From: Candidatus Bipolaricaulota bacterium
GTDB lineage: Bacteria > Bipolaricaulota > Bipolaricaulia > RBG-16-55-9 > DRXL01
Assembly: GCA_025060395.1 (NCBI GenBank)
Contig: JANXCC010000004.1
Location: 37,454 to 101,453 of the forward strand
Direction of reading: 5' to 3'
Length of the DNA: 64,000 bases
Shown here: positions 1 through 64,000 of the stretch, piece after piece
Numbering within the stretch: position 1 is the first letter of the stretch
Layout: each line of letters opens with the position of its first letter
Made by a program: the position numbers and the translations under genes
The notes under the pieces: generated by a model
The model's input: the letters and a program-made list of their open reading frames with translations, nothing else
The model's database searches: none
Told to the model about the DNA's origin: nothing

Positions 1-904
1 ACGGATCTCCGATCAGCTTGAGCGAGTTCGTCACTTTCTCGATCACCTCGGAGACATCAAGCTTCACCTCCGAGAGATAGTCGATGATCGCCGCGAAGGG
101 GCGCAACGTCAGAAGACTTGGCTTCTTCTCTAAGTCGTCATAAGCGCGATCCAAGACTCTGTCTAACAATGTATCATAGGTGCGCAGCTCCAGTAGCATG
201 GCTACGGCGTATTCTAACACATCGGGGACATCGTAGCTTTGGCGTGGGTCATAGAGGAATGCTGCGTTCCAATCTATAAGGGCTAGCTCGTCTTCGTAGT
301 ACGAGAGGGGCTGGCGAATCGCCTCTGAAAGCTCTGAAGTGCTGAGCGGTTCGATCTCGCAGCGCAAGATCTTGGCGATCTCGGTGCTGTACTCTGTAAG
401 AAGCTGCTGCGCGCTCAGGGGATACTCAAATTGCTGAATGAAGAAGATCGCATAGTCTTCCCATTCGGTCTCCGCGTTATGCGACGCTTGAACGATCCCT
501 GGAGCGAGGGCCCCTTGTAAGCGTTTCAGTTGTTCGCGTGCTAGCTGATAGACCTTAGGATTGCCCACCAGCTCTGTTGCTACACCCAACAGATCTTTCA
601 ATTCCCCCTGTAGAGGAAGTTTGAAGATAATGCTGATGACCCCGAAATCATAAAGCTTCGCCCGACAGACCGCGGGGGCGTAGTGCGCGCTCAGAGCTAT
701 AGACCCAAGCTCGATCAGCAACGGCGGACGACGATATTGCACATACGCGGGGGTGAGGCGCTCGACGACTAGGTGCGACGTCGTCGGCGCCTCCCCGAAG
801 ATGCTCTCGATTTTGTCTAAGAGAATCTCGTCGCCGACGTCGAAGCAGTAATAGAGCAGGAGCGAGCCATGCTCGATGCGCAGAGCCTTATTAGTATATT
901 CCAT
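1..904 (-). CDS. DUF155/RMD1 (YagE)-family protein, C-terminus cut by window edge
   Basis: Not in ORF track because it runs off the edge. Hand translation from ATG 904 gives MEYTNKALRIEHGSLLLYYCFDVGDEILLDKIES...KLYDFGVISIIF...NSLKLIGDP, open to base 1. Family call is from memory of DUF155 motifs. Confidence 0.5.
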   Translation of the reverse strand, partial: MEYTNKALRIEHGSLLLYYCFDVGDEILLDKIESIFGEAPTTSHLVVERLTPAYVQYRRPPLLIELGSIALSAHYAPAVCRAKLYDFGVISIIFKLPLQGELKDLLGVATELVGNPKVYQLAREQLKRLQGALAPGIVQASHNAETEWEDYAIFFIQQFEYPLSAQQLLTEYSTEIAKILRCEIEPLSTSELSEAIRQPLSYYEDELALIDWNAAFLYDPRQSYDVPDVLEYAVAMLLELRTYDTLLDRVLDRAYDDLEKKPSLLTLRPFAAIIDYLSEVKLDVSEVIEKVTNSLKLIGDP

Positions 905-937
905 GTGTGTGTCACCTAGGTGGCCAACCTCCTTATT

Positions 938-1204
938 TCAATCGAAGAACTCGAAGAACTCTGAAAACCATCCACGTCTTCTCTCTCCACGCCGGCGTTC
1001 CCAGTCGTCATCTTCATCCCAATCATCTCGAGGGCGTTCTCGCGTGAGACGATCTTGCTCTTCATACCATGTGGCTTCTGCAGTCAAAAGCTTCTCCAGC
1101 TCACCTCGATCGAGCCACACGCCCCGGCAATCCGGGCAGATATCAATCCGTACTCCCCGCCGTTCTACCTCTCGCATGGATACATCACACAGTGGGCATC
1201 GCAT
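938..1204 (-). CDS. small TFIIB-type zinc-ribbon protein with Arg/Asp/Trp-rich tail
   Basis: MRCPLCDVSM...ICPDCRGVWLDRGELEKL has two CxxC pairs. ATG 1204 is preceded by GGAGAG. The track start at 1282 would overlap the upstream gene. Confidence 0.6.
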   Translation of the reverse strand: MRCPLCDVSMREVERRGVRIDICPDCRGVWLDRGELEKLLTAEATWYEEQDRLTRERPRDDWDEDDDWERRRGERRRGWFSEFFEFFD

Positions 1205-1274
1205 AGCTGTTCTTCTCTCTCCTTTCCGTAACTTTGAGGCTCCAACAAAGTATAGCGGGTCTTCTGGAACGTGT

Positions 1275-2471
1275 CTATTCATAGCGCAAAGCTTCTACCG
1301 GAGGCAGCTTCGCAGCCGCGCGTGCGGGGAAGAGCCCCGACAGTGCCCCTAACACGAACGAGAAGATTAAAACCCCGAGCATCAGCCCCGGCGAGAACCC
1401 AACTTCCAACGTCGTCCCTGGTAAGAAGATCGGTGCCAAAAACTTAATGCCCACGGCGATCCCTAGCCCAGCAAACACTCCCAGCAAGCCGCCGATTAGC
1501 CCCATGAAGCCCGATTCCAGCAGAAAGAGCACTAGAATATGGCGCCGCCGCGCTCCGACGGCTTTCATCACGCCGATTTCACGCGTGCGCTCTAAGACTG
1601 CCGTGTACATCGTGTTCATCACGCCGACACCGCCCACTAAGAGCGAAATCGCTGCGATCCCACCTAGAGCTGCTTGGAGAATCCCCACTAAGTTCTGCAT
1701 GAGATCGAGCATCTCCCCCGTCGTGTGCACGTTGAGATCGTCCTTGCCGCGCTGTTCCGTGACGACACGACGGACTTCTTTAGCGATAGAAGCGACGTCA
1801 TGGCCAGCGTGCCCGTGCTGCGCCGTGCGAATGAGCACCAGCGAGAGCTTATTCTGCTCGCCGACCAGTTCTTGTAAGGTCGTTATGGGGATCATAATCG
1901 CGTAGTTGACATCGGGGTCAGCGCGCTTTTCTAAGATCCCGACGACCTCAAACTCCAGCGTCTCGATAGTGAATCTGTCGCCCACAGACAGCCCCAAGTC
2001 TTGGGCAATATTGTTCCCAAGAACAGCTGTCTGAGTCTCGCCTGGTTTCAGCAACCGACCGAGTGCAGGCTTATAGTAAGTACCAAATGCCTGCATCAGC
2101 TCCGGCGCCATGCCCCACGTCAAGAGATATCCTTCGCGCCGCCCAGCGCTGATATACGGCGTCTTGACTAAGACCCCGCCGACGGCCTCAACCCCATGGA
2201 TCTTCTTCAACGGCTCCAAATCAAGCTGGAACGTGTGCACGCCAAGGAGGGCGCCCATGCCCAAGCGATGCTCGCCGTGTCCCGCGATCATCACGACGTT
2301 ATAGCCGAAGGCCTCAAACTCTTGAGCGATAGACTTTTGCATCCCCTGCCCCAGCGAGACTAAAGCGACCACCGCCGCGACGCCGATTAAGATCCCTAAG
2401 ATCGTCAGCCAACTGCGCTTAGGACGATGACGTAAATGGCGCACCGAAAGCCTGATACTATCGAGAAGCAT
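1275..2471 (-). CDS. MacB/FtsX-type ABC transporter permease
   Basis: 398 aa with an N-terminal TM, a large extracytoplasmic domain and a C-terminal FtsX-like bundle (REIGVMKAVGARRRHILVLFLLES). Overlaps the ATPase gene by 14 nt. Confidence 0.85.
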   Translation of the reverse strand: MLLDSIRLSVRHLRHRPKRSWLTILGILIGVAAVVALVSLGQGMQKSIAQEFEAFGYNVVMIAGHGEHRLGMGALLGVHTFQLDLEPLKKIHGVEAVGGVLVKTPYISAGRREGYLLTWGMAPELMQAFGTYYKPALGRLLKPGETQTAVLGNNIAQDLGLSVGDRFTIETLEFEVVGILEKRADPDVNYAIMIPITTLQELVGEQNKLSLVLIRTAQHGHAGHDVASIAKEVRRVVTEQRGKDDLNVHTTGEMLDLMQNLVGILQAALGGIAAISLLVGGVGVMNTMYTAVLERTREIGVMKAVGARRRHILVLFLLESGFMGLIGGLLGVFAGLGIAVGIKFLAPIFLPGTTLEVGFSPGLMLGVLIFSFVLGALSGLFPARAAAKLPPVEALRYE

Positions 2472-3159
2472 AGGGACCTCCTCTCGTCACGGTAACTTCT
2501 TCGACCAAGCGCCCATCTTTGATACGTAAGATGCGCTGGGCGTAGGCCGCCGCTTCGGGATTATGCGTCACTAGGATAATCGTCTTCCCCTCACGGTGGA
2601 GCTGCGCTAAGAGTTCGAGAATTGTTTGACCGGTCTCGGAGTCCAAGTTGCCGGTAGGTTCATCAGCTAAGATGATCTCTGGGTCGTTAGCGAGCGCTCG
2701 CGCGATGGCGACGCGCTGGCGCTCTCCCCCTGAAAGCTGCGCTGGCTTGTGATGCATTCGCTCCCCAAGACCGACTTTGCTCAAGAGTTCTGCAGCGCGG
2801 GCGCGGCGCTCTGCTCGCGGCACCCCTTGAAAGAACAGAGGCAGCTCGACGTTCTCCAGAGCCGTCAGCGTTGGGATGAGATTAAACGTCTGAAAGACGA
2901 AGCCGATTTTCTTCCCGCGAATCTGCGCGAGCGTATCCTCATCGAGCTTGGTGACGTCGTAGCCCTCGAGCTGGACGGTGCCATCAGTGGGCAGATCTAA
3001 GCAGCCGAGCAAGTGCATCAGCGTAGATTTTCCCGATCCCGACGGCCCCATGATCGCCACAAACTCGCCAGGCTGAATAGTCAGATCTATGCCACGCAGG
3101 GCTGGGACGCTCACCTCGCCCATCGGATAGACTTTTTGGATGTTCTTGAGTTGAATCAT
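2458..3159 (-). CDS. ABC transporter ATP-binding protein (MacB/LolD-like)
   Basis: Walker [10 protein letters not shown], signature LSGGERQR, Walker [20 protein letters not shown] precedes ATG 3159. Confidence 0.9.
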
Positions 3160-3178
3160 AGCGCTCTCCTTCTATGAA

Positions 3179-3232
3179 GCCCTCGCCCCTCCCCCGTAGA
3201 TCGCCTACGGGAGAGGGGCTGGGGGTGAGGGC
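3179..3232. repeat. G/C-tract imperfect palindromic element (long hairpin) inside the operon
   Basis: GCCCTCGCCCCTCCCCCGTAG-atcgc-CTACGGGAGAGGGGCTGGGGGTGAGGGC. The arms pair with a few bulges. A related element lies at 56614..56670. Confidence 0.55.
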
Positions 3233-3235
3233 CTC

Positions 3236-3829
3236 TTACGGCTTGCGCTCAACGCTTATAAGTTCTGTGAGAGCGACGAGCGCCCATTTGTCACCCTCTT
3301 TCTTCTCGATGCGTAGCAGTGGGGGATACGGCAGAATCTTGCGCGACTCCAGATCGCTGATCGCGATAATCGCCCGCTGATCTTCAAACTTCGGATGAGT
3401 ATAGACTCCCTTCACGGCTTTGACTCCCGCGATGATGACTTCTTCGCTGGTGACGAGCTTGGCGCCCTCGGGCAAGAGAATCTCTCTGTTGGGCTGGACT
3501 TCACGAGAGTCGAGCGCGCTGAGCGGCGTCATGTCCAGATACCCTTTAGGGACGTGAGCAAAGCCATGCGAAAAGACCATGACTTGGAGCTGATCGCGCT
3601 CGGCGAGCAACTCGAACGTCTCGGTGACCCGGAACTTCGAGCCCTCTGGCACGATCTTGAGCGTCAGCATTCCCGGGCTGGGATCGTTCTCCATGTTTGT
3701 CAAGCGATAGATAATGGTGAGCGATCCCCCCGTGTAGGGGCCGATGCCGAAGATTTGGGCCAAGACCAAGCTGCCGCCCACGAGCGCAACGAATAGCAAA
3801 GCGATAAGCGCGATGTGCAGTCTCTTCAT
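3236..3829 (-). CDS. hypothetical exported protein, first gene of the ABC module
   Basis: 197 aa with signal/anchor MKRLHIALIALLFVALVGGSLVLA. GGAGG precedes the ATG. No motif recognised. Confidence 0.6.
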   Translation of the reverse strand: MKRLHIALIALLFVALVGGSLVLAQIFGIGPYTGGSLTIIYRLTNMENDPSPGMLTLKIVPEGSKFRVTETFELLAERDQLQVMVFSHGFAHVPKGYLDMTPLSALDSREVQPNREILLPEGAKLVTSEEVIIAGVKAVKGVYTHPKFEDQRAIIAISDLESRKILPYPPLLRIEKKEGDKWALVALTELISVERKP

Positions 3830-3906
3830 TGAACCTCCTTCTTAAGGTTATCTCAAACCGAATTAAGCTGGTGCGAAGCGAGCACGCCAAAGCTGAGCAG
3901 CGCGGG

Positions 3907-4251
3907 CTACAGCGTAGGGGGATGCCAGAGGGATTCAGGGACGAGAAGATCCTTCGCTAGCGGTTCTATAGCGATAAATCCCCTGTATGGGATGTCAAAG
4001 CAAAAATCAGCGATGGCACCGGGCAAGGCAGGGCAAGCCCCGCAGCAGAGACTCCTATGAGCACTGAGCGCATCGCCCGCCTGCTCGCAGCAGTGATGCT
4101 GTAGCAGCGCGATCGTATCTGACGCAGGGTGATCATGCGCGTTGTGCTCCGGGTGCACCGAGACATTCAAGAACCAGTGAGGGAGCAAGAGCCAGTGGCT
4201 CCCCAGCGCGATCATGATCACGCATAATAAGATGACTTTACTTGTTCTCAT
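3907..4251 (-). CDS. small His/Cys-rich membrane protein (candidate copper-handling factor)
   Basis: 114 aa with an N-terminal TM, then HPEHNAHDHP, HHCCEQ and CCGAC motifs. Sits 8 nt downstream of csoR. Confidence 0.55.
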   Translation of the reverse strand: MRTSKVILLCVIMIALGSHWLLLPHWFLNVSVHPEHNAHDHPASDTIALLQHHCCEQAGDALSAHRSLCCGACPALPGAIADFCFDIPYRGFIAIEPLAKDLLVPESLWHPPTL

Positions 4252-4259
4252 GATCTCTC

Positions 4260-4571
4260 TCAGAAGTTCTTCAGATACTTGAAGACTTCCATTAGTTCGT
4301 CGATCTTCTCTGCGCCCCGGCCCGATTGGATCGCCTCAGTAAGACACGTCTGCATGTGCCCTTTCGTTAAGATCTGAGCGATCTGGGAGAGCGACGCTTG
4401 CACGGCAGCGATTTGCTTGAGAATCTCGATGCAATACTCTTCGTGCTCGATCATTGTTTCGATGCCCTCGATGTGACCACGCACCGTGCGGATGCGGCGC
4501 AAGAGATCGCGCTTCATCTGGGGCAGATGCCGGAGCGCGCCGTGCTTGTGAGCCTCCACGTGCGTTGGCAT
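4260..4571 (-). CDS. csoR: CsoR-family copper-sensing repressor
   Basis: ATG 4571 with AAGGAG. 103 aa. EYC...GHMQTC gives the Cys / His-x3-Cys Cu(I) ligand pattern of CsoR. Confidence 0.85.
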   Translation of the reverse strand: MPTHVEAHKHGALRHLPQMKRDLLRRIRTVRGHIEGIETMIEHEEYCIEILKQIAAVQASLSQIAQILTKGHMQTCLTEAIQSGRGAEKIDELMEVFKYLKNF

Positions 4572-4587
4572 GGTGTTGCTCCTTTCT

Positions 4588-7074
4588 TTAAGTAGCAGCA
4601 ACGAGCGGCGCACGGAATCTCCGCAGGCGCAGCGCGTTGCTGACAACACTTACCGATGACAACCCCATCGCCCCAGCGGCAAGAATCGGGTCGAGCAGCC
4701 CCAGCGCCGCCACGGGAATGAGCACCGTGTTATAGAGAAACGCCCAGAAGAGATTCTGACGAATATTTCTCACCGTGGCTCTGCTGAGGGCAATCGCCGT
4801 CACGACGCCGCGCAGATCGCCTCCTACTAAAGTAATATCGGATGCTTCCATCGCGATGTCAGTGCCCGTTCCGATGGCGATCCCCACATCGGCTTGAGCT
4901 AAGGCCGGTGCGTCGTTAATCCCGTCTCCGACCATCGCCACGACCTTGCCCTGCGCTTGAAGCTTCTTCACGATCTCGGCTTTCTCACCAGGCAAGACCT
5001 CAGCGAAGACTTGCTCAATCCCAATTTGGCGAGCAATCACTTCGGCAGTCTTTTTGTTGTCCCCAGTGATCATCACGACTTCCAAGCCCAAAGCCTTCAG
5101 AGCAGCTATGGCTTCCCGCGCGCCCTCTTTTACCGTGTCAGCGATAGCGATCACGCCTAGGGCCTCGCCGTCTTGAGCAATGAACACGGGCGTCTTGCCT
5201 TCAGCTGAGAAGCGTTCAGCGTGTTCGAGCAACCCATCGAGCACGACGTTCTCATCGCGCATCAGTTTGAGATTGCCCACGAGCACTTGATGACCGTTCA
5301 GATGGGCGCGAATTCCGTGTCCGGGGATGGCCGCAAACTCGCGGGCTTCTTCTAGTGTGAGCTGCTTCTCTTGAGCATACTTCACGATAGCTTCGCCCAG
5401 GGGATGCTCGGAGACTTGTTCAACTGAAGCCGCAAGCTGCACAAACTGCTCCGCAGAAACTCCAGGGATCGTCATGATATCAGTGACTTGGGGGCGGCCC
5501 TTCGTGAGCGTGCCCGTCTTGTCTAAAATTATTGTCGTGAGCTTATGCGCGGTCTCGAGCGCATCGCCGCCGCGAATGAGAATCCCGTGTTCTGCGCCCT
5601 TGCCCATGCCGACCATAATGCTCGTTGGCGTTGCCAAACCCAATGCACACGGACACGCTATGATCAAGACCGCGACAAAATTCAAAAGGGCTTTCGTGAG
5701 CGCCGGCTGCGGCCCAAAGAAATACCAACCCAAGAACGTCACGATAGCAATCCCAATAACAGGTGGGACGAAGTAGCTTGCGATCACGTCGGCAAGCTTA
5801 GCGATGGGAGGCTTGGCGCTTTGCGCTTCTTCGACTAATCTAATAATCTGCGCAAGAGCTGTTTCACTGCCGACTTTAGTCGCCCTGAATGTGAACGAGC
5901 CGGTCTTGTTGAGTGTCCCTCCAATGACCTCGTCGCCAGGGAGTTTTTCGACGGGAAGCGACTCTCCAGTAATCATAGATTCGTCCACTGCCGAAGCGCC
6001 CTCGATGACGACGCCGTCCACGGGGATTTTTTCGCCAGGACGCACAAGAACGAGATCGCCGACTTGGACCTCTTCGACGGGGATATCTCGCGCTTGACTG
6101 TCACGGATGACGCGGGCGGTCTTGGCTTGTAAGCCGATGAGCTTTCTGATCGCTTCCGAGGTGCGCCCCTTGGCCCGCGCTTCGATCAATCGCCCTAAGA
6201 GAATGATCGTAATGATCGCCGCTGATGTGTCAAAGTACAAGTCCATGTGCCCGTGGGCATTGAAGAACGGCAGGAGGGCGCTGTAGCCATAGGCTGCCGT
6301 CGTGCCCACGGCGATCAACGTGTTCATGTCTGTCGTTTTATTGCGGGCGGCCGCCCACGCGCCGCGATAGAACTGCCAGCCGGCCCAAAACTGCACCGGC
6401 GTCGCCAACAGTAACTGTAAGAGATAGTTCCATTGATCAGCGATGGGCAGCCTCAGTCCCAGCATCCCCGGGTACATCAAGAGAAAAATCGCCCCGGTGA
6501 GCACCGACGAAACGACAAGCTTACGGCGTAGGTGCGCTTCGTGTTCTTCATGATGGCGAATGTGCGCATAGGGTTTTTCTTCTGGAACGTCGTACCCGAT
6601 CCTGCGCACGGCTTCTTTCAAGGTCTCAGCCGTGACGTGCGGAGCGACGCGCACGGTCGCTCTTGCGGTAGCCAAGTTCACGCTGGCGTCGAGAACTCCT
6701 GGGACGCTCGTGAGGGCCTTTTCGACTTTCGCGACGCAGCTAGCGCAGCTCATCCCCGCAATGGGCAGAGTGATGGACCTCTCCCCTCGCCTCTCTCTTA
6801 CGCCTAGAGAAGGCCTGATCTTCAGGGGAGCTTTCGAAGGGCGTGGCTCATCTTCGTCAGCCTCTGCGCTCAGCTCTTCAGCTTCGTAGCCTGCGTCTGT
6901 GATGGCTTGCTTCAGGCTCATCGGCGAGACACTCTCGTTGTGCTCGATCTCGGCGCGGCCGCGCTCCAGCGAGACACTGACAGCGCGAACGCCCGCGATG
7001 CCCTGCAAAGCTTTAGTCACTGATTGGACGCAGTGCTGACAGCTCATCCCTTTGACTTTTAGAATTGTCTTCAT
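4588..7074 (-). CDS. copA: Cu(I)-translocating P1B-type ATPase
   Basis: ATG 7074 with GGAGGA. Two HMA domains (GMSCQHC, GMSCASC), plus CPC, DKTGT and GDGINDAP motifs. Confidence 0.95.
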
Positions 7075-7083
7075 AGTAATCCT

Positions 7084-7102
7084 CCCCACCTGGGGGGGGT
7101 AT
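7084..7102 (-). promoter_or_regulatory. putative CsoR operator (C-tract/G-tract pseudo-palindrome)
   Basis: The minus strand reads ATACCCCCCCCAGGTGGGG with core CCCCA-GG-TGGGG. It lies between the -10 hexamer and the copA SD. Confidence 0.45.
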
Positions 7103-7106
7103 AGAG

Positions 7107-7135
7107 AGTATACTCGATGCGCGAGCGAATGTCAA
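7107..7135 (-). promoter_or_regulatory. sigma70-type promoter of the copA-csoR operon
   Basis: On the minus strand: TTGACA (7135..7130), 17-nt spacer, TATACT (7112..7107). Confidence 0.6.
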
Positions 7136-7153
7136 GCGTTATAATAGCTCTCT

Positions 7154-8308
7154 ATGAAACTGACGGCGCAGATCAGCCGCACCGTCTTTTTGTTAGGGAT
7201 TGTCAGTCTATTGAACGATCTTGCAGGCGAGCTGATCATGGCTGTCTTGCCCATCTTTTTGATAGGGCTTGGCAGCGCCGGGTGGGTCGTGGGGCTGATC
7301 GGCGGTCTGGAAGACGCCACAAAAAGTCTTTTGAGTCTCGTCTTTGGGGGTCTTGCTGATAGACTAGGGCGCAAGAAGCCCTTGGTCTTCTTGGGCTATC
7401 TCATCCCGTCGGTCTTTCGCATCGCGTTGCCGTTCTCGACCCATTGGGCGATGGCGCTGGCCTTCCGGGTGCTCGATAGGATGGGCAAAGGGATGCGAAC
7501 CGCGCCACGCGATGCACTCATCGCCGACTCGGTCACGGAAGCAACACGCGGGGCGAACTTCGGCTTCCACCGCGCGATGGATACAGGGGGAGCGCTGCTC
7601 GGCTCAGCGCTCGCGTTTGTCTTCTTCTGGTGGCTCAATCTCCCCGTGCCAGGGATCATTCTCGTAGGCGGGCTGATCTCGGTAGCGTCGCTCATCCCCT
7701 TAGGTTTCGTCTCAGAATCTGTAAGCGCAGCTCAGCGTAGCAAGCTCTTCGAGGGCCTGCGCGAGCTGCCAAAGGCGTTCTATCTGAATCTGCTGGGGAT
7801 GAGCATCTTCGCCTTGGCCAATTTTAGCTATATGTTCTTCTTGCTCAAGGTAAACGCAGCGTATACAGACAAGCTCGCGGTCGGTCTGCCTATAGGAATG
7901 TACGTGCTCTATAACTTCACGTACACGCTCTGTGCGCTCCCCGCGGGGGTGCTCTCAGACAAGATCGGGCGGCGCGCCGTCTTGCTCATGGGGTATCTGA
8001 TATTCGGCATGACGTCCTTGGGGTTTGCGTTTGCGCGGAGTTTAGTGCTCTTTGTGCCGCTTTTTGCGTTCTACGGGATCGCGTATGCGTTCATAGAGTC
8101 CAACCAACGAGCGTTTGCAGCAGATTTGGCGCCGCTGGAGCGCCGTGGCACGGCGCTGGGACTCTTTCATATGTGCATCGGCTTTGGCTCGCTGTTGGGC
8201 AGCTGTATCGCTGGAGTGCTCTGGGAGATCTCACACGCGCTGACGTTCTTCTACGGCGCGGCGCTTGCAGCAGTGAGCCTCGCGTTCTTAGCGGCGCGAT
8301 GGGAATGA
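7154..8308 (+). CDS. MFS transporter
   Basis: 384 aa, about 12 TM. Loop motif GGLADRLGRKKP. TATAAT 7140..7145 lies 8 nt before the ATG and there is no SD. Confidence 0.8.
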   Translation: MKLTAQISRTVFLLGIVSLLNDLAGELIMAVLPIFLIGLGSAGWVVGLIGGLEDATKSLLSLVFGGLADRLGRKKPLVFLGYLIPSVFRIALPFSTHWAMALAFRVLDRMGKGMRTAPRDALIADSVTEATRGANFGFHRAMDTGGALLGSALAFVFFWWLNLPVPGIILVGGLISVASLIPLGFVSESVSAAQRSKLFEGLRELPKAFYLNLLGMSIFALANFSYMFFLLKVNAAYTDKLAVGLPIGMYVLYNFTYTLCALPAGVLSDKIGRRAVLLMGYLIFGMTSLGFAFARSLVLFVPLFAFYGIAYAFIESNQRAFAADLAPLERRGTALGLFHMCIGFGSLLGSCIAGVLWEISHALTFFYGAALAAVSLAFLAARWE

Positions 8309-8331
8309 ATCTGGCTCGGTGCAAAATTTTC

Positions 8332-8340
8332 TGTTACAAT
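8332..8340 (+). promoter_or_regulatory. extended -10 promoter element (TGtTACAAT)
   Basis: TG at 8332..8333 and TACAAT at 8335..8340, 23 nt upstream of the small-ORF ATG. Confidence 0.45.
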
Positions 8341-8362
8341 ACGAGGATGTGAGGAGGCTCCT

Positions 8363-8467
8363 ATGGCCAAGATGAACCCACGATATCGGCCCAAATGGTT
8401 GCGAAAGTTCAAGCGCAAGATGGCTGCGAAGCGTCGTCAGGCCCGTCGTGCCAAGCTCTATCCGTAG
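8363..8467 (+). CDS. 34-aa hyper-basic small protein (possible ribosome/nucleic-acid-associated)
   Basis: Hand translation gives MAKMNPRYRPKWLRKFKRKMAAKRRQARRAKLYP-stop. GAGGAGG lies 5 nt upstream. It is the first cistron after the promoter and is below the track cutoff. Confidence 0.5.
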   Translation: MAKMNPRYRPKWLRKFKRKMAAKRRQARRAKLYP

Positions 8468-8478
8468 GAGGTATCGCC

Positions 8479-8898
8479 ATGCCCAGCGCTACGGTGCGAT
8501 TAGTCGAGGGAATGCAATTTGTAGCGACAAGCGAGAGCGGTCACGCCGTCGTCATGGACACTACGGAAGATATTGGGGGACACGACACCGGCCCGCGCCC
8601 TATGGAGCTGGTGCTCATGGCGCTTGGGGGCTGTACGGGGATGGATGTCGTCTCGATCCTGCGCAAGATGCAGGTCCAGTTTACGCGCTTCGAGATGAAG
8701 GTTGAGGGGGAGCGCGCTGCCGAGCACCCCAAATACTTCACGAAAATCAGAGTGCTCTATAGAATCTGGGGCGATGTCCCTGAAGAGAAGCTCAAGAGAG
8801 CGATTGATCTCTCGTTGGAAAAGTACTGTTCAGTCTCTCACTCGCTCAAGCCTAAAGCCGAGATCTCGTATGCCTATCAGATCAATCCGCCTAGCTAG
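8479..8898 (+). CDS. OsmC-family peroxiredoxin-like protein
   Basis: ATG 8479 with TAGGAGGT. 139 aa with paired Cys motifs LGGCTGMD and KYCSVSHSL. Confidence 0.85.
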   Translation: MPSATVRLVEGMQFVATSESGHAVVMDTTEDIGGHDTGPRPMELVLMALGGCTGMDVVSILRKMQVQFTRFEMKVEGERAAEHPKYFTKIRVLYRIWGDVPEEKLKRAIDLSLEKYCSVSHSLKPKAEISYAYQINPPS

Positions 8899-8910
8899 AA
8901 AGGAGCTTCT

Positions 8911-10077
8911 ATGGCTGACGTGGTGATTGTCGACGCGGTGCGCACACCAATGGGTCGGTTCCAAGGGCGGCTTGCTCAATTTAGTTCGACGGAGCTTGGA
9001 GCTGCCGTGATCCGTGCTCTCAAAGAGCGCATGCATCTTAAGGGCGACGAAGTTGATGAAGTCATCATGGGGCAAGTAGTGCAAGCGGGTTCGGGCCAAG
9101 CCCCAGCACGTCAGGCCGCTATTCGGGGAGGCATCTCCCCAAGTGTGCCTGCCGTCACGATCAACAAGGTCTGTGGGTCAGGGCTGAAGGCCGTCATTAT
9201 GGCCGCCCAAGCGATTAAAGCCGGTGATGCTAAGATCGTCATCGCCGGCGGGATGGAGTCGATGAGCAACACGCCCTACTTGCTGAAGGGCGCTCGCGCG
9301 GGCTTTAAGTTTGGCGATCAGAAGCTTGTCGATGCCATGATATATGACGGGCTGTGGTGTGCGTTTGAGAACCAGCATATGGGGATGGCCGCTGAGTACA
9401 CGGCCGCCAAGTCGAGAATTACTCGTGAGGAGCAGGATCGCTTCGCATACGAGAGCCATATGAAGGCCGTGGCGGCGATAAAGGCTGGGAAATTCGCTCA
9501 GGAGCTGATTCCCCTCGAAGGCAAGGACGGTCCGATCACCGAAGACGAGACCCCGCGTCCCGACACGTCGCTCGAGAAATTAGCCAAGCTCAAGCCCGCC
9601 TTTAAAGAAGGGGGCACGGTAACGGCGGGGAACGCTCCGGGGCTGAATGACGGAGCTTCGGCGCTCCTGATTATGTCCAGCGATGAAGCCAAGAAGCGCG
9701 GCTACAAGCCATTAGCAAAGATTGTAGATTACGCCATAGCCGCCACCGAGCCTATTGATCTCTTCTACGCCCCCGTCGAGTCGACCAAGAAGCTCTTAGC
9801 CAAGATGAAGCTCTCTGTGAACGACTTCGATCTTATCGAGGTGAACGAAGCGTTCGCCGCTCAGACGCTTGCCGACGGTAAGGAGTTAGGGTGGGACTGG
9901 GCGCGGGTCAACGTGCATGGTGGAGCCATAGCGCTGGGGCACCCCATCGGGGCCAGCGGCGCTCGGATTCTGACGACGCTCGTGTGGGCCATGCGTGATC
10001 GCCAGGCTCAGTTGGGCCTCGCGACGATCTGCATGGGTGGCGGCATGGGGATCTCCTTGGCGGTGGAGCAGCTATGA
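8911..10077 (+). CDS. acetyl-CoA C-acetyltransferase (thiolase II)
   Basis: VCGSGLKA active Cys, NEAFAAQ, GHPIGASGARIL, CMGGGMG. Confidence 0.92.
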   Translation: MADVVIVDAVRTPMGRFQGRLAQFSSTELGAAVIRALKERMHLKGDEVDEVIMGQVVQAGSGQAPARQAAIRGGISPSVPAVTINKVCGSGLKAVIMAAQAIKAGDAKIVIAGGMESMSNTPYLLKGARAGFKFGDQKLVDAMIYDGLWCAFENQHMGMAAEYTAAKSRITREEQDRFAYESHMKAVAAIKAGKFAQELIPLEGKDGPITEDETPRPDTSLEKLAKLKPAFKEGGTVTAGNAPGLNDGASALLIMSSDEAKKRGYKPLAKIVDYAIAATEPIDLFYAPVESTKKLLAKMKLSVNDFDLIEVNEAFAAQTLADGKELGWDWARVNVHGGAIALGHPIGASGARILTTLVWAMRDRQAQLGLATICMGGGMGISLAVEQL

Positions 10078-10727
10078 AAGATACATGGATCTGGATTCTG
10101 ATCGCAGCTCTGGCCGGTTTTCTCGCGGCCTATCTGCTCCTTCAGCCCAGGCGCGAGCAGCCTATTGATCAGCCTCTTCCAGGACAAACAGCTCCTAGGG
10201 ACTTGCTAGACGAGCCAGCTCAGGGCGCCGCAGAGGCCCCAGTCACGATCATTGAATTTGCCGACTTTAGGTGCGGTTTCTGCGTGAGACATTTCGTTCA
10301 GACTCTGCCCATTCTCTATGAAGAGTACATTCAGACGGGGAAGGTGCGCTATATCTTTCGCAATTTTCCGATCTTAGGGGTGCAGTCGCGCTGGGCTGCT
10401 TTAGCCGCAGAGTGCGCTCACGAACAGGGACGCTTTTGGGAGTATCACGATAAGCTCTTTGCGCTGACCCAGCAAGGCCAGGAGTTTCTGCGCTCGCGTC
10501 TTAAGAGCGTAGCAGCAGAGCTTGGCCTTGACGCGGCCCGGTTTGAGAGTTGCTTGGACTCACAAAAGTATCTTGAAGAAGTGCAAGAAGATCTGGCCCT
10601 AGGCCAGAAGGAGGGCATCACAGGCACCCCAGCGTTCCTCATCAACGGGGAGCTGCTCATCGGGGCACAGCCCATCACGGTCTTTCGCCAGAAGATCGAA
10701 GAGGCGCTGGCTAAGACCGGTCGCTAG
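10074..10727 (+). CDS. membrane-anchored DsbA-family thiol:disulfide oxidoreductase
   Basis: N-terminal TM and a CGFC active site in FADFRCGFCVRH. ATGA overlap with the thiolase stop. Confidence 0.8.
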   Translation: MKDTWIWILIAALAGFLAAYLLLQPRREQPIDQPLPGQTAPRDLLDEPAQGAAEAPVTIIEFADFRCGFCVRHFVQTLPILYEEYIQTGKVRYIFRNFPILGVQSRWAALAAECAHEQGRFWEYHDKLFALTQQGQEFLRSRLKSVAAELGLDAARFESCLDSQKYLEEVQEDLALGQKEGITGTPAFLINGELLIGAQPITVFRQKIEEALAKTGR

Positions 10728-10733
10728 AATCAC

Positions 10734-10762
10734 TTGACAAGCGAGATCCTTCATGCTATACT
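10734..10762 (+). promoter_or_regulatory. near-consensus sigma70 promoter of csp
   Basis: TTGACA 10734..10739, 17-nt spacer, TATACT 10757..10762. Confidence 0.65.
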
Positions 10763-10901
10763 GCACTGTGCTTGCTCTCAGGAGTGGCACGGGAGCAAGA
10801 ACACATGGCTGTCAGAGTCAATGACGTTGCCGGTGGCTGAACCCTCCGGCCAAGTCGTTGTCGTCGAGCAGTCAAATCTAGGCCACAAGGAGGGAGGTCA
10901 C

Positions 10902-11108
10902 ATGGCGACGGGCAAAGTCAAGTGGTTCAACGACGCCAAGGGCTATGGGTTCATCCAGCAAGATAATGGTGGCCCGGACGTCTTCGTGCACTTCTCGGCC
11001 ATCAGAGCCGAAGGCTTTAAGACTTTGCGCGAAGGACAAGCCGTCGAGTTCGATATCGAACAAGACCCCAAGGGCCTACGCGCCGCCAACGTCCGGGTGA
11101 AGAGCTGA
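10902..11108 (+). CDS. cspA: cold-shock protein (CspA family)
   Basis: [18 protein letters not shown]...VFVHFSAI contains the RNP1/RNP2 motifs. GGAGG precedes ATG 10902. Confidence 0.95.
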
Positions 11109-11135
11109 TCAGTAGTAAACATCGCTTGTATGCCC

Positions 11136-11169
11136 AATCGTCCCAGTCCAGGACTGGGACGATTCTTTT
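11136..11169. terminator. hairpin terminator between convergent csp and peptidase genes
   Basis: AATCGTCCCAGTCC-a-GGACTGGGACGATT followed by CTTTTC. Confidence 0.6.
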
Positions 11170-13014
11170 CTAGCCTCCTTGGAATGCGCGCGCGAAGAAG
11201 TCTACCAGGCTCAGATAGAGAGTCTTTTGATTGCTCGGGCGCATGATCCCGTGCCCTTCGTCGTCGAAGACAAGCACTTCATAGGGAATCCCGACGCGAT
11301 CCAGAGCTGCTCTGACGGCGCGGACGTTCTCGGGAGTGACGTTGGGATCGCGCGCTCCTTGGACGATCAGAAGCTTGCCCCGAATGTGCTGTACGAAATT
11401 GATGGGCGAGCGCTCGTAGTATTTTTGTGGGACTTGCTCTGGGGAGCCGCCCATCATCTCTTCACTATAGGGGCGCAAGTCTGGGCGCGTCGTTTGATAG
11501 TCTACGACGAGATCGGTCATGCCGCAGACAGGCGCTGCAGCAGCAACGATCTCTGGAGGCCAGCGCGTGATCGCGCACCAGCACGAGTACCCGCCATACG
11601 AAGTCCCAGTGACGCCGACCTTGCCCGGCTGAGCGATTCCCAGTTTTAGGAGATGTTCGATGCCCGTGCGAATGTCGTCTTGCTCTCGGCCACCCCAGCC
11701 GTCTTCTTTGATCTTCTCTTGGAACGCCAAGCCAAAGCCGGTGCTCCCGCGATAGTTGGGATCGAAGACGTGAAAGCCTTGAGACACGAAGAACTGAATC
11801 TGGACGCTGAAGCGATCTTCACTGTGAGCCGTAGGGCCGCCGTGGATATAGACGATCGTGCCCTTGGGCTTTGGAGCTCGGGTGCGATAGAGCCAGCCTT
11901 GGATCTCTAGATTATCTACGGAGCGCCAGCGTATCTCTTCGGCGGGAGTGAGATCTTGCGGGCGTACCGAGGTGCGCTCCCAGATGCGCGTCAGGCTTAC
12001 AAAGCGCTCGGGATGAATCGCGTCGAGCGAGAAGCGCACAAGATCTGCAGGTTGGCGCGCGCTATAGTACTCTCCGATCCACTCAGTCTCTTGGGGATTA
12101 CACGGCGCGAGCGGGATGAGATTGCCTTCGATCTTGGGCAAGACAAATTCTTTGTGAGTTTTCGGGTCAAGCAGGGACGAGCGCACACGGGCTTGAGCGA
12201 TCTCGACAAGCACGATCTTCGAGCTGTTGGCTGGCACAAATGCGTATTCGATATTGCGCTGTGGGTCGTCGAGTAACCAAGTAATTTGCCCAGTACGCAT
12301 CTCCCAGACCCCAAGACGCCGATGGGTCTTGGCTTCGGCGAGAAAGAGCACGCGCTGGCCGTCGGGAAACCACGACGCTTCTATTTTGGCTGTTGGCCCA
12401 AAGTTCAAGATCTCTTGGTCGCTCTGGCCGTCAATATCTACGATCCAGATCTGAGTCCCCGCAGGATGGAGATCTTTTCGTGGGTAGAGAATGTGCGTCC
12501 CCTGGAGATTAAGCTTAGGAACGATATAGCCGCCGCGCTGCGGGCGCGCGAGCACCGTGCGCTCCCCCGTGAGTAAGTCATGGCGATAGATGAGCGTTGG
12601 CTCGATCTCTTGAGATTTTTCAAAGTCATAATTTGCGCCATAGACGAGCCAGCGGCCGTTGGAGTGGAGCTGACCTCCGCGTATATAGTAATTGGGACTG
12701 GGCTCGGTGAGCGGGACCATGACGCCGGGTCTTTCGATCTCTACGCGAAAGAGCCGCACGCGCTCGTCGCCGCCCCTGTCTTCTTCGACAATAACAGCTT
12801 TGCTATCTGGAGTCCAAGAGACGACAAAAGTATTCTCAGAAGTCTCAGTCAAGCGTATGGGAGAGCGTGAGCCATCCGCAGGCGCGAGAAAGACATCGGC
12901 TGCTGGGCCGACGCGAAACCACGTCCACGCCACCCACTTGCCGTCGGGAGAGACCAGCGGATCTACTAGACCGGGGATGTTGAGCAATGCATCTAAAAAC
13001 TCTTGGGGACTCAT
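11170..13014 (-). CDS. S9-family serine peptidase (prolyl oligopeptidase/acylaminoacyl peptidase type)
   Basis: 614 aa. The N-terminal half is propeller-like. GTSYGGY nucleophile elbow and C-terminal D/H region. Confidence 0.85.
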   Translation of the reverse strand: MSPQEFLDALLNIPGLVDPLVSPDGKWVAWTWFRVGPAADVFLAPADGSRSPIRLTETSENTFVVSWTPDSKAVIVEEDRGGDERVRLFRVEIERPGVMVPLTEPSPNYYIRGGQLHSNGRWLVYGANYDFEKSQEIEPTLIYRHDLLTGERTVLARPQRGGYIVPKLNLQGTHILYPRKDLHPAGTQIWIVDIDGQSDQEILNFGPTAKIEASWFPDGQRVLFLAEAKTHRRLGVWEMRTGQITWLLDDPQRNIEYAFVPANSSKIVLVEIAQARVRSSLLDPKTHKEFVLPKIEGNLIPLAPCNPQETEWIGEYYSARQPADLVRFSLDAIHPERFVSLTRIWERTSVRPQDLTPAEEIRWRSVDNLEIQGWLYRTRAPKPKGTIVYIHGGPTAHSEDRFSVQIQFFVSQGFHVFDPNYRGSTGFGLAFQEKIKEDGWGGREQDDIRTGIEHLLKLGIAQPGKVGVTGTSYGGYSCWCAITRWPPEIVAAAAPVCGMTDLVVDYQTTRPDLRPYSEEMMGGSPEQVPQKYYERSPINFVQHIRGKLLIVQGARDPNVTPENVRAVRAALDRVGIPYEVLVFDDEGHGIMRPSNQKTLYLSLVDFFARAFQGG

Positions 13015-14372
13015 AGTCGTGCCTCTAAGGCTTTCAGAGCGATCTTACTCAGCACTTTCACCCCAAACTCTAAGCTCTCTATATCGACGCGCTCGTTGTC
13101 GCCGTGAATGAGCTTCTCTCGGTCTGCGAGACTCATCTTCGTTGAGAGTGGGCAGAATCCGTAAGATTTTACGCCCAGCTCGCGCACGAAGCGCGAATCC
13201 GTCGCGCCTGTCAACATAATTGGGATCGTTTCGACGCCGGGAAGCTCTTCTTTTACGGTGCTCTCGATCAGCTTATAGAGGGGGTCATCGATAGGCGACT
13301 CAGAGACATCGTGTTGTTGGATTGTCTCGATCTCGATGTCGTTCTTATATCTTTCTGCGAGCTCCAACAGCGTCTCGCGTACTTTCTGTTGAGTGTAGCC
13401 AGGCACCAGCCGACAGTCTAAGACGAATTCACAGCTATCAGGGATGACGTTTTCTTTGACCCCCGCGTGGATCATCGTGGGCGAGATCGTCGTGCGCACA
13501 AGAGCATTGAGCAGAGTCGCGCTGATAGGTGAGTCCTTGGGCAGCAGCGAGAGATCGAGCTCTTGGGATTCGTCTACCAGCACGAGCGCGAGCTTTTTGA
13601 TCTCTGGGCCAAGAGCTTCACCGGCTTTGAGAATAAACTCGCGCACTGCTGGGGCGATTTTTTTCGGGAATCTATAGTTCGAGACGCGATCGATAATATA
13701 TGCAGCTTTCGCGAGTGCGTTATCAGGATGTGGGAGCGAGCCGTGCCCCGAGGTGCCCTTGACGCGCACCTTGAACCACCACAGGCCCTTCTCCACGCTC
13801 TCGATGGTGTAAAAAATCTTGGAGCTGATCTGCAGAGGCAGGCCGCCGCCTTCCGTCAGACACCAATCAGCGCGAAGCTGCTCTGGATGAGTCTTCGCGA
13901 GCCATCCCGCACCATACGCGGAGCCCTTCTCTTCGTCGGCGGTCGCAGCAAAGATCAGCTCACCAGCAAAGTCTATCTTCATGCGCTGAAAGAGCGTGAA
14001 GACGCTATAGTGTATCGCTGTAATGTTCTTCATATCGAGAGCACCGCGCCCCCAGATGTACCCTTCAGCGATAGCTCCACTAAACGGGGGATACTTCCAT
14101 TTCTTGGGATCAGGCACAGGGACGACGTCCACATGCGAAAGCAATAAGAGCTTTTTGCCGGGGCGTCGGCCCCGCAACCGCGCAACCAAATTCGACCGCC
14201 CAGGCTCGCGCTCGAAGACTTCGCTGGAGATCCCTTCCGCAGCGAGTCTCTTTTGCAGATACTCAACAGCCTTGTATTCGTTACCCGGAGGGTTAGTCGT
14301 GTCTATTTGAATCAGCTCCGAAAGCATAAGTGTTGTTTCCTTGCCTAAAGCCGCCCAATCGACCTCTGGCAT
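13011..14372 (-). CDS. M20-family metallopeptidase
   Basis: ATG 14372 with GGAGG. LLLSHVDVVP, ATADEE and GATDSR motifs. 4-nt overlap with the S9 gene. Confidence 0.85.
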   Translation of the reverse strand: MPEVDWAALGKETTLMLSELIQIDTTNPPGNEYKAVEYLQKRLAAEGISSEVFEREPGRSNLVARLRGRRPGKKLLLLSHVDVVPVPDPKKWKYPPFSGAIAEGYIWGRGALDMKNITAIHYSVFTLFQRMKIDFAGELIFAATADEEKGSAYGAGWLAKTHPEQLRADWCLTEGGGLPLQISSKIFYTIESVEKGLWWFKVRVKGTSGHGSLPHPDNALAKAAYIIDRVSNYRFPKKIAPAVREFILKAGEALGPEIKKLALVLVDESQELDLSLLPKDSPISATLLNALVRTTISPTMIHAGVKENVIPDSCEFVLDCRLVPGYTQQKVRETLLELAERYKNDIEIETIQQHDVSESPIDDPLYKLIESTVKEELPGVETIPIMLTGATDSRFVRELGVKSYGFCPLSTKMSLADREKLIHGDNERVDIESLEFGVKVLSKIALKALEARL

Positions 14373-14482
14373 AGAAACCTCCATAACTCGTGAGAGTACG
14401 ATCATCGTACCTGAGCGATGGGGAATCTGTCAACCCTTCTTGCGACTTGACGCAACAAGAGGGAGCGTTTACCCTAAAGGGC

Positions 14483-15253
14483 ATGGACCCACGTGATCTC
14501 ATTGTTCAAGAGGAGTTTGATCGGCAAGCTGAGCGTTGGTTCCGACGTCAGCTCTCCCCTTACGAGCGCGCGATGTTAGAGCAAATCGCTCAGCTTGCTC
14601 AAGTCGGTCCGGCTGATCGCGTGCTCGACGTCGCCTGCGGCACAGGCTTGGTGAGCTTTGTCTTAGCGCCGTACGCTCGTGAGGTCGTGGGGATAGATAT
14701 CTCTCCGGGAATGCTGGCCAAAGCTCGGGAGATCCGGCACCGTCGCGAGGTGCGTAACGTACACTTTGTCTTAGGCGAAGCAGAACATATGCCCTTCAAG
14801 GATGGGGAGTTCGACGTCGTGGTCTGTCGGTTGGCGATTCATCACTTTCCCCAACCCGAACGAGAGCTTCGAGAGATGGTCCGCGTGCTTAAACCTGGGG
14901 GACGCCTGGTGATCTCCGACACGGTCTCCTCGGAAGATGAGCGCGAGGCACGCCTGCACAACGCTTTAGAGCGCTTACGTGACCCTTCCCACGCCCGGAT
15001 GCTTGCGCCTACAGAGCTCGTCCACCTTATTGAGCGCATAGGCGTGCGGGTCCAGGAGCGCTTACTTCAGCGCCGTGATCGCACCTATGACGACTGGATG
15101 GACGTGATCAACGATCCAATCCGCACGGAGAACTTGAAGATAGTCATGGAGGAGTTAGCGCGCGCTGGGAGAGGTGCCGGGCTGCGGCTTCGCATAGAAG
15201 ACGGGCAACTCTGGCTCACTCATACGATTGCAGTGATAAAAGCGATCAAGTGA
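14483..15253 (+). CDS. class I SAM-dependent methyltransferase
   Basis: VLDVACGTG motif I and the Methyltransf_11 pattern. Start chosen at ATG 14483. Confidence 0.8.
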   Translation: MDPRDLIVQEEFDRQAERWFRRQLSPYERAMLEQIAQLAQVGPADRVLDVACGTGLVSFVLAPYAREVVGIDISPGMLAKAREIRHRREVRNVHFVLGEAEHMPFKDGEFDVVVCRLAIHHFPQPERELREMVRVLKPGGRLVISDTVSSEDEREARLHNALERLRDPSHARMLAPTELVHLIERIGVRVQERLLQRRDRTYDDWMDVINDPIRTENLKIVMEELARAGRGAGLRLRIEDGQLWLTHTIAVIKAIK

Positions 15254-16582
15254 TCACTCGTAGCGCAGGGCTTCGATGGGATTGACCCGGGCTGCTTGCC
15301 AAGCTGGATAGAGCCCACTCAAGATCCCAACAGCTATCCCCGTTAACACCGCGATAAGATACCAGGTGGGCACAAACACGAAGGGGATCTCGCGCAACCC
15401 TTGCACTAAAGCAACGGTCAATTTGATGAACCATACCGAGAGGAACATCCCCACGAGCACACCTAGCACCGCCCCTACTACACAGATAATTGTCGATTCA
15501 GTGAGGAAGAGCTTAAGCACCGCAGCACGCGTCGCTCCTGTGGCTTTCATCACCCCGATCTCGCGCGTCCGCTCCTTCACCGTGATGAGCATAATGTTCA
15601 TCACGCCGATCATCCCCACAAGCAGCGCGACGAGCGCGATCGCCCCTAAGAACGCCGTAAACTGCAAGAAACTCTTCTTGATCTCGTTAATGATCTCTTC
15701 CAGGGTGTTGATCTCGACTCTCTTCTCCTCACCAAGGAGCTTGCGCGCATCCGAAGAGTTCGGGTTATTAAAGTACTCTTCAACGGCCTTTTTGACAGCA
15801 CCAAGCTGCCCCAGCTCAGAGACACTCACGATGACGCCAGAATAGACAGGCACTTCGACGCCATCTATCGTCTCGGTAAATCCTTGATAGTCAGAGCTGA
15901 CATAGCATGCTGTGCCGATAATAAACTGCGAGTCTTTGACAATCCCTACGATCCGAAGCTCGTCTTCTCTCAACTGGCCATCAGAGGATAAAAACCGTAA
16001 CTTCAGCGGTTGCCCTAGGATGCGCTGGGCAAGCTCTGGCTTGGTTCCTGGGCTCTTGCACTCGTCTGTAAGGGCCTCGTCGTTTTCGGGGATCTGGCGC
16101 TCTTCAGCTAAGATCCGCCGGCAGATCACTTCCGCGATGCGCGCCCCGATGACGATCTCGCCCTTCGCCTGGACGTTGCGCCCAACGTCGAGGGGGATGA
16201 GCTCTGTGCTCGTTGTGATGCGGGTCGTTGCGTCGAGCAGCCGTCGATTATTGAAGTAAAGGGCATCGCCGCGCACGCGCCCGATGACGTCAGCGGCCTT
16301 CACCCCTGGGATCTTTCTCAAATATTCGATATCGCGGGTGGAGAAGACCTGAGCCGTGCCGAAGAGCCCCGGGCTCCCTTCGACAGTCACTGTGATCATA
16401 TTGGCTCGCAAGAGATCTTTAGTGAGGGTATCAAGGAGCGCGTCTTGTAATCCCGTCGTCATGGTCACGATCGCGATCACCGCCGCGATTCCAATAGTAA
16501 CGCTGACGATGGCAAGCGCATTGCGCAGCTTATGCGCGCGGATGTTCGTCCAGCTGAGCTGGAACGCTTCTCTTAGGCTCAT
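15254..16582 (-). CDS. MacB/FtsX-type ABC transporter permease (second module)
   Basis: 442 aa with the same architecture as 1275..2471 (REIGVMKATGATRAAVLKLFLTES). Confidence 0.85.
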   Translation of the reverse strand: MSLREAFQLSWTNIRAHKLRNALAIVSVTIGIAAVIAIVTMTTGLQDALLDTLTKDLLRANMITVTVEGSPGLFGTAQVFSTRDIEYLRKIPGVKAADVIGRVRGDALYFNNRRLLDATTRITTSTELIPLDVGRNVQAKGEIVIGARIAEVICRRILAEERQIPENDEALTDECKSPGTKPELAQRILGQPLKLRFLSSDGQLREDELRIVGIVKDSQFIIGTACYVSSDYQGFTETIDGVEVPVYSGVIVSVSELGQLGAVKKAVEEYFNNPNSSDARKLLGEEKRVEINTLEEIINEIKKSFLQFTAFLGAIALVALLVGMIGVMNIMLITVKERTREIGVMKATGATRAAVLKLFLTESTIICVVGAVLGVLVGMFLSVWFIKLTVALVQGLREIPFVFVPTWYLIAVLTGIAVGILSGLYPAWQAARVNPIEALRYE

Positions 16583-17265
16583 CGGCGTTCATCTCCTACG
16601 AGTTTACCATCTAAGAGATAGAGGACTCGGCGGGCGTACGAAGCAACGGTGGCATCGTGCGTGACCACGACGACTGTTCGCCCGGCTCTATTGAGCTCGA
16701 CGAAGAGCTCTAGGATAGTCTTGCCTGTCTTAGTGTCGAGATTACCCGTGGGTTCATCAGCCAAGAGGATCTTAGGGTCATTGGCGAGAGCCCGTGCGAT
16801 GGCGACGCGCTGGCGCTCGCCGCCAGAGAGTTCGCTGGGCAAGTGATGAAGTCTGTGGCCTAAACCTACGCTCTCGAGGAGCTCTTGCGCACGGCGGCGC
16901 CGCTCCTTGGGAGGGATCTTGTCTAGGAACGTCATAGGGAGTAAGACATTGGCGAGGGCGTCGATTCGAGGGATGAGATTGAACGTCTGAAAGACGAAGC
17001 CGATATACGCACCACGCAGCCGCGCTAACTGCCGGTCGCTCAGCCGCGAGATATCAGTCCCGTTGATCGAGATCGTTCCTGAGCTGGGCTTGTCCAAACA
17101 CCCAATAAGGTTCAGAAGGGTGCTCTTACCGGAGCCCGACGGCCCCATGATCGCCACGAATTCCCCCTCTTCAAGAGAGAAGCTCACGCCGTCGAGTGCC
17201 ACGACGTGCACCTTATCCATCTGATAGATCTTGGTGACGTTCTGTGCAGAGACGACAGCCCCCAT
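16579..17265 (-). CDS. ABC transporter ATP-binding protein (second module)
   Basis: [28 protein letters not shown]. Confidence 0.9.
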   Translation of the reverse strand: MGAVVSAQNVTKIYQMDKVHVVALDGVSFSLEEGEFVAIMGPSGSGKSTLLNLIGCLDKPSSGTISINGTDISRLSDRQLARLRGAYIGFVFQTFNLIPRIDALANVLLPMTFLDKIPPKERRRRAQELLESVGLGHRLHHLPSELSGGERQRVAIARALANDPKILLADEPTGNLDTKTGKTILELFVELNRAGRTVVVVTHDATVASYARRVLYLLDGKLVGDERR

Positions 17266-17270
17266 GGTGA

Positions 17271-18053
17271 TTATTTGAGCACCTCAAACCCCTCAGGGAA
17301 GAGATCGTGGCGATAGCCGATGAGGCGGGTTGTCGCTGACTCCCCTGCAAATCCCCAGAGGGTGCCATCGCTGGAAGAAAAAATCTCTAAAGAGAATTCA
17401 CCGTCAGCGCGCTTAAGCCTGGCGCGCTGGGCCTCGAGGATCTTCGTTCCGCTTTTGATCTTCACCGGACTGAGGCGCTCTACGGTCAATTCGATCAAGG
17501 GCTTCTCGATATTCGTTGGATCCAACGCAAGAAAAGTCCTCTTCTGCTCTTTCATCTTGAGTGTGATGATCTTCTGAATCACGATCAACTGTCCGGCGGC
17601 GATGCCCGTCGTGATGAACTCATCTTCTAGGAGGACTTCGCGCGCTTGGTTATTCTCCTTGCCATCGGTGCTCTTAAACTGAAAGGCGATCTTGGCAAGC
17701 TGACCCTCAACTTTGACGGTTACGGTGAGCTTTCCACGCGCTGTCTCCGACTGCAGCGAGTACTCTAAGAGCTTCCAATCTTTATTCACAGTGATCGTCT
17801 CGTTGAAGAGCTTATCGGTTTCAAACTGTGAGATCAGCTCTTGGGACTTGGCTATAAAGCTGGAGCTGAGCTTGAGTCTGTTCTGATCGAGCTCTTCGAT
17901 CTTGAAAGACTCTTCTCCTGCAATCTCGCTCTTAGCGGTGGTCTTGCTGATAGTTTGATAGAGAAACTTCCCAGAGTCCACAGGCCTTTGAACGATCTCT
18001 GTCAGGACCCATACCAACGTCGCTGCCCATAGCACAGCAAGAATCGTGCGCAC
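17271..18053 (-). CDS. hypothetical exported protein, first gene of the second ABC module
   Basis: 260 aa. GTG start with AAGGAGG. N-terminal anchor MRTILAVLWAATLVWVL. Lys/Glu-rich and AT-richer than its neighbours by eye. Confidence 0.6.
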   Translation of the reverse strand: MRTILAVLWAATLVWVLTEIVQRPVDSGKFLYQTISKTTAKSEIAGEESFKIEELDQNRLKLSSSFIAKSQELISQFETDKLFNETITVNKDWKLLEYSLQSETARGKLTVTVKVEGQLAKIAFQFKSTDGKENNQAREVLLEDEFITTGIAAGQLIVIQKIITLKMKEQKRTFLALDPTNIEKPLIELTVERLSPVKIKSGTKILEAQRARLKRADGEFSLEIFSSSDGTLWGFAGESATTRLIGYRHDLFPEGFEVLK

Positions 18054-18481
18054 GGTCTCCTCCTTGGTAGTTTAGGGTACCGTGTATTATATCCCAAAGA
18101 GTGGTGCTCAGGACAGATGACGGATATTCAGTTCTGTAGGGTCTTTGATCGAAGTAAAGAATAGATTTGTTCGATGCCATCAAAATAAAGATCGAGCAAG
18201 TGCGATTTATGCTCAACAGAAGAGGGGTTGCATCTCTTCCTCCTTGTGCCCGTGTCAGAAGTCGGGACCCTTGGGGTATCATAAGGGCGATTAAGGGTGC
18301 ACTCATCACCTCCTTGAGCAGAGGGCTTGGCCCGCGCATGGTGCATCCGAGAGCGAGCTCTCATGAGCTCGCCGGCGGTCCAGGGTTTTGCCCGTACCCC
18401 CAGCGGGATTTTTCCCCAGACCGCTAAGGAGGCGGTTCGAGTCCGTATGGGTCAAGCCCTCCCTCCTTCCTCCATTCCTCG

Positions 18482-18510
18482 TTGACACGATCGCTAGGGA
18501 ATGCTACAAT
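18482..18510 (+). promoter_or_regulatory. consensus-like sigma70 promoter of the hydrolase gene
   Basis: TTGACA 18482..18487, 17-nt spacer, TACAAT 18505..18510. Confidence 0.6.
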
Positions 18511-18552
18511 CCTTGCACAGCCCGGAGAGGCCGTAGAATCCAAGGAGGCTTC

Positions 18553-19299
18553 ATGCACGAAGCATTTGAGTATCTTGAGGCAGGTCAAGGGCCGGCCGTT
18601 CTGTTGCTTCATGGGCTCTTTGGAGGGCCAGAGAACTGGGCACCCTGCATCCCACTCCTTGCCTCAGACTTCCACGTCTTAGCTCTTAAATTCCCTCTCG
18701 ACGGTTCCATGGCTCTCACCTCGCTGCAGACGCTGACAGAATTTGTCAAGGCATTTTTAGATGCCAAGGGGATCGAACAAGTAGCCCTCTGCGGCAACTC
18801 CTTGGGAGGTCATGTAGCGCTCGACTTCTGCTTGAAATATCCCCACCGAGTGACTAAGCTCATCTTAGCAGGCAGTGCTGGGCTCTACGAACGCCATCTC
18901 TCTGATGGCTCCTTGCCCAAACCCAATAAAGACTTTATTCGCGAGCAGGCCCAAAAGATCTTCTTCGACAAGCGCCATATCAATGAAGACCTCATCGATC
19001 GAGTCTATCATCAGCTTCAGGACCGTCAGTACGTGCGTTTTCTCATCCGCGTTGCCAAACTCACAAGAGACTACAGAATGGATAATGAGCTTGCGAAGGT
19101 CCAGGTGCCTACTTTGCTCATCTGGGGTGCTCAAGACGAGGTTACTCCACCCAGCGTAGCTTATCAATTTCAGAAGCATCTCCCCAAGGCAACCCTGATC
19201 TTCTTGGACCGATGCGGCCACGCCCCTCCCATCGAACATCCAGAGCGATTCAGTCAGGCGGTGCGCGAGTTTCTGCTGTCCACGCCTGCTGCTGTCTAG
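18553..19299 (+). CDS. alpha/beta-fold hydrolase
   Basis: ATG 18553 with AAGGAGG. HGLFGG oxyanion region, GNSLGG nucleophile elbow, C-terminal CGH. Confidence 0.8.
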   Translation: MHEAFEYLEAGQGPAVLLLHGLFGGPENWAPCIPLLASDFHVLALKFPLDGSMALTSLQTLTEFVKAFLDAKGIEQVALCGNSLGGHVALDFCLKYPHRVTKLILAGSAGLYERHLSDGSLPKPNKDFIREQAQKIFFDKRHINEDLIDRVYHQLQDRQYVRFLIRVAKLTRDYRMDNELAKVQVPTLLIWGAQDEVTPPSVAYQFQKHLPKATLIFLDRCGHAPPIEHPERFSQAVREFLLSTPAAV

Positions 19300-19343
19300 G
19301 GAGCCCCTGTGGCGTTGGGAGGAAGGATCAGCTAGCATAAGCT

Positions 19344-19913
19344 ATGCGTATCGTTGGCGGGCGCTTGAGCGGCCGTCCCTTGCTCGAGCCTACACCCAGA
19401 ATGAAGAAGTTCTTGCGTCCTATGCGCGAGGCCGTGCGCGCTGCGCTCTTTGATATCCTCGGGGACTCGGTGATCGAGGCGCGCTTTCTCGATCTCTTTG
19501 CGGGGACTGGGAGCATCGGGCTTGAAGCCCTCAGCCGCGGTGCGCGCTCGTGTGTCTTCGTCGAGATCTCCGAGGAAGCCTGCCAGATCATCCGAAAAAA
19601 CATAGAGAATCTTGGGCTCTCCGCACAGACGAGACTCTATCAGCTCGATGTGCTCAAAGCGATCGAGTACTTCCATCGTCAGGGAGAGCAATTCGATCTT
19701 GTCTTCCTCGGGCCGCCTTATGGGAAAGAGCTCGCCCATAAGACCTTGAGCCATCTTGCCGCTCATCCTATCACGACTCCAGGAGCGCTTGTCGTCACCG
19801 AGGTCTTCAAGAAAGAGTCAGTTCAACCTGAGTACGGTCTTTTAAGGTCCTTTGACGTGCGCACCTATGGGGACAATCGCCTTTGGTTTTACCGATGGGG
19901 TGATTTCCAGTAA
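19344..19913 (+). CDS. rsmD: 16S rRNA (guanine966-N2)-methyltransferase
   Basis: RPMREAVRAALFDIL, LDLFAGTGSIGLEALSRGA, FLGPPY. Confidence 0.85.
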   Translation: MRIVGGRLSGRPLLEPTPRMKKFLRPMREAVRAALFDILGDSVIEARFLDLFAGTGSIGLEALSRGARSCVFVEISEEACQIIRKNIENLGLSAQTRLYQLDVLKAIEYFHRQGEQFDLVFLGPPYGKELAHKTLSHLAAHPITTPGALVVTEVFKKESVQPEYGLLRSFDVRTYGDNRLWFYRWGDFQ

Positions 19914-19939
19914 AATACGAGGGGAAAGGGGGAGATTTG

Positions 19940-20278
19940 ATGAAGCGAGAGTTAACGTTCGTCTTGGGGTCGGTGGCGTTCTTGGTGGCGTTAGTGATCG
20001 GGGTGCAGGTCCTGTGGCAGACGGCGCAGAGCCAACCGCAAATCCCCAATGAGCTGGTTGTGCGCCCGTTTGTGGAGATCAAATTCGAGTCTCCTTCAGA
20101 TTGGAAGAGCGAGATGCGCGGGAGCTGCGTCGCTTACATCCCCAAGGGAGGGCGTGTCGCGAAAGTGACGGTCACGCGCTCCGATGGCACTCGTATAGAT
20201 CATCAAGTCGCTTCGACAGGCTCTGTCGTGGTCTGCGAGAACATCGTCCATGTCGATACAGTAGGGCGAGGGTTCTAA
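19940..20278 (+). CDS. hypothetical small exported protein
   Basis: MKRELTFVLGSVAFLVALVIGVQVLWQTAQS/QPQ... looks like a signal peptide. GGGGGAG precedes ATG 19940. Confidence 0.55.
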   Translation: MKRELTFVLGSVAFLVALVIGVQVLWQTAQSQPQIPNELVVRPFVEIKFESPSDWKSEMRGSCVAYIPKGGRVAKVTVTRSDGTRIDHQVASTGSVVVCENIVHVDTVGRGF

Positions 20279-20292
20279 GAATCTATTAAGGG

Positions 20293-21129
20293 ATGATGCG
20301 CATGAATCGGATCTTCGTCATTGTGGGCATTGCCTTGCTCGCGATGGCCGGCTTGGTGCTCTTCTACACAACTCGTGGGCCTCAACCACGCGAGGGCGCG
20401 GTCAGCGTCGTACAGATCTCGGACGATATTCACGTCTATAGCTATAAAGTGCTGAAAGCTTTTCCTCATGATCCCCAAGCGTTTACCCAGGGCTTGGTCT
20501 ACTACAAAGACGATATTCTCTATGAAGGAACGGGAATGTGGGGGGAGTCATCGCTGCGAAAAGTAGATCTTCTGACGGGCAATGTCTTACAGATTCATCG
20601 GCTCCCCAATGAGATCTTCGGCGAGGGGATCACTCTCTGGAACGATACAATCATTCAGTTGACCTGGCAGCACCGCAAGGGCTTCGTCTACGACCGCGAG
20701 ACGTTCACGCTGCTGAGAGAGTTTTATTATCCGACGGAGGGCTGGGGGATCACCCACGATGGCCGGCGCTTGATCATGAGCGATGGCTCGGCGACGCTCT
20801 TTGTCTGGGATCCGGAGACATTTCAAGAAATCGGGCGCATCGAGGTCCGAGACGACAATGGCCCAGTCGTACGCCTGAATGAGCTTGAGTACATTAACGG
20901 GCTGATCTATGCTAACGTCTGGCTGACGGATCGCATCGCGATCATTCAGCCGGAGACGGGGCGGGTCGTGGGCTGGATTGATCTCACAGGGTTGCTTAAG
21001 CCCGAAGATCGTCATGCCCGCGTCGACGTGCTCAACGGCATCGCGTACGATGCCCAGGGCGACCGGCTCTTTGTGACCGGCAAATATTGGCCCAAGCTCT
21101 TTCAGATTCAGATAACAAGGGGGAAGTAA
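20293..21129 (+). CDS. glutaminyl-peptide cyclotransferase (beta-propeller type)
   Basis: FTQGLVYYKDDILYEGTGMWGESSLRKVD, GEGITLWND, EGWGITHDG, NELEYINGLIYANVW. N-terminal TM anchor. Confidence 0.8.
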   Translation: MMRMNRIFVIVGIALLAMAGLVLFYTTRGPQPREGAVSVVQISDDIHVYSYKVLKAFPHDPQAFTQGLVYYKDDILYEGTGMWGESSLRKVDLLTGNVLQIHRLPNEIFGEGITLWNDTIIQLTWQHRKGFVYDRETFTLLREFYYPTEGWGITHDGRRLIMSDGSATLFVWDPETFQEIGRIEVRDDNGPVVRLNELEYINGLIYANVWLTDRIAIIQPETGRVVGWIDLTGLLKPEDRHARVDVLNGIAYDAQGDRLFVTGKYWPKLFQIQITRGK

Positions 21130-21290
21130 AGCCCCTTGATGGCTATTGCCTCTGGGTCAAGTGCTCTGATGGAACTGAGGGCGTCCCATCGCTCGTCTCA
21201 AACCTCTTCCCGCGTTGCTTTGTCGGCCCAGATGCGCTTGCCAAGCAGGGGAATCGACATGAAGGGCGCGGGTAGCTCTGTGAGAAATGA

Positions 21291-22706
21291 TCATCCACCA
21301 CCGCCCACGCCAGCGACAAAGCCCCCTTGCGTCATCTTGCGCACGTCTAAGATCTCGTCGAGCTTCTTTGGAGGCAAGAGCTTCATCTCCAGGACGACTT
21401 CGCGGATCGTCTTCCCTTCGGCCATCGCTCGCTTCACGACTTCGGCAGCCTTGTCGTAGCCGATATACGGGTTGAGCGCCGTCGCTAAGATCGCATTTTG
21501 ATGAGCGAGACGCTCCATCTGCTCGCGATTGGCAATAATGCCCGCAATGCATTTATCAGCGAAGACACGACACGCATTGCTCAAGATCGTGACAGCCTGC
21601 AAGAGATTGTGCGCGATCACGGGTAGAGCGACGTTCAGCTCAAAGTTCCCCGATGCCGCGGCTTGAGTGACGACGACGTCATTGCCCATCACTTGCATCG
21701 CGACCATCATGACGGCTTCGGGGATGACGGGATTGACCTTCCCCGGCATGATCGACGAACCAGGCTGGAGCGCGGGAAGCCGAATTTCTGCGAGGCCTGC
21801 TTGTGGGCCGGAGTTCATCCATCTCAAATCGTTGGCGATCTTGTAGAGCGCCACGGCTAAAGCTTTGAGCGCGCCGCTCAGCTCGACGGCGGTCTCCATC
21901 GTCGCTTGCGCCGCGAAGTGATTGCGCGTCTCTCTGAAAGTGATCTTTGTCTCCTGGGCGAGCGCTTGAGCAATTCTCTGACCAAATTCCGGATGGGTGT
22001 TGATTCCCGTGCCCACGGCCGTGCCCCCAAGCGCAAGTTCATAGAGTCTGGGTAAGACAGCTTCGATGCGCTCGCGTGCGAGCGCAATCTGTGTAGCGTA
22101 CCCGGAAAATTCCTGCCCCAGCGTGATGGGCATGGCGTCCATCAAATGGGTGCGCCCCGTCTTGACGATATCTGAGAATTCTCGTGCTTTCGCTTCGAGA
22201 GCTTTTTGAAGGTGCTCTAACGCCGGGAGAAGCTGCTCGTGCACGGCTAACGCTGCCGAGATGTGCACGCAGGCGGGGATGACGTCATTGGAAGACTGCC
22301 CCAAATTGACGTGATCGTTCGGATGCACGGCTGTTTTATCGCCGCGCTTGACGCCTAAAATCTCGCACGCGCGGTTGGCGATCACTTCGTTGGCGTTCAT
22401 ATTCGTCGAGGTGCCTGAACCCGTTTGGAAGATATCTATGGGGAAGTGTTCATCGAGCTTGCCATCGACGACCTCACGAGCGGCTTGCTCAATGGCTTTG
22501 GCATGGATCTCGTCGAGCAGCTTGAGCTGATAGTTGACTCTCGCCGCGCAGAGCTTGACTAACCCTAACGCCCGGATGAACGTACGAGGGAAGCGTATTC
22601 CGCTGATGGGAAAATTCTCGACAGCGCGCTGAGTCTGCGCGCCCCAGTAGGCGTCCTGTGGGACTTTCACTTCGCCGAGGGAGTCCTTCTCGATGCGATA
22701 GTTCAT
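21291..22706 (-). CDS. fumC: class II fumarate hydratase
   Basis: ATG 22706 with [24 protein letters not shown]... and the [11 protein letters not shown] signature. 471 aa. Confidence 0.95.
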
Positions 22707-22838
22707 AATAAATCTCCTCTCTTGTCTTTGAGCTACATAAAGAAGTATAAGTGAAATGCGGTCTGTCAGCAATGACACCAGGCAGACTTCAACTCTTGCT
22801 CGTGGTTTCGAGTATAATTGTTTTGGGAGGCAGCAAGC

Positions 22839-24389
22839 ATGGCAGTCCAGGCAGCTGCTACGGCGGAGAAGCCCTGGCTTACAGGGACTGTCACGATTCT
22901 CTTTAGCGATATCGAGGGCTTTACTGACTACACGGGGCGTGCGGGAGATGCGGCTGCTTACCAACTCTTGCAAGACCATAATGCTATCATTCGGGAAGAA
23001 CTCCAGCGTTATGGCGGGATAGAGGTCAAGACTCTTGGGGATGGATTTATGGCGGTCTTCTCCAGCGCACGCGCCGCAGTCCTCTGCGCTGTGCAAATAC
23101 AGAAGCGCCTCACTGAGTATGCCCAGCGCTATCCCGAAACGCCCCTGCGGGTGCGCATCGGGCTCCATGCGGGAGAGCCCATTGCTCGTGAGCAAGACTT
23201 TATCGGACAAGCCGTCAATATTGCCGCGCGCATCACTGCCTGTGCTCAAGGGAGCCAGATCTGGGTCTCCGATGTAGTGCGCCAATTGGTCGGCCATATA
23301 GAAGGGATTCGCTTTGAGGAGCGAGGCTGGAAGGATCTCAAAGGGGTGGCAGAGCGCCAGCATCTTTATGAAGTCATCTGGGAGGAGAGCTCATCAGCTC
23401 AGCCTCCTGAGCTCTCGTACTGGCTTAGGGAAGAAGAAGTCACGATTCGACAGCGCTGGCGTGGCCAAGCCCAGATCTTCATCCATCTGAAAGGCTGGCG
23501 CTTGTTATGGGCTAGCTTGCGATTGCTCTTCCGGCGCCGTCATCTTGCCATATTGGCTCCTTTTCTGACTACTATGATCATCTACTTCACGTTCAGCTAC
23601 TTTGCTTATGGCCCCCCTGTTCTGATAAAAGAACCTGCTACCCCTGCTCAAGAAGGCTCACAGCCACGTATCAGAGCGACGGTCAAGTTTGAACCACAAT
23701 TCCTTGAGAGCGTCCTTGAGATCCTCATCCTAGCTCTCATTAGCCCTCTGATCGCAGGCATTACGATCCGGATGGTGATGAATGCTGTAGAGCGACAGAA
23801 GCTCCTTCCTGTTCCCGAATTGCGCCAACTTATCCTAAAAAGATATGGAGGGCTGCTCAAGGCAAGCTTGGCTTACGTGGGGCTGAGCACTTTGGGAATC
23901 ATAGGGCCACCTTCTCTCGCGTATTATCTCGTTTTTCAGCCATTGGGGGTTCCCAACGATTGGCGGATGGTTCTGGGGCTTCTGCCTTTGGGTATACCAG
24001 GAGGGATAGCCTTTTTACGATGGGCTCTCTACCTGCACGCGACGCTTATAGAAGGGCGAGGGCCATGGGAGAGCCTCCGCTGGAGTTGGCACGCCACCCG
24101 AGGGAATGCGGGCGCAATCGCGGCTATAGCGTTCATCCCCTCCCTCGTAACTTTGCTTGTCTTCTCACCGTTGTATAATTTCATTACACTTGTCGTTCAA
24201 TTTACAAAAGATCAGCCGCTTCCTATAGCTGTGAAGGCTGCTTGGCAGTCGGGAGCAAATTTCGCATTTCACTATGAACCGCTGGTGATGCTGATCAACC
24301 CTTGGACGTGGGCGGCATTAACGCTGGCTTACTTGCAACTGCGTGAGGGGATGACGCGCTGGATTGCTCAACAATCGAGGAGGACGTGA
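22839..24389 (+). CDS. class III adenylate/guanylate cyclase domain fused to a C-terminal ~6-TM domain
   Basis: ATG 22839 with [28 protein letters not shown] and AVNIAARI in the first ~190 aa. About 6 hydrophobic spans after residue ~220. Confidence 0.8.
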
Positions 24390-25207
24390 TGGAACGCATT
24401 CGGACTGCAGCCGTTGCCGGAAGTTTTTATCCCGCAAGCTCAGAGCGCCTGCGCAAGACTGTTGAGACGTTGCTCGCTCAAGCACAGCCTAAGACGCTCG
24501 AGGGCAAACTGCGAGGCCTGATCGTGCCCCATGCAGGGTATATCTACTCGGGGCCAATAGCCGCGACAGGGTATAAGCTCCTTCAGGACCTCTCCTCTAG
24601 CCCCTTGAAGGAAGGGGGCCAGGAGATGAGGTCTCTTTTGCTCGGTCCAGCGCATTATGTTTACTTCGTCGGCGCGGCCACTCTAGACTGCGACGCGTGG
24701 CAGACCCCGCTCGGTTTAATACAATCTGCAAGAGACTTGATCGCCCGTGCTCTAGAGTGTGGCGATCTTCAGAATAATCCCGCTGCCCACGTCCCAGAGC
24801 ATTCTCTAGAAGTACAGCTCCCCTTTGTGCAGACGGTGCTTCCCAACTGCGAGATCTTTCCGATCTTGACCGGCGAATGTGACTATCGCGAGCTGGCGCG
24901 CACCCTAAGCCCATATATTGATGACATAGATCTCGTCATCGTCAGCTCAGATCTGAGTCACTATTATCCCTATGAAGAAGCTCTTAAGCGCGACGCGCTC
25001 GCGCATCGAGCGATTGAACACTTCGATTTCGATCTGATGGAGGATCGCGTTGAAGCTTGCGGTAAGACAGCTATTTTGACGCTCATGCGGATCGCTAAAG
25101 AGCGGGGCTGGAAGGCCAAGCTCTTGAACTATCGTAACTCCGGAGACACAGCAGGGGATAAATTCCGTGTCGTGGGCTACGGGTGCTATGCGTTCTATGA
25201 GGAGTGA
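24389..25207 (+). CDS. AmmeMemoRadiSam system protein B (MEMO1-like)
   Basis: AAVAGSFYPAS...GLIVPHAGYIYSGPIAA. The ATG shares one base with the cyclase TGA. GAGGAGGA lies upstream. Confidence 0.85.
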   Translation: MERIRTAAVAGSFYPASSERLRKTVETLLAQAQPKTLEGKLRGLIVPHAGYIYSGPIAATGYKLLQDLSSSPLKEGGQEMRSLLLGPAHYVYFVGAATLDCDAWQTPLGLIQSARDLIARALECGDLQNNPAAHVPEHSLEVQLPFVQTVLPNCEIFPILTGECDYRELARTLSPYIDDIDLVIVSSDLSHYYPYEEALKRDALAHRAIEHFDFDLMEDRVEACGKTAILTLMRIAKERGWKAKLLNYRNSGDTAGDKFRVVGYGCYAFYEE

Positions 25208-25211
25208 AAAG

Positions 25212-26261
25212 ATGATCGTCACCCTAGCAGAGCTACTCGATGCGCGCACACGCCCAGGCGAACTCTACGAGAAGCTCGAAGAGAATAGAGTACGCTGCTA
25301 CGCGTGCGCCCATCGCTGCGTGATCTTTGATGGAAAACGGGGCATCTGCCAGGTGCGCTTTAATAGAGACGGAAAGCTCTACGTGCCCTGGGGCTATGTC
25401 AGCTCGCTAGGGCTCGACCCAATAGAGAAGAAGCCGTTCTATCACGTCTTGCCTGGCGCACGCACGCTCACCTTCGGGATGCTCGGATGCGATTTGCACT
25501 GTCCATACTGCCAGAACTGGGAGATCTCACAGACACTGCGAGACAGAAACGCTGGTGCCCTCCCGCATGACGTCACCCCAGAAAAGTTAGTCAGCCTCGC
25601 TCGGCGCTCCGGCGCGCGCGCTGTCATCAGCTCCTACAATGAGCCATTGATCACTTCAGAATGGGCCATCTCGGTCTTTCAAGAAGCCAAGAGATTTGGT
25701 CTGCTGACAGGCTACGTCTCCAACGGCAACGCGACGCGCGAGGTCTTGCAGTATCTGCGCCCATATCTCGACTGCTACAAGATAGACTTAAAGACCTTTC
25801 AAGACAAGAACTACCGTGTGCTTGGAGCAGTCTTGTCTAGAATCTTAGATGGCATCGGAATGGTGCACGACCTGGGCTTTTGGCTGGAGATTGTGACGCT
25901 AGTTGTCCCAGGGTTTAACGACTCCGACGATGAGCTGAGACAGATCGCGAAATTTTTAGTTTCAATATCGCCGGATATCCCTTGGCATGTGACGGCTTTT
26001 CACAAGGACTACAAGATGACTGACCCAGAGAATACCCCCGCGGGGACGCTCATTCGAGCAGCCCAGATCGGCTACGACGCAGGACTGCACTTCGTCTACA
26101 CGGGAAATCTCCCCGGCATGACCGGACGATTCGAGAACACCTACTGTCCAGGCTGTGGGGCGCTGCTCATCGAACGCTATGGCTTTGCCATCTTACAAAA
26201 CAGACTTCGCGATGGGCATTGCCCCGACTGCGGGCAGGCAATCCCGGGAGTATGGGCTTAA
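25212..26261 (+). CDS. AmmeMemoRadiSam system radical SAM enzyme
   Basis: CDLHCPYCQNW (CxxxCxxC), an N-terminal Cys cluster CYACAHRC and a C-terminal CPGCG...CPDCG. Confidence 0.85.
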   Translation: MIVTLAELLDARTRPGELYEKLEENRVRCYACAHRCVIFDGKRGICQVRFNRDGKLYVPWGYVSSLGLDPIEKKPFYHVLPGARTLTFGMLGCDLHCPYCQNWEISQTLRDRNAGALPHDVTPEKLVSLARRSGARAVISSYNEPLITSEWAISVFQEAKRFGLLTGYVSNGNATREVLQYLRPYLDCYKIDLKTFQDKNYRVLGAVLSRILDGIGMVHDLGFWLEIVTLVVPGFNDSDDELRQIAKFLVSISPDIPWHVTAFHKDYKMTDPENTPAGTLIRAAQIGYDAGLHFVYTGNLPGMTGRFENTYCPGCGALLIERYGFAILQNRLRDGHCPDCGQAIPGVWA

Positions 26262-28321
26262 GCGAGTGCTTCTGCGACGAGCTCAGCTATATCTTTGTTC
26301 TCGAACTCGGCATTCTTTGATTTAATGCCGTCTTCGAGCATGATCATGCAGAACGGACATGCACTAGCTACGAACTTTGCGCGACCGTTGGTCTGAGCTT
26401 GCGCGAACGCCTCCTGAGCTTGCTTGACTCGGAGTTCGTTGACGCGCTTGCCGGGCTCCTCTTCGAGCCACATCAGCCCGCCCCCTGCGCCGCAGCACAT
26501 GCCCCGTTCGCGATGGCGCTCCATCTCAATGAGCTTCACGCCCGAAATCTTTTTCAGAATATCTCTCGGCGCGTCAAAGATTCTGTTATAGCGCCCAAGA
26601 TAACACGAGTCGTGATACACAATCGTCGCGGGGATCTCTTTCATGAGCTTGAGCCGTCCATCTCTCAGCAATTGCGCGATCAGCTCCGTGTGATGGATGA
26701 CTTCGTACTGCCCACCAAGCGCAGGATACTCGTTCTTGAGCGTGTTGAAGCAGTGCGGGCAGATCGTGAGAATCTTCTTGACGTTATAGTTATTCAACGT
26801 CTCAATGTTCTGCTGGGCTAAGATCTGGAAGATATACTCATGGCCGATGCGGCGGGCGGGATCACCGGTGCAGCCCTCTTCTTCGCTGAGCACAGCGAAC
26901 TTTATTCCAGCGTGTTGCAAGATCTTGACGACGCTGCGAGCGATCTTTTGTGTTCGGGGATCAAACGACGCCGCGCACCCGACAAAGAAGAGATACTCAA
27001 AGTCTGGTCTGGGGTTGGACGCAGCTATCGTTGCAGCAACTGGCACATCGAGGCCCTTCATCCAGGCTAAACGTTCTGATGCGGGCATGTCCCAGGGGTT
27101 GCCACGCCCGTCCATCCCCTTGAAGACGTCAGTGAAGCCCGCAGGATATTTGTCTTGGATCATCACTTCGTTGCGGCGCAGCTCTAAAATCTTATTCAGG
27201 GGATCAATGAAGACTGGGCAGACCTCGACACACGCCATGCACGTTGTGCACGCCCAGATCTCTTCAGGCTTTATAGAGTACCCGATAATCTGTTTGTGCT
27301 CTTTAGGCTTGCCAAAAGCAGGAAACTCTTCATTAGCATGAGCGCGCAGTTCTAAAATGATCTCGCGCGGCGAGAGAATCTTCCCCGACAGATGTGCAGG
27401 GCAGTTCGCCTCGCAGCGCCCGCACTCGGTGCAACTTGCTAAATCCAAAAAGTCTTTGCGAGTTAAGTCTTTTAAAGTTTGAAAGCCCAAGACTTCGTTG
27501 CGCTCGAATGCGCCCTCAACGTCGAGGACTTCTAAGCGTCCGCGCGGACGCATCTCTTGAAAGAAAAGATTGACTCCTGCCGAGAGAATGTGCATCACCT
27601 TTGGAGCATAGGGCAAGTAGGCAATCCAGCCCAGTGCCAAAATCCCATGCGCCCACCAGAGAGCTAGATGCCAACTGCGCAGCGTCTCCACGGACGCCCC
27701 CTGCACCCATTGAGAGACAAAAAACCCCGCCCACGACCAGCGCGGATCGTAAGTCAGCTCCGACGCTGTCGCTGCCAAGCGCAAACCTTCGACGAGAAAG
27801 CCCGTCACCCCAATGAGCAAGAGCCATACGGGCAGCACTAGATCTAACGGCTTCCAGGTGAGCTGCGGCGGCTTGAGCCCATAGCGCCGGACCAGCGCCC
27901 AGATCAGTCCAGCAAGAAAGAGCACGCCCAACGTGTCCAAGATCAGCTCATACCCCAAGAAGAACGAGCCGACCCAAAAGCCATGTTTCATCCCTAAAAT
28001 CTTCTGAAAGAGATCGTACTCAATCGTGACGATCACCGTGCCGATGAAAAGCACGACGAAGCCCCACATGATGAGAAAGTGCATCACGCCAGCGGAGGCG
28101 TCATGACGCAGGATCGTTCTGTTGGCTGCGATGCTCACTAGGGCCGCGCCGAGCTTAGCCCAGAAGGGGCGCACGGTGAACGCTACTTTCTTGCCTTGAA
28201 GGATTCTGCGCACATGGGCATAGATACCATAGGCGAAGATCACAATAGCGATCAGGGCGATCAGATAGAAGATCAATTCGCCGAAGGACGAGATGTTCCA
28301 GAAGACTTTGCGTGTCGCCAC
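26258..28321 (-). CDS. membrane-bound Fe-S oxidoreductase (cytochrome-b-like TM domain + 2x[4Fe-4S] + two CCG domains; HdrD/GlpC/DsrMK-like)
   Basis: Five to six N-terminal TMs, CTECGRCEANCP, CTTCMACVEVCP, FFVGCAASF, MCCGAGGG. Confidence 0.8.
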   Translation of the reverse strand: MATRKVFWNISSFGELIFYLIALIAIVIFAYGIYAHVRRILQGKKVAFTVRPFWAKLGAALVSIAANRTILRHDASAGVMHFLIMWGFVVLFIGTVIVTIEYDLFQKILGMKHGFWVGSFFLGYELILDTLGVLFLAGLIWALVRRYGLKPPQLTWKPLDLVLPVWLLLIGVTGFLVEGLRLAATASELTYDPRWSWAGFFVSQWVQGASVETLRSWHLALWWAHGILALGWIAYLPYAPKVMHILSAGVNLFFQEMRPRGRLEVLDVEGAFERNEVLGFQTLKDLTRKDFLDLASCTECGRCEANCPAHLSGKILSPREIILELRAHANEEFPAFGKPKEHKQIIGYSIKPEEIWACTTCMACVEVCPVFIDPLNKILELRRNEVMIQDKYPAGFTDVFKGMDGRGNPWDMPASERLAWMKGLDVPVAATIAASNPRPDFEYLFFVGCAASFDPRTQKIARSVVKILQHAGIKFAVLSEEEGCTGDPARRIGHEYIFQILAQQNIETLNNYNVKKILTICPHCFNTLKNEYPALGGQYEVIHHTELIAQLLRDGRLKLMKEIPATIVYHDSCYLGRYNRIFDAPRDILKKISGVKLIEMERHRERGMCCGAGGGLMWLEEEPGKRVNELRVKQAQEAFAQAQTNGRAKFVASACPFCMIMLEDGIKSKNAEFENKDIAELVAEALA

Positions 28322-28325
28322 GGTG

Positions 28326-29447
28326 TCACTCCTTCGTGGTGCGTGCTCTCAGGCGAAAGTTTAACGCACCCTCGTTGAGCGCGTCAAATAGTTTGGCAAT
28401 GATCTTCTTGTTTGCAGCTGGGAACGCGTATCTGTGCAAATCCTCGGGGCTGACCCACGTCCAGGCCGTGCATCCACGGCAGCGCGGCTGGCCGCCGGCG
28501 TACCGCCCTTGAAAGACATGAATCGTTACGCGAAAGTGCGAGTAGCTATGACGTACGGTCATAAAGGGCGAAAGCTCGCCCACGTGCACGTTGACCTCTT
28601 CGAGGATCTCGCGACGTACGCAGTCTTCAAGAGATTCATTAGGTTGGCGCTTACCTCCAGGGAACTCCCATAAGCCGCCAAGAAGTCCATCGTTCGGTCT
28701 TCTTGTAATAAGAATCTTATCGTCTCTCCAGATAATCCCCACGGCGACGTCGTAATGGGGTTTCGGGCGAGCCTTGGGGTGCTTGGGAAGCTCATTCTGA
28801 ATCCCAAGCCGGCGTGCCTCGCAAAGTTTCGTGAGCGGACAGATGAGACAGCGCGGCTCATGAGCAAGACAGATCGTCGCTCCCAAGTCCATAAGGGCTT
28901 GGTTGAATAGCCCAGCTTGTCCAGTAGGTAAGAGCGCTCGTGCCAGCTCTTCCAGCTCCGTTTGAGTGTGCACGCGGCGTAGCGCAAAGAGCCGTGGCAA
29001 GACCCGACGCACGTTGGCGTCTACGACGGGTTCGTCTTGTCCAAAGGCGATGCTCAAGACTGCGCCGGCGGTGTAGCGCCCGATGCCAGGGAGCTTTAGG
29101 AGCTTCTCGCGCTCTTGAGGGATTTTTCCGTTGTAGTCGCGCACAATGATCTGCGCAGCTCTGTGGAGATGACGGGCGCGGCTGTAGTAACCTAAGCCTT
29201 CCCACGCTTTGAGCACTTCCTCAAGGGGGGAGCGCGCCAACTCTTCAAGTGTTGGGAATCTCTCGAGAAATCTCTCATAATACTGGCGCACACGCGCGAC
29301 TTGCGTCTGCTGGAGCATTATCTCAGAGACTAAGATCCGATACGGATCTTGCGTTCTGCGCCATGGAAGGTCACGCTGATAACGGCTATACCACTCAAGC
29401 AGAGCTTTTCTAATTTGGGCGAGCTTTTTTTTAGACGGTAGGGGCAT
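28326..29447 (-). CDS. mutY: A/G-specific adenine DNA glycosylase
   Basis: ILVSEIMLQQTQV, GIGRYTAGA, a Cys cluster C..C..C...C and a C-terminal NUDIX-like domain (GGLWEFPGGK). Confidence 0.9.
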   Translation of the reverse strand: MPLPSKKKLAQIRKALLEWYSRYQRDLPWRRTQDPYRILVSEIMLQQTQVARVRQYYERFLERFPTLEELARSPLEEVLKAWEGLGYYSRARHLHRAAQIIVRDYNGKIPQEREKLLKLPGIGRYTAGAVLSIAFGQDEPVVDANVRRVLPRLFALRRVHTQTELEELARALLPTGQAGLFNQALMDLGATICLAHEPRCLICPLTKLCEARRLGIQNELPKHPKARPKPHYDVAVGIIWRDDKILITRRPNDGLLGGLWEFPGGKRQPNESLEDCVRREILEEVNVHVGELSPFMTVRHSYSHFRVTIHVFQGRYAGGQPRCRGCTAWTWVSPEDLHRYAFPAANKKIIAKLFDALNEGALNFRLRARTTKE

Positions 29448-29793
29448 TGAGGATATCGCGTGGGGGCAAGCCCTCCTGCTCGCGGCAGAGCAACTCCCAA
29501 AAGACCTTCATGCGATAGCGTGGCGTATCTTTAAGCATTGCCGCGATCCTCTTGCGCAGCTTCGTCGTCAAATAATAGACCGACTGCAGGGGATTATAGA
29601 GCGAGGGCCAATGCAAATAGACGTACTCTTTACGTATCAGGTCCTCTAGGCCCTCTAAGAGCTCCGAAGCCGGGCGGCCTAAGCGTTGCTCTAGGCGAAG
29701 GACGCTGGCGGCGCCGTCGCGCCAGAGCGATTGGAGAAGCTCGGCTTCTAGCTCGAGCAATTCCTCCTTAGAGAGCTGGGGGATCGTCTCCAT
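29431..29793 (-). CDS. hypothetical protein
   Basis: 120 aa and helical-looking. Overlaps the mutY start by 17 nt. No motif recognised. Confidence 0.45.
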   Translation of the reverse strand: METIPQLSKEELLELEAELLQSLWRDGAASVLRLEQRLGRPASELLEGLEDLIRKEYVYLHWPSLYNPLQSVYYLTTKLRKRIAAMLKDTPRYRMKVFWELLCREQEGLPPRDILNAPTV

Positions 29794-29896
29794 AGTGCTC
29801 CACCTCCAGCACTATAGCGTCACAAGAAGCGTTTGTCAAGGGCCTCCTAGCAGAGCTTGGCTTCTCAGCCTGCGCTCTGAGTATAATCAAGACGCT

Positions 29897-31123
29897 ATGT
29901 TTATTATCAATATTGGGCAGCTAGTTACTCCCCAGGGGAGGCACGCTCTGGGGGGACACACCATGCGCCAGCTCACCGTCATATCTAATGCATATCTTAA
30001 GATCGAGAACGGCACAGTCGCGCAAATCGGCCCGATGCGCGAGCTGCGCACTTGGGGTCTCTCGGAAGCGTTCGACGCTCAGGGGGGCGTCGTGATCCCT
30101 GGTCTGATCGACCCTCATACCCACGCAGTCTTCTACGGCACCCGCGAAGATGAGTTCCTAGCGCGTTGCCAGGGCGCACAGTACGGCAAGGGCATCCTTA
30201 CTACCGTCGAGAGAGTCCGGCAAGCTTCAGCAGACCAAATCCTCCATTTCTCGAAAGATTTTCTCCAAGCGATGCTGCGGCTGGGAACAACGACTGTAGA
30301 GATCAAGAGCGGCTATGGCCTAGATACCGAGAACGAGCTGAAGCTCCTGCGCGTCATCCAAAGGCTGAAAGAGACGATGCCCATCGAGATCGTGCCGACG
30401 TTCTGCGGGGCACACGCTGTGCCTGTCGGTGTCGAGAAATCTCAATATATCGAAGAGATCATTGAGAAGATGCTGCCGCGTGTGCGTGCGGAGGATCTCG
30501 CAGAGTTTGGCGACGTCTTCTGCGAGCAAGGCTTCTTCGAGCTCGACGAGAGCCGCGCTCTTCTCCGGGCAACTCAGCAAGTGGGACTAGGAGTCAAAAT
30601 CCACGCCGATGAGCTGAGTCCCTTGGGCGGGGCCGAACTCGCGGCTGAGCTAGAAGCCGTCTCCGCAGATCATCTGTTGCACATCTCCGAGCGCGGCATA
30701 GAGGCCCTCAGGCGCGCGGGTGTCGTCGCTGTACTCTTGCCAGGAACGGCGTTTTCGCTCAATGTCGAGTACGCCCCTGCTCGGAGGATGATCGACGCTG
30801 GGCTTGCTGTCGCCCTAGGAACAGACTTCAACCCTGGCACGTGTCTCATCTATTCGATGTTCTTCATGATCGCGCTTGCCGTGCTGAAGATGCGAATGAC
30901 CGTTGAAGAAGCCCTCACGGCCGCGACGCTCAACGCAGCGGCAGCGGTTCGTCGTGCTCACATCGCTGGGAGCCTTGAGCCGGGCAAGCGCGCCGATCTT
31001 GTAGTCTTAGATCTTAAGAACTACAAACAGATCCCATATTTTATTGGTCATGAGGGGCACTTTGTGCGCGCGGTGATCGCCCAAGGCCGTCTCGTATATG
31101 ATCGCGACCAAGCTCGTCATTAA
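29897..31123 (+). CDS. hutI: imidazolonepropionase
   Basis: ATG 29897. IDPHTHAVF, IKSGYGLD, HADELS, GTDFNPG. TATAAT 29882..29887 lies 9 nt upstream. Confidence 0.85.
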   Translation: MFIINIGQLVTPQGRHALGGHTMRQLTVISNAYLKIENGTVAQIGPMRELRTWGLSEAFDAQGGVVIPGLIDPHTHAVFYGTREDEFLARCQGAQYGKGILTTVERVRQASADQILHFSKDFLQAMLRLGTTTVEIKSGYGLDTENELKLLRVIQRLKETMPIEIVPTFCGAHAVPVGVEKSQYIEEIIEKMLPRVRAEDLAEFGDVFCEQGFFELDESRALLRATQQVGLGVKIHADELSPLGGAELAAELEAVSADHLLHISERGIEALRRAGVVAVLLPGTAFSLNVEYAPARRMIDAGLAVALGTDFNPGTCLIYSMFFMIALAVLKMRMTVEEALTAATLNAAAAVRRAHIAGSLEPGKRADLVVLDLKNYKQIPYFIGHEGHFVRAVIAQGRLVYDRDQARH

Positions 31124-31970
31124 AGCTTTTGCCAAGATCAATCTGGGCCTACGAGTTCAAGGAAAACGTCCCGACGGCTATCACGAGATCGAGACAGTCT
31201 TCCAGAGCCTTGATCTGAGCGATACGCTCACGCTAGAGCTGAGCGAACTCCCTGGGATTCATCTTGAGATCTCGAGCCCTTGGAGGCTCCCTCACGGACA
31301 AGAGAACCTCGTCTATCGCGGGGCAGCGCTCATACTTGCTCGTGGTAAAGTCACAGATCGGGGAGTGCGTATTCTGCTTGAGAAGCGCATTCCAGTGGGC
31401 GCGGGCTTAGGTGGCGGCTCCAGCGATGCCGCTGCCACGTTAGGAGGGCTCAACGAACTTTTTGGATTAAAACTTAGCAGCGCTGAGCTCCATGAACTGG
31501 CGTTGCAGCTGGGCAGCGACGTGCCGTACTTTTTAGTTGGAGGGCTTTGTCGCGGCCGCGGCCGCGGCGAACTCCTCGAAAAGCTTCCCGAGCGCTTTGC
31601 AGGTTACAGCTTTGTGCTGGCTATGCCTCATAGCACGCTCTCGACGGCAGAGGTCTATCGCCGATACGACGAGTTGTGCAGTCGGGGCTGGCAGCCCTCG
31701 CCGCCACGGCTCTGGAAGAACATAGATTGGGCTAACGATCTCGAGGAGGCCGCGCTTGAGCTCTGCCCGGAGCTGCGCACTCTGCGAGAGCTAATAAAAA
31801 CCCTTCGTCCAGAGCTATGGGGCATGAGCGGCAGCGGGCCAACATATTATGCCGCCTGGGCCTCGTCTGCTCCAGTGCGATCAGCTGCCCAGCTACTAAC
31901 ACAAAAGAACTATGTTATCTATCTGGCTCGGCCGACGCCTCGAGGATATGAGCTTTGCTGTCGCTTGTGA
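31098..31970 (+). CDS. ispE: 4-diphosphocytidyl-2-C-methyl-D-erythritol kinase
   Basis: AFAKINLGLRV..RPDGYHEIETVF and PVGAGLGGGSSDAAA. Confidence 0.88.
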   Translation: MIATKLVIKAFAKINLGLRVQGKRPDGYHEIETVFQSLDLSDTLTLELSELPGIHLEISSPWRLPHGQENLVYRGAALILARGKVTDRGVRILLEKRIPVGAGLGGGSSDAAATLGGLNELFGLKLSSAELHELALQLGSDVPYFLVGGLCRGRGRGELLEKLPERFAGYSFVLAMPHSTLSTAEVYRRYDELCSRGWQPSPPRLWKNIDWANDLEEAALELCPELRTLRELIKTLRPELWGMSGSGPTYYAAWASSAPVRSAAQLLTQKNYVIYLARPTPRGYELCCRL

Positions 31971-31989
31971 CATCGATTAAGATAACTTT

Positions 31990-33675
31990 ATGAATGTCCG
32001 AATCGGCTTAGCGCAGATCAACACGATCGTCGGCGATCTGGAGGGCAATTCTCGAAAAATCTTAGAGTATCTTGAGCGCGCCCGCTCTGAAGACGTTGAT
32101 ATTATCGCATTCCCGGAGCTGACGCTCACCGGCTATCCCCCGGAAGACCTTCTGCTACGCAATGACTTTCTCGAAGCCACGAAGAGAGTACTTCAAGAGC
32201 TCATCCCGCACGTGCGCAATCTCGTCGCCATTGTCGGCTTTGCTGAGTGCGATGGCAATCACAGATATAATGCAGCGGCCGTCATCTGCGATGGACAGCT
32301 TGTTGGGATCTATCGCAAGCAATGCCTGCCCAACTATGGGGTCTTCGACGAGCTGCGCTACTTCCGCCCCGGTGAGCTCCTAGGGGTCTTCAGCGACGGT
32401 CATCTCTCTTTTGGAGTGACAATCTGTGAAGACCTTTGGTGCTCCGACAACCCCATCTCAGCACAAGCGCGCGCGGGAGCCCAGCTCATTATCAATATCT
32501 CTGCATCGCCCTATGAGATCTATAAGCCGGCTCGTCGCGAATCTCTAGTCGCCAAGCACAGTGCCCAAGCACGCGTGGCCCTCGCGTTGTGCAACCTCGT
32601 AGGCGGTCAGGACGAGCTCGTCTTCGATGGCCAGAGCTTGGTCTACGACCAAGCTGGAAGGCTTATCGCGCGAGCCAAGGCATTTGAAGAGGATCTCCTG
32701 ATCGCCGATCTCTCCTTGGTGTCGTCGAGCCGGACCGCTTCATCGAACGCCATCATGGCACTCCCGCGGGCCGTGGGCCGTTATCCCGTTCAGAGAAGAG
32801 CACCCCGCGTCGAGCCACTCCTGCCTGAAGCCCAGGAGATCTATCGCGCCTTGGTGCTCGCGACGAGAGATTACGTACGCAAGAATGGCTTCCACAAAGT
32901 TATCGTTGGGCTGTCGGGAGGGATCGACTCAGCGCTCGTCGCGTGCATTGCCGTTGACGCCCTTGGCCCCGAAAATGTCCTTGGAGTCTTTTTGCCTTCG
33001 CGGTTCACCTCGCAACTCAGTCGTACCAGCGCAATCCAGGTCGCCCGCAACCTCGGGATCGAGCTTGTGGAGATCGACATAGACCCTCTCTACGAGAGCA
33101 CTCTCCGGGCGCTCGCTCCTGTGTTCGGTCAGACTCAATTCGATGTCACCGAGGAGAACGTGCAATCACGCGTACGCGCCGTCGTCTGGATGGCACTGGC
33201 CAACAAGTTCCGAGCGCTCGTGCTGACCGCGGGCAACAAGAGCGAACTCGCCGTCGGCTACGCAACGCTCTACGGCGACATGGCCGGAGGGTTCTGCGTG
33301 CTCAAAGATATTACGAAGACAAGGGTCTATCAGCTGGCCCGCTGGCGTAATACCCAGGCTGAAGTCATCCCTCTGAGTATCTTGGAGCGCGCCCCCACGG
33401 CAGAGTTGCGCCCGCATCAAACCGACGAAGCAGACTTGCCCGCACCGTACCGGGACTTAGATCGCGTACTGGAAGCGTACGTCGAGCGCAACCAGAGCCC
33501 ACGAGAGATTGCCCAGACGTTGCAGCTTGCAGAGAGCGTGGTGCGCGAGATCATCTCGCTCATTCACAAGAGCGAATATAAGCGTCGCCAGGCTCCCGTC
33601 GGGCCGAAGATCACCCCACGGGCTTTTGGACGCGATTGGCGCCAGCCTATCGTCAATTCTTTTGCACCCCCTTAG
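31990..33675 (+). CDS. nadE: glutamine-dependent NAD+ synthetase
   Basis: N-terminal CN-hydrolase domain (FPEL, CEDLW) plus a C-terminal domain with GLSGGIDSA. Confidence 0.92.
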   Translation: MNVRIGLAQINTIVGDLEGNSRKILEYLERARSEDVDIIAFPELTLTGYPPEDLLLRNDFLEATKRVLQELIPHVRNLVAIVGFAECDGNHRYNAAAVICDGQLVGIYRKQCLPNYGVFDELRYFRPGELLGVFSDGHLSFGVTICEDLWCSDNPISAQARAGAQLIINISASPYEIYKPARRESLVAKHSAQARVALALCNLVGGQDELVFDGQSLVYDQAGRLIARAKAFEEDLLIADLSLVSSSRTASSNAIMALPRAVGRYPVQRRAPRVEPLLPEAQEIYRALVLATRDYVRKNGFHKVIVGLSGGIDSALVACIAVDALGPENVLGVFLPSRFTSQLSRTSAIQVARNLGIELVEIDIDPLYESTLRALAPVFGQTQFDVTEENVQSRVRAVVWMALANKFRALVLTAGNKSELAVGYATLYGDMAGGFCVLKDITKTRVYQLARWRNTQAEVIPLSILERAPTAELRPHQTDEADLPAPYRDLDRVLEAYVERNQSPREIAQTLQLAESVVREIISLIHKSEYKRRQAPVGPKITPRAFGRDWRQPIVNSFAPP

Positions 33676-34283
33676 TCCATATAAGACTTCAGCCATGGGG
33701 GAAGCTCTCCTTCACGAGCTACGGGCGGATCTTGGGTGAAATCCAGAAGTGCATAGTTCCTTGGGCTCATCGGCTCGTTGGTAAGCACAATGAGATCCGC
33801 CTGTTCGCTCAATCTATCTAAGACGTCTTCGCGGCGCACGAGATCGAGCTTGATCCCCACCAGGGGGCGGCCGCTCGCTTCATAGAATATTTGATACGAC
33901 TGGCTAGCAGGCATGTGGACTTCGATGGTTCCCGCGCTGCTGACGCACGCCCTAGGAGCCGCTTGTGTTGCGCGCACGATCACCCCGTAGGGCCCGGGCA
34001 AGCACCGTTCAAGCGCTCGGCGCAGCCTTGGAAGAACAGGAGCAACATAGAGCCGAAATTCTGTGATACTACTAATATAGAGGGCCAGGGGGCTTGACAT
34101 CTCTTGACGGAGAGTGCGCACGCGATGGACTAATTGCTGGTTGAACGCATCGCCTCCAACAACATATGAAACATCGCTAGGGAAGATGAGGATCTGGCCC
34201 TCCCTGACCGCCGAGGCGATCTGCTCAAAGGCCTCCTTGGGAAGGCCTCTGCCCATCTGAAATTCGATGATCTGCGCTCGCAT
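33672..34283 (-). CDS. YrdC/Sua5-domain protein (threonylcarbamoyl-AMP synthase family)
   Basis: ATG 34283 with GAGAGGA. GQILIFPSDVSYVVG and SSPLALYI. Confidence 0.75.
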   Translation of the reverse strand: MRAQIIEFQMGRGLPKEAFEQIASAVREGQILIFPSDVSYVVGGDAFNQQLVHRVRTLRQEMSSPLALYISSITEFRLYVAPVLPRLRRALERCLPGPYGVIVRATQAAPRACVSSAGTIEVHMPASQSYQIFYEASGRPLVGIKLDLVRREDVLDRLSEQADLIVLTNEPMSPRNYALLDFTQDPPVAREGELPPWLKSYMD

Positions 34284-34357
34284 GATCCTCTCACCGGGAG
34301 AGAAAGCACGGGTGCTCAACCCTCCCAGGATTATTGTGCGTGCTCCTAGTGCGTTTG

Positions 34358-35248
34358 TCAAGCCTTCTGCAGGGCGCGGAGTTTAGCGCTACGGGCGCGC
34401 GGGTTCTGGGTGGACTCTTCCGGTGAAGGCCGGAGTGGACCCCAGATCTGCGCGGCTCGGCCAGCTTTAAGCTGCGCCCGAAAGAATCTCTTCACTATGC
34501 GATCTTCAAGGGAGTGAAACGAGATGACTACGAAGCGTCCACCTGGAGCCAGACGCTCAAACCCAGCCATCAGGGCTTTTTGGAGGTTCTCCAGCTCGTT
34601 GTTGACGGCGATGCGCAGGGCTTGAAAGACACGTGTTGCCGGATGAATTCGGCTCTTATAGCGCGCAGCTGCCGGGATGCTTTGCTCGACAATTTTCACC
34701 AAGTCTGACGTTGTCTCGATAGGGTTGTTCTGTCGGGCGCGCACGAGATTCTTCGCGATGCGCGCGGCCCAACGCTCTTCGCCATAGTCACGAAAGATTC
34801 TTTCTAGTTCGCGCTCGTCAAGGGAATTGACGAGATCAGCTGCTGTCAGTTCTTGAGTTGGATCGAGGCGCATATCTAACGGACCCGCGAGCCGGAAGCT
34901 CAAGCCACGCTCGGCTGTATCAAGCTGCGTGAGCGAGACCCCTAAATCTAAGAGAATGCCATCGACAGAGTGAATCTTTAGCTCGTCTAAGACCCTATCA
35001 AGGTGAGCAAAGTTCGCGTGGATGAGCTTCACTCGATCTGTAAACTCTTGGAGATGCCTGCGAGCGATCTCGAGGGCGTTGGGATCACAATCTAACCCAA
35101 TCAAGAGTCCGTTCTTCAGGCGCGAGGCGATCGCGTGCGCGTGGCCGCCGCCGCCGACCGTTCCGTCAAGATAAATCCCATCGGGCTTGACAGCTAAAGC
35201 TTCTAAGACTTCGGTGACCATTACCGGCTGATGAGCTCGCGGATTCAT
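34358..35248 (-). CDS. rsmH: 16S rRNA (cytosine1402-N4)-methyltransferase
   Basis: HQPVMVTEVLEAL..DGIYLDGTVGGGGHA and SFHSLEDRIVK. Start chosen at ATG 35248. Confidence 0.9.
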   Translation of the reverse strand: MNPRAHQPVMVTEVLEALAVKPDGIYLDGTVGGGGHAHAIASRLKNGLLIGLDCDPNALEIARRHLQEFTDRVKLIHANFAHLDRVLDELKIHSVDGILLDLGVSLTQLDTAERGLSFRLAGPLDMRLDPTQELTAADLVNSLDERELERIFRDYGEERWAARIAKNLVRARQNNPIETTSDLVKIVEQSIPAAARYKSRIHPATRVFQALRIAVNNELENLQKALMAGFERLAPGGRFVVISFHSLEDRIVKRFFRAQLKAGRAAQIWGPLRPSPEESTQNPRARSAKLRALQKA

Positions 35249-35448
35249 AGTATCCTGATTTATCATACTAGGGTTGCCCACGAACTTCATTTCAGCCTTT
35301 CTCAGCAGCGAGAAGCATGTATGGGCCGAGGCCCAAATTGCGACGCCCAACAATCGCACAGCGGGGGGAGGATCCAAGTTCCAGCCCAGCGGTGCAGATT
35401 ACCCTCTAGGAGTATATAATTTGGCTAATGAAGGGGACGGATGAGCTA

Positions 35449-36335
35449 ATGAAGTATCTTCTGGTAGCAACAACTATCATGGAGGTTTAGGACTAGCTCT
35501 GCTACCATCTAGGAGTGAGGGGACAGTCGGCCAAGAGAGGCCACTTCTCGTGGGGGTGTCTCAAGATTTTCCCACTATACAAGCTGCCGTTGATGCCGTC
35601 GCGGAGTGAGGGACGGTGCTCATCGGTCCGGGGACTTACCAAGAGAGGATTCACATAGCAAAAAGCCTGCGCTTAATAGGAGCCAGCCGAGAGTTAGTGC
35701 TCATCAAAGCTGACAGGGCCATAGATGTAACAAATACGGAGAGGAGGCCCATGCAAGTCAGCCTCTCAGACCTCACGGTAGAGGCCCGGCAGCTCGGCAT
35801 TAGTGTTGGTCTGGGGCTTCCCAGGTGGGCATTCTTGCTGTAGGAAGTCATTTAAATCTTCAGAAGGCAACTATTAGGGAGAACTACATCGGGATCGCCC
35901 CTTACCTAGAGGCCATCTTAAGCGTTCAAGACTCGACCATTAAGGAGAGCAACATAGGTATAGCTGCTATCGTTGGGATTTTGAGAAGCGTCTTTATGGG
36001 AAAACGAGATCAACGCCAATGGAGTGGGGATCTATCTCGGCTACGATTTCTATCAGGAGAACCAAGGGTATTAGGGAAGATCGATCCCTCGACTGATATA
36101 GATGTATCAAAACAAAATTTTTGGGAACTTATATATACTATGGAATGGCTCTCCATCGCAAGGAGTGCGAGGATGAGGTCCTTAGCAAGATCATGGAAGG
36201 ATTCTTACCTTTACACCCGCTAGGATGGGGTGAGGCCTCGTTGGAAGGGACTGTCTTTACGGGATGGAACAACGAGATTCGAGATAATGGTAAGGGTGAC
36301 CTCTGCCCGCCCGACTACTCCTGGCGGGATTTAGG
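35449..36335 (+). pseudogene. decayed parallel beta-helix repeat protein gene
   Basis: Signal-like MKYLLVATTIMEV-stop. A second frame reads ...DFPTIQAAVDAVAE-TGA(35607)-GTVLIGPGTYQERIHIAKSLRLIG. The remaining repeats are split over two further frames (ORFs 35825.. and 36121..). Confidence 0.6.
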
Positions 36336-37401
36336 AAGTAATACCAAGGTCACTCGCGATCACGCCAATCGCCTCATCGAGAGATCGCTGCGCTGTCATT
36401 TGCAAGGTCGTCCGCGCTTGACGCAGACGCTCTTGTAACTCAACTCTTCGAGCAGAAAGCTCTAGAATCTGCTGCACCAGCGCGCCCTCAGTCAGCATAT
36501 CTGAAGTACTCCACCATCGTATGGGATATGCGCAGACTTCTTCAATGCGGCGCAGAAAGCTTTCGATCTTGGGATCGTAGCTGAGGGCGCAGAACGGCAC
36601 CCCACAAAGCAGCGCAAAGACCAGGCTGTGCAGGCGCATTCCCAGCACAACATCTACGCTGCTCAAAGCTTGTAGAAGATCATCAGGGCGATGAACTTCG
36701 GCAACGGGGATAGTGAGAGCAAGTCCTTGCAACACGTCGAGGTCCTGGTCGGCTTGAAACGGCAGGAAGACGAGCTCGAAGTCCTTTGAGAGGGTGCGCA
36801 GCGCGCGCCGGAGCACGGCAATATTTGCAGGGGAGAGCCCCGGACGGAGTGAGAGCCCGAGCTTGGCCCTCTCCCTTGGAAGGGGAGCGTGGTTTGGAGC
36901 GAGGACCAGCACCGCCAAATCCTCTCCAAGTAGAGCACGAACACCGCGCGCCAATGCCCACTCATAACTGAGTCGATCGCGCATCAAGACGAGCTGTGCT
37001 CGTTGGAGTGTCTGAGCAACCCAGCCCCTAGAACGCTGTGAGCGCAACGGCCCAATCCCTTGACCGATCAAATACGTCGGCAGACCATATCGCTGCGCCC
37101 AACGGAGCAGACCTAAATAATACAGTAAAGAGCGAGTACTTGTGGCATCTTGGAGCAAGCCCCCCGGACCAAGAATAAACGCCGACGCTCGCGTGAGGGC
37201 GTGATGGATCTCCCATGGATTCCAGCGATTGATCGAGTCCGTAGAGTGCAGGCGAGCCGTCTGCGGCGGATCATTGGAGAGCACGACGAGCCGTGCATGG
37301 GGCAGTGCATCGCGCAGAGAGCGTATCAATACGGAAAGCGCCGCTTCATCGCCCCAGTTGCCAAAGCCATAATAGCCTGCGATCACAAGCGTCGGCGCCA
37401 T
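36331..37401 (-). CDS. csaB: polysaccharide pyruvyl transferase
   Basis: ATG 37401. MAPTLVIAGYYGFGNWGDEAAL... The track ORF extension to 37773 overlaps the upstream gene. Confidence 0.8.
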   Translation of the reverse strand: MAPTLVIAGYYGFGNWGDEAALSVLIRSLRDALPHARLVVLSNDPPQTARLHSTDSINRWNPWEIHHALTRASAFILGPGGLLQDATSTRSLLYYLGLLRWAQRYGLPTYLIGQGIGPLRSQRSRGWVAQTLQRAQLVLMRDRLSYEWALARGVRALLGEDLAVLVLAPNHAPLPRERAKLGLSLRPGLSPANIAVLRRALRTLSKDFELVFLPFQADQDLDVLQGLALTIPVAEVHRPDDLLQALSSVDVVLGMRLHSLVFALLCGVPFCALSYDPKIESFLRRIEEVCAYPIRWWSTSDMLTEGALVQQILELSARRVELQERLRQARTTLQMTAQRSLDEAIGVIASDLGITS

Positions 37402-38945
37402 CGTTTGATTCCCCACAACACAGAACACGCGAAGAGACCGAGAAGTAAGCCCAGCATTAACCCGTTGAGCGTGCGCCAGAGCGAGAGCATTAATGGCGTG
37501 TGTAGGTGCACAAATGTGTTGATAATAGACGCTTGGCCCAAGGCGCCAAGTGCGAGCAAACTCTTCTGAACCAGATTCTGTTCGCGCCTCCAGAGCAAGA
37601 GCGCAGGATGTCCAACGAAAAACTCTTTGAAACGCGGGCGTGCCGTCAGCCAATCCTCCAAGCGCTCCCGTAGAAGCTCTTCCCAACGAGCTACAGGGAT
37701 CACAGGAAGATTGCCACTGCGCTCCAGGACGAGCACAAACAAAGCCCCCAGTCCTAAAGCAGGGATGAGCCATCCCCCGCGCTTCAGCTGGGCTGTGAGC
37801 TGGTTCCCTCCACGCAAGAGCTCAGTAAGAATAATGAGCAGTGACGGCGCGATCAGCGCGAGTTTGACGCCCCGAAACTCAGCGAGCTTCAGAAAGAACG
37901 AGAGCTCGCTCAGCACCGCTGCGGCAGCCAGTCCTGCGCAACTCGATCCCAGCGAGACCAAAAGCAGCAACTTCCAGCCCAATAGCCTCTCTTTGCTCAT
38001 AAGGAGGAGAAGCCAGGGAGCGAGCACAGCAATCATCAAGGCGAGGGCTTGGCGCGCTAAATCGAGATCCCACCTCCCCACAAGCGCGAGCGCAATCACG
38101 CCGACCGCCCCTCCTAAGAGGAGCGCCATTGCAGACAGCCTCGAGACTTCCATAAACACGAGCACAATCAAGCTGACAAAACCTAGCCCTATCACAAGAT
38201 AGATCCAATACGAGCTCTCAAACGGCGCTGGAGCCGATGGCGGTCCAAGCTCCATCCCAAGCTGGATCAGCCGTTGGCTGAGGCGTTCCAAATATTGAGG
38301 AAATCGCCGATGCTCGGTAATCCAGAGTAATCTGATGGTACGCTCCTGGACAGCGCGCTCCCAGCGCGCCACTGCGCCCTCGAGTCCTAGACGATCGAGT
38401 TCCTGGGATTTGATCGCATGAGCGCGCACGAAGTTCCGTTGGCCCCATCGATAGAGGTCTTCTAGCCCCGATGGTTCAGAAAACTCAAGGACCCCTATCA
38501 GAGCAGAAGGGAGATCGGTCATTATCCATGAGGGTACTAGTGAACCGTGCTCCGACCGTAAGATCACATAATCGGGACGCAAGGCCACTGATGGTATCTC
38601 TTGATGATCGGCATCGACGACGAACGCCACCCTCAGCCCAATAGCTTGTGCGGCGCGAACGATCTCAAACACCTTATCGCTAAGATCTGTTCTTGGAAGA
38701 TTCCACTCTGAGAAATCAGCAAGTTCCACACTGAGGGCAACAACGCCTTGAGCACGCAGTCGTGTCAGAGAGATGTCTAGCTCACCCTCAGTGAGGGAGC
38801 CTTTCAACTCCTGTGCAGGGACGACGAGACCCACAGTCTGATACGCTCTATCCCATGCTATACGCTGTAATCCTACTCCTAGGGAAGTCACTATGGCTAG
38901 GGCAAGCACGCTATACAGAAGATGCCGGGCAACCATTCCTCTCAC
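37383..38945 (-). CDS. polytopic membrane protein with a large N-terminal extracytoplasmic domain (unknown function, cotranscribed with csaB)
   Basis: 520 aa with one N-terminal TM, a ~220-aa domain, then about 8 TMs. Start is uncertain (GTG 38945 or ATG 38936). Confidence 0.6.
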   Translation of the reverse strand: MRGMVARHLLYSVLALAIVTSLGVGLQRIAWDRAYQTVGLVVPAQELKGSLTEGELDISLTRLRAQGVVALSVELADFSEWNLPRTDLSDKVFEIVRAAQAIGLRVAFVVDADHQEIPSVALRPDYVILRSEHGSLVPSWIMTDLPSALIGVLEFSEPSGLEDLYRWGQRNFVRAHAIKSQELDRLGLEGAVARWERAVQERTIRLLWITEHRRFPQYLERLSQRLIQLGMELGPPSAPAPFESSYWIYLVIGLGFVSLIVLVFMEVSRLSAMALLLGGAVGVIALALVGRWDLDLARQALALMIAVLAPWLLLLMSKERLLGWKLLLLVSLGSSCAGLAAAAVLSELSFFLKLAEFRGVKLALIAPSLLIILTELLRGGNQLTAQLKRGGWLIPALGLGALFVLVLERSGNLPVIPVARWEELLRERLEDWLTARPRFKEFFVGHPALLLWRREQNLVQKSLLALGALGQASIINTFVHLHTPLMLSLWRTLNGLMLGLLLGLFACSVLWGIKRWRRRL

Positions 38946-39071
38946 GAATCTTCACTATAGCAGAAATAAGCAACCCGATGCCAGGGTGATCGGTGTCTGG
39001 GCACAAACGCCCGTACGCCATTGACGCTCTGGGCAATGATAACGTACCGTGGCCAGCAGAGAGGTGAGAGC

Positions 39072-39581
39072 ATGGCACGAGCACTCTCTATAGTGCTGGG
39101 GATCATTCTTGGGATGGGTGGGTATGCCCACGCTGCGGTAGCACAGGAGCCTTCTCCTGATCTCTCGCAGGATCGCACCTTGGGAATCGGGCTGCAAGCT
39201 CCTTGTATCTTCAGCTTTCGCTATTGGCTTACTGAAGGGTTCGCACTCGAGCTGAATGGCTTTGTGATCTCGATAGGGGATTTTACCAGCGGCTGTGTCG
39301 CGAGCAAGATGCTGGCGCGCCTTGCGGACACTGGGGTCTTCGACTTCTATGTGATCTTCGAAGGCAATCTCCATATTGGAGAGTACTGGGGCGAGCCCAG
39401 CGTGGGGGATATCGCGCTCAAGGCCGGCATGGAACTGAGCGTTCTGCCCAGCTTAGCAATCAATCTGGAATTTGGCGAAGCGGTGTTCTTCGGCCCAGCC
39501 GGGGTGAGTGCCTCCCCGGCCATCAGCTTAGGGTTGCACTATTACTTTACACGTGCCCCTCAACCAAAGCCCGCCGAATAA
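39072..39581 (+). CDS. small beta-barrel outer-membrane-protein-like protein
   Basis: Signal peptide ...GGYAHA/AVA, alternating hydrophobic strands, and ...LGLHYYF near the C-terminus. Confidence 0.6.
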   Translation: MARALSIVLGIILGMGGYAHAAVAQEPSPDLSQDRTLGIGLQAPCIFSFRYWLTEGFALELNGFVISIGDFTSGCVASKMLARLADTGVFDFYVIFEGNLHIGEYWGEPSVGDIALKAGMELSVLPSLAINLEFGEAVFFGPAGVSASPAISLGLHYYFTRAPQPKPAE

Positions 39582-39601
39582 TGATCCCCTAGGAGGCTAA
39601 G

Positions 39602-40090
39602 ATGAAGAAGATCATCGCCATCGGGAGCTTAGCGCTTGTCGCGTTGCTGATGAGCGTATTCTCGGCTATGGCTCTCGAGAACCTCTCCAGGCAACATGGG
39701 TTTGGCACGGGGATACAATTAACATTTCCCATGGAGCCACCTCACGCCCTGCCCGCGTCGGGGATGAGTCTGAGGGTCTGGCTTGCAGATCTCTACGGGG
39801 TTGAGGCGAATTTCTTTGTAGTTGGTAGCGCCCTGAGCTTTACTCCGCGAGCGTTCTTGAAGGTCATAAATCTTGAGATCGCCGATCTCTACGTCGGCCT
39901 TGGGGTGAGCGCCTTCGTCTATGCGCCGCCGCAGGACGCTCTAATGCTCTACACGCCTTTACAGGGGATTATAGGGTTGGAGATGCGTCTGACCCCCCGG
40001 ATCGCGCTCAACGCCGAGCTTGGGATCTTCGGGCTTGGGGGAACAAGGGGTGGGGTGACGTCAGGGGTGGGCCTACACTTCTATTTCTGA
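39602..40090 (+). CDS. small beta-barrel outer-membrane-protein-like protein (paralog)
   Basis: Signal peptide MKKIIAIGSLALVALLMSVFSAMA. Ends in GVGLHFYF, a terminal Phe typical of OMP C-terminal signatures. Confidence 0.65.
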   Translation: MKKIIAIGSLALVALLMSVFSAMALENLSRQHGFGTGIQLTFPMEPPHALPASGMSLRVWLADLYGVEANFFVVGSALSFTPRAFLKVINLEIADLYVGLGVSAFVYAPPQDALMLYTPLQGIIGLEMRLTPRIALNAELGIFGLGGTRGGVTSGVGLHFYF

Positions 40091-40093
40091 TAC

Positions 40094-40122
40094 TTGCTTG
40101 AGCCGCGCGCACGCCCTAAAAT
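40094..40122 (+). promoter_or_regulatory. recA promoter; leaderless or near-leaderless transcript
   Basis: TTGCTT 40094..40099, 17-nt spacer, TAAAAT 40117..40122. ATG follows 10 nt later with no SD. Confidence 0.5.
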
Positions 40123-40132
40123 TACAAGTGCT

Positions 40133-41158
40133 ATGGGCAAGCGCGAGGTCTTGGAGAGCGTCCTCGCCCAAATTAAGAAGAAACACGGTGAGGGCGCGAT
40201 CATGTGGCTGGGGGAGCAGCCACATCTAGAGATTGAAACCATACCGACGGGCTCGCTCTCGCTCGACATCGCCCTTGGGATTGGAGGCGTTCCCCGGGGA
40301 CGGATTGTTGAGATCTTTGGCCCTGAAGCCTCGGGAAAGACGACGCTCGCGCTGCATATCATCGCCGAGGCCCAAAAGTTGGGGGGCACGGTCGCGTTCG
40401 TGGATGCTGAACACGCGCTCGACCCAAACTACGCCCGCGCTATCGGCGTCGACTTAGATAAGATTCTCCTGAGCCAGCCAAACTCCGGCGAGCAAGCGCT
40501 AGAGATCACCGATCACCTGGTGCGCAGTGGCGCTATCGACGCCATCGTGATCGATTCGGTTGCAGCGCTCGTGCCAGAGGCCGAGCTGGAAGGCGCGATG
40601 GGCGATGCGCAAGTGGGGTTGCAAGCGCGCCTTATGAGCCAGGCGATGCGCAAGCTCGCCTCATCGATTGCGCAATCGAAGACGACCGTCGTCTTCGTCA
40701 ATCAGATCCGGCAGACGATCTCCGGGACGGCCTGGGGGCCAACGACGACGACCACTGGCGGCTTGGCCCTCAAGTTCTACACCTCGGTCCGTATGGAGAT
40801 CAAGAAAATTGGCTCTATCGAAGAGGGCGATGAGAAGATCGGGAGTGAGACGCTCGTGCGCGTCGTCAAGAACAAATTAGCACCGCCCTTCAAAGAGGCG
40901 CGCTTTGATATCATCTACGGCAAGGGAATCGCGCGCTCGCGCGAGCTCATCAAGCTCGGTGAACAACTCGGGCTTGTGAAGAAGAGCGGCTCGTGGTTCT
41001 CTTGGGGCACGATCCAACTGGGGCAGGGACTCTCCAACAGCGCGGCCTATTTAGATGATCATAAAGATGTCGCTGAGCAATTAGAGCAGGCGATCCGTCA
41101 GAAAGCAGGCTTGCCCTTCGACAAGAGCAAGATGAAGCAGCCTACTCTCCTGCCGTGA
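40133..41158 (+). CDS. recA: recombinase RecA
   Basis: GPEASGKTT and the canonical RecA core ([19 protein letters not shown]). 341 aa. Confidence 0.97.
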
Positions 41159-41604
41159 CCGAAGAAGAGCGTGCCCGTGCATATTTAGTGAGGCTTTTCA
41201 GGCATCGTCCGCGCAGCCGGTATGAAGTCGTCACCCGGTTGCGGCAGAAGGGCTTCTCGAGAGAGACTATCGAGTCAGTAGTCGAGCAAGCAGAACGTGC
41301 AGGGCTTTTAGACGATGCACGGTTTGCCCAACTTTGGGTTGAGGATCGTCTGGCGCGTCGTCCCCGAAGCCGTCAGATGCTTGAGCGTGAGCTCCGTGCC
41401 AAGGGCGTCGCTCCGGAGCACATTCACAGGGCTATCGCGCGTGCAGAGCTTGATGACGAGGCATTAGCCAAACAACTCGTCGCTGAGCGCTGGCCCCGGC
41501 TGCTTGCGCTCGACGAACAGACGCGTCTGCGGCGGCTCACAAGCTTTTTGCGCCGTCGAGGGTTCTCGGAAGAGATCATCCGTCGCGCCTTAGATAATCC
41601 CTAA
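41155..41604 (+). CDS. recX: RecA regulator RecX
   Basis: 149 aa. GTGA overlap with the recA stop. RecX-type helical repeats ([15 protein letters not shown]...). Confidence 0.85.
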
Positions 41605-43038
41605 CTGACGCAAGAACTCTTTATCATTGAATGCAAGCTCATGATCAGAGAAGATCTGAGTACGCTCGTGGCCCTTGCCCGCAATGAGTACGCAGTCTCC
41701 TGGCCGTGCAAGCTCTAACGCCCGCACGATCGCTTCCGGACGAGCTACCAGCACTTCGTAAGGAGCCTCGAGAGCTCGAATTCCAGCTTCAATCTGCCTT
41801 GCGATCTCGTAAGGATCTTCGCTCTTAGGGTTGTCGCTGGTGATGATCGTGTAATCAGCCAAACGCCCGCTGATTTCCCCCATGATGGGTCTCTTGGAGG
41901 GATCGGATTCGCCTCCGCAACCGAAGACGCTGATCACCCTGGGATAGAAGCCTTTGAGCATACGTAGCATCTTTTCCAAAGAGTCTGGCGAGTGCGCAAA
42001 GTCTATCCAGACGAAAACTCCGTTGCGGGTGCGATAGCGCTCGCAGCGGCCCTCAATGTGCTTGACAGACTTAATTCGTGCCGTGATCGTATCAAGGTCG
42101 AGCCCGCGCTCGATCCCTACCCCTATCGCCGCGAGAATGTTATAGACATAGAACTGCCCAGGAAAGCTCGTCTCGACAGGCGTAACTCCGAGGGGAGTGT
42201 ACGCGAGAAATCTCGATCCTGTTGGGCTGAGCTCGATCTGGTCGGCCCATAAATCATGCTCTGGATTGAGGCCATACGTCCAGATTTGCGCTCGCGTTGC
42301 CGCGATAAACTCTTGGGCATATGGATCATCACCGTTGATGATGGCGCGTGCGTCTGCGCGTAAGTTCTCAAAGAGCTTGCGCTTCGCGCGAAGATACTCA
42401 TCCATGGTGCGATAGTAATCGAGATGGTCATGGGTGAGGTTGGTGAAGATCGCGACGTCAAAGTCGATCCCGTGGACGCGCTCTTGGGAGAGGGCGTGTG
42501 CCGAGACCTCGAGCACGAAGTGCTTCTGTCCGAGCTGAACGGCTTCCCAAGCGCGACGTTGAATCTCAACAGCCTTTGGGGTCGTGTAGGGCGACTCGTG
42601 CTCCAAGGCGTTGTGCACGGTCGTGCTCAGAGCTGATTCGCCCAAGACCGTGGCAGAAAGCACGCTGACGGAGGTCTTCCCGTTGGTGCCCGTGACCCCA
42701 ACTGTATAGAGTTTTTTAGTTGGGAAGTCATAGAACGCACAGGCGAGTTCTGCAAGGGCGCGGCGGCTCTCTGCAACGAGTACATATGGGATATGTGCAG
42801 GCAATCTCAAATCAGCTCGTTGTCCAACGACAGCGACAGCGCCCTTGGCTATAGCTGTCCCAATATAGTGATGCCCATCGGTGCGAGTTCCAGGGACGGC
42901 GACGAAGAGGGCACCAGGTTGAACTTCTCGAGAGTCATCGGTGATCTGAGAGATCCTTACAGAGCGATCACCGTAGACAGCGCGATAGGAAACAAACGCC
43001 AAGAGCTCCTGCAGAGGCTTTTCGCGTGGTGTAGGCAT
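41590..43038 (-). CDS. murE: UDP-N-acetylmuramoyl-L-alanyl-D-glutamate--2,6-diaminopimelate ligase
   Basis: DSREVQPGALFVAVPG, GVTGTNGKTS. The Mur ligase C-terminal domain includes a DNPR-like DNPK motif. Confidence 0.92.
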   Translation of the reverse strand: MPTPREKPLQELLAFVSYRAVYGDRSVRISQITDDSREVQPGALFVAVPGTRTDGHHYIGTAIAKGAVAVVGQRADLRLPAHIPYVLVAESRRALAELACAFYDFPTKKLYTVGVTGTNGKTSVSVLSATVLGESALSTTVHNALEHESPYTTPKAVEIQRRAWEAVQLGQKHFVLEVSAHALSQERVHGIDFDVAIFTNLTHDHLDYYRTMDEYLRAKRKLFENLRADARAIINGDDPYAQEFIAATRAQIWTYGLNPEHDLWADQIELSPTGSRFLAYTPLGVTPVETSFPGQFYVYNILAAIGVGIERGLDLDTITARIKSVKHIEGRCERYRTRNGVFVWIDFAHSPDSLEKMLRMLKGFYPRVISVFGCGGESDPSKRPIMGEISGRLADYTIITSDNPKSEDPYEIARQIEAGIRALEAPYEVLVARPEAIVRALELARPGDCVLIAGKGHERTQIFSDHELAFNDKEFLRQLGII

Positions 43039-43126
43039 ACCTGCACTCTATATGGAGGCCCAAAGGAGCACAAGGGCGCTTGTCCGATCCTGAGAGGGTT
43101 TTTGGGTGTAGTGCGGGGCTCCTTGC

Positions 43127-43155
43127 TTGCATTGCCTTGCGTCCTGCGCTAAACT
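43127..43155 (+). promoter_or_regulatory. tyrS promoter; near-leaderless
   Basis: TTGCAT 43127..43132, 17-nt spacer, TAAACT 43150..43155. ATG follows 10 nt later with no SD. Confidence 0.5.
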
Positions 43156-43165
43156 CAGCCTGTCT

Positions 43166-44368
43166 ATGAAGCATCTGACCGTTGAGGAACAGCTTCGATT
43201 TCTCAAGCGCCGCGCTGTAGATGTCATTCCTGAGGCGGATTTGATCAGAAAATTGGAGCGCTCTGCTCGCACTGGCAAGCCCCTCAGGGTGAAGTTGGGG
43301 GTCGACCCTACTAGCCCCGATATCCACATTGGGATTGGCGTCGTCTTGCAGAAGCTGCGCGATTTTCAAGAGCTGGGCCATACGGCGGTCCTAATCGTGG
43401 GAGACTTCACGGCTCGTATCGGCGATCCCTCGGAGCGCGTCAGCCAACGCAGGATGCTCTCTAAAGAAGAAGTTGAAGCCAATATGAAAGCTTATAGAGA
43501 GCAAGCCCTCAAGATCTTGGACCCACAGCGCACCGAGTTCCGCTATAACTCTGAATGGCTGGAGAAGATGGACTTTGCTAAGCTCTTGGAGTTAGCCTCG
43601 AAATACACCGTCGCGGCGATGCTGGAGCGCGATGATTTCGCGAAACGTTTCCGCGAGGGCAACCCCATCAGCATCGTTGAGTTTCTCTATCCTTTGGCTC
43701 AAGGCTACGATTCTGTCGCGATTCAAGCTGATGTCGAACTAGGGGGAACGGATCAGCGCTTTAATCTCTTAGTCGGGCGCGCTCTGCAAGAACGCTACGG
43801 CCAGGAGCCCCAGGTCTGTTTCATCATGCCTCTTTTAGAGGGCTTGGACGGCGTTAAAAAGATGAGCAAGAGCTATGGCAATTATGTCGGGATCACTGAG
43901 CCGCCCAACGAGATGTTCGGCAAATTGATGTCTATCCCTGATACGCTCATTGAAAAGTACGTGAAGCTGCTGACAGACTTGGACTGGGAGGAGCTAAAGC
44001 AGCTCCACCCCAAAGAACAAAAGCAGAAGATGGCTCACGCGGTGGTGGCACGCTATCACTCCCTGGAAGCTGCCGATAAAGCCCAAGAAGAATTCGAGCG
44101 AGTCTTTGCTCGCAAAGAGCGCCCAACAGAAGTTTCTAAGCTCTGGTTAGACAGAAAGCTTCTCAAGCCCGATGGCACGGTCTGGATTGTTGACTTGATC
44201 GCGCCGCTTTGCAAGAGTCGCTCGGAAGCGAAGCGCCTCATCGAGCAAGGGGCCGTCGAACTCGACGGCGTGAAGATCACCCGGTTTGATCAGAACGTCT
44301 CGGTAAGAGACGGGATGCTCGTGCGCGTGGGTAAGCATACGTTTGCTGAAATCTCTTTGAAGGAGTAG
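43166..44368 (+). CDS. tyrS: tyrosine--tRNA ligase
   Basis: A HIGH-type motif (PDIHIGIG), KMSKS, and a C-terminal S4 domain. Confidence 0.93.
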   Translation: MKHLTVEEQLRFLKRRAVDVIPEADLIRKLERSARTGKPLRVKLGVDPTSPDIHIGIGVVLQKLRDFQELGHTAVLIVGDFTARIGDPSERVSQRRMLSKEEVEANMKAYREQALKILDPQRTEFRYNSEWLEKMDFAKLLELASKYTVAAMLERDDFAKRFREGNPISIVEFLYPLAQGYDSVAIQADVELGGTDQRFNLLVGRALQERYGQEPQVCFIMPLLEGLDGVKKMSKSYGNYVGITEPPNEMFGKLMSIPDTLIEKYVKLLTDLDWEELKQLHPKEQKQKMAHAVVARYHSLEAADKAQEEFERVFARKERPTEVSKLWLDRKLLKPDGTVWIVDLIAPLCKSRSEAKRLIEQGAVELDGVKITRFDQNVSVRDGMLVRVGKHTFAEISLKE

Positions 44369-44372
44369 AACC

Positions 44373-44783
44373 ATGGGCTGCGTCTTTTGCAAGATCGTGC
44401 GCGGAGAACTTCCTGCTCATAAGATCTATGAAGATTCGGAGACCCTAGCGTTTCTCGATATCTATCCCATGACCGATGGGCATACGCTTGTCATTCCAAA
44501 GCTGCACGCTGAGCGGCTCGCTGATCTGCCTCCGGAGCTGGCGGGCAAGCTCTTCCAGACGGTCCAGAAGGTCACAGCTCGTCTGACCCAAGCGCTAGGA
44601 GCCCCAGCGTTTAACGTCGGGTTCAACGATGGACGCGCGGCCGGCCAAGCCGTCCCCCATCTGCACTTTCATATCATCCCGCGCTTTCCCGGGGATGGCG
44701 GTGGCTCCCTGCACTCTATCATCCATAAGCCGAACACCCGTCCCTTAGAGGAGATCCATCGTCTGATTGCAGGCTCGTGGTGA
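44373..44783 (+). CDS. HIT-family (HinT-like) nucleotide hydrolase
   Basis: CVFCKI... and the HLHFHIIPR histidine triad. Confidence 0.88.
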   Translation: MGCVFCKIVRGELPAHKIYEDSETLAFLDIYPMTDGHTLVIPKLHAERLADLPPELAGKLFQTVQKVTARLTQALGAPAFNVGFNDGRAAGQAVPHLHFHIIPRFPGDGGGSLHSIIHKPNTRPLEEIHRLIAGSW

Positions 44784-44799
44784 ATTTGTTATAGTAATT

Positions 44800-44816
44800 C
44801 TGTTCACTCTGAACAG
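44800..44816. promoter_or_regulatory. perfect 7-3-7 palindrome CTGTTCA-ctc-TGAACAG (operator or hairpin)
   Basis: Starts 5 nt after a putative promoter (TTGCAG 44767..44772, 17-nt spacer, TATAGT 44790..44795). Followed by a T-rich tract, upstream of prs. Confidence 0.35.
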
Positions 44817-44855
44817 CTATCTTCTCTTTTTGGATGAAAGGGCGGGAGGTTGGAC

Positions 44856-45791
44856 GTGCCGGGCGAATTGAAGTTGATCGCGGGTAATGCTAATCCTGCG
44901 TTAGCCAAGGAGATCAGCGCCCACTTGGGGATCCAGATGACCGCGGCGGAGGTCAGCCGCTTCCCCGATGGCGAGATCAGCGTGCATATTAAAGAGACGG
45001 TGCGCGGGGCCGATGTCTGCGTCATCCAGCCCACTTGCCCCCCTGTTAACGAGAATCTCATGGAATTGTTGCTCATCATTGATGCGCTCAAGCGGGCCTC
45101 TGCTGAGCGCATTACTGCTGTCATCCCGTATTACGGCTACGCTCGTCAAGATCGCAAGCATATCGGGCGTGTGCCGATCAGCGCCAAACTCGTCGCCAAT
45201 ATGATCGTCACCGCGGGAGCTGACAGGGTCTTAACCCTGGACTTGCCCGCCGGTCAGATCCAAGGGTTCTTTGATATCCCCGTGGATAACCTCCGAGGGG
45301 ATCCCATCATAGCAGATTACTTTCGCCATCAAGACCTAGAGAACACCGTGATCGTCGCGCCCGATGTTGGAGCTGCTAAACGCGCTCGCGCCGTGGCCGA
45401 ACGCCTTGAGCTCCCCTTAGCCATAGTCGAGAAGAGTCGTATCAGCCCTACCGAAGTGCGCGCGCTCAATATCATCGGCGACGTCAAGGGCAAGCGTGCT
45501 ATCTTGGTCGACGATATCTTAGCAACGGGTGGGACGATCATTGAAGCGACCAATCTTCTCCTGGAATTTGGCGCGCGCGAAGTCTCAGCCGCGTTCATTC
45601 ATGGGGTCTTTGCCGGTGATGCCGTCCAGAGATTAGAAGCCTCGCCGGTGAAGAAGATCGTCGTCACGAATACGATCCCACCGCCTCGCAGCCCTAAGGT
45701 CGATGTGATCTCCGTTGGAGTCTTGTTCGCAGAGACAATCAAGCGCATTCATGCCCAAGAATCTGTCAGCGAGATGTTTCCACATTATTGA
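44856..45791 (+). CDS. prs: ribose-phosphate pyrophosphokinase
   Basis: GTG 44856 lies 6 nt after GGGAGG (track TTG 44850 abuts the SD). YYGYARQDRK and DDILATGGT. Confidence 0.93.
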   Translation: MPGELKLIAGNANPALAKEISAHLGIQMTAAEVSRFPDGEISVHIKETVRGADVCVIQPTCPPVNENLMELLLIIDALKRASAERITAVIPYYGYARQDRKHIGRVPISAKLVANMIVTAGADRVLTLDLPAGQIQGFFDIPVDNLRGDPIIADYFRHQDLENTVIVAPDVGAAKRARAVAERLELPLAIVEKSRISPTEVRALNIIGDVKGKRAILVDDILATGGTIIEATNLLLEFGAREVSAAFIHGVFAGDAVQRLEASPVKKIVVTNTIPPPRSPKVDVISVGVLFAETIKRIHAQESVSEMFPHY

Positions 45792-45816
45792 GGATCTGCA
45801 AGGGAGGAGATACAGT

Positions 45817-46488
45817 ATGGACTATACGCTTCAGGTGATGCTGCGGGGGAAGAAGCCTAATCCCCGCGAGCTGAGACGCACCGGGTTCATCCCTGGCGTC
45901 CTCTATGGGCACGGCATCCATCACCGTATCATGGTGAGAGCTCGAGATCTCGAGATGTTGCTCTCTCGCATTACCCGCAGCACGCGTATCACCGTGGAAT
46001 TAGACGGCAAGAAGCTCCCCACGTTTATTAAGGAGATCCAGTATGATCCGCTGACGGATCGCGTCATCCATCTCGATCTCTATCATCCTGCCCCAGATAA
46101 GCCAGTCACTCTTGAGGTGCCAGTACGTCTGCGCGGTGAAGCCAGGGGACGTAAGGAAGGCGGCGTGCTTCAGATCCTACGCGACGTCGTCACGGTCCGA
46201 GGGCCCCTAGAGGTCATCCCAGAGATCATCGAGATCGATGTAACTCAGCTGGGGATTGGCCAAGCAATACACGTTAACGACCTCAAACTGGAGGGTGTTC
46301 AACTGCTGACGCCTGGGGAGGTCACGATCGTGGCGGTTGTAGCGCCGCGCAAGGAGGAAGCCGCTGTTGCTGTAGCAGTTCCGGGCGTTGAAGGTGCGGT
46401 GCCGACAACAGCTCCGACCTCGGAGGCAGTCCCACCAACCCCAGCTGCTCCAGCTAAGCCTGAGGAGAAAAAGCCCGAAAAGAAGTAA
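45817..46488 (+). CDS. rplY: 50S ribosomal protein L25/general stress protein Ctc
   Basis: ATG 45817 with GGGAGGAG. RRTGFIPGVLYGHG. Ala/Pro/Lys-rich tail. Confidence 0.9.
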   Translation: MDYTLQVMLRGKKPNPRELRRTGFIPGVLYGHGIHHRIMVRARDLEMLLSRITRSTRITVELDGKKLPTFIKEIQYDPLTDRVIHLDLYHPAPDKPVTLEVPVRLRGEARGRKEGGVLQILRDVVTVRGPLEVIPEIIEIDVTQLGIGQAIHVNDLKLEGVQLLTPGEVTIVAVVAPRKEEAAVAVAVPGVEGAVPTTAPTSEAVPPTPAAPAKPEEKKPEKK

Positions 46489-46493
46489 TCGCT

Positions 46494-47084
46494 GTGAAGG
46501 CCGTCATTGGCTTAGGCAATCCGGGGAGGCAATACGAGCGCACGCGCCATAATATGGGGCGTCTGGCTGTGCGCTCCCTGCTTCAACGCTATACCCAGCT
46601 AGAAACAGTAGAGCATAAGCTGTCGGTTGTCTATCGGATTGGCGAGCTAGCTCTTGTAGTGGAGCCGTTAACCTATATGAATGTAAGCGGGCTTGCCGTG
46701 AAAGAGATCTGCGAGCGCTACTCTGTGACGCCCCAGGAGTGCCTTGTAGTCTACGACGACTATGCGCTTCCGTTTGGGAAGCTGCGGGCGCGCAAGCGCG
46801 GGAGCGCCGGGGGCCATCATGGCATGGAGTCTGTTATCGCTGAGTTGCAAACTGAAGATATTCCGCGGCTGCGCATCGGGATCGGAACAGAGCAGCCCTT
46901 GCCCGATCTGATCGACTACGTCTTGGGCGAGTTCACCCCTGAAGAGCAAGCCAAACTTCCCGAGATTCTCTCGCGCGCCGCCGATGCCATCGAGTGCTTT
47001 CTCCAGACCGATATCGAGACGGTGATGAACAGATTTAACGCCCCTGCCGAGCGGCAAACGAAAGAACAACCCCTAACGCGATAG
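46494..47084 (+). CDS. pth: peptidyl-tRNA hydrolase
   Basis: IGLGNPG..Y..TRHNMG and GSAGGHHGMESV. Confidence 0.92.
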   Translation: MKAVIGLGNPGRQYERTRHNMGRLAVRSLLQRYTQLETVEHKLSVVYRIGELALVVEPLTYMNVSGLAVKEICERYSVTPQECLVVYDDYALPFGKLRARKRGSAGGHHGMESVIAELQTEDIPRLRIGIGTEQPLPDLIDYVLGEFTPEEQAKLPEILSRAADAIECFLQTDIETVMNRFNAPAERQTKEQPLTR

Positions 47085-47643
47085 ACAGATACGCAGCGCT
47101 GGTGACGCGCCACGCCGGCGGCAACGAGAACGTTATCGTATGAGCTGGGATCCAAAATAGAATCAAAGAGAGAAAGACGATCCTAGCCCAACGACGTGTC
47201 TCTGGTCTGCCTAGGACTTCCCAGGGCCAGCAGAATCTCCCAGCGATCATCGCATCAATCCAATAGTGCGTGAACATCATCGAAAACGCATAGCCTCCAA
47301 GGAGATTAATCCACGCGCTCATCCAGAATGGGTTTGCTGGAACCCATAAGTGACTGGACGAGATCGCCTGCACGCCTCCAGCGACAAAGGGGAACGCCGC
47401 TGTAAACCAGAGTCCAAAGATCCCCCAGACGAGAAAGCGTATAGCGAGCTTGTCCGGGATCCAATGACCCGTTGTCAGGCGATGTCTCAAGCACTCCCCA
47501 AATGTCGCTAAAAGGGCGATCTTAGCAAACCCCATCGGATACGGATAAGTCTCCGTTAGTCGAATGAAGAGCTCGTTCTGAAAGACGATGAACGCCGTGA
47601 TCGCCCCCAAATAGAGAGCGCCTACAATGTCAGAGAATCTCAC
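47035..47643 (-). CDS. hypothetical polytopic membrane protein
   Basis: 202 aa, Trp/Phe-rich, about 6 TM. Its 3' end overlaps the pth 3' end by 50 nt. Confidence 0.55.
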   Translation of the reverse strand: MRFSDIVGALYLGAITAFIVFQNELFIRLTETYPYPMGFAKIALLATFGECLRHRLTTGHWIPDKLAIRFLVWGIFGLWFTAAFPFVAGGVQAISSSHLWVPANPFWMSAWINLLGGYAFSMMFTHYWIDAMIAGRFCWPWEVLGRPETRRWARIVFLSLILFWIPAHTITFSLPPAWRVTSAAYLSIALGVVLSFAARQGR

Positions 47644-47668
47644 GTCGGCCTCCTTGAGTGAGAGATTT

Positions 47669-49063
47669 TTATAAGATATATCGGCTAAGGTCTAAGTCTT
47701 CGACAATGCCCTTGAGCTTGGCGTGCACATACGCAGCGTCGATGGTAAAAGTCTTCGGCTCAGGCAGATCGCACGTCTCAAAGGCAATATCTTCCATAAG
47801 TTTCTCCATCACGGTGTGCAAGCGCCGCGCCCCGATATTTTCTAAGCGCTCATTGAGGCGGAACGCGATCTCAGCAATCGCGTCGAGCGCATCATCCGTA
47901 AATTCTAGGCATAGCCCCTCCGTAGCCATCAACGCTTGGTACTGTTTTGTCAGGGCATCTTCAGGCTCCTTGAGGATCCGGCGAAAGTCTTCTTTGCTGA
48001 GGGGTTTAAGCTCAACGCGGATGGGGAGCCGCCCTTGGAGCTCCGGGATGAGATCCGACGGCTTAGACATAGTAAACGCTCCTGCTGCGATAAAGAGAAT
48101 ATTATCGGTGCGCACGTTGCCATAGCGGGTGCGTACCGTTGAGCCCTCCAAGATGGGCAAGAGATCGCGTTGCACCCCCTGCCGCGATACCCCAGGACCG
48201 AAGCGTTCCTCCCGCCCCCCTGCGGCGATCTTGTCAATCTCATCGATAAAAATAATCCCCATCTCTTCAGCACGTTGCACTGCCTGGCGCTTGATCTCAT
48301 CGAGATTGATGAGCTTATCAGCTTCTTCGTTGAAGAGCAGTTCGCGCGCCTCCTTGATCTTCATGCGCTTGACCGTGTAGCCGAAGCCCAAGGGATTGAG
48401 CTTCTCCAACAGCTCGCTCAGATCTACACCCAGCTGCTCCACCCCTTCAGCTGTGAAGAACCCGACTTGTGAGAAGGGGGACTCGCGCTTCACTCGGATC
48501 TCAACGTAGTGCTCTTCAAGGGCTCCGGCTCGCAACTTCTCTCGCAGCTTTTCGCGGGTCTGGCGCCAGGAGTCGCGACGTTCCTCATCCGCACTGCTGG
48601 GCGGCGTTGCCCCTATCAGGGCATCTAAGAGCCGCTCCTCTACGGCGCGCTCTGCTTCGTGCTTCACCTTCTCGATGGCCTCCTGGCGTACCATCTGGAA
48701 GCTTACTTCGACGAGATCCCGAACCATCGACTCGACATCGCGCCCGACATAGCCCACTTCAGTGTACTTTGTCGCTTCTACCTTTAAAAACGGTGCCTTG
48801 ATCAAGCTCGCAAGCCTGCGGGAGATCTCAGTCTTTCCCACCCCCGTAGGGCCGATCATCAAGATGTTCTTGGGAAGGATCTCTTTGCGGATGGGATCAG
48901 TCACGCGCATGCGTCGGATGCGATTTCTGAGAGCAATGGCCACCGCGCGCTTCGCCTCATACTGCCCAATAATATACTTATCGAGCTCGGCCACGATCTC
49001 CCTCGGGGAGAGCGCGCGTTTACTCGTGCGTTCGAACGCGTTGATCTCGACGATGTCAGCCAT
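47669..49063 (-). CDS. hslU: ATP-dependent protease ATPase subunit HslU
   Basis: [26 protein letters not shown], and C-terminal ...DLSRYIL. Confidence 0.95.
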
Positions 49064-49066
49064 CAG

Positions 49067-49615
49067 TCACCACTCAAGGGTTTCGATCGATATATGTTGA
49101 TTAGTATAGATATCCAACGCTCCTGCGATCTCCAGGGCTTTCCGCGCGATCTCCACGATGGGCAGTTGGGTGTTCTGGCGCAGGGCCTTGGCAGCCGCAA
49201 GCGCATAGGTTCCTCCAGACCCCAGCCCGATCATCTCGTCATCGGGCTCGAGAACATCCCCAGCCCCAGAGATCAGCAACAATCCTTCGGCGTTGACGAC
49301 AACCATCATGGCCTCTAAGCGCCGCAGGACTCTGTCGGTGCGCCAGTCTTTAGTGAGCTCGACCGCTGCACGCTTTAGGTTCCCGCCAAATTCTTTTAAT
49401 TTGCTCTCGAAACGCTCAAAGAGCGTGATGGCGTCGGCGGTCGCTCCGGCAAACCCCACCAAGACCTGATCGTTATAGATCTTGCGGATCTTTTTCGCCG
49501 TACTCTTTAGCACGACATTGTTGAGCGTCGCCTGCCCATCAGAAGCGATGACCGCGCGACGCTCCCGCGCTGAGCGAATCGCTAGAATAGTCGTGCCGTG
49601 GATACGCGCTTTCAT
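49067..49615 (-). CDS. hslV: ATP-dependent protease subunit HslV
   Basis: MKARIHG/TTILAIRS...GDGQATL and GSGGTYALAAA. Confidence 0.93.
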   Translation of the reverse strand: MKARIHGTTILAIRSARERRAVIASDGQATLNNVVLKSTAKKIRKIYNDQVLVGFAGATADAITLFERFESKLKEFGGNLKRAAVELTKDWRTDRVLRRLEAMMVVVNAEGLLLISGAGDVLEPDDEMIGLGSGGTYALAAAKALRQNTQLPIVEIARKALEIAGALDIYTNQHISIETLEW

Positions 49616-49657
49616 GCGCTTATTCTAATCTAGAAGTGTATAGCTCGCAAGCGCCGT

Positions 49658-50611
49658 TTAGCGCAGTTCAAACTTCTGCACTCGATGGTTATCTGAATCA
49701 GCGATATAGATGAAGTTTCCAAAGATTGCGATGCCACGCGGATTCTGAAACTCCCCGGGCGCACTCCCCTCCTTGCCCCACACAAATAAGAGCTTCCCTG
49801 AGGGGTCGAAGGCTTGGATACGATGATGCCCCTGATCCGTCACGTAGATACGATTAAGCCTGTCCACAGCAAGATGATACGGCCGGCGCATCTGGTCGTC
49901 GGCTGTGCCCGGGCCGCCGAGCTTAGCTAAAAACTTCCCCGTTGGGTCAAACTTCTGCACCCGATCGTTCTTGTTGTCTGAGACATAGATATTGCCCTCG
50001 GCGTCCAGGGAAATCCCCGCGGTGATGTTAAACTGTCCATCGCCGGTGCCGAAGCTTCCGAACTTCCCCAAGAACTTGCCTGTGGGGCTGAACTTCTGCA
50101 CGCGATGGTTGAAGGCGTCAGCGACGTAGAGATTCCCGTCTTTGTCAAGGGCGATACCGACGGGGAAATAAAACTGCCCATCACCAAGCTGGAGGGGACC
50201 GGGCCCATCAGGATCGACACAGCCTCTACCCGATTGGAGCTCGCAGGGGGTCCCCCACTTGGCCAAGAACCTCCCGTCCTTGTCAAATTTCTGGATGCGA
50301 TTGTTAAATGTGTCCGCGACGTATATATTCCCCGCGCTATCCACAGCGATGCCTCCAGGACTCTCAAACTGCCCGTTGTGAGCCCCCTTGGAGCCCCACT
50401 GAGCGAGGAACCTCCCCTCAGCGTCGAACTTCTGAATGCGATGGTTCTCCGTGTCCGCAACATAGACATTCCCTTGGGCATCTACGGCGATGCCCTCAGG
50501 AGCATTGAATTGTCCAGCCTTGTTGCCGAGCTGGCCCCACTGAGTGACAAAGACAACCGGTGCTTGTGCTCCCACCCCAACGATAAGTACAACTATGAGA
50601 CCAAGGCGCAC
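49658..50611 (-). CDS. secreted six-bladed NHL-repeat protein
   Basis: Six repeats of G.F..P.GIAVD..GN[IV]YV[AS]D..N.R[IV]QKF, also visible as DNA-level repeats. Confidence 0.85.
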   Translation of the reverse strand: MRLGLIVVLIVGVGAQAPVVFVTQWGQLGNKAGQFNAPEGIAVDAQGNVYVADTENHRIQKFDAEGRFLAQWGSKGAHNGQFESPGGIAVDSAGNIYVADTFNNRIQKFDKDGRFLAKWGTPCELQSGRGCVDPDGPGPLQLGDGQFYFPVGIALDKDGNLYVADAFNHRVQKFSPTGKFLGKFGSFGTGDGQFNITAGISLDAEGNIYVSDNKNDRVQKFDPTGKFLAKLGGPGTADDQMRRPYHLAVDRLNRIYVTDQGHHRIQAFDPSGKLLFVWGKEGSAPGEFQNPRGIAIFGNFIYIADSDNHRVQKFELR

Positions 50612-50635
50612 CAGAGCTGCCTCCTTTCTCTTTAT

Positions 50636-51775
50636 CTATCTGAGCTGCCCAAAGATCTCAAGCAACTGGGCCACCGAGTGGTGAATGCTCATCTGTCGCG
50701 CTCGCTCCTTGGAGTTTCTCCCCAAGAGCTTGCGTCGATGCGGATCGTGCAAGAGTTGTGCTACCGTTTGGGCGAAGATCTGCTCGTCCTCTGGGACGAG
50801 TACCCCGGTCTCCCCATCACAGACGATATCCGCAACGCCTAGAGCGCGCACGGCCACCGCTGGGAGCCCCGCAGCCATCGCTTCCATCAAGACCAAGCCT
50901 TGGGTCTCCGTCTTCGAAGCAAAGACGAACAAGTCCGCTCCACGATAGTAATCAACCAACTCTGCGCGCGGGACGAACCCCACAAAGAGCACCCGATCTC
51001 CAAGCTTCAGGTGTTTGGCATACTCCTCGAAGAGGGGCTGATGGGGCCCCCCTCCCGCAAGCACTAATCGTATAGGCCGTGGATCGTCCCACTGGTCTAG
51101 GATCATGCGAAACGCGCGCAGCAAGAAGTGTAAGTTCTTTTCAATCCCCAGACGCCCTGCGTAGAGCAAGAAGAACTCCTCGGGGGCAAGCCCAAGAACC
51201 TTGCGCGCGTCAATTCTTATGGGGCGCTCGAAGGGCTCTATATCTACCCCAAAGGGCAGCACATAAATGGGCTTTTGGACGCCATAACGAAGAAGCTCTT
51301 CTTTCATGGCTTGGGAAGGGGTGGTAATCGCGTCGCATCGGTTACAGAATGCCGCACTCATGCGCTCAGCCATGCGCCGCGAGGGGCGGATGAGTCTAGG
51401 AAGATAGTGCAGATACTCTGTAAAGAGCGTGTGATACGTATGCACATGAGGAAGGCTATATTTTCGGGCGACGTGGATCGCCAGCAACCCCATCGAGACC
51501 GGCGTATGGCTGTAGACGATGTTGAGCTGAGGAAAGACAGCAAACGCTCGACGATCATAGGGAATGACAATACGGCTATCTTTGTGGAAATAAGCCGTTA
51601 GCGCCGGAAACCGAAAGATTCGGCCGTTCTCGTTTCGTTGAGCGCGCGAGTATGCAGGAGCGAAGATATAGACGTCATGGCCTTGGCGCGTCAGCACACG
51701 ATCTAATTCTTCGAGAACGCTGGTGACACCGTTGATTTGTGGTGTGAACGTATCAGTAAAAATCCCAATCTTCAT
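50636..51775 (-). CDS. GT4-family (GT-B) glycosyltransferase
   Basis: MKIGIFTDTFTPQINGV..., a C-terminal E-x7-E-like region (ETQGLVLMEAMAAGLP). Confidence 0.88.
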   Translation of the reverse strand: MKIGIFTDTFTPQINGVTSVLEELDRVLTRQGHDVYIFAPAYSRAQRNENGRIFRFPALTAYFHKDSRIVIPYDRRAFAVFPQLNIVYSHTPVSMGLLAIHVARKYSLPHVHTYHTLFTEYLHYLPRLIRPSRRMAERMSAAFCNRCDAITTPSQAMKEELLRYGVQKPIYVLPFGVDIEPFERPIRIDARKVLGLAPEEFFLLYAGRLGIEKNLHFLLRAFRMILDQWDDPRPIRLVLAGGGPHQPLFEEYAKHLKLGDRVLFVGFVPRAELVDYYRGADLFVFASKTETQGLVLMEAMAAGLPAVAVRALGVADIVCDGETGVLVPEDEQIFAQTVAQLLHDPHRRKLLGRNSKERARQMSIHHSVAQLLEIFGQLR

Positions 51776-51781
51776 TGGCGG

Positions 51782-52345
51782 TCACCTCTCTTCCTCTGCC
51801 TGAGGAGGGGGAGGAGCTGGAGGTGAGGGTGACTTCCCACAAATCGGACAGAAATTCTCTTCGCTCAGGAAGCCGCACTGGGGACAGGGCTTCCAGCCTA
51901 GCTTCCAACGGGCCTTCTCCATTATCTTGGCTTTCCGCATAAGTTGCTTCACTGTGGCGCGCAGGGTCGGGTCGGCAAGCTCTACAACAAGCTGCTCGAT
52001 CTCGTGCTCTTCTTCAGGGCTCAGCTCAACAGCCTCGAGCGAGAGCACTGGGCGTGGCTTAGGGAAGCTCTCGACGCGAAAGCGAATCTCCTTGACGCGC
52101 TCGGCCCCCAAAGCGCTGTTGAGCTTTCTTCTGAATTCTTCTCGCATTAGGCTGAACTCGTGCTGGACGATGTGATTGGGCACCGCGACGAAGAGCACGC
52201 CCTCATGGACCCAGATCGGTCGCGCTAACCGTGAGATCCTCTGTCCAACAACGCGATCCCACATAAGCGCTGGCTCCTGCTCGCGATATCCTTCGAGCAG
52301 GCCGTACTTGCGTAACACCCTCTCGATCAGTGTTGCTTCGATCAT
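51782..52345 (-). CDS. DUF721 (DciA-like) protein with a C-terminal zinc ribbon
   Basis: The N-terminal ~95 aa fit DUF721 (W..VVG..I...A.P......VLFV.V......E). C-terminal CPQCG...CPICG and a Pro-rich tail. Confidence 0.7.
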   Translation of the reverse strand: MIEATLIERVLRKYGLLEGYREQEPALMWDRVVGQRISRLARPIWVHEGVLFVAVPNHIVQHEFSLMREEFRRKLNSALGAERVKEIRFRVESFPKPRPVLSLEAVELSPEEEHEIEQLVVELADPTLRATVKQLMRKAKIMEKARWKLGWKPCPQCGFLSEENFCPICGKSPSPPAPPPPQAEEER

Positions 52346-52346
52346 C

Positions 52347-53447
52347 TCATCCCTGCTTGAGCTTCCCTTCTCCTTGAGAGGGGAGAGGGATCACTCTTCC
52401 GTTCTCTATGGCGAAGATGCGCCGAGCTACCGCACGCACCTCCGGAAAGAGTTCTTCAGGGTCCATTGCTGTATGAGTGAGAAAGATCTGAATATCTTTA
52501 GGCAGAAGCTGCAAGAGCCGTTGGAGCCGAGGGCGATCCAGCTCCGTGAGCACGTCGTCCAAGATCAAGATAGGATAATCCCCGAAGCGCTGAAAGCCTA
52601 GATCAAGCTGGGCGAGCAAGACCGCGCAGAGCGCAGATTTCTGCTCCCCTTGTGAGCCAAAGCGCCTCAAGTCATGGCCATCGAGCATAAAGCGTAGATC
52701 GTCGCGATGAGGGCCGACTAAGATCATACGACGCCGGATCTCTTCTGGAGTGGCATCCCTGATGAGTTGAGCAAGGGGCACCGAAGGCCCCTCATAGCTG
52801 AGCACTAACTTGCTCTCGCGACCACAGATCGCTTGGTAGCGCTCGGGAAGCATCTTGTTGAGCTCCCGAATATATTCGCGTCGCTGAGCGATGAGCCAAC
52901 TCCCTCGCTCTACGAGCTCCTGGTTGAAGACCTCCAGGACTTCAGGATCAGGGGTCTCCTGATGCAATAGAGCGCTCTTGCGCTGGAGCACCTGCTCATA
53001 CTCGCGCAGCACATATCGATATTCACGCGAAATCTCGGAGATACTGCGGTCGAGAAAGCGCCGGCGCTGCTCAGGACGACCTTTGAGAATCTGTAATTCA
53101 TCTGGGGTAAAGAGCACGACGTGCAGCCGTGCGCTCAACTCGCTCTGGGTCTTCCTTTCGTGATTGAGCTCGATAGTCTTGGCACGCGCTCGTCCGTTGA
53201 GATGAACTCGGATCTCATCACCGTTGACAGAAAGCTCGATAGCGGCTTCTTGCTGCCCGAAGGCAATCACGTCACGCTGGCGCTCCCCCTTAAGCAACCA
53301 GCCTTTAGCAACGTAATAGATCGCTTCGCAGAGATTGCTCTTGCCTGCGGCATTGGGCCCAATGATGAGATTGAGCCCACCATCGGGCATCAGCTCTAGA
53401 GGCGCTAGATTGCGAAAGTTATAGAGCGCGAGACGCTCAACCTTCAT
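52347..53447 (-). CDS. recF: DNA replication/repair protein RecF
   Basis: NFRNL...GPNAAGKSNL Walker A, an SMC-like signature SQGEQK, and ILILDDV. Confidence 0.92.
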   Translation of the reverse strand: MKVERLALYNFRNLAPLELMPDGGLNLIIGPNAAGKSNLCEAIYYVAKGWLLKGERQRDVIAFGQQEAAIELSVNGDEIRVHLNGRARAKTIELNHERKTQSELSARLHVVLFTPDELQILKGRPEQRRRFLDRSISEISREYRYVLREYEQVLQRKSALLHQETPDPEVLEVFNQELVERGSWLIAQRREYIRELNKMLPERYQAICGRESKLVLSYEGPSVPLAQLIRDATPEEIRRRMILVGPHRDDLRFMLDGHDLRRFGSQGEQKSALCAVLLAQLDLGFQRFGDYPILILDDVLTELDRPRLQRLLQLLPKDIQIFLTHTAMDPEELFPEVRAVARRIFAIENGRVIPLPSQGEGKLKQG

Positions 53448-53459
53448 CTCGATGATATT

Positions 53460-54530
53460 TTACTCTGTGCGCTCAGCTAATGCGAGCAGCTGGGCTTTTA
53501 AGTGAGCGATCTCTCCGGCGAAGAGTGGGCTTTCGGCTAAGGCCTTGGCTTTACGATATGCATGCATGATCGTGGTATGATCGCGCCCCCCGAAGCTCAT
53601 CCCCAAGGCTGGGAAGGAGCGCTCGGTCAGTTCACGTGCGAGGTAGATCGCGATTTGACGCGCGCAGGCGATGCGTCGCTCTCGGCTCTCCCCTTCGAGG
53701 TCTTCGACGCTTATCTGATAATATCGCGCGACCTCGCGCTTGATGAGCTCGGGGGTGAGGAACTTGGGGCGCTCTGGCGGAGGGAGCACGTCCTTCAAGG
53801 CATCTTCGGAGAGCTCATGGCCGTTGAGCGAGATCGTAGCGGTCAAGCGCACCAGAGCCCCTTCTAAGGCGCGCACGTTCGAGCGCACCCGCTCCGCGAT
53901 ATACTCAAGTATGCTCGGGGGAAGTTCGAGCTGGAGCTCTTCGGCTTTCGTACGCAAGATCGCCAAGCGTGTCTTGGCATCAGGGGGCTGAATCTCCGCT
54001 ACTAACCCCCAGCCAAACCGTGAGATCAGCCCCTCTGGAAGATGGGGCAAGGCCTCTGGAGAGCGCGTCGAGGTCAAGACGATCTGTTTGCCGCGTTGGT
54101 AGAGATCGTTGAACGTGTGCAAGAGCTCTTCTTGGATAGCGGCTTTCTCACGGAGGAAGTGTACGTCGTCTAATAACAAGATATCTGCTGAGCGATAAGT
54201 CTTTCGAAACTGCGCGGTCTTGCCCTCTTGGAGGGCGCGGTAGAACTCGGTGGCGAAGCGCTCGCAAGTGACATAGAGAATCTTGAGCCAAGGGAAGCGA
54301 CGCGCTGCTTCGTTGCCGATGGCATGGAGAAGATGAGTCTTGCCTAAGCCCGAGGCGCTGTAGATAAACAAGGGATTATAAATGCGTGCGGGATTCTCTG
54401 CGACCGCAAGGGAAGCGGCGTATGCCAATCGGTTGCTCTCGCCACGGACGAATCGCGTGAACGTATACTCTGGCCGTAGCGTCGAAACAACAGCTGGGGG
54501 AGAGTCTCGCAACACAGCTTCTGATCGCAT
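53460..54530 (-). CDS. dnaA: DnaA-family protein consisting only of the AAA+ (III) and DNA-binding (IV) domains
   Basis: ATG 54530. YTFTRFVRGESNRLA, GLGKTHLLHAIGN, LLLDDVHFL, GGRDHTTIMHA. Only ~18 residues precede domain III. Confidence 0.85.
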   Translation of the reverse strand: MRSEAVLRDSPPAVVSTLRPEYTFTRFVRGESNRLAYAASLAVAENPARIYNPLFIYSASGLGKTHLLHAIGNEAARRFPWLKILYVTCERFATEFYRALQEGKTAQFRKTYRSADILLLDDVHFLREKAAIQEELLHTFNDLYQRGKQIVLTSTRSPEALPHLPEGLISRFGWGLVAEIQPPDAKTRLAILRTKAEELQLELPPSILEYIAERVRSNVRALEGALVRLTATISLNGHELSEDALKDVLPPPERPKFLTPELIKREVARYYQISVEDLEGESRERRIACARQIAIYLARELTERSFPALGMSFGGRDHTTIMHAYRKAKALAESPLFAGEIAHLKAQLLALAERTE

Positions 54531-54563
54531 CGTCGCTAACCCCTGGTGCTGGTAGGTACCCTC

Positions 54564-54593
54564 AGCATAGCAGAGATCCCAGGGCGTTGTCAA
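54564..54593 (-). promoter_or_regulatory. dnaA promoter
   Basis: On the minus strand: TTGACA (54593..54588), 18-nt spacer, TATGCT (54569..54564). The track's TTG start is part of the -35 hexamer. Confidence 0.5.
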
Positions 54594-54753
54594 GTCTGGA
54601 TCAAGAGGAACGATGGCGAGAAAACCCTTATTCCAAAAGTATTTTTTGCGTAGCCTCGTCGGGGTGACGCAACGGAGTCAGTGAGGTGATGAACATGACA
54701 CCGGTTTACTCGTTGGGCAGACGCGCCGTAGATTTTGCGGGAAATTGATCACC

Positions 54754-55518
54754 CTAGTTAGCAGACATAGCCCGTGTGAGGGTCACAACTCCCAGGGTAA
54801 TGGCCAACAGAGCGATCAAGGCTCTCAGGAAGCGCACGGGGAGCTTGTGCACGGTAAACGCGGCTAAGGGTGTCGAGATCACGGCGCCAATGAGAATAGG
54901 CACCGCGAGCTGCCAATTGATAGTGCTTACACTGAGCCAATACATGAGAACGCCGACGAGCGAGACGACTCCTTCGGAGAGACTAGTGATGCCCACGGCG
55001 GCCTTGGGGCTCAGCCCAGCGAGGATCTGGCCGGCCGTAATGATCGGACCATAGCCACCTCCGCTCACCCCTTTATTAAAAGAACTGAGCAATCCGATCC
55101 CAACAAGCCGCAGCCAAGAGAATCTCTGACTGCCCGAGGGCGTCACGAGCACGAAGACCCCCAGGGCGAGCACTAGCACGCCAATATAGACTTTGATTAT
55201 CCACGCAGGGAGCTTCACGGCTACAGTAACGGCAATCACTGCTCCCAGCGCGCCGATGAGCGAGAGCACTAGGACGACTCGAGAATCAAGAGAGCTCTTG
55301 CGGAAGCTCACGTTCCGATACGTATGATGAAACCCTGCGGCGACTAAGCCGGTGACGAATTCCGAGAGCAAGACAACAGGGACGATCTGGAGCGGCGTGA
55401 ACCCTAGCAACAATAGCAACGGGGTAAGAGTCGTGCCGTAGCCCATGCCAAGAGAAGAGTCTATATACTCAGCGACGAAAGCGAGCGCCACCAAGATCAA
55501 GAAGAATTCCCAGGCCAC
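54754..55518 (-). CDS. TauE/SafE-family anion exporter
   Basis: 254 aa, 7-8 TM, with the duplicated Gly-rich TM pattern typical of TauE. Confidence 0.8.
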   Translation of the reverse strand: MAWEFFLILVALAFVAEYIDSSLGMGYGTTLTPLLLLLGFTPLQIVPVVLLSEFVTGLVAAGFHHTYRNVSFRKSSLDSRVVLVLSLIGALGAVIAVTVAVKLPAWIIKVYIGVLVLALGVFVLVTPSGSQRFSWLRLVGIGLLSSFNKGVSGGGYGPIITAGQILAGLSPKAAVGITSLSEGVVSLVGVLMYWLSVSTINWQLAVPILIGAVISTPLAAFTVHKLPVRFLRALIALLAITLGVVTLTRAMSAN

Positions 55519-55595
55519 AACGCAGTATACCCCAAAGCGGATCTCCTAAGCAAATTTGCGCCGGGGCTCTCTATGAGCTATGATGGCGTCGTGCT

Positions 55596-55790
55596 ATGAG
55601 CTGGCGCTGGTTGTTGGCTTTGTTGATCGTTAGCAGCTTGCTGTTCTTAGGGGCACGCTATTTTATACTTGCGCGGCTCAAGAACGAAGAATATCATCAG
55701 TGCCCACACTGCAAGAGCTTCTATCGCGGTGCGGTGATGTACTGTCCGCACTGCGGACAAGTCGTCGCTCGGTGGTCCAATAGGCGCTAA
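55596..55790 (+). CDS. small membrane-anchored zinc-ribbon protein
   Basis: 64 aa with one TM, then CPHC...CPHCG. Confidence 0.5.
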   Translation: MSWRWLLALLIVSSLLFLGARYFILARLKNEEYHQCPHCKSFYRGAVMYCPHCGQVVARWSNRR

Positions 55791-55803
55791 GCGTTCCGCT
55801 CGC

Positions 55804-56520
55804 TTACTCGTTCACTTCAAGGACTGTGCTCAGTATGAGCTCCGTTGAGGTCGCCTGGTAAGCCGCTTGGCCTTCTCCTTCGATCTTGCTTGCTCCCGGC
55901 TGCTCGACCGTCACCGTATAGACCCACTCATGTGATCCCCCCTTGGTAAGCCGTAGGAGCATGAACTCCAAGTCCTCATAAGAGCTCAAAGTATAGGGCA
56001 GGATCTCGCGCCAATAGATATATTCGATATCGCGCTTGGCCGTCACTCGCAGTTTGATCTGAATCGTCTCACCGACTTGGAGGGGTCTGTTGGGGAGGAT
56101 GCGCTCGACGATGACCAGCTCGTTCTCTACCCGTTCGACGCGGAACGCCGGAGGCGGCGGCGCGAGCACGGTGATCTTCGTGCTCGCGGTGTCGGCCTGA
56201 CCCGCTTGGTCGTAGACCGTCAGGTGGATGGTGTACTGCCCGGGCTTGTCAAACGTCGGGGTGATTTGTATCCCAGTAAATTCACGACCATCGCTCAGCT
56301 TCCAGTGGATGAGCACGAGCCCACGGTCGTCCTTTGACTGCGACGCATCCAAGATCACGGTCAACGGGGCAACGCCTGTGCGCTCCTTTTGGCAGTTTGG
56401 ACACTCCAAAGCGATCACAGCCATGGGAGGTTGATCGGGCTTCTCCCCAATCGGAATAGGCTGAGTGCACCCTGCCAGCACCACAAGCGCGAATAAGCTT
56501 ATCACCTTTGAAGATCTCAT
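55804..56520 (-). CDS. PKD-domain lipoprotein
   Basis: Lipobox LAGC. PKD-like APLTVILDAS..WKLSDG...GQYTIHLTVYDQAG. Confidence 0.65.
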   Translation of the reverse strand: MRSSKVISLFALVVLAGCTQPIPIGEKPDQPPMAVIALECPNCQKERTGVAPLTVILDASQSKDDRGLVLIHWKLSDGREFTGIQITPTFDKPGQYTIHLTVYDQAGQADTASTKITVLAPPPPAFRVERVENELVIVERILPNRPLQVGETIQIKLRVTAKRDIEYIYWREILPYTLSSYEDLEFMLLRLTKGGSHEWVYTVTVEQPGASKIEGEGQAAYQATSTELILSTVLEVNE

Positions 56521-56613
56521 GTTCTCATCTCCTTAGCTGAGCTGTTACCCTTAGACTACCCTAAAGGGCATTCACCCAATATCCCAGAGCGCAACAAGGA
56601 CTGTGACGTTGAT

Positions 56614-56670
56614 CACCCTACACCCTTGACTTCCCTCTCCCTTGGAGGGGAGAAGGGTTAGGGAGGGGAG
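56614..56670. repeat. second copy of the G/C-tract palindromic element
   Basis: CACCCTACACCC..TTCCCTCTCCC-ttgga-GGGGAGAAGGGTTAGGGAGGGGAG, an imperfect long hairpin. Its right arm resembles that of 3179..3232. Confidence 0.45.
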
Positions 56671-56677
56671 AAGGAGT

Positions 56678-56706
56678 TTGACAGTTCTCTCTTGATGAGC
56701 TACACT
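56678..56706 (+). promoter_or_regulatory. promoter of the HU-like gene
   Basis: TTGACA 56678..56683, 17-nt spacer, TACACT 56701..56706. Confidence 0.55.
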
Positions 56707-56731
56707 AAACCAAACCCGCGGGGAGGGGCCT

Positions 56732-57064
56732 ATGCGCAAGATCGACTTAGTCGCTCAAGTAGCGCAGCGGACAGGAATGCCTAAGGAGGCCATTTTGAAG
56801 TCATTAAACGCCGCGCTTGCTGTGATCTCGGAGACGATAGCCCAGGGGGAAGAGGTGCGGTTAAAGGGATTTGGGACCTTTGTGGTACGACCGCGTCGCC
56901 CTACGCGGCGCAGCAATCTGTGGACTCGTCAGGTCTTTGCTATCCCAAGCAAGCCGATACCGCGCTTTGTCCCAGGAAAGGCTCTCAAGCAGCGTGTGCT
57001 CAGCAATCTCACCGTAGTAGAACTGCCAAGTGGACGTCTAGCTATCCGTCCAAAGTCTGGCTAG
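56732..57064 (+). CDS. HU/IHF-family DNA-binding protein with a C-terminal extension
   Basis: MRKIDLVAQVAQRTGMPK...VRLKGFGTFVVR...FVPGKALKQRV. Confidence 0.85.
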   Translation: MRKIDLVAQVAQRTGMPKEAILKSLNAALAVISETIAQGEEVRLKGFGTFVVRPRRPTRRSNLWTRQVFAIPSKPIPRFVPGKALKQRVLSNLTVVELPSGRLAIRPKSG

Positions 57065-58509
57065 AGGCGCTTCAAGAATTGCTCCGCTTCGTCTTTGTAA
57101 GAATGGAACGGATCGGCCAGGACGAGGGTGCGCTTAGGCTCGACGAAGACCCCGTCCCACTCGATCATATATTCGCCGACGGTTCGACCCCGTAAGCCGC
57201 GCACGATCAGAGCCCGCCCATAAGCCCTAGTGTCAGAAGGAGGCTCCTCTATAGCTCGTTCGATCTGGGAATTGCTTACGAGCCGCCGTCGCGACTCGAG
57301 CGCATAGTAGAGCCCTTGCTCCGGGTCTATATTGTGATATTCTAAATCTAGGCTATGTAAGGCATCGTCTTGCCAGGTGAGCCCTTCGGCGTCCTTGAAA
57401 AGCTGGATCATGGAGAATTTAGCGACCCAATCGAGGCGGTCAGCCAGCTCCATAGGATCGCGCTCGAGGGCGTCGAGGGTCTCTTCCCATTCGCGCAGGA
57501 CTTCATCGGTCTCCGGATCACGTCCGGCAAAGTGCCGCTGGGCGGCCTGCAGATAGAGGCGTTGCAGGTCGATGGCAGAGATCGTCGAACCATCGTCACG
57601 TCGGACGATCCAGGTGTGTGTCGGATCGCGAGAGATCTCCTTGAGGGCGCGCAATGGCGCGGCCAACTCCACCCCGGAGGGAACGGCTTGTTCTTCTAGC
57701 AGATCCAAGACCAAGATCGTTGTGCCCACCTTGAGAAACGTTGCGTATTCTGAGGGATTGGCCTCGCCAAAGAGCAGGTGGAGTCGTGGGCTGCGGGAGA
57801 GCTCGTACATCTGATCCCACTTGGGATTAATCAGGGCGCGGCTGAAGCGCACCCGCCCGGAGACCGTATGCAGAATATGATCGGCACGTTGAGAGAGCTG
57901 GAAGTCCACGGTTGGATCGGGCTCGACCCCGTAGGCTGAGTCGACAAAGACCGTATCGGCGATATGGCGGGACTTGGTCTGCCACGTGGTAGTCAAGCGA
58001 TGGCCACCGACCCGTCCCGCTCCAGCAAAGATCTGGCGTGTCACTAAGAAGGGGACTAATTTCTCGAGCGCATGCCGCCAGGAGAGCGACTCGGGATCGA
58101 CAGAATAATTCTCATGGCAGCCAAACGTATGGCCCGCAAAGTGATCGACGCTATTGTTATAGAAGCTGACTCGATCGTGGAGGCGGAGATCGCGCAATAC
58201 TTTCAAAATGAGTCGCTGTCCGGCTCGCTCGTAGGCGATCAAGTCGCGTAGCGATCGGCACTCCGGCGTAGCATACTCAAGGTGCGAGCCAACGGCATCG
58301 ATATAGAGCCGTCCCCCGTTGATTAAGAATCCTCCGGCCTCAGCAGGCTCAAAGTACATATCACGAGTATGCAAGTCGAGGAGACCCCAGCGTCTGTTGC
58401 GAAAGACCTCGTCCTTGACCCGCTCCACGATCTCTTCATAGGGCCCAAGTCGGGGATCGCGCACCAGACAGCCAAACTCCGTCTCCAGCCCGACAACGCG
58501 ATGATCCAT
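57061..58509 (-). CDS. pafA: Pup/UBact ligase PafA homolog
   Basis: 482 aa. GLETEFG...LEYATPEC...GCHENY. Lacks the insertion seen in the 501-aa paralog. It is the last gene of the proteasome operon. Confidence 0.8.
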   Translation of the reverse strand: MDHRVVGLETEFGCLVRDPRLGPYEEIVERVKDEVFRNRRWGLLDLHTRDMYFEPAEAGGFLINGGRLYIDAVGSHLEYATPECRSLRDLIAYERAGQRLILKVLRDLRLHDRVSFYNNSVDHFAGHTFGCHENYSVDPESLSWRHALEKLVPFLVTRQIFAGAGRVGGHRLTTTWQTKSRHIADTVFVDSAYGVEPDPTVDFQLSQRADHILHTVSGRVRFSRALINPKWDQMYELSRSPRLHLLFGEANPSEYATFLKVGTTILVLDLLEEQAVPSGVELAAPLRALKEISRDPTHTWIVRRDDGSTISAIDLQRLYLQAAQRHFAGRDPETDEVLREWEETLDALERDPMELADRLDWVAKFSMIQLFKDAEGLTWQDDALHSLDLEYHNIDPEQGLYYALESRRRLVSNSQIERAIEEPPSDTRAYGRALIVRGLRGRTVGEYMIEWDGVFVEPKRTLVLADPFHSYKDEAEQFLKRL

Positions 58510-58546
58510 CGTTCACGCTCCTGTTCATAACATTAGCTGATTGGGA

Positions 58547-59281
58547 TCATCTTGGCAAGAACGGCTTCAGTTCCTGGTCACTCAAGAAGCGGAAGCGGCG
58601 CTCACGCCGCGATACCCGCTCCAGGAAGGCCGCTTCGACCATGCCCGTCTTGAGCGCTTCGGAAAGCACAGCGCGCCATTCAAGCGCGGAGGAAGCTTCG
58701 TGGCGTCCTACCGCCCAGGCCTCGAGCGCCTTCTCCAAGGCCGCGTCTCGTTTGGGCACCTTCTTAGTGAACTCCACGAGCACGCGCTCCATCATCTCGC
58801 GAGCGCGCTCCGTCCCCGCCGCCACTCCAAAGCGATAGGTCAGCGAAAACTCCCCGTCATAGTTGAGCAGATAAAACAGATCGCTGTCGGGAGTATCGCC
58901 CAGCTGTGCAAAGAGCCCGCGCACGACTAAGGGTAATCGTAATGGATCGCTGAAGCTGCGCTTCATGGCTGGGCTGAGCGCCACGCCCACGACCCGTTGG
59001 ATCGAGACGTCTTGAGGGCTACGGGCAAACCCTTCCGCGTGAGCAAAGTCAACAGCGAGCTGGCGAATCGTTTCTAAGTCTGATTGATTGCCTAAGCCCG
59101 CAAATGCCAATCTATCGTAGATCTCGAAGATCTTCTGCTGGTGAGCGCGACGCACCGTCACTAACAAGATCCCTTCGTGACACGAGAGGCCCACGATGGG
59201 GCTCCCCTCGCGTAAGCGATCCTCAACGTAATCGGCCTTCTGACGGAGCGTTTGCTGCCAATCGTAGGGGGTGAATGCCAT
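58547..59281 (-). CDS. prcA: 20S proteasome alpha subunit (bacterial type)
   Basis: KIFEIYDRLAFAGLGNQSDLETIR pattern and no N-terminal Thr. Starts at ATG 59281, or at GTG 59287 overlapping the prcB stop. Confidence 0.85.
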   Translation of the reverse strand: MAFTPYDWQQTLRQKADYVEDRLREGSPIVGLSCHEGILLVTVRRAHQQKIFEIYDRLAFAGLGNQSDLETIRQLAVDFAHAEGFARSPQDVSIQRVVGVALSPAMKRSFSDPLRLPLVVRGLFAQLGDTPDSDLFYLLNYDGEFSLTYRFGVAAGTERAREMMERVLVEFTKKVPKRDAALEKALEAWAVGRHEASSALEWRAVLSEALKTGMVEAAFLERVSRRERRFRFLSDQELKPFLPR

Positions 59282-59283
59282 AG

Positions 59284-60078
59284 TCACTCTTTCAGCAAAG
59301 TCTTTTGGAGGGAGCGTAAGAGCTCTTCGGGGACGTCGGCGACGCCTTCAGCCGTTACGGTCTTAGCGAGGGGCAAGTGGTGATGAATCCCACCGGTTGC
59401 TGTGTCCAGAGACGCCGCGATCTCAAGCAAGAGGAGCGTCTCACGCAGTGCTGCTTCCAGCGTCATAGTGTGAAACGGGCCCTTAGTGCGCACGATATAC
59501 TCGAAGGCACCCCGAATCCGTTCTGCGCCAGAGCCAGCGGCACCGAACTCCCGGCTCTCAAAGCGCGCGCCCATCACATCGTAGAAGAATATACGCCCTT
59601 CATGCTTTTCCCTATCGAAGGCGCTGACGATGGGCAAGAACCCGCCGATCCCCTGAAGAGCCCCGGGGAGAGACCGACTGAGCACGCGCGAGACCTCAGA
59701 GAGTTTGCCCTCCAAACTGAGCTCTTGGAGCTGGCTCCGGGCATAGTACTTAAAAGAATGCTGCAAGAAGCGCACGGCCTCAAACGCTGCGGCGTAAGAC
59801 CCAGCAATAGCGATGAGCGTCTCATCATCGAGCTTTAAGATCTTTTCGGCCTCTTCATAGAAGATCGCGTTGCCCGCTGTAGCACGGCGGTCAGCGACGT
59901 TTAAGACGCCCTTATCGAACTTCACGGCGATGACTGTCGTGCCATGGGCCCAGACCCCGTTGGCACACTGCCCGTGGGTTCTATCTTCGCCGGCTGCAAG
60001 CTGGCGAGGGCGAATATCCCAGACGGAGTCTGGCATCCCATAGGCCTCAAGGAGCTTGGCGAAGTCGCCGTAGCTCAT
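59284..60078 (-). CDS. prcB: 20S proteasome beta subunit with a 46-aa propeptide
   Basis: ATG 60078. The propeptide ends ...VWAHG/TTVIAVKF. Asp17 and Lys33 are in register with Thr1. Confidence 0.9.
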   Translation of the reverse strand: MSYGDFAKLLEAYGMPDSVWDIRPRQLAAGEDRTHGQCANGVWAHGTTVIAVKFDKGVLNVADRRATAGNAIFYEEAEKILKLDDETLIAIAGSYAAAFEAVRFLQHSFKYYARSQLQELSLEGKLSEVSRVLSRSLPGALQGIGGFLPIVSAFDREKHEGRIFFYDVMGARFESREFGAAGSGAERIRGAFEYIVRTKGPFHTMTLEAALRETLLLLEIAASLDTATGGIHHHLPLAKTVTAEGVADVPEELLRSLQKTLLKE

Positions 60079-60082
60079 CGAC

Positions 60083-60253
60083 TCACTCTCCGCTGCGTTG
60101 GCGATAACGCTGCGCTTGCCGCGGGTCGACGCGGCGCATCCGCTCCAAGAGCCTCTCGGTGTCGGGCTTGGGCACATTGGGAGTGCGCGGGCCGTCGTCC
60201 GTGGGCTTGGTCAACGGATCCTGTGGTATGGGTCTTGTGATGCGTTCCGGCAT
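60083..60253 (-). CDS. UBact/Pup-family prokaryotic ubiquitin-like modifier (56 aa)
   Basis: Hand translation gives MPERITRPIPQDPLTKPTDDGPRTPNVPKPDTERLLERMRRVDPRQAQRYRQRSGE-stop. GGAGGA lies 6 nt upstream. Positioned between dop and prcB and absent from the ORF track. Confidence 0.75.
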   Translation of the reverse strand: MPERITRPIPQDPLTKPTDDGPRTPNVPKPDTERLLERMRRVDPRQAQRYRQRSGE

Positions 60254-60256
60254 CGG

Positions 60257-61762
60257 TTATCCTCCTTTCGTCTCAAGAGTCTGCTGTATGATACCCAAAA
60301 GCTCGCGTGGCGTCGAGACCCCCTTCGCCCAGTGAGGGAGCATTGCGACCCGACCGTCGACGAGCGAGCGCAGATCGATCGTGAAGTCTTGGCTGTTGTG
60401 CGAAAGCGTTATTCGCCCCCAGTTGAGCGCCCGGATGGCCGAAGAGAACTTTCTCACGCACAGCCCACGGATGTACGCACGTGTATCGTGTGGGGGGTCA
60501 TGGAGGGCGCGGACGATCTCGTCGTCAGAGACGAGTCGGCGCAGCATCCCTTGATTCTGTAACTCATAGAAGAGACCGCGAGTTGGATCGAGAGCGTGGT
60601 ACTCTAAGTCTAGACTTTGAACGATCTCATCGCGCCAGCTCAGCTTTTCAGTTTCAATAAAAGTCTGGAGCAATTGGCGCTTAGCGACCCAGTCGAGCCG
60701 GTCGGCACAGCGCATCGGATCGGCTTCGAGATCGTCCAGCACAGATTCCCATTCTTTCAGGAGCCAATCGGTCTCAGCGTCGCGATGGCCGAAGAGCTCT
60801 TGGGCGGCTTTCAGATATGCCCGCTGGACCTCAAGGGCTGAGAGAGTGCCTTCTTCTTCAAGCTCGACGAGCCATCTATAAGCTTGATCACGCGAGAGCT
60901 CTTTAAGCGTTTTAATGGGGTCTTTGAGGGTCCCAGGTGGGTCGTAGCCCGCTTCCAATAACCCCACAACCAGGGCTGTTGTACCGACCTTGAGGGCGAG
61001 AGCGTACTCGCTGAGGTTCGCATCCCCGCAGATGACATGCAGTCTTCTATAGAGTCTTTCATCGGCGTGCGGCTCGTCGCGACTATTTATGAGCGGGCGG
61101 CGATCCAGCGTGTCCACGCTGCACAACTCTGTAAAAAAATCAGCGCGCTGGGAGAGCTGAAAGTCGACCCAACTCTCCTCGCCACCGACGCGACCTGCTC
61201 CCGTAAAGAGAATGCGCGTTACCAGAAACGGAATCAGCCCGGCAATCAGCTTCTCGAAGGGGAGTGCCCGTGAGACTAAATAGTTCTCATGGCAGCCGAA
61301 GCTCATGCCGTGATAGTCGATATTGTTTTTAAAGATCGAGACGGAGCGTCTTGTCTTCTGAGCATAGGCTTGGGCTGCCGCCCAGACGATGCGTTCCCCT
61401 GCTTTGTCATGGGCGACAAGCTCCCGAAGTGACCGACACTCGGGGGTACTGTATTCGGGATGGCCGTGATCGTGATAAAAGCGTGCGCCGTTGGCTAAGA
61501 CTTTATCAGCGTGATCTTCAGAAGCACTTAAGTGTTTACGCGAGGGCTTTTCGTAGGCGTCGTCTTTGGGATTAGTTGTTAAAAACGGGGCACGCCAGCC
61601 ACGGGCATCTCGGAGAGGGTCTTCGTCGCGATAGTCCCAGGGCTGGGCAGAAGGCCCAGAATAGCTTTGCACAACGGCGCGGACCTCATCGACGAGATCC
61701 GTGACGTCCACACCATCTATGAGAATACCGTATTCAGTCTCGATGCCAAGCAAGCGATCCAT
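60257..61762 (-). CDS. dop: depupylase/deamidase Dop homolog
   Basis: ATG 61762, 501 aa. GIETEYG...PEYSTPEC...GCHENY. A ~50-residue insertion relative to the pafA paralog sits at the position of the Dop loop. Confidence 0.8.
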   Translation of the reverse strand: MDRLLGIETEYGILIDGVDVTDLVDEVRAVVQSYSGPSAQPWDYRDEDPLRDARGWRAPFLTTNPKDDAYEKPSRKHLSASEDHADKVLANGARFYHDHGHPEYSTPECRSLRELVAHDKAGERIVWAAAQAYAQKTRRSVSIFKNNIDYHGMSFGCHENYLVSRALPFEKLIAGLIPFLVTRILFTGAGRVGGEESWVDFQLSQRADFFTELCSVDTLDRRPLINSRDEPHADERLYRRLHVICGDANLSEYALALKVGTTALVVGLLEAGYDPPGTLKDPIKTLKELSRDQAYRWLVELEEEGTLSALEVQRAYLKAAQELFGHRDAETDWLLKEWESVLDDLEADPMRCADRLDWVAKRQLLQTFIETEKLSWRDEIVQSLDLEYHALDPTRGLFYELQNQGMLRRLVSDDEIVRALHDPPHDTRAYIRGLCVRKFSSAIRALNWGRITLSHNSQDFTIDLRSLVDGRVAMLPHWAKGVSTPRELLGIIQQTLETKGG

Positions 61763-61768
61763 ACAACT

Positions 61769-61777
61769 ATTATGCCA
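61769..61777 (-). promoter_or_regulatory. extended -10 element (TGgCATAAT) giving a leaderless dop transcript
   Basis: The minus strand reads TGGCATAAT-agttgt-ATG, so only 6 nt separate the hexamer from the ATG. Confidence 0.45.
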
Positions 61778-61832
61778 GAAAACCGTTCGAAGTTCGAGTC
61801 TTGCTCTCAGCTTCCGGTGCAGGCAGGAATGG

Positions 61833-61861
61833 TTGACGAGCGGAGCAAGAGCCGTTATAAT
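61833..61861 (+). promoter_or_regulatory. tRNA operon promoter
   Basis: TTGACG 61833..61838, 17-nt spacer, TATAAT 61856..61861, 10 nt before tRNA-Asp. Confidence 0.6.
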
Positions 61862-61871
61862 GTGCCTATGC

Positions 61872-61948
61872 GGGGGTGTGGTGTAGAGGCCTAACACGCT
61901 GCCCTGTCAAGGCAGAGATCGCGGGTTCAAATCCCGTCATCCCCGCCA
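61872..61948 (+). tRNA. tRNA-Asp (GTC), CCA encoded
   Basis: Cloverleaf folded by hand: acceptor GGGGGTG/CATCCCC, D stem GTGT/ACAC, anticodon stem CTGCC/GGCAG with loop CTGTCAA, T arm GCGGG-TTCAAAT-CCCGT, G73, CCA. Confidence 0.93.
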
Positions 61949-62016
61949 GGCCGCCTGGACCGTTCATCTTCGACAGCCGGAGGCTGGCGAAGGCATACAA
62001 GTTCAGACGAAGTCTG

Positions 62017-62089
62017 GCCGAGGTAGCTCAGGTGGTAGAGCACAGGACTGAAAATCCTGGTGTCGGCGGTTCGAGTCCGCCCCTCGGCA
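62017..62089 (+). tRNA. tRNA-Phe (GAA), no encoded CCA
   Basis: Acceptor GCCGAGG/CCTCGGC, D stem GCTC/GAGC, anticodon stem CAGGA/TCCTG with loop CTGAAAA, T arm GGCGG-TTCGAGT-CCGCC, A73. Confidence 0.93.
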
Positions 62090-62172
62090 TTCTTTTCTCA
62101 TCTACTTGCGCTCCCACGCTCTCTTCCGTTAAACTGTGAGCACAAGACTCTATCTTCTAAAGGAGACATAAC

Positions 62173-62553
62173 ATGGCCTATCCCAAAGAGTATCGCTACA
62201 CCAAAGAACACGAATGGGTCAAGCTCGAAAACGGCAAAGCTCGCATCGGGATCACCGACCATGCCCAGCATCAGTTGGGCGATATCGTCTACGTCGAGTT
62301 GCCCAAGATCGGCACTAAGGTCAAACAAATGCAAGAGTTCGCCACCGTCGAGTCCGTCAAGGCCATCTCTCCGATTTATGCCCCTCTCAGTGGTGAGGTC
62401 ATCGACGTCAATAAAGAGCTCGAAACGAAACCCGAATTGATCAATCAATCCCCCCATGAGCAAGGCTGGATCGCTATCATCGCCCCAAGCGATCTCACAG
62501 AGCTCGACTCTCTGCTTACAGCTGAACAATACGAGAGACATATAGGGGCTTGA
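62173..62553 (+). CDS. gcvH: glycine cleavage system protein H
   Basis: YTKEHEWV...VESVKA with the lipoyl-Lys. AAAGGAG precedes the ATG. Confidence 0.95.
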   Translation: MAYPKEYRYTKEHEWVKLENGKARIGITDHAQHQLGDIVYVELPKIGTKVKQMQEFATVESVKAISPIYAPLSGEVIDVNKELETKPELINQSPHEQGWIAIIAPSDLTELDSLLTAEQYERHIGA

Positions 62554-62579
62554 GCCCTTGACCCTCAAAGGAGGTATGA

Positions 62580-63923
62580 ATGACTGCGTTTGAGTTCATC
62601 CCCAACACATTAGAAGATCAGCGCAAGATGCTTGCGGAGATCGGGCTCTCTGATGTTGAGGAGCTCTTTGTGGATATCCCTGCAGAGGTGTTGAAACGAT
62701 TTAAGCCCCTTGGGCTTAAGCCCATCAGCGAGCTTGAGGTCTCTCAACTCGTTAGTCGAATGGCATCCGAGAACGCCCATACGGGACAGTACGTGAGCTT
62801 CCTTGGTGGAGGCATCTATGATCACTATGTTCCGGCAATTATCTCGCATCTCATCTCACGCGGGGAATTCTTGACGTGTTACACCCCCTACCAAGCCGAG
62901 CTTTCCCAAGGGACGCTCACCTGGATGTTTGAGTTCCAGACGATGATCTGCGAGCTGACAGCGATGGAGGTCGCCAACTCTTCTATGTATGACGGCGGCT
63001 CCGCTCTAGCTGAAGCGATGCTCATGGCCAAGAACATCACAGGAAGGAAGAGATTCTTAGTCTCCAAGAGCCTCAATCCCCATCACAGAAGGTGTTTGGA
63101 GACGTATGCCTGGGGCGTGGGCCTAGAGCTGATAGACGTGCCCTTCACCGAGACGGGCCAGCTCGACCGCGCGGCCCTCCAGCCCGGCGAGCTTGATGAT
63201 CTAGGGGGGCTTATCGTGCAGACCCCCAATTTCTTTGGGGTGATCGAAGATCTCTCTGGACTGAAAGAGCTGATCAAAGACGCGTTCTTGATCGTGAGCG
63301 TCAATCCCATATCGCTGGGGCTTTTGGCCCCTCCGGGGCTCTTTGGGGCAGATATCGTCGTAGGGGAGGGGCAGCCCTTGGGCATCCCCCAGAGCTTTGG
63401 CGGCCCGCTCTTGGGGATCTTTGCGACAAGAATGAACTATGTGCGCAGGATGCCGGGGCGCATGTCTGGGCGCACCGTCGACGCCGACGGGCGCGTCGGC
63501 TATGTGATGGCCCTGCAGACGCGAGAACAACACATCCGACGAGAGAAAGCGACGTCGAACATCTGCACCAACCAAGCCTTGATGGCATTGTGTGCGACTA
63601 TTTATATGGCGACTCTGGGGCGGCACGGCCTGCGAAAATTAGCCGAGCTCAACCTTCAGAAAGCCCACTATCTTGCGGAGAAGATCGCCAAGCTCCCAGG
63701 GTTTGCGCTGAGATTTTCCGGGCCGTTCTTCAACGAATTTGTCGTTCGGACCCGCAAGAAGCCCAGCCGTCTGCTCAAGGCGCTTCGCGATGAGGGCTTC
63801 TTAGGAGGGCTCGATCTGGAATCCTACGAACTCCTAGACGGCAATAATCTCCTGGTCGCGGTCACCGAAAAGCGCACCCGCGACGAAATGGATCGCTTCG
63901 TCAAGGTCTTGAAAGGAGCGTAA
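62580..63923 (+). CDS. gcvPA: glycine dehydrogenase (aminomethyl-transferring) subunit 1
   Basis: 447 aa. FLGGGIYDHYVP, YTPYQAELSQG, EKATSNICTNQAL. Confidence 0.95.
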   Translation: MTAFEFIPNTLEDQRKMLAEIGLSDVEELFVDIPAEVLKRFKPLGLKPISELEVSQLVSRMASENAHTGQYVSFLGGGIYDHYVPAIISHLISRGEFLTCYTPYQAELSQGTLTWMFEFQTMICELTAMEVANSSMYDGGSALAEAMLMAKNITGRKRFLVSKSLNPHHRRCLETYAWGVGLELIDVPFTETGQLDRAALQPGELDDLGGLIVQTPNFFGVIEDLSGLKELIKDAFLIVSVNPISLGLLAPPGLFGADIVVGEGQPLGIPQSFGGPLLGIFATRMNYVRRMPGRMSGRTVDADGRVGYVMALQTREQHIRREKATSNICTNQALMALCATIYMATLGRHGLRKLAELNLQKAHYLAEKIAKLPGFALRFSGPFFNEFVVRTRKKPSRLLKALRDEGFLGGLDLESYELLDGNNLLVAVTEKRTRDEMDRFVKVLKGA

Positions 63924-63926
63924 GCT

Positions 63927-64000
63927 ATGGGAAACACCATCTTCGATATTGGTGAGGAGAACCGCATTGGACTTCGGCTGCCTGCTCTCGATGTTCCCGA
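63927..64000 (+). CDS. gcvPB: glycine dehydrogenase subunit 2, N-terminal fragment (cut by window edge)
   Basis: MGNTIFDIGEENRIGLRLPALDVP... starts 3 nt after the gcvPA stop. GAAAGGAG lies upstream. Confidence 0.75.
   Translation, partial: MGNTIFDIGEENRIGLRLPALDVP

What the first reader, a model, noticed from the sequence alone, without database searches (positions are those of the whole stretch)
57061..61777. Five-gene dop / small modifier / prcB / prcA / pafA operon in an apparently diderm, non-actinobacterial setting
The minus-strand genes from 61762 to 57061 are separated by 3 nt, 4 nt, 2 nt (or a 4-nt overlap) and 37 nt, and are driven by an extended -10 with a leaderless ATG.

- The 501-aa product carries a ~50-residue insertion (SGPSAQPWDYRDEDPLRDARGWRAPFLTTNPKDDAYEKPSRKHLSASEDHADKV) between GIETEYG and PEYSTPEC. 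The 482-aa paralog lacks it. That is the position of the Dop-specific loop, hence the dop and pafA assignments.
- PrcB has a 46-aa propeptide (…AHG|TTVIAVKF) with Thr1, Asp17 and Lys33.
- The window also encodes OMP-like barrels and lipobox proteins. Pup-proteasome systems outside Actinobacteria (UBact-type, as I recall reported in Nitrospirae, Verrucomicrobia, Armatimonadetes, Nitrospinae and Planctomycetes) are known only from sequence and have essentially no biochemistry.
Basis: partly seen in the sequence, partly recalled or inferred. Interest (0 to 1): 0.8.

Follow-up and report, generated by a model that had tools for sequence, protein, structure and literature searches.

The report
UBact-proteasome tagging operon in Bipolaricaulota
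This is an intact five-gene operon for tagging proteins with the small modifier UBact and degrading them in a 20S proteasome, carried by an uncultured Bipolaricaulota (Acetothermia) bacterium; it is real, but public databases already catalogue this kind of system under that name, and it still has no published biochemistry that I could find.

Summary
On the minus strand lie dop (60257-61762), UBact (60083-60253, ending RSGE), prcB (59284-60078; 46-aa propeptide, Thr1/Asp17/Lys33), prcA (58547-59281) and pafA (57061-58509), with the stated spacings. All five match their families. All are under strong purifying selection across 11-15 related genomes.

The contig is GCA_033581635.1, labelled Candidatus Bipolaricaulota. 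This phylum is a non-actinobacterial sister of Thermotogae and the literature treats it as diderm.

The dop and pafA assignments hold on active-site motifs and the Dop-loop. Whole-protein scores and fold do not separate the 482-aa paralog from Dop.

It is not new. GenBank already names this exact protein "ubiquitin-like protein UBact". A member of the same ≥90%-identity cluster is UniProt's UBact of Ca. Acetothermum autotrophicum.

Two small points are added here:
- In this subclade the unfoldase gene mpa has left the cluster. Relatives carry it as a stand-alone gene, while Armatimonadota and deeper Bipolaricaulota keep mpa-dop-UBact-prcB-prcA-pafA.
- The operon instead starts at a conserved extended -10 (TGGCATAAT), 6-7 nt before the ATG.

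Verdict: already known, ordinary. Its value is as a possible thermophile-lineage source for first UBact biochemistry.

The parts
61769..61777 (-). Extended -10 element TGGCATAAT, 6 nt upstream of the dop ATG. It is the putative promoter of a leaderless five-gene transcript.
   Evidence: The sequence was read directly. CATAAT is conserved in all 13 clade relatives. The TGn extension is present in 12 of 14 sequences (window plus 13 relatives). Spacing of 6-7 nt to the ATG holds in 11 of 14. There is no Shine-Dalgarno sequence. Lineages that keep mpa upstream have a Shine-Dalgarno sequence at this position instead. Function is inferred; no transcript data.
60257..61762 (-). dop: UBact depupylase-type amidase, 501 aa
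   Evidence: PF03136 at 527.7 bits. TIGR03688 (Dop) scores 460.7 against 357.1 for TIGR03686 (PafA). phmmer E-value 1e-107 to Acidothermus Dop 4B0R. AlphaFold2 model pLDDT 92.8, with Foldseek TM 0.89-0.90 to Dop structures against 0.76 to PafA. E8/E10, D98-H99, H158-E159 and R240-H242 are invariant among 64 homologues. dN/dS is 0.07-0.11.
61499..61657 (-). Dop-loop coding segment (residues 36-88: GPSAQPWDYRDEDPLRDARGW...HADKV)
   Evidence: Absent from the 482-aa paralog. Aligns with the Acidothermus Dop-loop. W42, Y44, E47, D52, R54 and G55 are invariant in 64 homologues. WDY and PLRDARG are the conserved Dop-loop residues studied in M. tuberculosis (PMC9556782).
60083..60253 (-). UBact: 56-aa Pup-like modifier ending ...RYRQRSGE (C-terminal Glu, so ligation-ready without deamidation)
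   Evidence: PF20513 at 72.5 bits (cut-off 27.8). NF033388 at 76.7 bits (cut-off 35). The C-terminal 35 residues are almost invariant in 15 relatives. dN/dS is 0.01-0.07. GenBank MDW8030614.1 is named 'ubiquitin-like protein UBact'. GGAGG lies 7 nt upstream of the ATG.
59284..60078 (-). prcB: 20S proteasome beta subunit, 264 aa. The propeptide is coded by 59941-60078 and the Thr1 codon is 59938-59940.
   Evidence: PF00227 at 83.7 bits and TIGR03690 at 132 bits. The best PDB hits are Rhodococcus and M. tuberculosis beta subunits. Mature chains align from residue 47. Thr1, Asp17, Lys33, GSG and D-x-x-T-G-G are present. dN/dS is 0.05-0.08.
58547..59281 (-). prcA: 20S proteasome alpha subunit, 244 aa (or 246 aa from the GTG at 59287)
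   Evidence: TIGR03691 at 79 bits, covering the full length. PF00227 at 22.8 bits, just above its cut-off. PDB hits are M. tuberculosis and Rhodococcus PrcA, E-value 1e-11. The N-terminus MAFTPYDW resembles the N-terminus of M. tuberculosis PrcA as I recall it (MSFPYF...; from memory, not shown in the alignment). dN/dS is 0.05-0.14.
57061..58509 (-). pafA: putative UBact ligase, 482 aa. Its stop overlaps the convergent HU gene (56732-57064, + strand) by 4 nt.
   Evidence: PF03136 at 411.7 bits. It has no Dop-loop. Its catalytic neighbourhood YIDAVGSHLEYATPE matches C. glutamicum PafA YLDVGSHPEYATAE, not Dop YVDHAHPEYSTPE. His211 and the C-terminal DPF tail are as in PafA. E9/E11, D71, H132-E133 and R242-H244 are invariant in 64 homologues. 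dN/dS is 0.03-0.09.

Best explanation
This is a functional UBact-proteasome system, the non-actinobacterial counterpart of the Pup-proteasome system, in a Candidatus Bipolaricaulota bacterium.

Inferred mechanism, by homology to the actinobacterial pathway:
- UBact is made with a C-terminal glutamate, so it needs no deamidation.
- The PafA-type ligase uses ATP to phosphorylate that glutamate's gamma-carboxylate. It then joins it to lysine side chains of target proteins.
- The Dop-type amidase, regulated by its Dop-loop, removes and recycles the tag.
- Tagged proteins are unfolded by an Mpa/ARC-type AAA ATPase. They are then degraded in the PrcA/PrcB 20S core, whose beta subunit self-activates by cleaving a 46-residue propeptide to expose Thr1.

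In this subclade the ATPase gene is no longer part of the cluster. The five remaining genes form their own operon, most likely transcribed from a conserved extended -10 promoter as a leaderless mRNA. Downstream genes are translated from their own Shine-Dalgarno sites or by coupling.

Shown here: gene order, family membership, intact catalytic residues, conservation and purifying selection. Inferred: every biochemical step and the transcript start.
For: - Family matches for all five genes and PDB homologues.
- Catalytic residues are intact and invariant across 64 homologues of each enzyme. PrcB has Thr1, Asp17 and Lys33.
- Dop and PafA are discriminated by the residues that Hecht et al. 2020 (PMC7947786) showed to separate the two activities.
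- The same five-gene order occurs in most of the 14 species-level Bipolaricaulota/Acetothermia/Fraserbacteria genomes, apart from truncated contigs and one locus without pafA, with shared flanking genes.
- dN/dS is 0.01-0.14 for all five genes.
- UBact's C-terminal ~35 residues are near-invariant and end in RSGE.
- The canonical six-gene cluster with mpa is present in Chthonomonas calidirosea and in a deeper relative.
- Mpa homologues exist in this subclade as stand-alone genes, in the order cold-shock gene, mpa, HAD gene.
- The promoter motif is conserved.
Against: - No Mpa/ARC gene lies in the window or within 10 kb beyond the operon on its dop side. I could not check the rest of this genome.
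- The 482-aa paralog ties between the Dop and PafA models (289.6 against 289.0). It scores higher against Dop than against PafA structures.
- A small NJ tree does not resolve its orthology (45% bootstrap).
- Its 'alpha-loop' is not predicted helical, though pLDDT there is only 66-73.
- It carries INPKWD where actinobacterial Dop and PafA have INTRDEPHAD. This is lineage-wide rather than a local defect.
- All equivalog-level NCBIfam cut-offs for Dop, PafA, PrcA and PrcB are missed.
- UBact-lineage Mpa proteins end in [VI][VI], not in the GQYL docking motif I recall for actinobacterial Mpa. Docking to the 20S core is therefore unproven.
- No experimental data exist for any UBact system in the held literature.
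Confidence: 0.8

Rival explanations
1. The tagging module works, but in this subclade it is functionally uncoupled from Mpa. UBact conjugation would serve mainly regulatory, non-degradative roles, as pupylation does in proteasome-less Corynebacterium. Alternatively the 20S core would be fed by a different activator.
For: - mpa has left the cluster in all 14 clade genomes.
- The operon has acquired its own promoter.
- UBact-lineage Mpa lacks a penultimate-Tyr C-terminus.
- HslUV is also present, about 7.5 kb away.
Against: - prcB and prcA sit between the UBact gene and pafA and are as constrained as the tagging genes.
- Stand-alone mpa genes 94-99% identical to each other persist in close relatives.
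- Gene relocation does not imply functional uncoupling; actinobacterial pafA is often unlinked too.
Confidence: 0.1
2. The 482-aa paralog is not the ligase but a second amidase or an inactive homologue. UBact ligation would then be done by something else, or by the 501-aa protein.
For: - Whole-protein scores tie or favour Dop.
- The NTRDEPHAD motif is replaced by INPKWD.
- The alpha-loop helix is not predicted.
- The NJ tree weakly groups the two UBact-lineage paralogs together.
Against: - It lacks the Dop-loop.
- It has the PafA-type D-x-VGSH-EYAT neighbourhood around the catalytic Asp, His at the start of the alpha-loop, and the PafA-like DPF C-terminus.
- Its active-site residues are invariant across 64 homologues spanning Bipolaricaulota and Armatimonadota.
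- A conjugation system needs a ligase, and the other paralog is clearly Dop-type.
- Hecht et al. place Nitrospirae Dop and PafA in the two actinobacterial clades.
Confidence: 0.06
3. The operon is a decaying relic, or an assembly or binning artefact such as actinobacterial contamination or recent horizontal transfer.
For: - All equivalog cut-offs are missed.
- One relative (L007) lacks pafA.
- Three relatives carry a toxin-antitoxin cassette inside the operon.
Against: - There are no frameshifts or stops.
- dN/dS is 0.01-0.14.
- The operon lies on a 489-kb contig with even GC content of 54-58%.
- Flanking housekeeping genes are syntenic in other Bipolaricaulota MAGs.
- Identity to actinobacterial homologues is only 36-46%, against about 60% to Armatimonadota.
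Confidence: 0.03

Closest known systems
UBact of Candidatus Acetothermum (Acetithermum) autotrophicum, UniProt H5SQ95, with its neighbouring Dop-like gene H5SQ94
   Same: - It falls in the same ≥90%-identity protein cluster as the window's UBact.
- It is from the same phylum.
- The Dop homologue H5SQ94 is 83% identical to the window's Dop.
- Its Mpa ('Proteasome-activating AAA-ATPase') is 94% identical to the stand-alone Mpa of clade relatives.
   Different: It is a different MAG or fosmid source. Nothing functional differs as far as sequence shows. Neither has been studied experimentally in the held literature.
Canonical UBact loci, for example Chthonomonas calidirosea (Armatimonadota): mpa-dop-UBact-prcB-prcA-pafA. 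The family was described by Lehmann et al. 2017 (BBRC). I cite that paper from memory, since it is not held in the library.
   Same: - Same five genes in the same order.
- PafA is 60% identical.
- UBact has the same C-terminal ...RYRQRSGE.
- The PafA-lineage traits are the same: AVGSH, a ~30-aa insertion, and INPKWD.
   Different: - There mpa directly precedes dop, and dop has a Shine-Dalgarno sequence.
- In the window's subclade mpa is elsewhere. tRNA-Asp, tRNA-Phe and gcvH occupy the upstream side, and dop starts 6 nt after an extended -10.
- A deeper relative (L020) has UBact ending in Gln, which would need Dop deamidation.
Actinobacterial Pup-proteasome system (M. tuberculosis, Rhodococcus, Acidothermus)
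   Same: - Homologous Dop (46% identity over shared columns), PafA (36%), PrcB and PrcA.
- Same Dop-loop motif.
- Same catalytic residues.
- Same logic: a disordered C-terminal-Glu tag, a ligase, a depupylase and a 20S core.
   Different: - The tag is UBact, basic and ending RSGE, rather than Pup, acidic and ending GGQ/GGE. It matches the UBact models only; no Pup model was hit.
- All enzymes fall below the actinobacterial equivalog cut-offs.
- The PafA lineage has an insertion and a changed NTRDEPHAD motif.
- Mpa C-termini differ.
- The host is a diderm Terrabacterium that also has HslUV.

Membership tests
UBact (Pfam PF20513 / NCBIfam NF033388) | Small protein matching the curated UBact models above their cut-offs | tested here: met
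   72.5 bits against a cut-off of 27.8, and 76.7 bits against 35. GenBank names the identical protein UBact.
UBact (Pfam PF20513 / NCBIfam NF033388) | C-terminus R-[ST]-G-[EQ], providing the glutamate for isopeptide formation (motif as I recall it from Lehmann et al. 2017) | tested here: met
   The protein ends ...RYRQRSGE*. The same ending is seen in 15 relatives and Chthonomonas; L020 ends RSGQ.
UBact (Pfam PF20513 / NCBIfam NF033388) | Encoded between a Dop-like gene and prcB | tested here: met
UBact (Pfam PF20513 / NCBIfam NF033388) | Covalent attachment to substrate lysines | not testable with these tools
   Requires biochemistry or proteomics.
Dop depupylase/deamidase (TIGR03688) | Dop-loop with a conserved Trp and the PLRDARG motif next to the active site | tested here: met
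   PWDYRDEDPLRDARGW aligns to RWDFEEENPLRDARGF of 4B0R. These residues are invariant in 64 homologues. The literature on the motif is PMC9556782.
Dop depupylase/deamidase (TIGR03688) | Dop-type residues flanking the catalytic Asp (Y-x-D-H-x-HPEY-S-[AT]-P-E; Hecht 2020, Table 1) | tested here: met
   FYHDHGHPEYSTPEC.
Dop depupylase/deamidase (TIGR03688) | Score above the NCBIfam equivalog cut-off | tested here: not met
   460.7 against a cut-off of 492.3. The model is trained on Actinobacteria. The Dop model still beats the PafA model by 104 bits.
PafA Pup ligase (TIGR03686) | No Dop-loop, and PafA-type residues around the catalytic Asp (L-D-V-G-S-HPEY-A-T-A-E) | tested here: met
   LYIDAVGSHLEYATPEC, with one extra residue and Pro in place of the last Ala. 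The D-x-VGSH-EYAT pattern is detected in 94 of 120 lineage homologues.
PafA Pup ligase (TIGR03686) | 'Alpha-loop' forms a helix (PafA) rather than a loop (Dop) | tested here: inconclusive
   AlphaFold2 predicts a short helix, a strand and coil for residues 207-227, at pLDDT 66-73. The pattern is nearly the same in the Dop model. The PafA-specific His at the start, plus two Ser, are conserved.
PafA Pup ligase (TIGR03686) | Score above the equivalog cut-off and better than the Dop model | tested here: not met
   289.0 (PafA) against 289.6 (Dop), with a cut-off of 551.3. PDB phmmer scores are 238 for Dop and 192 for PafA.
PafA Pup ligase (TIGR03686) | ATP-dependent ligation of the tag to lysine | not testable with these tools
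   Requires an enzyme assay.
Bacterial 20S proteasome beta subunit (TIGR03690) | Ntn-hydrolase with a propeptide cleaved before Thr1, plus Asp17 and Lys33 | tested here: met
   ...AHG|TTVIAVKFDKGVLNVAD17...EK33. Mature PDB chains align from residue 47. The score of 132 is below the equivalog cut-off of 191.9.
Bacterial 20S proteasome alpha subunit (TIGR03691) | Full-length homology to PrcA, encoded directly after prcB | tested here: met
   The TIGR03691 match covers positions 1-228 of 229 at 79 bits, below the cut-off of 139. PDB PrcA hits have E-value 1e-11. GenBank calls it 'hypothetical protein'.
Complete Pup/UBact-proteasome gene cluster | Mpa/ARC AAA ATPase encoded in the cluster, upstream of dop | tested here: not met
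   None found in the window, within 10 kb beyond the operon on its dop side, or in 14 clade loci. It is present in Chthonomonas and L020, and unlinked in clade relatives. The window genome's own copy was not checked.

The most novel reading that the evidence does not exclude
In this Bipolaricaulota subclade the tagging-plus-20S module has become a separate, leaderless transcription unit, regulated independently of the unfoldase. UBact-lineage Mpa proteins end in [VI][VI] rather than a Tyr-containing docking motif. Together these could mean that substrate delivery to the 20S core works differently from the mycobacterial model, through a different docking mode or a different activator.
Probability: 0.15. 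Interest if true: 0.5.

Novelty: already known. Interest (0 to 1): 0.27.

Why it matters
- UBact systems are the only proteasome-linked tagging systems known in diderm bacteria, and I found no published biochemistry for them.
- Several of the related MAGs carry hot-spring or serpentinite-style sample names. Its proteins could therefore be stable material for a first reconstitution of UBact ligation, removal and degradation.
- The comparison with lineages that keep mpa in the cluster gives a natural case of how the module is rewired.
- None of this changes what is known about the kind of system. The locus is already correctly named in GenBank, apart from the two proteasome subunits.

Tried and rejected
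- **Mpa in the window and relatives.** I used a Walker-A pattern search and tblastn with two UBact-lineage Mpa proteins. Nothing was found, so adjacency is rejected.
- **This genome's own mpa.** Candidate P0133 turned out to belong to another assembly.
- **NJ tree of Dop and PafA.** I built it with PDB anchors reconstructed from printed alignments. With only one actinobacterial PafA anchor, the deep split had 45% bootstrap support, so it is not informative.
- **AlphaFold2 and Foldseek to separate ligase from amidase**. These clearly support Dop for the 501-aa protein. They do not discriminate for the 482-aa protein.
- **Generic sigma-70 scan**. It did not report the dop promoter. Conservation analysis was needed instead.
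- **Rfam scan of the window**. It found only the two tRNAs.
- **Literature.** The Lehmann 2017 paper is not held. Searches combining Acetothermia or Bipolaricaulota with proteasome gave nothing relevant.
- **Pfam scan for outer-membrane barrels** among unassigned window ORFs. None was found.

Full report
**Observation**

The minus strand between 57061 and 61762 carries five ORFs of 501, 56, 264, 244 (or 246) and 482 aa. The public gene calls for the same contig are identical.

Pfam and NCBIfam assign them as follows:
- 501 aa: Pup_ligase, 3e-158.
- 56 aa: UBact. PF20513 scores 72.5 bits and NF033388 scores 76.7 bits, both well above the curated cut-offs.
- 264 aa: Proteasome, with the bacterial 20S beta model.
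- 244 aa: bacterial 20S alpha model.
- 482 aa: Pup_ligase, 5e-123.

Coordinates of the RSGE terminus, the 46-aa propeptide, the Dop-loop and the TGGCATAAT element were re-read directly.

**Where it comes from**

The 501-aa protein is encoded on NCBI assembly GCA_033581635.1, contig JAVQSW010000001.1 (489 kb). The window runs in the record's orientation. GenBank labels the organism Candidatus Bipolaricaulota bacterium.

A scan of one genome per species found 14 loci encoding Dop proteins 71-85% identical to the window's. All are MAGs labelled Bipolaricaulota, Acetothermia or Fraserbacteria, apart from one labelled 'Thermotogae'. They share the operon and its neighbours: gcvH and gcvP on one side, HU, a PKD lipoprotein and TauE on the other. 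GC content is even across the window. The setting is therefore not actinobacterial and not a chimera.

On the envelope:
- The literature places Bipolaricaulota and Fraserbacteria next to Thermotogae among diderm Terrabacteria, with split OmpM-like tethers and CsaB (bioRxiv 10.1101/2021.05.31.446380).
- A preprint reporting the first isolate of the phylum describes it as Gram-negative with a toga-like outer membrane (10.1101/2025.11.21.689855).
- An earlier genome study was undecided between a monoderm and a simple diderm envelope (PMC6092417).
- The window has a CsaB-type pyruvyl transferase, and a relative has LptC next to the operon.
- I found no recognisable outer-membrane barrel in the window.

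**The genes**

*PrcB.* Its best solved relatives are the Rhodococcus and M. tuberculosis beta subunits. The mature chains start at query residue 47, which gives ...AHG|TTVIAVKF with Asp17 and Lys33, plus the GSG and D-x-x-T-G-G elements.

*PrcA.* It is divergent, but it aligns over its full length with the bacterial alpha model and with M. tuberculosis PrcA.

*The 501-aa protein is Dop-type.*
- It scores 460.7 on the Dop model against 357.1 on the PafA model.
- It aligns end to end with Acidothermus Dop, including the loop motif WDY..E.PLRDARG. This is the conserved loop sequence studied in M. tuberculosis (PMC9556782).
- Its AlphaFold2 model (pLDDT 92.8) matches Dop structures at TM 0.89-0.90, against 0.76 for PafA.

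*The 482-aa protein is harder.*
- It ties between the two NCBIfam models.
- It scores better against Dop than against PafA structures.
- Its predicted fold does not discriminate.
- A small NJ tree is unresolved.

The residues that Hecht et al. 2020 used to convert Dop into a ligase decide the matter (PMC7947786). Around the catalytic Asp, the 501-aa protein reads FYHDHGHPEYSTPE, which is the Dop type. The 482-aa protein reads LYIDAVGSHLEYATPE, which is the PafA type. The 482-aa protein also lacks the Dop-loop, has the PafA His at the start of the alpha-loop, and shares the C-terminal DPF tail with C. glutamicum PafA.

The predicted alpha-loop is not helical, but confidence there is low, so I count that test as inconclusive.

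UBact-lineage PafA proteins from Bipolaricaulota and Armatimonadota also share a ~30-residue insertion. They have INPKWD in place of INTRDEPHAD. This is a lineage trait, not a defect of this copy.

**Is it alive?**

- Active-site residues are invariant among 64 homologues of each enzyme.
- Pairwise dN/dS against 11-15 relatives is 0.07-0.11 (dop), 0.01-0.07 (UBact), 0.05-0.08 (prcB), 0.05-0.14 (prcA) and 0.03-0.09 (pafA). Synonymous sites are near saturation, so the ratios are approximate.
- UBact's last ~35 residues are nearly invariant, and every member of the subclade ends in Glu.

**What differs from the canonical cluster**

Chthonomonas calidirosea (Armatimonadota) and a deeper relative (L020, PafA 62% identical) have mpa-dop-UBact-prcB-prcA-pafA.

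In the window and all 14 clade loci there is no AAA ATPase near the operon. In the window, tRNA-Asp and tRNA-Phe and gcvH lie upstream. The rest of the window holds only HslU as an AAA+ protein.

Mpa homologues do exist in the subclade as stand-alone genes beside a cold-shock gene:
It therefore appears to be on the same contig, more than 10 kb from the operon.
- It is 94% identical to the 'proteasome-activating AAA-ATPase' of Acetithermum autotrophicum.

I could not verify the copy in this particular genome.

The promoter fits this rearrangement:
- The dop ATG lies 6 nt after TGGCATAAT, with no Shine-Dalgarno sequence.
- The CATAAT hexamer is conserved in all 13 relatives.
- The TGn extension is present in 12 of 14 sequences.
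- Spacing of 6-7 nt to the ATG holds in 11 of 14.
- Several relatives also have a TGACA -35-like element 17 nt upstream.
- The lineages that keep mpa have a Shine-Dalgarno sequence before dop instead.

**Comparison with what is known**

- Pup-like systems outside Actinobacteria have been noted since 2008 (PMC2588565). They are listed for several phyla by Hecht et al..
- The UBact family has its own Pfam and NCBIfam models.
- GenBank names the window's protein 'ubiquitin-like protein UBact'.
- A member of the same ≥90%-identity cluster is UniProt H5SQ95, 'Prokaryotic ubiquitin-like protein UBact' of Candidatus Acetothermum autotrophicum.
- From memory, Lehmann et al. 2017 listed Acetothermia and Fraserbacteria among candidate divisions with UBact. 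That paper is not in the held library, and only citations of it were found.
- A single-sequence search of 1.84 billion cluster representatives found 115 UBact-like representatives. Nearly all match at their C-terminus.

The system is therefore already known for this phylum. What I add is three things: the functional split of the two 'PafA2 family' genes, corrected roles for the two proteasome subunits, and the relocation of mpa with a new promoter in one subclade.

**Verdict**

Its value is practical, as a possibly thermostable UBact system for first biochemistry, rather than conceptual.

Noticed in passing
window 47669-49615 (-): HslV (182 aa) and HslU (464 aa) lie about 7.5 kb from the 20S proteasome operon. 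This organism therefore carries both HslUV and a true proteasome. A relative (L008) shows the same arrangement.
   Followed up: partly
L005 11680-12395; L014 1295-1782; L016 2814-3288: Three related genomes have a two-ORF cassette inserted between UBact and prcB. The copies are about 80% identical to each other. By eye the ORFs resemble a HicB-like antitoxin and a HicA-like toxin, but this was not scanned against any family library. The cassette is absent from the window. L020 has a UPF0150/HicB-family gene right after pafA.
   Followed up: partly
L007 5604-7192: In MAG SKW78 a full-length prcA is followed directly by TauE. pafA, HU and the PKD gene are missing from this locus, with no run of N. 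This is either a real deletion, a relocation or a misassembly.
   Followed up: no
P0121-P0240 (Mpa homologues of UBact lineages): All 120 Mpa homologues end in [VI][VI], for example ...GEMVV or ...ESVV. None has a penultimate Tyr. As I recall, actinobacterial Mpa docks through a C-terminal GQYL motif, so docking here may differ.
   Followed up: partly
window 58547-60078 (-): In GenBank the beta subunit is named 'proteasome subunit alpha' and the alpha subunit 'hypothetical protein'. Both Dop and PafA are named 'PafA2 family protein'. The evidence here supports beta, alpha, Dop-type and PafA-type respectively.
   Followed up: yes
window 61833-61861 (+): A near-consensus sigma-70 promoter (TTGACG, 17 nt, TATAAT; 11 of 12 matches) lies just upstream of tRNA-Asp (61872-61948) and tRNA-Phe (62017-62089). 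It is divergent from the dop promoter about 60 nt away.
   Followed up: no
window 35378-36330: This ~950-bp stretch has no called gene. It holds only short, broken ORFs that look like fragments of a beta-helix protein. It lies next to the CsaB-type pyruvyl transferase and a DUF5693 gene. It may be a pseudogene.
   Followed up: no
window 57061-58509 (-) and homologues P0001-P0120: UBact-lineage PafA proteins share a ~30-residue insertion after GAGRVGGHRLT. They have INPKWD where actinobacterial Dop and PafA both have INTRDEPHAD. The functional meaning is unknown.
   Followed up: partly

Follow-up and report, generated by a model that had tools for sequence, protein, structure and literature searches.

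The UBact family was reportedly described and named by Lehmann et al. in 2017 (PMID 28087277, as cited in PMC5751360) and is represented in Pfam, NCBIfam, and Swiss-Prot. As early as 2008, Pup-like genes had been reported from outside the Actinobacteria (PMC2588565). The gene presented here, located at 60083..60253 on the minus strand of a 64,000-nt stretch of a Candidatus Bipolaricaulota genome (the window), is a known and already annotated member of this known family. An exact-sequence look-up found its 56-aa product in GenBank as the "ubiquitin-like protein UBact" of a Candidatus Bipolaricaulota metagenome-assembled genome (MAG; MCS7197967.1 and MDW8030614.1). Its neighbors are deposited under adjacent accession numbers on a contig of 489,262 bp (Dop-like, MCS7197968.1; PafA-like, MCS7197964.1; HslU, MCS7197953), and the exact UBact sequence and these neighbors come from Candidatus Bipolaricaulota MAGs, i.e., from outside the Actinobacteria. 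Swiss-Prot H5SQ95, the UBact protein of Candidatus Acetothermum autotrophicum, is 89% identical and falls into the same 90% cluster. With the family curated in three databases and the exact protein already named UBact, the gene carries little weight as a discovery.

Read on the minus strand from the ATG at 60253 to the TGA at 60085..60083, the gene comprises 56 codons plus the stop and translates directly to MPERITRPIPQDPLTKPTDDGPRTPNVPKPDTERLLERMRRVDPRQAQRYRQRSGE, which ends in Arg-Ser-Gly-Glu (RSGE) directly before the stop codon. A Shine-Dalgarno-like GGAGGA (60260..60265, minus strand) lies within the final codons of the Dop-like gene, 6 nt ahead of the UBact ATG, and on sequence reading is a putative ribosome-binding site; in most related loci, similar AGGAGG-like motifs are found ahead of the UBact start codon. 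The dop stop codon TAA (60259..60257) is followed by ccg and then by the UBact ATG, and the UBact TGA is followed by 4 nt (gtcg) and the prcB ATG at 60078. An earlier note, made from the sequence alone, had arrived at the same open reading frame (ORF), translation, and stop by hand and had placed the GGAGGA motif 6 nt before the ATG and within the last dop codons, with the stop 4 nt ahead of prcB; program translation and sequence reading reproduce all of these. The note had also called the gene hidden, which holds for an ORF track with a 60-aa filter and does not hold for the NCBI pipeline, which already annotates the identical sequence as UBact. An ORF finder reports the frame once its threshold is dropped to 40 aa. 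At its upstream end, the ORF-finder form of prcB (59284..60177) is in frame with the ATG at 60078 and overlaps the UBact ORF in a different frame. This extension had been taken for spurious, and rightly so, because homologs align from residue 1 to 4 of the 264-aa form and the PrcB match in relatives begins a few nucleotides past the UBact stop; the prcB start is thereby confirmed as 60078, not 60177. A reading of the raw sequence had thus recovered a real 56-codon gene that was lost to a 60-aa filter and masked by an over-extended neighbor.

Both curated UBact models match the product far above their cutoffs. Pfam PF20513 gives 72.5 bits against a cutoff of 27.8 (E = 2.4e-20), and the NCBIfam equivalog NF033388 gives 76.7 bits against a cutoff of 35 (E = 1.2e-21) and covers profile positions 3 to 54 of 54. 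The profile search had been named by the earlier note as a check on its proposal of a UBact/Pup-type modifier nearer to UBact; the UBact profiles matched and the Pup models, PF05639 among them, did not, in line with that proposal. When the window was compared with ten close relatives, the UBact frame had a dN/dS of 0.12 overall and 0.064 in codons 33 to 56, and variable sites at codon positions 1, 2, and 3 numbered 16, 13, and 51, respectively. Four of the other five frames had ratios above 1, and the antisense frame that shares wobble positions had a ratio of 0.21. A second gene in that antisense frame was considered and rejected, the value being the mirror effect that shared wobble positions usually produce. 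The C-terminal half of UBact is almost invariant; the N-terminal half is variable and Pro rich, with whole-codon insertions and deletions. When one genome per species was scanned, 151 genomes proved to have a relative, and 80 loci (L001 to L080), from Bipolaricaulota and Armatimonadota, were kept. The invariance of RYRQRSG in these loci is partly built in by the scan patterns and was excluded as independent evidence of conservation. The ORF at 60083..60253 is a real gene, as three independent lines (the profile matches, the dN/dS of 0.12 with its third-position excess, and the conserved synteny described below) show; it belongs to the UBact family and is under purifying selection.

Some of the related assemblies call for comment in their own right. 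In one low-coverage MAG (about 4.5×; L006:46-216), codon 4 of the UBact gene is an in-frame stop (MPE, stop, IVRP...), which is probably an assembly error rather than the mark of a pseudogene. Several MAGs labeled Thermotogae, Fraserbacteria, or Chloroflexota carry the same five-gene UBact operon (L002, L003, L005, L009, L012, L020, L023, L029, and L032), and in the five closest of these (L002, L003, L005, L009, and L012), the operon proteins are 78 to 95% identical to those of the Bipolaricaulota window. These taxonomic labels are probably mis-assignments.

The C-terminal signature was examined in an exhaustive HMMER search of 1.84 billion representative sequences, because the patterns used in the locus scan had required R-S-G. 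The search returned 182 clusters at an E value of ≤0.001, and the best 150 were examined. A terminal R-x-G-[EQ] is present in 116 of these best 150 of the 182 cluster representatives; it takes the form R-[T/S]-G-[E/Q] in 114 (RTGQ, 61; RTGE, 25; RSGE, 17; RSGQ, 11) and another form in two. The signature R-[T/S]-G-[E/Q], which the earlier note had given, therefore describes the family well. In the related loci, the terminal residue is Glu in 64/80 and Gln in 16/80. The Ser and Glu of the window protein are minority variants in the family, yet typical of its own clade. Some family representatives end differently, in ...RYRQKGGQ or ...RYNQKSGQ (P0324 and P0327); these ends are intermediate between R-[TS]-G-[EQ] and K-G-G-Q and hint at homology between UBact and Pup.

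UBact is the second gene of a five-gene operon, all on the minus strand, in the order dop-like, ubact, prcB, prcA, and pafA-like. Successive genes are separated by 3 nt and 4 nt, then overlap, and then are 37 nt apart, and the operon is tightly packed and probably translationally coupled. This order recurs in almost every one of the 80 related loci, wherever the flanking DNA suffices. A promoter and terminator scan of 56500..62700 returned counts no higher than those for shuffled sequence, and no operon boundaries are claimed from it. The proteasome beta subunit PrcB (59284..60078, minus strand; 264 aa) matches PF00227 and, at 131 bits, TIGR03690. Its Thr47 aligns with Thr1 of the mature beta subunit of Rhodococcus and Mycobacterium, at an HG|TT processing site that leaves a 46-aa propeptide. 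The alpha subunit PrcA (58547..59287, minus strand) is supported by TIGR03691 (79 bits), PF00227 (22.8 bits), and a conserved position in relatives. The start of prcA is ambiguous, being either a GTG at 59287 that overlaps the prcB stop (GTGA) or an ATG 6 nt downstream that gives MAFTPYDW....

Upstream of dop, a 156-aa ORF (62098..62568, minus strand) is conserved at 63 to 70% identity and occupies the same position in L003 and L010; it matched no Pfam or NCBIfam family. Beyond it lies gcvPA, on the opposite strand. An hslVU pair is encoded 8 kb from the proteasome operon (47669..49615, minus strand; HslU, TIGR00390 at 630 bits; HslV, NF003964 at 257 bits). The pair is complete, and so the genome encodes a 20S proteasome together with HslVU, the simpler bacterial relative of that particle.

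Two members of the Pup_ligase family flank the modifier and proteasome genes. The Dop-like gene (60257..61762, minus strand), which terminates 3 nt ahead of the UBact ATG, encodes a 501-aa predicted UBact depupylase that matches PF03136 at 527 bits. Its best NCBIfam match is to Dop (TIGR03688), at 460 bits and under the equivalog cutoff of 492, and it scores 364 bits against solved Dop (4B0R) versus 254 bits against PafA (4B0T). The product has the Dop-type YHDHGHPEYSTPE (D-H-G-H-P-E-Y-S-T-P motif, where the Dop pattern is D-H-A-H and S-[AT]-P) beside the catalytic Asp, as well as an insertion that aligns to the Dop loop. Its alpha-loop residues differ from the actinobacterial ones. His is found at position 11 of the Dop-like proteins in 71/71 loci.

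The PafA-like gene (57061..58509, minus strand) encodes a 482-aa predicted UBact ligase that matches PF03136 at 412 bits. In NCBIfam, Dop and PafA (TIGR03686) tie as its best matches (289.6 versus 289.0 bits), far under the PafA cutoff of 551. It scores 238 bits against solved Dop versus 192 bits against PafA, and 304 bits against its own Dop-like partner versus 201 bits against actinobacterial PafA. Residue positions whose change turns Dop into a ligase are given by Hecht et al. 2020 in their Table 1 (PMC7947786). At these, the PafA-like product has the PafA type at positions 7 (F), 10 to 12 (V-G-S, with one extra Ala; D-A-V-G-S-H), 13 and 14 (A-T), 25 (H), 29 (S), and 33 (S); the Dop type at position 15 (P); and neither type at six alpha-loop positions (26 to 28 and 30 to 32). 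Phe 7, Gly 11, Ala 13, and His 25 are each present in 48/48 of its relatives. It lacks the Dop loop and aligns to the very C terminus of PafA. The earlier note had assigned ligase activity to this product and tag removal to the product of 60257..61762. The experimentally defined discriminating residues (PMC7947786) favor these roles, which are the better-supported assignment for the two sequences, with the ligase as a divergent member that is less clear-cut by overall score. Between its GAGRVG and FQLSQRAD segments, the PafA-like product is also lengthened by a clade-specific insertion of some 30 residues (~169 to 201). At residues ~222 to 232, it has INPKWDQMYEL in place of the INTRDEPHAD common to solved Dop and PafA, as is likewise seen in L043 and L079.

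An Mpa/ARC-type AAA+ protein of 570 to 650 aa is encoded directly upstream of dop in at least 35 related loci and best matches the TIGR03689 proteasome ATPase (about 430 to 449 bits). The 64-kb window was found to have no Mpa gene, and neither its closest relatives nor the Fimbriimonadales group have one within 10 kb on either side. The loci cited for this pattern are the window, L003 to L012, L015 to L017, L019, L021 to L028, and L081. Candidatus Acetothermum autotrophicum has an Mpa-type ATPase (H5STI1), and Acetothermum-like metagenome contigs (L081 to L083; L081:6001-7716) carry a stand-alone Mpa gene flanked by a cold-shock gene on one side and a rhomboid gene on the other. Among 15 listed members of a 94-member cluster, none had an accession number neighboring those of the window's own MAG (MCS719xxxx). 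Armatimonadetes JP3_11 has a UBact locus lacking Mpa (L036) and encodes Mpa on another contig (P0126). Because the Acetothermum relatives and JP3_11 keep an unlinked Mpa, loss of the gene in the window clade appears unlikely; judged from these relatives, it most likely resides at another site in the genome.

The structure of UBact was predicted with AlphaFold2 from 22 homologs. Residues 1 to 31 are modeled as coil (pLDDT, about 57 to 64) and residues 32 to 42 and 44 to 54 as helices (pLDDT, about 85 to 88), a model that agrees with the earlier description, in which the N-terminal half looked disordered and the C-terminal half helical. The predicted fold is consistent with the conservation pattern and with the bihelical core predicted for Pup (PMC2588565). 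Foldseek retrieved no PDB entry similar to the model at an E value of ≤10, an uninformative outcome that is to be expected of a helical hairpin of 56 residues.

By homology with pupylation, we consider it highly probable that this protein is the UBact of a Pup-like system outside the Actinobacteria that would work by conjugation, removal, and delivery to the proteasome. The PafA-like enzyme (57061..58509) would use ATP to phosphorylate the side-chain carboxylate of the C-terminal Glu of UBact and would then form an isopeptide bond between that carboxylate and lysines of target proteins. No deamidation step should be needed, since the encoded terminal residue is Glu from the outset and not Gln; this expectation, voiced in the earlier note, follows from established Pup biochemistry and has a parallel in Corynebacterium (PMC3511204). 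The Dop-like enzyme (60257..61762) would take the tag off its targets. The Arg-rich, two-helix C-terminal half may be recognized by the enzymes and the unfoldase, and the Pro-rich, disordered N-terminal half may thread into an Mpa/ARC-type AAA+ ring that feeds the 20S proteasome (PrcA/PrcB). Pup conjugation has been demonstrated, whereas no UBact conjugation experiment was found in the searchable literature, whose coverage did not include Lehmann et al. 2017; the mechanism is accordingly drawn from homology. In papers on the phylum Bipolaricaulota, no mention of a proteasome was found. A first Bipolaricaulota culture has recently been reported (bioRxiv 10.1101/2025.11.21.689855) and would make UBact conjugation and delivery to the proteasome testable, an opportunity not specific to this window.

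Alternatives to this reading concern whether the ORF is a gene, what kind of modifier it encodes, and how the modifier acts. A 56-codon ORF by itself has little significance, because short ORFs of its size are abundant on both strands in DNA with a G+C content of 56%: the region 52000..64000 is overlapped by 90 ORFs of 40 aa or more, and the UBact frame itself by two longer ones on the plus strand (59944..60240 and 60098..60562). A chance frame in G+C-rich DNA, or an untranslated dop-prcB spacer, is nevertheless effectively refuted and has next to no chance of being correct, given profile E values of 1e-20 to 1e-21 beyond curated cutoffs, the low dN/dS with its excess of third-position changes, a strong Shine-Dalgarno motif, and an ORF that is intact and constant in position in the 80 kept loci, with L006 as the exception. 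It is also very improbable that the product is an ordinary Pup (PF05639) to which the actinobacterial rules apply, namely, a G-G-[QE] end, an acidic helix, and coiled-coil binding to Mpa. Such a reading could appeal to Iyer et al. 2008, who classed the non-actinobacterial homologs as Pup orthologs that have in common a bihelical core and a G-[EQ] terminus (PMC2588565), and to the few family outliers with a Pup-like KGGQ end (P0324). It could also appeal to an hhalign comparison with Mycobacterium tuberculosis Pup (sequence checked against PDB 7PX9), in which the sole alignment, though not significant (probability, 2.4%), is collinear at the C terminus (T-x-x-L-L ... R-x-Y-x-Q-x-x-G-[EQ]). Against it, PF05639 gave no match at an E value of ≤1 for the window protein and matched 0/32 UBact proteins at an E value of ≤10, and a UBact profile searched against PDB sequences found no solved Pup chain at an E value of ≤10. 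Weak matches in that search, such as those to a purine nucleoside phosphorylase and LipL32, were spurious (all E > 0.4). The window protein ends in S-G-E, not the G-G-[Q/E] of Pup, with only the last two positions, G-[EQ], common to both, and the net charge is +3 in UBact residues 30 to 56 versus −10 in Pup residues 34 to 64. Details of recognition are not simply transferable from Pup, because its helices are strongly acidic and those of UBact are basic. A distant common ancestry of UBact and Pup is plausible on sequence grounds.

That UBact is conjugated but serves mainly as a regulatory, nondegradative mark in the window clade, or is served there by a different unfoldase, we regard as quite unlikely. 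The Mpa gene does lie outside the operon in this clade and in the Fimbriimonadales, pupylation without a proteasome link is known in other lineages (PMC2588565, PMC3511204), and the window encodes HslUV as an alternative protease. However, ubact still sits tightly between dop and prcB in the same operon as prcB-prcA-pafA, PrcB retains its catalytic Thr, and an Mpa homolog is present elsewhere in the genomes of close relatives. Points that weigh against the main reading, that of pupylation-like conjugation and proteasome delivery, are the overall ligase scores, which favor Dop; the insertion and the INPKWDQMYEL segment of the ligase; the lack of Mpa in the 64-kb window; and the basic helices. 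It is unlikely, too, that ligase activity in the UBact systems of Bipolaricaulota and Armatimonadota evolved independently of the actinobacterial PafA lineage, or that recognition of the tag differs, so that these systems would not be simple copies of pupylation. What speaks for this is the closer match of the ligase to its Dop-like partner than to PafA (304 versus 201 bits), its insertion of about 30 residues, the absence of RDEPHAD, the opposite helix charge, and the unfoldase gene outside the operon.

Compared with known systems, the likeness of UBact to ubiquitin, the archaeal SAMPs, and other beta-grasp modifiers is one of functional analogy only, in that each would be a small lysine-attached protein able to direct proteins to the proteasome. 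The UBact model has no beta-grasp, and its sequence has no Gly-Gly end. Beta-grasp modifiers depend on an E1/E2/E3 thioester cascade, whereas UBact would be attached through an acyl phosphate on the side chain of its terminal Glu, made by a ligase of the glutamine synthetase fold (PMC2588565, PMC3511204).

The resemblance to Pup, as known from M. tuberculosis and other Actinobacteria, is closer. Both modifiers are small (50 to 90 aa), with a disordered N-terminal part, a helical C-terminal part, and a terminal G-[EQ]. Both are encoded beside a Dop/PafA-family gene and proteasome genes, and both systems have two paralogous enzymes of the carboxylate-amine ligase fold with Dop-type and PafA-type signatures. 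As in Corynebacterium Pup, an encoded terminal Glu would make deamidation unnecessary (PMC3511204). UBact differs in having no detectable sequence-family match to Pup, in ending in R-S-G-E rather than K-G-G-Q, in its Arg-rich, basic helices where those of Pup are Asp/Glu rich and acidic, and in its Pro-rich N-terminal half (10 Pro versus 0). The PafA-like enzyme of the UBact locus is, by overall score, no nearer to actinobacterial PafA than to Dop.

Within the UBact family, the window protein shares with H5SQ95 its length of 56 aa, its phylum, its R-S-G-E end, and its place between a Dop-like gene and prcB. Its clade departs from the wider family in having Ser before the Gly, where Thr is commoner, and Glu at the end, where Gln is commoner, and in an unlinked Mpa gene, which adjoins dop in many other UBact loci. 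The separate location of Mpa, the divergence of the ligase, and the reversal of charge with respect to Pup are modest side observations that concern the family at large and are no discoveries specific to this window, and the window protein shows no difference of substance from H5SQ95 or the UBact family.
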